Of a stretch of 12,025 nt of DNA, positions 1 through 12,025 are shown one piece after another. The translations under genes were made by a program, and so were the position numbers. The notes beneath the pieces were generated by a model, which saw nothing but the letters and a program-made list of their open reading frames with translations, was not told the DNA's origin and made no database searches. Every line of letters begins with the position of its first letter. Position 1 is the first letter of the stretch. This DNA comes from Candidatus Hermodarchaeota archaeon (GTDB taxonomy: Archaea; Asgardarchaeota; Lokiarchaeia; Sigyniarchaeales; SOKP01). The stretch is from NCBI GenBank assembly GCA_048885925.1, contig JBHLLG010000089.1, positions 1 through 12,025 of the forward strand, given 5' to 3'.

Positions 1-2
1 TG

Positions 3-446
3 CTTGATTAGATATTTAATAACAATCTCATTACCGCTATCAATTCTTCTACCTATCTCATCCTTAAGTATTCTTCTAGCTTTAATATCACCTAACTCTG
101 TTAACTTTTTTAAAATAGGAAACGCTAAATTTCGGTGAAACAAACAAGTATTATATTTGTTTTCTGCCCATATTTGAAAATTGGAACAATGACCCCAAAA
201 TTCTTCTTCAGGAGAAATTTTATAGTTATCTTTAATCTTTTCTAATGATTTATCTAATCTTTCAACTACATCATCTATAGATTCTAGATCCTCAATAAAA
301 CATAGTTCCTTTACTTGAATATCCAATAACAAAAACTTACAATGATTAAATAATCTACCGTTTATATAGATATTAGTCTTAGAATCTTCTAATTTTAAAG
401 TTATAAACTCATTAACGACATAAACTTTATTCTCTAAATTTTTCAT
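3..446 (-). CDS. Partial CDS (runs off the window start): Lokiarchaeia-type conserved N-terminal domain, often found fused to leucine-rich repeats
   Basis: Not in the ORF track. Manual translation from ATG 446 gives 148 open codons: MKNLENKVYVVNEFITLKLEDSKTNIYINGRLFNHCKFLLLDI...SIDDVVERLD...ISPEEEFWGHCSNFQIWAENKYNTCLFHRNLAFPILKKLTELGDIKARRILKDEIGRRIDSGNEIVIKYLIK. These motifs match my recollection of a highly expanded Loki family. Any LRRs would lie outside the window. Confidence 0.85.
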   Translation of the reverse strand, partial: MKNLENKVYVVNEFITLKLEDSKTNIYINGRLFNHCKFLLLDIQVKELCFIEDLESIDDVVERLDKSLEKIKDNYKISPEEEFWGHCSNFQIWAENKYNTCLFHRNLAFPILKKLTELGDIKARRILKDEIGRRIDSGNEIVIKYLIK

Positions 447-561
447 ATTAGTTACTTACTCAATATTCTAATTATTTCTCTTATCGTCTTCATTAGAATC
501 TTGAATAGTAAAATAATTAGAAATGAATTACAATAATATAAAAAAATTTTGTCTATTTATC

Positions 562-591
562 TTTTATTGATACGTACCTCTATCAATAAAA
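562..591. promoter_or_regulatory. 11-bp inverted repeat, candidate operator or hairpin
   Basis: TTTTATTGATA (562-572), an 8-nt spacer, then TATCAATAAAA (581-591), in the intergenic region upstream of the 446 start. The AT-rich context raises the chance of coincidence. Confidence 0.35.
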
Positions 592-764
592 TATTGGCTG
601 ATTTCAATAAAATAATTTTGAAATTCAGAATATATTTTAAAAAAATCACTATGTATAATGGGGAAGAATATCTTTAATCGGTCACATTGTCTATTTGATT
701 CTTCTAAGTTAGTTTAGCTTTAGAACATTATTACCGACAACTTTTTGAAAAAGCAAGTGTCTAC

Positions 765-1115
765 ATGGAGTGTGCAAATTAGATATTAAAGAAAGAAGGT
801 CGTGAAGATGGTGGCTTTTATCTAAAGGATACTAATATATATGTAAAAAATATTGAATTCAAATTTCTCTGCGATGATAAAATTCGAGAATATGAAATTA
901 ATAAATTGATCAGAAAAGCACATCATTTATTTAGAAATGGAAGAGAAATTGAATCACAAGAGGTATTATTAGAAGCTCAAGAAATACACACGGAGTTTTC
1001 TCCGATATTTAAAAGGGTAGAACCAAGAATTTATAAGCAAATGATTACAGATATTCGAAGTGGTTTAAATCGTGTGTTAGATGACGAAATTTTATCATTT
1101 TATTCCTATAATTAA
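765..1115 (+). pseudogene. Hypothetical gene interrupted by an in-frame TAG (includes ORF 906..1115)
   Basis: The frame of ORF 906..1115 is open back to 783. TAG lies at 780-782, and the frame is open again from 708 to 779 with an ATG at 765: MECAN*ILKKEGREDGGFYLKDTNIYVKNIEFKFLCDDKIREYEINKLIRKAHH... Confidence 0.45.
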
Positions 1116-1130
1116 TATGGTGAATTAAGC

Positions 1131-1250
1131 ATGTGCGATTTGAGTGAAGCTGAAAAAATATATCCCATTAATCCTTATTTAAAGGTCTCCTTAATCGAGA
1201 ATAAGACTCATAGAAGTATCAACAGTTCCGGTAAATTATTAAATCGTTGA
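1131..1250 (+). pseudogene. 39-aa ORF, probable truncated N-terminal remnant of the same family as the 3..446 gene
   Basis: MCDLSEAEKIYPINPYLKVSLIENKTHRSINSSGKLLNR*. It has an SD-like GGTGA at 1119-1123 and aligns without gaps to KVYVVNEFITLKLEDSKTNIYIN. Confidence 0.45.
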
Positions 1251-1254
1251 AATT

Positions 1255-1288
1255 TTTTTATCTATGCCTTTTTATCTGTACCTTTTTA
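1255..1288 (+). repeat. Imperfect 14-bp tandem repeat with T-tracts, possible terminator region
   Basis: TTTTTATCTATGCC TTTTTATCTGTACC TTTTTA, immediately after the stop at 1250. Confidence 0.35.
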
Positions 1289-1358
1289 ATAATAGATTTT
1301 TTTTAGGTAGTTAAATAGCAAGTAGAATTTAATTTGATTTGATGATTATATTTTCATT

Positions 1359-1928
1359 ATGGACAATTCAGAGATTATTGTAACTTTTTTTAATATTTTA
1401 GGGAGTATAATTGCTATTGTGGCTATCATAATTGTTATGTGGGATCATTTTAAAGATGATCATCTTCTAACACAAAGAGTTCAGTCATTTTATGAGACAA
1501 TAGAAAACCTGATTTTTACATTTTATTTTGAAGAATATCAAGATGATTCAAATGAAAATGCGTTTCATCATTATGTTTTAATGCAATCTTTAGAGGAGTA
1601 TGGTAAATATCTTGGATTATTCATTAACTCAGAAGGAGATCTGATGTTTGTAAATTTCTATATTAAGGATATAAGATATCTTCTTGATACTTATGGAAAA
1701 TTTGTTGTGGGAAATTTCCGAAAAGGGAGTTCTACCAGACATGATCCATTCTATAGATATCCTCAAAATAGACACATAATTGAAAATGAAGAAGTAATTA
1801 TTATAAAAAAATTTTTAGAGAATCTAAGGAATTATTGGAGAGAAAATTATAGTAAAAGGAAAATATTTAGAAGAAGCTTAAAACCCAAAATAGAATTTAA
1901 TGCTTATTTTAATGTCAGTGAAGACTGA
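1359..1928 (+). CDS. Hypothetical protein with a single N-terminal transmembrane helix
   Basis: 189-aa ORF with a hydrophobic segment IIVTFFNILGSIIAIVAIIIVMW followed by a soluble domain. No family recognised. Confidence 0.7.
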   Translation: MDNSEIIVTFFNILGSIIAIVAIIIVMWDHFKDDHLLTQRVQSFYETIENLIFTFYFEEYQDDSNENAFHHYVLMQSLEEYGKYLGLFINSEGDLMFVNFYIKDIRYLLDTYGKFVVGNFRKGSSTRHDPFYRYPQNRHIIENEEVIIIKKFLENLRNYWRENYSKRKIFRRSLKPKIEFNAYFNVSED

Positions 1929-2217
1929 CATTTCTAATTTAAATAATTTTTCTTCCTTAAAATTTTATTTAAGTTATTGCTAGTCCTTATTTTATTTTTT
2001 AGAAAGTAGTAGGTTATATGATCTTGGAGAATATTTATATTTTACCTTATAAATTGAAAAGAAACGAAATTCCTTAGCGAATAAGTTATAGATTTTACAA
2101 TATAGAATCTAAAATTTAAAAAATTTCGATCTCATCTAGTTTAAAAACGCTACTAAATTTTAATTCATAACATTATATTCTTGAAAAATACCTACAAAAA
2201 GATTAGCTGATTTAAAA

Positions 2218-2676
2218 TTGGTGGATAAATATAATATTAAGGATTTCCCAACACGATTAACGTTAGCAATAAGAACACGAAGTCCTGTACAAAATTTACC
2301 GCAACTTCTTGGTCAATCATATGGGGCTATAATGGAATATTTAGGTCAATTAGGAGAATCTCCTACAGGACATCCTTTTGTAATATATTATAATCTGGAT
2401 ATGCAAGATTTAGATATTGAGATAGGATTTCCCGTATCGAAAAAGTTTCCAGATAAAGAAAGCGTTAAATCAAGTGAAATTCCTGCAGGTAAATACGCTT
2501 CTGCAGTTCATATTGGTGCTTATAGTGAAATGGAGTCAGTGTATAATGCTTTATATCAATGGGTACAAGACAAGGGGCATGAAACTAAAGAATTCGCTAT
2601 TGAACTCTATTATAACGATCCCAATGAAGTAGGATGGGAAAACACTCAAACGGAGGTTCAGTTACCTTTAAAGTAA
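2218..2676 (+). CDS. Stand-alone GyrI-like (AraC effector-binding-type) small-molecule-binding protein
   Basis: Typical pattern P..G.PF.IYY...D.EIGFPV, IPAGKYA...H.G.Y..M...Y.AL..W, E.Y.NDP...TEV.LP. No HTH domain. The start may be TTG 2218 or GTG 2221. Confidence 0.9.
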   Translation: MVDKYNIKDFPTRLTLAIRTRSPVQNLPQLLGQSYGAIMEYLGQLGESPTGHPFVIYYNLDMQDLDIEIGFPVSKKFPDKESVKSSEIPAGKYASAVHIGAYSEMESVYNALYQWVQDKGHETKEFAIELYYNDPNEVGWENTQTEVQLPLK

Positions 2677-2692
2677 TCTTTTTTATTTTCTT
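2677..2692 (+). terminator. Archaeal-type oligo-T terminator candidate
   Basis: TCTTTTTTATTTTCTT directly after the stop codon of the GyrI-like gene. Confidence 0.4.
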
Positions 2693-2767
2693 AATAAATT
2701 TTAATCATGATAGTGACATTAATAAATAAAATAAGATAAAATCTAGAACTATCAAATAAATTGTAAT

Positions 2768-2801
2768 AGATATTAATATTTTATTGATAAGATATTAATA
2801 T
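2768..2801. promoter_or_regulatory. Two palindromic ATATTAATAT boxes with a 22-bp period upstream of 7TM-A
   Basis: AGATATTAATAT occurs at 2768-2779 and 2790-2801. The segment 2770-2801 is also a near-perfect inverted repeat and ends 13 nt before ATG 2815. Confidence 0.4.
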
Positions 2802-2814
2802 AGCCATTGAATAG

Positions 2815-3519
2815 ATGAACATTACAAGATTTGTAACGGTATATATTGTTCAAGGAATAATGTGTGCTTATTTTGCTTTTTTAGCTTATAAAATTCTCAA
2901 ACGAGATAGAAAGCGTCTAAACCTAATATTTGCAGGATTTTATATTAGTAATGTTATTAGTTTATGTATTAATTTTATCTACGCAGCAATTACCGATGAA
3001 ATCATTGTATTGATAATGCATTCTATAACAACTTATTTTGCATTTTATTCTCCTATATTTATATTAGTATTTGAACTATTGGTGTTAAAACCAGAAAAGA
3101 TCAAAAGTCCGAAAAAACAGAAATTAATATTGATTAGTTATGCTGTTATTCTTTCTTTCATGGTGATTTTTCTATCAATAGAAAATTGGGGTGTAGAAAT
3201 TGAAGCTCCTGATTGGACACCTCATTGGATGTTGCCTTTCTTTATTTATTTAGTATCAATTGTATCTATATGTGTCGTAGGTCCCTCATTTTTCATTTCA
3301 TATCGAATATTCAAGAAATTTGAGGATAACCAATTGAGAAAAAAGTGGAAGTCTTTTATTTTTGGATTGGGTGCATTCTATGCCTGTGCATATGGTATTT
3401 TTATTTCGAACTTTTTAAATATCCCTATTTTTAGAACTGTAATAGGAATAATAGATCTAGTCTTGATTATTTCTGGTGGATATTTAATGTATTTTGGAGT
3501 AGGACGTCAATTAGAGTAA
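2815..3519 (+). CDS. Stand-alone seven-transmembrane protein (7TM-A), HisKA_7TM-like receptor fold inferred
   Basis: Seven hydrophobic segments. Basic loops follow TM1 (KILKRDRKR), TM3 (KPEKIKSPKKQK) and TM5 (RIFKKFEDNQLRKKWK). No cytoplasmic output domain. Clear paralog of 7TM-B. Confidence 0.85.
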   Translation: MNITRFVTVYIVQGIMCAYFAFLAYKILKRDRKRLNLIFAGFYISNVISLCINFIYAAITDEIIVLIMHSITTYFAFYSPIFILVFELLVLKPEKIKSPKKQKLILISYAVILSFMVIFLSIENWGVEIEAPDWTPHWMLPFFIYLVSIVSICVVGPSFFISYRIFKKFEDNQLRKKWKSFIFGLGAFYACAYGIFISNFLNIPIFRTVIGIIDLVLIISGGYLMYFGVGRQLE

Positions 3520-3761
3520 ATAGTTTTATTTATTTTAAATAGAAGATGGGAGAACATTCACTTTACTAGGGAGTATCACTCTTCTAAGATTTTCTTTTCT
3601 CATAGATATTCTTATTCATTATTTTCGCCTCTTATAAAACTCTTAATAAAAAATTAGTTGTTAATAATTAAAATATTTGGATATTATTCGCAAAATGGAC
3701 TAATTTCTTCGACATAATTGCCTTTTTATTTTAATGTTGTACTATTACGATGGAAAACCAC

Positions 3762-3786
3762 TAAATATGATCATATTTAAATATGA
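3762..3786. promoter_or_regulatory. Overlapping perfect palindromes (three TAAATATGA half-sites) upstream of the longin-like gene
   Basis: TAAATATGATCATATTTA (3762-3779, 18 bp, perfect) overlaps TCATATTTAAATATGA (3771-3786, 16 bp, perfect). It contains TATA-like TTTAAATA at 3776-3783. Confidence 0.5.
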
Positions 3787-3866
3787 AAGTTTCGTCGTTT
3801 TATAATGTTGTTCATATAAGAATATCATTTAAATGCGATTTGGTTTAATTTACTTCACTGTTCACA

Positions 3867-4322
3867 ATGTTGATTCGAGAAGCTGGTATACTCTTTCATG
3901 GAATTCCCATTGTATTTACTAGTTATCATAGGGCTAGTAAGGACAATTTAAATTTAATTTGCTCAAGTGGATTAATGAGTGGGCTTCTATCTTTCGCAGA
4001 ATGTTTAATGGAGCCTGTTGAATATTTTGAAAGTGATAAATACTCTATAATTTTTAAGAAAGGAACAATAACAGATATATTCAGACATGCACAAGAAATT
4101 GTTGCTTTTATGGTCATAGATAAAGATTATAGACTAGAGAAATATTTAAAGAAAACAATTTTACCTTTACTAAAAAAGTTATTAAATAAATTTGTATCTC
4201 AATTTACTGGTTGTAACCTTATGAAAGTTGGTCAATTTGAATCTTTTAGAAAAGTAATTAATAAAATTTTTGGAACTGGTACTCTAACTTTGGAAGAGAA
4301 GGTTATATCTTTATTGAAATAA
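3867..4322 (+). CDS. Longin-like domain protein (Asgard eukaryotic-signature type)
   Basis: Apparent beta-beta-alpha-beta-beta-beta-alpha-alpha pattern: IREAGIL / GIPIVFTSY / SGLMSGLLSFAECLM / VEYFES / YSIIFKK / IVAFMVID / LKKLLNKFVSQF / FESFRKVINKIF. The fold assignment is by pattern recognition. Confidence 0.7.
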   Translation: MLIREAGILFHGIPIVFTSYHRASKDNLNLICSSGLMSGLLSFAECLMEPVEYFESDKYSIIFKKGTITDIFRHAQEIVAFMVIDKDYRLEKYLKKTILPLLKKLLNKFVSQFTGCNLMKVGQFESFRKVINKIFGTGTLTLEEKVISLLK

Positions 4323-4361
4323 CTAGAAGTATAAATATTTAGGTGAAATAGGCTAATTAAT

Positions 4362-5468
4362 TCAGTTCATACGAGAAAAAAATATTTCCCTAACTTTATT
4401 ATAGAGCGGTCTATTTAGATCAAGACAGTCTACTTTTAAAACTTGAGATCCTCCATTAGGATAGTATGCCATTATAACTGAATCATATAACGTCCAATTC
4501 AAATTACTGAAACCTATATCATATCCAAGTATATTGAACCCTTTCTCAAGAGCAAGAGACATTGAATGTATTCCATTTTGTGTTGTAGGGATTCTCCATA
4601 AAATAATTCTCCAAGCATTATAAGTCTTAAGCAAGTTATTCAATGATTTTTCCTTGATGTAGCCATATAAATTCAATATTCCCTCGTAGAAATCCTTAGA
4701 AACACCATAAAGTTCAAACGATTTCCTTTTTTTCCCTCGATCTAATATTAAAACATCATTATTCATTCTTTTTCGAGCGATATTTTTTATATAATTATAA
4801 AAAAAGATGAAATCTTCATTATCTAATAAATGAATTTCTTTTTCTCTTTGTTTCCATAGGCTCTTAAATATAAGTGAATATAGAAATGCTGCTTCTTCAT
4901 TTACCGGAGGTGGTGGTTTGTTACTTTTAACTTCATATTTCCGTTTATCTCCCAAATTTATAAAAGCTGGGATCAAACCGTAGGGTATTCCACCAGCATC
5001 TTGTATAGTTTTTTGAGCACCAATTTTTATAGTTCGGGCTTCTCCATCAAGTCTTAATACATCTTTGAATTGAGGCATTCTAGTTGCGAAAATGATACCT
5101 GCGGTACCCATTTTAGCAGCCATTCCTATCCCTTGAAATTTTTTCTTTACAACCAATGAACCCGCATGTGCAATATATCTATTTTTCGCAATTAATCCTG
5201 CGCCTCCTATTTCACTATTTTCTAAGAGTTCACCTATAAACCAAAAACTATTTTTCCTAGATAATTCTTTTTTAAAAAGCTCTATATTATAGACATATGG
5301 TTTGATATATTGATAACCATATATCTCCTTAAAAATACTCGAGAGACTTTTTGCATCATCAGGAGTCGCTAATCTTAATCCGAATTCTTGACCCTCTCTT
5401 GATAAAAACTTTTGAATATATACAGATTCCTCTTGTAATCTAGTATATTTTTTACTTATAGAATGCAT
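4362..5468 (-). CDS. GNAT-family N-acetyltransferase with a C-terminal extension (possible degenerate second GNAT fold)
   Basis: GNAT start LRLATPDDA, acetyl-CoA motif A LVVKKKFQGIGMA, and GEART...AQK. The C-terminal ALEKGFNILGY resembles a second motif B. Confidence 0.8.
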   Translation of the reverse strand: MHSISKKYTRLQEESVYIQKFLSREGQEFGLRLATPDDAKSLSSIFKEIYGYQYIKPYVYNIELFKKELSRKNSFWFIGELLENSEIGGAGLIAKNRYIAHAGSLVVKKKFQGIGMAAKMGTAGIIFATRMPQFKDVLRLDGEARTIKIGAQKTIQDAGGIPYGLIPAFINLGDKRKYEVKSNKPPPPVNEEAAFLYSLIFKSLWKQREKEIHLLDNEDFIFFYNYIKNIARKRMNNDVLILDRGKKRKSFELYGVSKDFYEGILNLYGYIKEKSLNNLLKTYNAWRIILWRIPTTQNGIHSMSLALEKGFNILGYDIGFSNLNWTLYDSVIMAYYPNGGSQVLKVDCLDLNRPLYNKVREIFFSRMN

Positions 5469-5524
5469 TTTAATCGCTGACGAATTACCTTTTTTAAGGA
5501 ACTAATTAATACTTTTCAAACGAA

Positions 5525-5540
5525 TATTTATAAAACTTTC
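5525..5540 (-). promoter_or_regulatory. Candidate BRE/TATA promoter of the GNAT gene
   Basis: The minus strand reads GAAAG-TTTTATAAATA: a purine-rich BRE-like stretch, then TTTATAAA at 5534-5527, about 60 nt upstream of ATG 5468. Confidence 0.5.
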
Positions 5541-5560
5541 TTTTTTTCACGTGAAAAAAA
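5541..5560. promoter_or_regulatory. 20-bp perfect palindrome centred on CACGTG
   Basis: TTTTTTTCACGTGAAAAAAA, extendable to 5537-5565 with one bulge. It abuts the BRE/TATA candidate. Confidence 0.45.
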
Positions 5561-5570
5561 AGAAATATGA

Positions 5571-5617
5571 TGAAACAATAAATGTTAAAATTGATAATAC
5601 AAACATTTATTCTTTCA
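5571..5617. repeat. 16-bp-arm inverted repeat (1 mismatch, 15-nt loop) downstream of 7TM-B
   Basis: TGAAACAATAAATGTT (5571-5586) pairs with AACATTTATTCTTTCA (5602-5617). Confidence 0.45.
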
Positions 5618-5645
5618 ATTTCTATAAAGCTTAAGCAGATTAATA

Positions 5646-6410
5646 TTATTGTTTTAATTTAAAACCAATTCCATAGTACATTAAAGAAACCCAAATTATT
5701 ACTGTCATTGTATATAAACTAATAATAAAATTAAAAGTAGGATTTTCCCCTCCTAGATACTTAAAATAATTAATTAGATTGTTACTAAAAACGATATATG
5801 CCATACTAAATGATCCAAATACACCAACCAAAAAACAAAACCATTTTTTTTTTAGAGTTTTCGTTTCAAAACTGTTGTAAATCTTTATGGACGTGATTAT
5901 TATTGGTATTATTTCAAAAGCAGAAATCATGAAAATTATAAAAATAAAAAACGGTGGAGCCCAAATTATTCCCGATTCCGTTGGTTTAACACCCCAGAAC
6001 TTACCTTCCCCTAAAGATTCTTCGCCAAGGAGAAAGCAAAATATGAACATTCCGATAAAAAGTGCTATGCCATAGATCATTATATATCGATTTTGTCTTT
6101 TTTCAGAATATATTATTGTAGATTCTAATATTATCCAATTTACAACAAGAATAAATACTGGTCCAAAACATATGAGAAATATAGCAGAAAAATGAAAAAT
6201 CAATATAGCTGTTAAATCTGTGATCACGTAATAAATCATATTTAAACATAAACTAATAGTGGTACATATAAAAAATCCACTAATAATAAAATTTAGTCGT
6301 TGCTTTTTTCTTTTTATTATTTTGTAAGCCAAAATTGAGAAAAAAATCACGTAAATTCCAAAAACCACATAGATTGTTATGAATCTTCCTGTGTCAATTT
6401 GAAAGAACAT
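5646..6410 (-). CDS. Stand-alone seven-transmembrane protein (7TM-B), paralog of 7TM-A
   Basis: Shares RF.T.Y.V.GI, LAYKI.KR...RLN, ISLC.N.IY..ITD, P.FILV, WGV, W..PFFI, FE...L.KKW..F..G and LMY.G.G with 7TM-A. I moved the start from GTG 6422 to ATG 6410 because that GTG lies inside an SD-like GGTGA about 8 nt upstream of the ATG. Confidence 0.85.
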   Translation of the reverse strand: MFFQIDTGRFITIYVVFGIYVIFFSILAYKIIKRKKQRLNFIISGFFICTTISLCLNMIYYVITDLTAILIFHFSAIFLICFGPVFILVVNWIILESTIIYSEKRQNRYIMIYGIALFIGMFIFCFLLGEESLGEGKFWGVKPTESGIIWAPPFFIFIIFMISAFEIIPIIITSIKIYNSFETKTLKKKWFCFLVGVFGSFSMAYIVFSNNLINYFKYLGGENPTFNFIISLYTMTVIIWVSLMYYGIGFKLKQ

Positions 6411-6586
6411 GATTTTTTTCACCAGTTATTTATGCATTAATTCTAAAAAATTAGGTATTAGTTCTTTTTTAATTAATATATTATTCAAACTTGGATTTAA
6501 ATAAATTTGCTTGAACAATAATTGAATTCCAATTTTTGATTGGCTTCTTAATAAAAAATTATTAACTGTTATATAAATAAATTAAA

Positions 6587-7162
6587 TTAACTTAAACTTA
6601 AAGTCTTCAATCTTTGAATAATTTTCCATTCTATTATTAGCTTTTGTACGCTCATTGGGACTAAATGCTCCCAGCTGTCTTCATTTATCATAAAATTACG
6701 TATATCAGTTGAACTAAGTCCCTTTTTCTCTAACGGAACTTCCCAAAGCACGTGAATTTTCAATCCTAATGATTCAAAATATTCTTTTTTTTTTCTACCC
6801 CAATCATCATAGATAGTTAGAAAAAAAATCGCATCCATTGGTACGTAATATTTGACGAGTTCTGGAATATTAATGGGAAATGGGACAATAGAAAAATCAG
6901 AAAAATGTAAGTTTTGTTCTAAAAGAGCTTCTTGGACCATTTTATAACGTTCATAGTATGTTAATGGATTGGCAATAGGGTTACTCCTGTGAGGATTCAC
7001 TTCTGAATCTCTGGTTAAGGAAGGATCTGGATTCGTAATACCTACTATGAGATGTTTACATAATTTTTTTCCTGCTAAAAGATACTTTATATGATCATTA
7101 TGTAATATTTGGAATCTTCCATGAATCACTCCAATATCATAAATTGGGGTTTTTTTTTTCAT
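6587..7162 (-). CDS. Nicotinamide/nicotinate mononucleotide adenylyltransferase-like protein (NadM-like, cytidylyltransferase superfamily)
   Basis: GRFQILHNDH (HxGH variant), NPLTYYER, LSSTDIR and WEHLVP correspond to the NadM motifs GRFQPFHxGH, NPFT..ER, S.T.IR and W..LVP. Confidence 0.8.
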   Translation of the reverse strand: MKKKTPIYDIGVIHGRFQILHNDHIKYLLAGKKLCKHLIVGITNPDPSLTRDSEVNPHRSNPIANPLTYYERYKMVQEALLEQNLHFSDFSIVPFPINIPELVKYYVPMDAIFFLTIYDDWGRKKKEYFESLGLKIHVLWEVPLEKKGLSSTDIRNFMINEDSWEHLVPMSVQKLIIEWKIIQRLKTLSLS

Positions 7163-7342
7163 TTTAACTTGAAATAATTTTTACAGGATTGTAAGTCAGT
7201 TAATACAAAAAAGAATAAGAATTTTATTGTTTAAGCAAGAAATATTACTTTTTCTTCACTATTCTTTTAGTCTTATACTAATTAAAAATTATACTTAATA
7301 TTAGTATATATTTAATCAAAATATTTAATTATCCTGTCAATT

Positions 7343-8533
7343 ATGACAATCACAAACCTTTTTGAAGCAAAATTTGGCAAGTTAATAGATTCAAACAATG
7401 CATCTCAAGATAGTGTTAAATTTATTCATGCTAGCGATGTACATCTCGGTACGGCTCAATATAGTAATGATTATAGATCAGATGATTTCATTCGAGCTTT
7501 TCAAGAGATCTTGGAGTTAGCAATCACAAACCAAGTTGATTTTATTTTATTAGGAGGAGATGTATTTACATCACTAGAAATGCTACCAGGAAAACTAACT
7601 ATAATCGTTAAAATATTAAAGGATTTCAAAGAGTTTACAAATAGAACTATTTTAATCATATCCATAGAAGGGAATCATGATATCAGAAAATTCTCAAGAG
7701 GAAAAAGATTTGAACACCGAGGTCAGTCATGGTTAAAACTTTTAAATAGCTTAGGATTGATCATCCTCCTTGATACTGACTTAGATGTCCCTTTAGAAAA
7801 GATTTTTGAACCTTATAATTATAAAACAAAAAGAGGGGGAAAAATTCAAATTAAAGATGTAGTGATTTATGGGACACGTTATCTTGGCGAAAAACCAATA
7901 TTTTATCTCTCAAAAATAAGTAAAGCAATAAATGTTAATGATAATTTATTTAACATTCTTTTACAGCATTTTGGCATAGAAGGTCAAATGGAAAATATTC
8001 CTGGAGTTGGTTTGGATCAAATTCAAGCATTAAAACATCGAATAGATTATTTAGCTTTAGGTCATTTTCATAAGCAATTTATTGTCGAAGATTGGATTTA
8101 TAATCCTGGCTCTTCAGAAGCCGTTTGTTCTATTGATAATTCATTTAAAAGAGGTATTTTTTTAGTAGAAATTTCGAAAAAGTTAGGGAACTTCGCAAAA
8201 AAAGTAAAATCCATACGTTTATCAAATCGAAAGTACCTTTGGGAAACAGTTTTTTTGAATAATGAATTTAGAAATAGAAAAGATGTTGAAGAATACATAA
8301 TTAGTAAATTATACTCCTCATTAAAATATCTTAACAATAATATCAATCCATCGAATCCTCGAATGCCTATATTATATTTAATTTTAAAAGGTAAGGAACC
8401 GTCAAAAACTTGTAAAATAAAAGAAAAGGATTTAAAAACAAAAATTTACGAAAATTTTCCTGTTGTAGATGTTAAAATTTACCAGAAATTTGAAAAATTA
8501 TTAAGGACCTTAGATAATTATGTTTTAGCTTGA
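7343..8533 (+). CDS. Mre11/SbcD-family metallophosphoesterase (DNA repair exonuclease-like)
   Basis: All five phosphoesterase motifs are present: HASDVHLG, GGDVF, GNHD, LQH, YLALGHFH, followed by YNPGSSE and a capping-domain-like C-terminus. No symbol is given because orthology to canonical mre11 is uncertain without an adjacent rad50. Confidence 0.9.
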   Translation: MTITNLFEAKFGKLIDSNNASQDSVKFIHASDVHLGTAQYSNDYRSDDFIRAFQEILELAITNQVDFILLGGDVFTSLEMLPGKLTIIVKILKDFKEFTNRTILIISIEGNHDIRKFSRGKRFEHRGQSWLKLLNSLGLIILLDTDLDVPLEKIFEPYNYKTKRGGKIQIKDVVIYGTRYLGEKPIFYLSKISKAINVNDNLFNILLQHFGIEGQMENIPGVGLDQIQALKHRIDYLALGHFHKQFIVEDWIYNPGSSEAVCSIDNSFKRGIFLVEISKKLGNFAKKVKSIRLSNRKYLWETVFLNNEFRNRKDVEEYIISKLYSSLKYLNNNINPSNPRMPILYLILKGKEPSKTCKIKEKDLKTKIYENFPVVDVKIYQKFEKLLRTLDNYVLA

Positions 8534-8602
8534 TTAATGAAGAGCATTTCGTTTATTATTTTATTTTAAAGTTTATTAAAGACTTAAACAAACATAGTTA
8601 TT

Positions 8603-10207
8603 ATGAGGATAAACTATTTTTTAAAAAAAAATAAATTTTTTTCAATAATTTCTATTGCATTTTTTGTATGGTTAATTTTTCTTACAATTTTATCTATTAT
8701 CTCTCAAAGAAATGTATTATTCTATGATGTTCTTGCGCAAGAGGATATCTCTTCAGAATTTTCAAGTAAATTGCCAGCTCAAAGATACTTTATAGAACCT
8801 TTTTATGCTATTGCTTATGTTTTAGAATTTGAATTTACTTGGATGTTTCTATTTTTAATGTTTTATCCAATTGTAAGAGGAATATATTTGTATTTAAAAA
8901 AAAGAGGTTTGCTTAATTCCAATAAATATCAATCTATAAGCTATCCTTTAGTGGATATTCTTTATTTTTCTTTCAAAATTTTTATGTCTATTCTTTTAAT
9001 TATAGGTCTATCTATGCTTATTGGGTATCTAATACTAGGTTTTTACTTTGTTAGTAGATATTTTATGGTCCCAGTTCAAATAGGCATTCATGCAGGCTTG
9101 ATTCTCATTTTTATAAAAGTAGGTTATACTTTACTCAAATTATTTCATCCGAAATTAAAACTTAACTTAATTAAAAAATTTTCAAAACCAAGAAAAAATA
9201 AAAGTGTCAGGAGACAGAGCCTAAAAAGGGAAATAGTGTTTTATATTAGCATTGGTGCTTTATTACTTAGTGCTAATATAATCTTAATCTCTACACCGTT
9301 CCCATCTCATGAAATAATCCCTACTATACCACTTGAAGAGGATGAATTTTTATTTGATTTTCATGTTCACACTATAATGTCAGATGGTTGGCTTACAATC
9401 GAAGAAAGAATAAATTGGTATATCCAACAAGGTATCTCCGGAGCTGCATTTTCAGACCATGATAATATAAGAGGAGCTAGAATTGCCCAAAAATATGTAG
9501 ATGAACAAGGATTAGATTTTATTGTCTTTATGGCAGAAGAATGGACGGATAATGACCTTGACATCCACATTAACTATTTTGGTCTAGCCGAAGAAATAGT
9601 TTCACCAATGTCAGATAACCCTTTCACTTTAGTAATGAATGCTTCGGATATGATTGAATACGTTAAAAGTAAAGGAGGATATGTGATTGTAAATCATTAT
9701 AATTACGATCCAAATCCGAATGGAGGGTATGGAGTTCCTTATACCTTAGATCAATTGAGAGGGTGGGGTGTTGACGGTTTTGAAATCGTTAATGGTGATA
9801 GCTATGGAAGTAAATACCAACATATAAGGAATTATTGTTTAGATTATAATCTAACCTGTATTGGAGGAAGTGATATTCATACCTGTGAAGATTTAAACAC
9901 ATTTATTAAATTGAAACTAGAAGATCCAACAAATTTAACTATATCTAATATTTTTGAAACCTTAAAAAAGAATACTCATCAAGTTATCGCAATTAGATTA
10001 AACCCTAAAACTGTAGATTTCTCTGGAGATTTGAACGATATTGGATTTTATGTGTTACAAGATTTCATAAATTATATTTTAAATATAAATGTGTACCAAA
10101 CTCTGTCTTGGATTATTTGGTCAGTATTAATCTATTTAATCTTCTATATTGCCTATAGAAAGATAAAGCGAGTGGATTTAGAGTTGTTAAAATATAAAAT
10201 TTTTTAG
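8603..10207 (+). CDS. Polytopic membrane protein with a PHP-family phosphoesterase domain
   Basis: About 5 N-terminal TM segments, then PHP motifs DFHVHT..SDG, FSDHD, EEW, HIN, VNH and GGSDIH, then one C-terminal TM helix. Confidence 0.85.
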   Translation: MRINYFLKKNKFFSIISIAFFVWLIFLTILSIISQRNVLFYDVLAQEDISSEFSSKLPAQRYFIEPFYAIAYVLEFEFTWMFLFLMFYPIVRGIYLYLKKRGLLNSNKYQSISYPLVDILYFSFKIFMSILLIIGLSMLIGYLILGFYFVSRYFMVPVQIGIHAGLILIFIKVGYTLLKLFHPKLKLNLIKKFSKPRKNKSVRRQSLKREIVFYISIGALLLSANIILISTPFPSHEIIPTIPLEEDEFLFDFHVHTIMSDGWLTIEERINWYIQQGISGAAFSDHDNIRGARIAQKYVDEQGLDFIVFMAEEWTDNDLDIHINYFGLAEEIVSPMSDNPFTLVMNASDMIEYVKSKGGYVIVNHYNYDPNPNGGYGVPYTLDQLRGWGVDGFEIVNGDSYGSKYQHIRNYCLDYNLTCIGGSDIHTCEDLNTFIKLKLEDPTNLTISNIFETLKKNTHQVIAIRLNPKTVDFSGDLNDIGFYVLQDFINYILNINVYQTLSWIIWSVLIYLIFYIAYRKIKRVDLELLKYKIF

Positions 10208-10269
10208 CTTTATTGTGTACTTTTTCGTTTAAGCCTTGTAAAAAAGCAAGAATGTTCTAAAATATTATT

Positions 10270-10725
10270 CTATATATAATAACCAGTGTTATCTTCCTTA
10301 TAATTATCTGAATCATCGTCATCGTCGTCATCTTGACCCAGAAATTTTTTAAAGTATTTTATTAATTCTTCTGGATTATCTTTAAAATCTTTAGGGAGAT
10401 CATTAGGGTCTATTCTAATAATACCACCACTTTTCATAGGTATTATTTTATTGCGTATATTTTTCTCAATTCTTTCTTGTCTTTTCTCATTCAATAGTAA
10501 TTCTCTTTTCATCAATTCCTTTAATTCATTTACAACAAGTTTATCCAAATAGCTGGGTTCAAATTCTAAAAGATCTTCATGATTATAGAATTTAGAAATT
10601 CTTTTAATTGCTTTTTCTTTTTTAGATTCTGGAATTTGACTAATACTTTCAAGGTTTAACATTGATAAGATGTTTAACCAATCAAGTTTAAAGGTCCAAC
10701 TTAATTCTTTTTCGTCTTCTTCCAT
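10270..10725 (-). CDS. Hypothetical charged protein with a poly-Asp C-terminal tail
   Basis: 151-aa K/E-rich ORF ending QDDDDDDDSDNYKEDNTGYYI. No family recognised. Confidence 0.75.
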   Translation of the reverse strand: MEEDEKELSWTFKLDWLNILSMLNLESISQIPESKKEKAIKRISKFYNHEDLLEFEPSYLDKLVVNELKELMKRELLLNEKRQERIEKNIRNKIIPMKSGGIIRIDPNDLPKDFKDNPEELIKYFKKFLGQDDDDDDDSDNYKEDNTGYYI

Positions 10726-10946
10726 TTTTAGTAAGTTTTTTGGTCTATTTAATAATAATTTAGATAAGAATTAAACTTTTTTCCCACACTTTTATAATGT
10801 AACCAATAAATGAGACTTATAAATTTAATGATTTCAATTAATAATATCCGAATTATGATTTCTTTTCAGAAATTTTAAAATTATGAGACAATCATTCATA
10901 TAGGATATTCTATTTTTAGAAAAGAGGTTGTTATTCAAAATAATAA

Positions 10947-11783
10947 CTAATTACTAATAAATTTTCGAATTTTTGACGAAACAAATTCAGGATCATCATG
11001 GGTAATCCAATGTGAAGAAGTTTCATGTCTTTCTATTTGTAAATCTTTAATATAATCGGATAATCCTTCTAATAATTGGGGTTTCAAAGCTAAATCATTC
11101 ATTCCCCACAAAACTAAGGTAGGAACTTCAATCATACCTGTCCATTCACTAAAACTCCTATTTGCCCTATAATAATTTACACCTCCTTCTATTGCTCCAG
11201 GTTGAGACCAAGCCTCAATGTATTTCTGTCTATCAAAATCGGTAAAATGTTCTGTAAAAACTGCTGCTTTTAATGCTTTATAATCGTTTTCAATAATGAA
11301 CTTTTCACCATGAGGTTTATAAAATTCAAATATATAAAAACTCGCTTTTTGTTGCTCTTTATCAGTTCTTAATTTTTGTTCAAAAATTTTATGGTGTGGC
11401 GCATTCAATATAATTAATTTATTTAACAATTGGGGATATTTTTCAGCAAATAACCAAGCTATAGCGCCCCCCCAGTCATGTCCTGCTAAGTTAAACTTCC
11501 CTAATTTTAATGCTTCACTCAATCCTTTAATATCTTCTATTAGAATTTCTATTTTGTAATTTTCGACACCTTTAGGCTTATCAGATAAATTATACCCTCT
11601 CAAATCTGGGACTATTAATCTAAAATCATCTCTAAGAAGAGGTATTACTTTTGACCAGCAATACCAAAATTCTGGAAAACCATGTAATAAAATCAAAGGT
11701 TCTCCCGATCCTACAAGAATGGTATGAAGTTTTATCCCATTTGTTTCTATAAATACTTCTTTTTTCTCATCTAAGATTGTCAT
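10947..11783 (-). CDS. Alpha/beta hydrolase, epoxide-hydrolase-like
   Basis: HGFP oxyanion motif, DLRGYNLS, Asp nucleophile in GHDWGG, candidate lid tyrosines (SFYI, NYYRAN), acid in WGMND and catalytic His in SSHW. Confidence 0.92.
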   Translation of the reverse strand: MTILDEKKEVFIETNGIKLHTILVGSGEPLILLHGFPEFWYCWSKVIPLLRDDFRLIVPDLRGYNLSDKPKGVENYKIEILIEDIKGLSEALKLGKFNLAGHDWGGAIAWLFAEKYPQLLNKLIILNAPHHKIFEQKLRTDKEQQKASFYIFEFYKPHGEKFIIENDYKALKAAVFTEHFTDFDRQKYIEAWSQPGAIEGGVNYYRANRSFSEWTGMIEVPTLVLWGMNDLALKPQLLEGLSDYIKDLQIERHETSSHWITHDDPEFVSSKIRKFISN

Positions 11784-11899
11784 ATTTATTAAAATGGAAA
11801 AAATTATAATTACTTAACTAAATTGAATTAAAGATAAGAAAAATAGCTTAAAATAATATAAAAAATAGTAAAATTATTTCTTCAAAACCTTAAAATTCT

Positions 11900-12025
11900 T
11901 TATTCAAAATAATTCATGAATGATTTTGTAAAATCTTTTACGAATGAGTTGTTAATCTCACCGAATTTATAACGTCCGCGTGGTAATTTATCCTTCCCCG
12001 AAAAGTATTTCTTTAAGGAGAGTTC
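11900..12025 (-). CDS. 3' end of a gene entering from beyond the window, product unknown
   Basis: Open frame ELSLKKYFSGKDKLPRGRYKFGEINNSFVKDFTKSFMNYFE* with TAA at 11902-11900. GC is higher than in the flanking intergenic DNA. Confidence 0.65.
   Translation of the reverse strand, partial: ELSLKKYFSGKDKLPRGRYKFGEINNSFVKDFTKSFMNYFE

Follow-up and report, generated by a model that had tools for sequence, protein, structure and literature searches.

A conserved trio of Lokiarchaeial genes for a stand-alone seven-helix membrane protein, a GNAT-like protein and a longin-fold protein that probably act together at the membrane

Stand-alone archaeal seven-helix (7TM) sensors are exemplified by sensory rhodopsin II, which works with the transducer HtrII encoded by an adjoining gene, while among the eukaryotic GPCRs those of class A are marked by the motifs DRY, CWxP and NPxxY. 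Little is known, as far as we are aware, of environmental sensing in Asgard archaea or of the roles that their many longin and roadblock proteins play. The HisKA_7TM domain (PF16927) is the seven-helix sensory portion found at the N-terminus of histidine kinases in archaea (PMC5847659). A recent preprint (bioRxiv 10.64898/2026.10.28.762692) refers in passing to "7TM proteins" of Asgard archaea and to a "class C GPCR" cluster. The published text that we searched yielded no description of a linkage between 7TM, GNAT and longin genes.

The window considered here, the whole 12,025-nucleotide stretch of DNA that was analysed, carries four genes of interest. On the plus strand 7TM-A (2815-3519; 234 aa), encoding a stand-alone seven-helix membrane protein, precedes a gene for a single-domain longin-fold protein (3867-4322; 151 aa). 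These are followed on the minus strand by a gene for a two-part GNAT-type acyltransferase-like protein (4362-5468; 368 aa) and by 7TM-B, a second stand-alone seven-helix protein, which extends over 5646-6410 from an ATG (254 aa) or 5646-6422 from a GTG (258 aa). A first-pass annotation had delimited the same reading frames, the 347-nt and 177-nt intergenic gaps that it gave are correct to the nucleotide, and its 7TM, longin and GNAT assignments were borne out, that of the GNAT weakly so by sequence. The mirror layout that it described, with the two 7TM genes pointing inward, is real at this locus and occurs in only five of the 20 genomes that carry 7TM-B, GNAT and longin genes together, 24 genomes of the genus having been examined. 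The symmetric four-gene cassette does not hold as a unit; the tree reveals 7TM-A to be a recent arrival from another subfamily. It falls inside a clade of tandem-pair genes, beside L053_9, and other copies of the tandem-pair subfamily lie elsewhere in the source genome (G000:C1:19179-20744). 7TM-A is a late duplicate that landed next to the longin gene, which it adjoins in five genomes, being decayed in one of them. The conserved old unit is the trio of 7TM-B, GNAT and longin genes, 7TM-B belonging to a subfamily that travels with the other two.

7TM-A and 7TM-B are paralogues, as had been proposed (35% identity, E 2e-35). The predicted model of 7TM-A comprises seven helices (pLDDT 92.4) with a beta hairpin within the second outer loop, and the positive-inside rule places the N-terminus outside and the C-terminus inside. 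Residues conserved in the family alignment are R30, N53, Y56, Q102, G126, P136, G184, N199, Y226 and G228. That the proteins carry no output domain was also supported: the best 150 of 471 representative matches are all 133-329 aa in size, and no longer, output-fused forms were found among proteins of 477-2000 aa, although the latter is weak evidence. With the HisKA_7TM domain they have seven helices in common, but that domain sits N-terminal to a histidine kinase core, whereas the family in the window, judged on the same 150 relatives, lacks a kinase or other output domain and has separate GNAT and longin partner genes. Kinship to HisKA_7TM would be a remote one. The Pfam model (cut-off 28.6 bits) matched one of 27 family members, at E 0.038, and none of the four 7TM copies in the source genome at E <= 0.01, while profile-profile comparison by hhalign with seven kinase-fused HisKA_7TM domains from the same order, all above the Pfam cut-off, gave a probability of 82% and E 9.9e-6 over 164 collinear columns, which falls short of proof. 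A language-model lead pointed to the same domain, and these profile comparisons suggest that the family is a remote relative of HisKA_7TM. Pfam matches to HisKA_7TM in related genomes are to other, mostly longer, proteins.

Among 48,161 chains compared with the 7TM-A model, the top 50 matches were exclusively GPCRs and included no rhodopsin. Foldseek TM-scores to eukaryotic GPCRs, among them the adhesion-class ADGRL3/CD97, class C GABA-B and class A peptide receptors, reached 0.72, with sequence identities of just 4-14%. The predicted structure thus has in common with eukaryotic GPCRs a seven-helix bundle with GPCR helix packing and the N-out/C-in orientation, but the DRY, CWxP and NPxxY motifs are absent at the matching helix ends of the 7TM alignment and, in contrast to the G protein that partners GPCRs, none is known for these proteins. 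Nor does a GPCR-like fold alone tie the family to eukaryotes, since bacterial 7TM sensor domains, too, have been described as GPCR-like in appearance (PMC10760455). The likeness to sensory rhodopsin II and HtrII lies in a stand-alone archaeal 7TM sensor with a separately encoded partner whose gene adjoins it; no retinal lysine is evident in the window's 7TM proteins, and HtrII is a membrane HAMP transducer whereas the partner here would be a soluble GNAT or longin protein.

The protein encoded by 4362-5468 is weakly identified as GNAT-type acyltransferase-like from its sequence. Its match to Pfam Acetyltransf_10 (E 0.064, 13.7 bits) lies below the cut-off of 23.6, and PF00583 is carried by one of the 120 homologues listed. 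The family profile matched the solved GNAT 3g8w over residues 31-159 (E 7e-4) and, more weakly, 3ddd, Ard1 (4pv6) and RimI (9mto), while the nearest language-model clusters were bacterial GNATs of 320-405 aa (score 0.96). The acyl-CoA pyrophosphate loop of GNATs has the form Q/R-x-x-G-x-G/A, and the N-terminal half of the protein carries a GNAT core with a conserved Q-G-x-G loop, here Q-G-I-G-M-A at about residues 112-117, of which G115 is invariant across 25 sequences; the C-terminal half has no assigned fold. Similar length and an N-terminal core with the acyl-CoA loop are shared with the uncharacterised two-domain bacterial GNATs of 320-405 aa, from which this family differs in being restricted to two families of Lokiarchaeia, with members in 57 of the phylum's 399 genomes.

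The longin protein gave no match at E <= 0.1 to the Pfam models Longin, Sybindin, Sedlin_N and Clat_adaptor_s. Its model, with the order beta-beta-alpha-beta-beta-beta-alpha-alpha, superposes on solved longin domains, and it was compared with the single longin-domain proteins TRAPP Bet5/Trs23, AP sigma, COPI zeta and the N-terminal domains of Sec22b and VAMP7, as well as with a Lokiarchaeal Roadblock-Longin protein (8yqg), at 6-16% identity. The window's protein differs from these in having no known GTPase or coat partner and in its gene neighbours, which are 7TM and GNAT genes.

Of the 24 genus genomes, 20 carry the trio and four lack it entirely, and the GNAT gene was found in 40 of 52 further genomes of the genus. 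The trio occupies a variable genomic slot that also takes unrelated genes; in two of the genomes lacking it the flanks (f8-f5 ... CTPt-MPE-PHP) are collinear and other genes fill the slot. Such a pattern, together with the collinearity of ten or more genes as a block in the genus and the separate promoters described below, would also be expected if there were no functional link and the genes merely shared a variable island, being inherited or lost together by block events. The survey outside the genus bears on this explanation in both directions. Among 81 loci with a 7TM reading frame in 29 genomes, 56 have neither a longin nor a GNAT partner, which favours the absence of a link and makes partnership a property of subfamilies rather than of the whole 7TM family. 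A longin-family gene occurs within two genes of the 7TM gene at nine of the 81 loci (eight genomes, four families of the class) and a gene of the window's GNAT family within four genes at five (four genomes). Seen from the partners, seven of 18 strong longin-family genes in five genomes have a 7TM gene no more than 2.5 kb away, where about 0.1 would be expected by chance, and five of six strong GNAT genes have one within 3.5 kb; GNAT homologues in G033, G038 and G029:C15 had no adjoining match to the two 7TM proteins of the window by tblastn. Gene order and strand vary among lineages, with longin, 7TM and GNAT genes all on the same strand at L071, and in the genera g1, g15, g16 and g18 those 7TM genes that have GNAT and/or longin genes as partners group in a single clade (SH-aLRT 99), while a GNAT-linked copy in g22, paired with an unlinked one, falls in the next larger clade (SH-aLRT 96). 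Longin and GNAT genes are thus strongly enriched beside the 7TM family in several Lokiarchaeial families, in keeping with the module first proposed. An adjacency that persists while gene order and strand change from genus to genus and from family to family, the large enrichment over chance and the co-variation of 7TM-B with GNAT apart from the flanks all argue against a mere shared island, and we consider that explanation decidedly improbable.

Co-variation was followed over 20 units of the genus. No gene of the region evolves faster than 7TM-B and GNAT, whose median pairwise identities are 51.8% and 59.1%; longin stands at 77.5% and the flanks at 69-89%. The Spearman correlation between 7TM-B and GNAT (rho 0.50) compares with 0.07-0.35 for either of them against other genes, and the longin gene evolves slowly and in step with the genomic backbone (rho 0.50-0.73 against the flanks); since the genomes are kin, these counts and correlations are not independent and are given without P values. 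Conserved adjacency of the trio and co-variation of 7TM-B and GNAT decoupled from the flanks support a functional link, and we conclude that 7TM-B, GNAT and longin probably act together at the membrane.

What they do there can be read in several ways. LuxI-type and N-acyl-amino-acid synthases have the GNAT fold and make acylated small molecules, and the GNAT could accordingly synthesise a diffusible acylated signal that the paired 7TM protein senses, the pair coming in several specificity types exchanged between species and the longin protein relaying the signal inside the cell. The pair evolves quickly, jointly and apart from its flanks; one genome (G003, locus L035) carries two diverged 7TM-B/GNAT pairs in tandem; and G001, closest to the source genome by 7TM-A and longin (82% each), has a 7TM-B/GNAT pair of just 52/57% identity, more distant than that of G023 (61/68%). 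Moreover, a sister 7TM subfamily is accompanied by two GNAT-like genes at 12 loci, three of which also carry family 22 reading frames with what by eye appears to be a ThiF-type N-terminal glycine-rich motif, and a GNAT promoter with its own conserved palindrome would suit autoregulation. The variable half of 7TM-B is indeed the outer one (mean column identity 0.43, against 0.64 for the inner half, with its conserved lysine/arginine-rich loops), although quicker change of outer loops is common among membrane proteins generally. A predicted tracking of the ligand-facing outer half by the GNAT failed, however, with rho 0.33 against 0.61 for the inner half, and neither an exporter nor a product is known; a synthase with its receptor therefore seems to us unlikely.

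That the GNAT co-varies with the cytoplasmic half of 7TM-B would also suit a membrane machine for acylation or biosynthesis with no signalling role, in which the GNAT acylates a lipid or envelope precursor and the 7TM protein either anchors the enzyme or handles the precursor by presenting, flipping or transporting it. MprF or FemX-type double-GNAT systems offer a loose parallel, and the tight 7TM-GNAT adjacency, the basic and conserved inner loops of the 7TM protein and the occurrence of a related 7TM subfamily in enzyme-rich cassettes are all compatible with it. Yet the fold matches are to receptors and not transporters, the family appears to be kin to a kinase sensor domain, its few conserved polar residues (R30, N53, Y56, Q102, N199) form no obvious catalytic set and the longin protein finds no role in the scheme, so that we regard such a machine as quite unlikely.

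The first-pass annotation had proposed a GPCR-like logic, in which the longin protein, by a link to a GTPase, and/or the GNAT, by acetylation, could supply the output that the 7TM proteins lack. In the form considered here the longin protein would connect the 7TM protein to a small GTPase whose gene lies elsewhere, with the GNAT as a side player. The longin fold is that of many GTPase regulators, longin genes adjoin 7TM genes in four families and the source genome holds 58 Ras-like reading frames. The tandem 7TM subfamily from which 7TM-A derives adjoins a Rab-like protein with a degenerate P-loop (profile match to Rab12, E 7e-5), and on contig C75 a Ras-family gene is found 2.4 kb away from a longin paralogue. 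Against this, the contig of the window carries no small GTPase gene and nothing ties the longin protein to one; the Rab-like protein, the sole GTPase-like family recurring within two genes of a 7TM gene, belongs to the tandem subfamily and does not adjoin the trio; identities of the longin protein do not follow those of the inner half of 7TM-B (rho 0.09); and a genome with 58 GTPase genes will often place one nearby by chance. We hold this logic to be very unlikely, and the direction from receptor through adaptor to acetylation is likewise unsupported, gene linkage saying nothing of binding or of signal direction.

Our preferred account, which we hold tentatively, is of an old Lokiarchaeial trio joined by a recent 7TM-A, with 7TM-B as sensor hub, the GNAT, whose gene nearly always adjoins this 7TM subfamily, as its enzyme partner and the longin protein as adaptor. 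7TM-B would be a stand-alone membrane sensor with a GPCR-like helix bundle, a cue being sensed at its outer face, and the GNAT would be docked or controlled at its inner face and acylate, in the cytosol, a protein or small molecule; the longin protein would most likely be an adaptor of a general kind, or a dimer platform, at that face too. A broader proposal, to which we give little credence, is that stand-alone Lokiarchaeial receptors of GPCR fold signal not by a fused kinase or cyclase but through separate cytosolic partners, a co-evolving two-part acyltransferase effector and a longin adaptor, in pairs of exchangeable specificity types, and could be a forerunner of eukaryotic receptor/longin-platform signalling. 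The locus offers a matched set for joint testing, comprising a 7TM protein of sensor type, an enzyme that co-varies with it and a conserved longin protein, and the set recurs in several Lokiarchaeia families. If the trio acts together, it would represent a sensor architecture lacking a kinase, cyclase or methyl-accepting output and would supply an archaeal longin protein with a native partner, among the first of that kind; if the receptor-adaptor-enzyme reading is true, the design would be one not known to have been described in prokaryotes.

Conspicuous palindromes had been reported upstream of three of the four genes, and two of the four upstream regions exceed composition shuffles. An AT-rich inverted repeat 14 nt upstream of the 7TM-A start (2770..2801; 15-nt arms, 2-nt spacer, best score 12) was reached by two of 200 mononucleotide shuffles, and one in the 7TM-B/GNAT spacer (5571..5617; 16-nt arms, 15-nt spacer) by none of 200, and the latter has no counterpart in the orthologous spacers; those upstream of longin and 7TM-B were reached by 46 and 129 of 200 shuffles, respectively. 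The conserved palindromes are other ones. In an alignment of 20 genus loci the longin upstream region (3747..3866, plus strand) shows long runs conserved at 70% or more, with an AT-rich palindromic TATA-like box between inverted arms that contain GC. It also includes a second palindrome, some 30-45 nt upstream of the ATG, and a conserved block some 15-25 nt upstream of it, and we infer that the region is the longin promoter. The conserved GNAT promoter region (5490..5565, minus strand) contains a T-run/CACGTG/A-run palindrome centred on 5550/5551, followed directly downstream on the minus strand by a BRE/TATA-like block. Since separate conserved promoter regions precede the GNAT and longin genes, which converge, the trio would not be a single transcript here, as the gaps had already suggested. 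CACGTG itself (5548-5553) is found 76-85 nt before the GNAT ATG in nine of the 20 genus loci, with one-base variants in most others, and the surrounding 12-mer is unique in the genome.

The window comprises an entire contig of 12,025 bases from a 3.9 Mb genome with about 27% G+C, and the sources of its close homologues are named as Promethearchaeota or Lokiarchaeota. The four open reading frames of the first-pass annotation were confirmed as it had given them: 7TM-A (2815–3519, forward strand, 234 aa), a longin-like protein (3867–4322, forward strand, 151 aa), a GNAT-like protein (4362–5468, reverse strand, 368 aa) and 7TM-B (5646–6422, or 5646–6410 if an ATG start is used, reverse strand). 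The 7TM-A and longin genes are 347 nt apart, the convergent ends of the longin and GNAT genes are separated by 39 nt, and 177 nt lie between the GNAT and 7TM-B genes. The right flank of the cassette is conserved and encodes a cytidylyltransferase-like protein (6587–7162), a calcineurin-like phosphoesterase (7343–8533), a membrane protein with a PHP domain (8603–10207), an unnamed 151-aa ORF (10270–10725) and an alpha/beta hydrolase (10947–11783), while a GyrI-like small-molecule-binding protein is encoded at 2218–2676. Pfam and NCBIfam searches of all four cassette proteins yielded no name, the sole trace being a sub-threshold GNAT match (E 0.064), and Rfam and tRNA scans across the window found none. 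The sequencing runs listed are 20 DNA runs from sediment and soil, with no RNA run among them.

7TM-A and 7TM-B share 35% identity (E 2e-35). The Pfam HisKA_7TM model matched one of 27 members of their family (E 0.038) and none of the copies in this genome. A profile was built from seven kinase-fused HisKA_7TM domains belonging to the same taxonomic order and compared with the family profile using hhalign; the two aligned collinearly across 164 columns (E 9.9e-6, probability 82%), and an Atlas lead agrees in pointing towards HisKA_7TM. From these profile comparisons the family is read as an output-less, remote relative of the HisKA_7TM sensor domain. It forms 471 representative clusters among 1.84 billion proteins, with lengths of 133–329 aa in the 150 of these clusters listed, and a search for longer fused forms, by its own account weak evidence, found none. 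A single member clearly exceeds 290 aa among those 150 clusters, the 329-aa protein P0255 of the public collection, which continues past the seven helices with an additional C-terminal stretch of roughly 80 aa. Within the phylum the family occurs in 156 of 399 genomes, nearly all from two taxonomic families, f1 (125/133 genomes) and f2 (14/14).

The GNAT-like protein has 135 homologues, likewise unnamed, and the language-model clusters closest to it consist of bacterial GNATs 320–405 aa long. Its family profile matches solved GNAT enzymes across residues 31–159 (best E 7e-4) and the Q-G-x-G acyl-CoA loop is conserved; on these alignments a GNAT core is assigned to the N-terminal part only, the C-terminal half being without an assigned fold.

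Among 24 genomes of the genus, 20 share one arrangement, in which the longin gene is followed by GNAT and 7TM-B-type genes encoded on the other strand; a contig end interrupts one instance, and in another the 7TM-GNAT pair is tandemly duplicated. The GNAT gene was also found in 40 of a further 52 genomes of the genus. The flanks of the trio are collinear over at least 10 genes, so that synteny within the genus could, taken alone, be inherited gene order, and this was our initial reading. It was dropped because the trio occupies a variable slot in an all-or-none manner: the whole trio is absent from four of the 24 genomes and, in two genomes that lack the trio (G206 and G220), the flanking genes f8–f5 and CTPt–MPE–PHP are retained and enclose unrelated genes.

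Outside the genus, 81 loci with a 7TM ORF were surveyed in 29 genomes. At nine of these loci (eight genomes; families f1, f2, f4 and f7) the 7TM gene has a longin-family gene no more than two genes away, and at five it has a member of the window's GNAT family no more than four genes away. Gene order and strand vary by lineage: longin-7TM-GNAT, all on one strand, in G182, longin-7TM in G188 and G030, 7TM-7TM-longin in G167, 7TM-GNAT in G191, a convergent GNAT and 7TM in G270, and 7TM and longin separated by a 434-aa protein in family f2. Counted from the partner side, a 7TM gene is found no more than 2.5 kb from seven of the 18 strong longin-family genes of five genomes, against about 0.1 expected by our own arithmetic, and no more than 3.5 kb from five of the six strong GNAT genes; since all surveyed genomes are kin, these counts are not independent. 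Linkage of the longin and GNAT genes to 7TM genes, which the first-pass annotation had proposed as the basis of a signalling module, thus extends beyond the genus in varied orders. Plain island synteny draws support from the collinear genus flanks and from the 56 of 81 outside loci that carry neither partner, and tblastn found some GNAT homologues with no neighbouring match to the two 7TM proteins of the window. Nevertheless, the variable slot, the persistence of adjacency while order and strand change, and the partner-side enrichment all argue against mere inherited order, and we consider that explanation improbable.

Co-variation was examined for 20 units from 19 genus loci, using one alignment per gene. 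Divergence in the region is greatest for 7TM-B and GNAT, with median pairwise identities of 51.8% and 59.1%, compared with 77.5% for longin and 69–89% for the flanks. Identity values of 7TM-B rise and fall with those of GNAT (Spearman 0.50), but either protein shows hardly any correlation with the remaining genes (0.07–0.35), while longin identity tracks the flanks (0.50–0.73). G001 is the nearest genome by 7TM-A and longin (82%), yet its 7TM-B/GNAT pair shows 52/57% identity against 61/68% for the pair of G023, and G003 carries two diverged 7TM-GNAT pairs in tandem. The two halves of 7TM-B differ: mean column identity is 0.64 in the conserved cytoplasmic half (0.81 in ICL2) and 0.43 in the variable outer half (0.15 in ECL3), with a Mann-Whitney P of 1.4e-8 for columns that are non-independent. 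GNAT follows the inner half (rho 0.61) rather than the outer half (0.33), which favours its coupling to the cytoplasmic face of 7TM-B, although the outer half is noisier and the comparison is therefore not decisive. Longin tracks neither half closely (0.09 inner, 0.36 outer).

If GNAT were to synthesise the ligand of 7TM-B, it would be expected to track the outer half; the opposite was seen, and such a synthase-receptor pair seems unlikely to us. An acylation machine lacking any signalling role is a somewhat weaker candidate still. The best-supported reading, which we hold tentatively and at a little under an even chance, is a membrane module in which the HisKA_7TM-related, GPCR-fold 7TM-B would act as a sensor, its conserved inner face would be functionally coupled to the co-evolving GNAT, possibly by docking of this putative acyltransferase, and the conserved longin protein would serve as a general adaptor. 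Complex prediction for 7TM-B and GNAT scored 0.00 in both runs, a result that counts neither for nor against binding. Asgard 7TM proteins receive no more than a passing mention in the searchable text of a 2026 preprint (bioRxiv 10.64898/2026.10.28.762692), and the 7TM-GNAT-longin linkage appears to be undescribed in the searchable text of the literature.

The mirror arrangement of two inward-facing receptor genes, which the first-pass annotation had read as part of a candidate signalling module, is present in the window, but its four-gene symmetry is a local and recent state. A tree inferred from 98 family members by a quick IQ-TREE search unites 7TM-B and the GNAT- and longin-linked genes from other genera in one clade (SH-aLRT 99). 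7TM-A branches within a separate subfamily, normally a tandem pair and found as such in this genome at G000:C1:19179-20744, and on this placement is a derivative of it. Besides the window, longin-adjacent orthologues of 7TM-A occur only in G001, G022, G023 and G016, and the G016 copy (G016:C19:311695-312345, locus L034) contains eight in-frame stops (3 TGA, 2 TAG and 3 TAA) beside intact longin, GNAT and 7TM-B genes.

The tandem 7TM pair is preceded by a 199-aa protein (region G000:C1:18062-20750, equivalent to L053:5062-7751) that resembles Rab GTPases at the level of its family profile (Rab12, E 7e-5; Rab6, E 3e-3); its P-loop is degenerate and it may therefore be a pseudo-GTPase. Members of this family occur no more than two genes away from a 7TM gene at five loci.

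A relay from the longin protein to a small GTPase, also raised in the first-pass annotation, is the least probable of the readings considered, as none of the 58 Ras-like ORFs of the genome lies on the window contig. The closest longin paralogue (G000:C75:3041-3502, 37% identity) is on a 13.6-kb contig (L051) that also carries two Ras-family GTPase genes (G000:C75:63-611 and 8930-9460), one of them 2.4 kb from the paralogue. In G025, three longin-like ORFs of 148, 325 and 181 aa are arranged in tandem (L054:3597-6137, contig C231), two of them with near-identical N termini.

Palindromes had been noted upstream of three of the four genes; two exceed shuffled sequences, but they are not conserved in those orthologous spacers that were checked. 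The GNAT gene is preceded by a conserved T-run/CACGTG/A-run palindrome, which has its centre at 5550/5551 and is followed directly by a BRE/TATA-like block. CACGTG recurs 76–85 nt before the GNAT ATG in nine of 20 genus loci, with one-base variants in most others, and the 12-mer around it occurs once genome-wide. The 120 nt upstream of longin (3747–3866) hold an AT-rich palindromic TATA-like box flanked by GC-containing inverted arms, with a second palindrome after it, conserved in 20 genus loci and matching no Rfam family. A sigma-70-type promoter and terminator scan, a method unsuited to archaea, did not rise above shuffles. Given the conserved upstream elements, GNAT and longin are each probably transcribed from their own promoter, likely a regulated one.

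The protein between 7TM and longin in family f2 is conserved at 432–436 aa without a Pfam match (L109:5545-6849, L114:5580-6890, L117:5260-6558 and L127:7896-9194); its identification as a GNAT was rejected, since hhalign against the profile of the window's GNAT family was not significant (E 0.1). A sister 7TM subfamily is accompanied by two other GNAT-like proteins at L065:5881-10047 and 11 further loci (L062, L075, L077, L078, L081, L085, L094, L103, L104, L135 and L136). One, of about 341 aa, has a C-terminal Acetyltransf_1 domain (E 2.6e-6) and the other, of about 408 aa, shows weak N-terminal GNAT matches. Three loci of this subfamily also contain an ORF with what we read as a ThiF-type N-terminal glycine-rich motif, and the sister-subfamily loci look like a small biosynthetic cassette.
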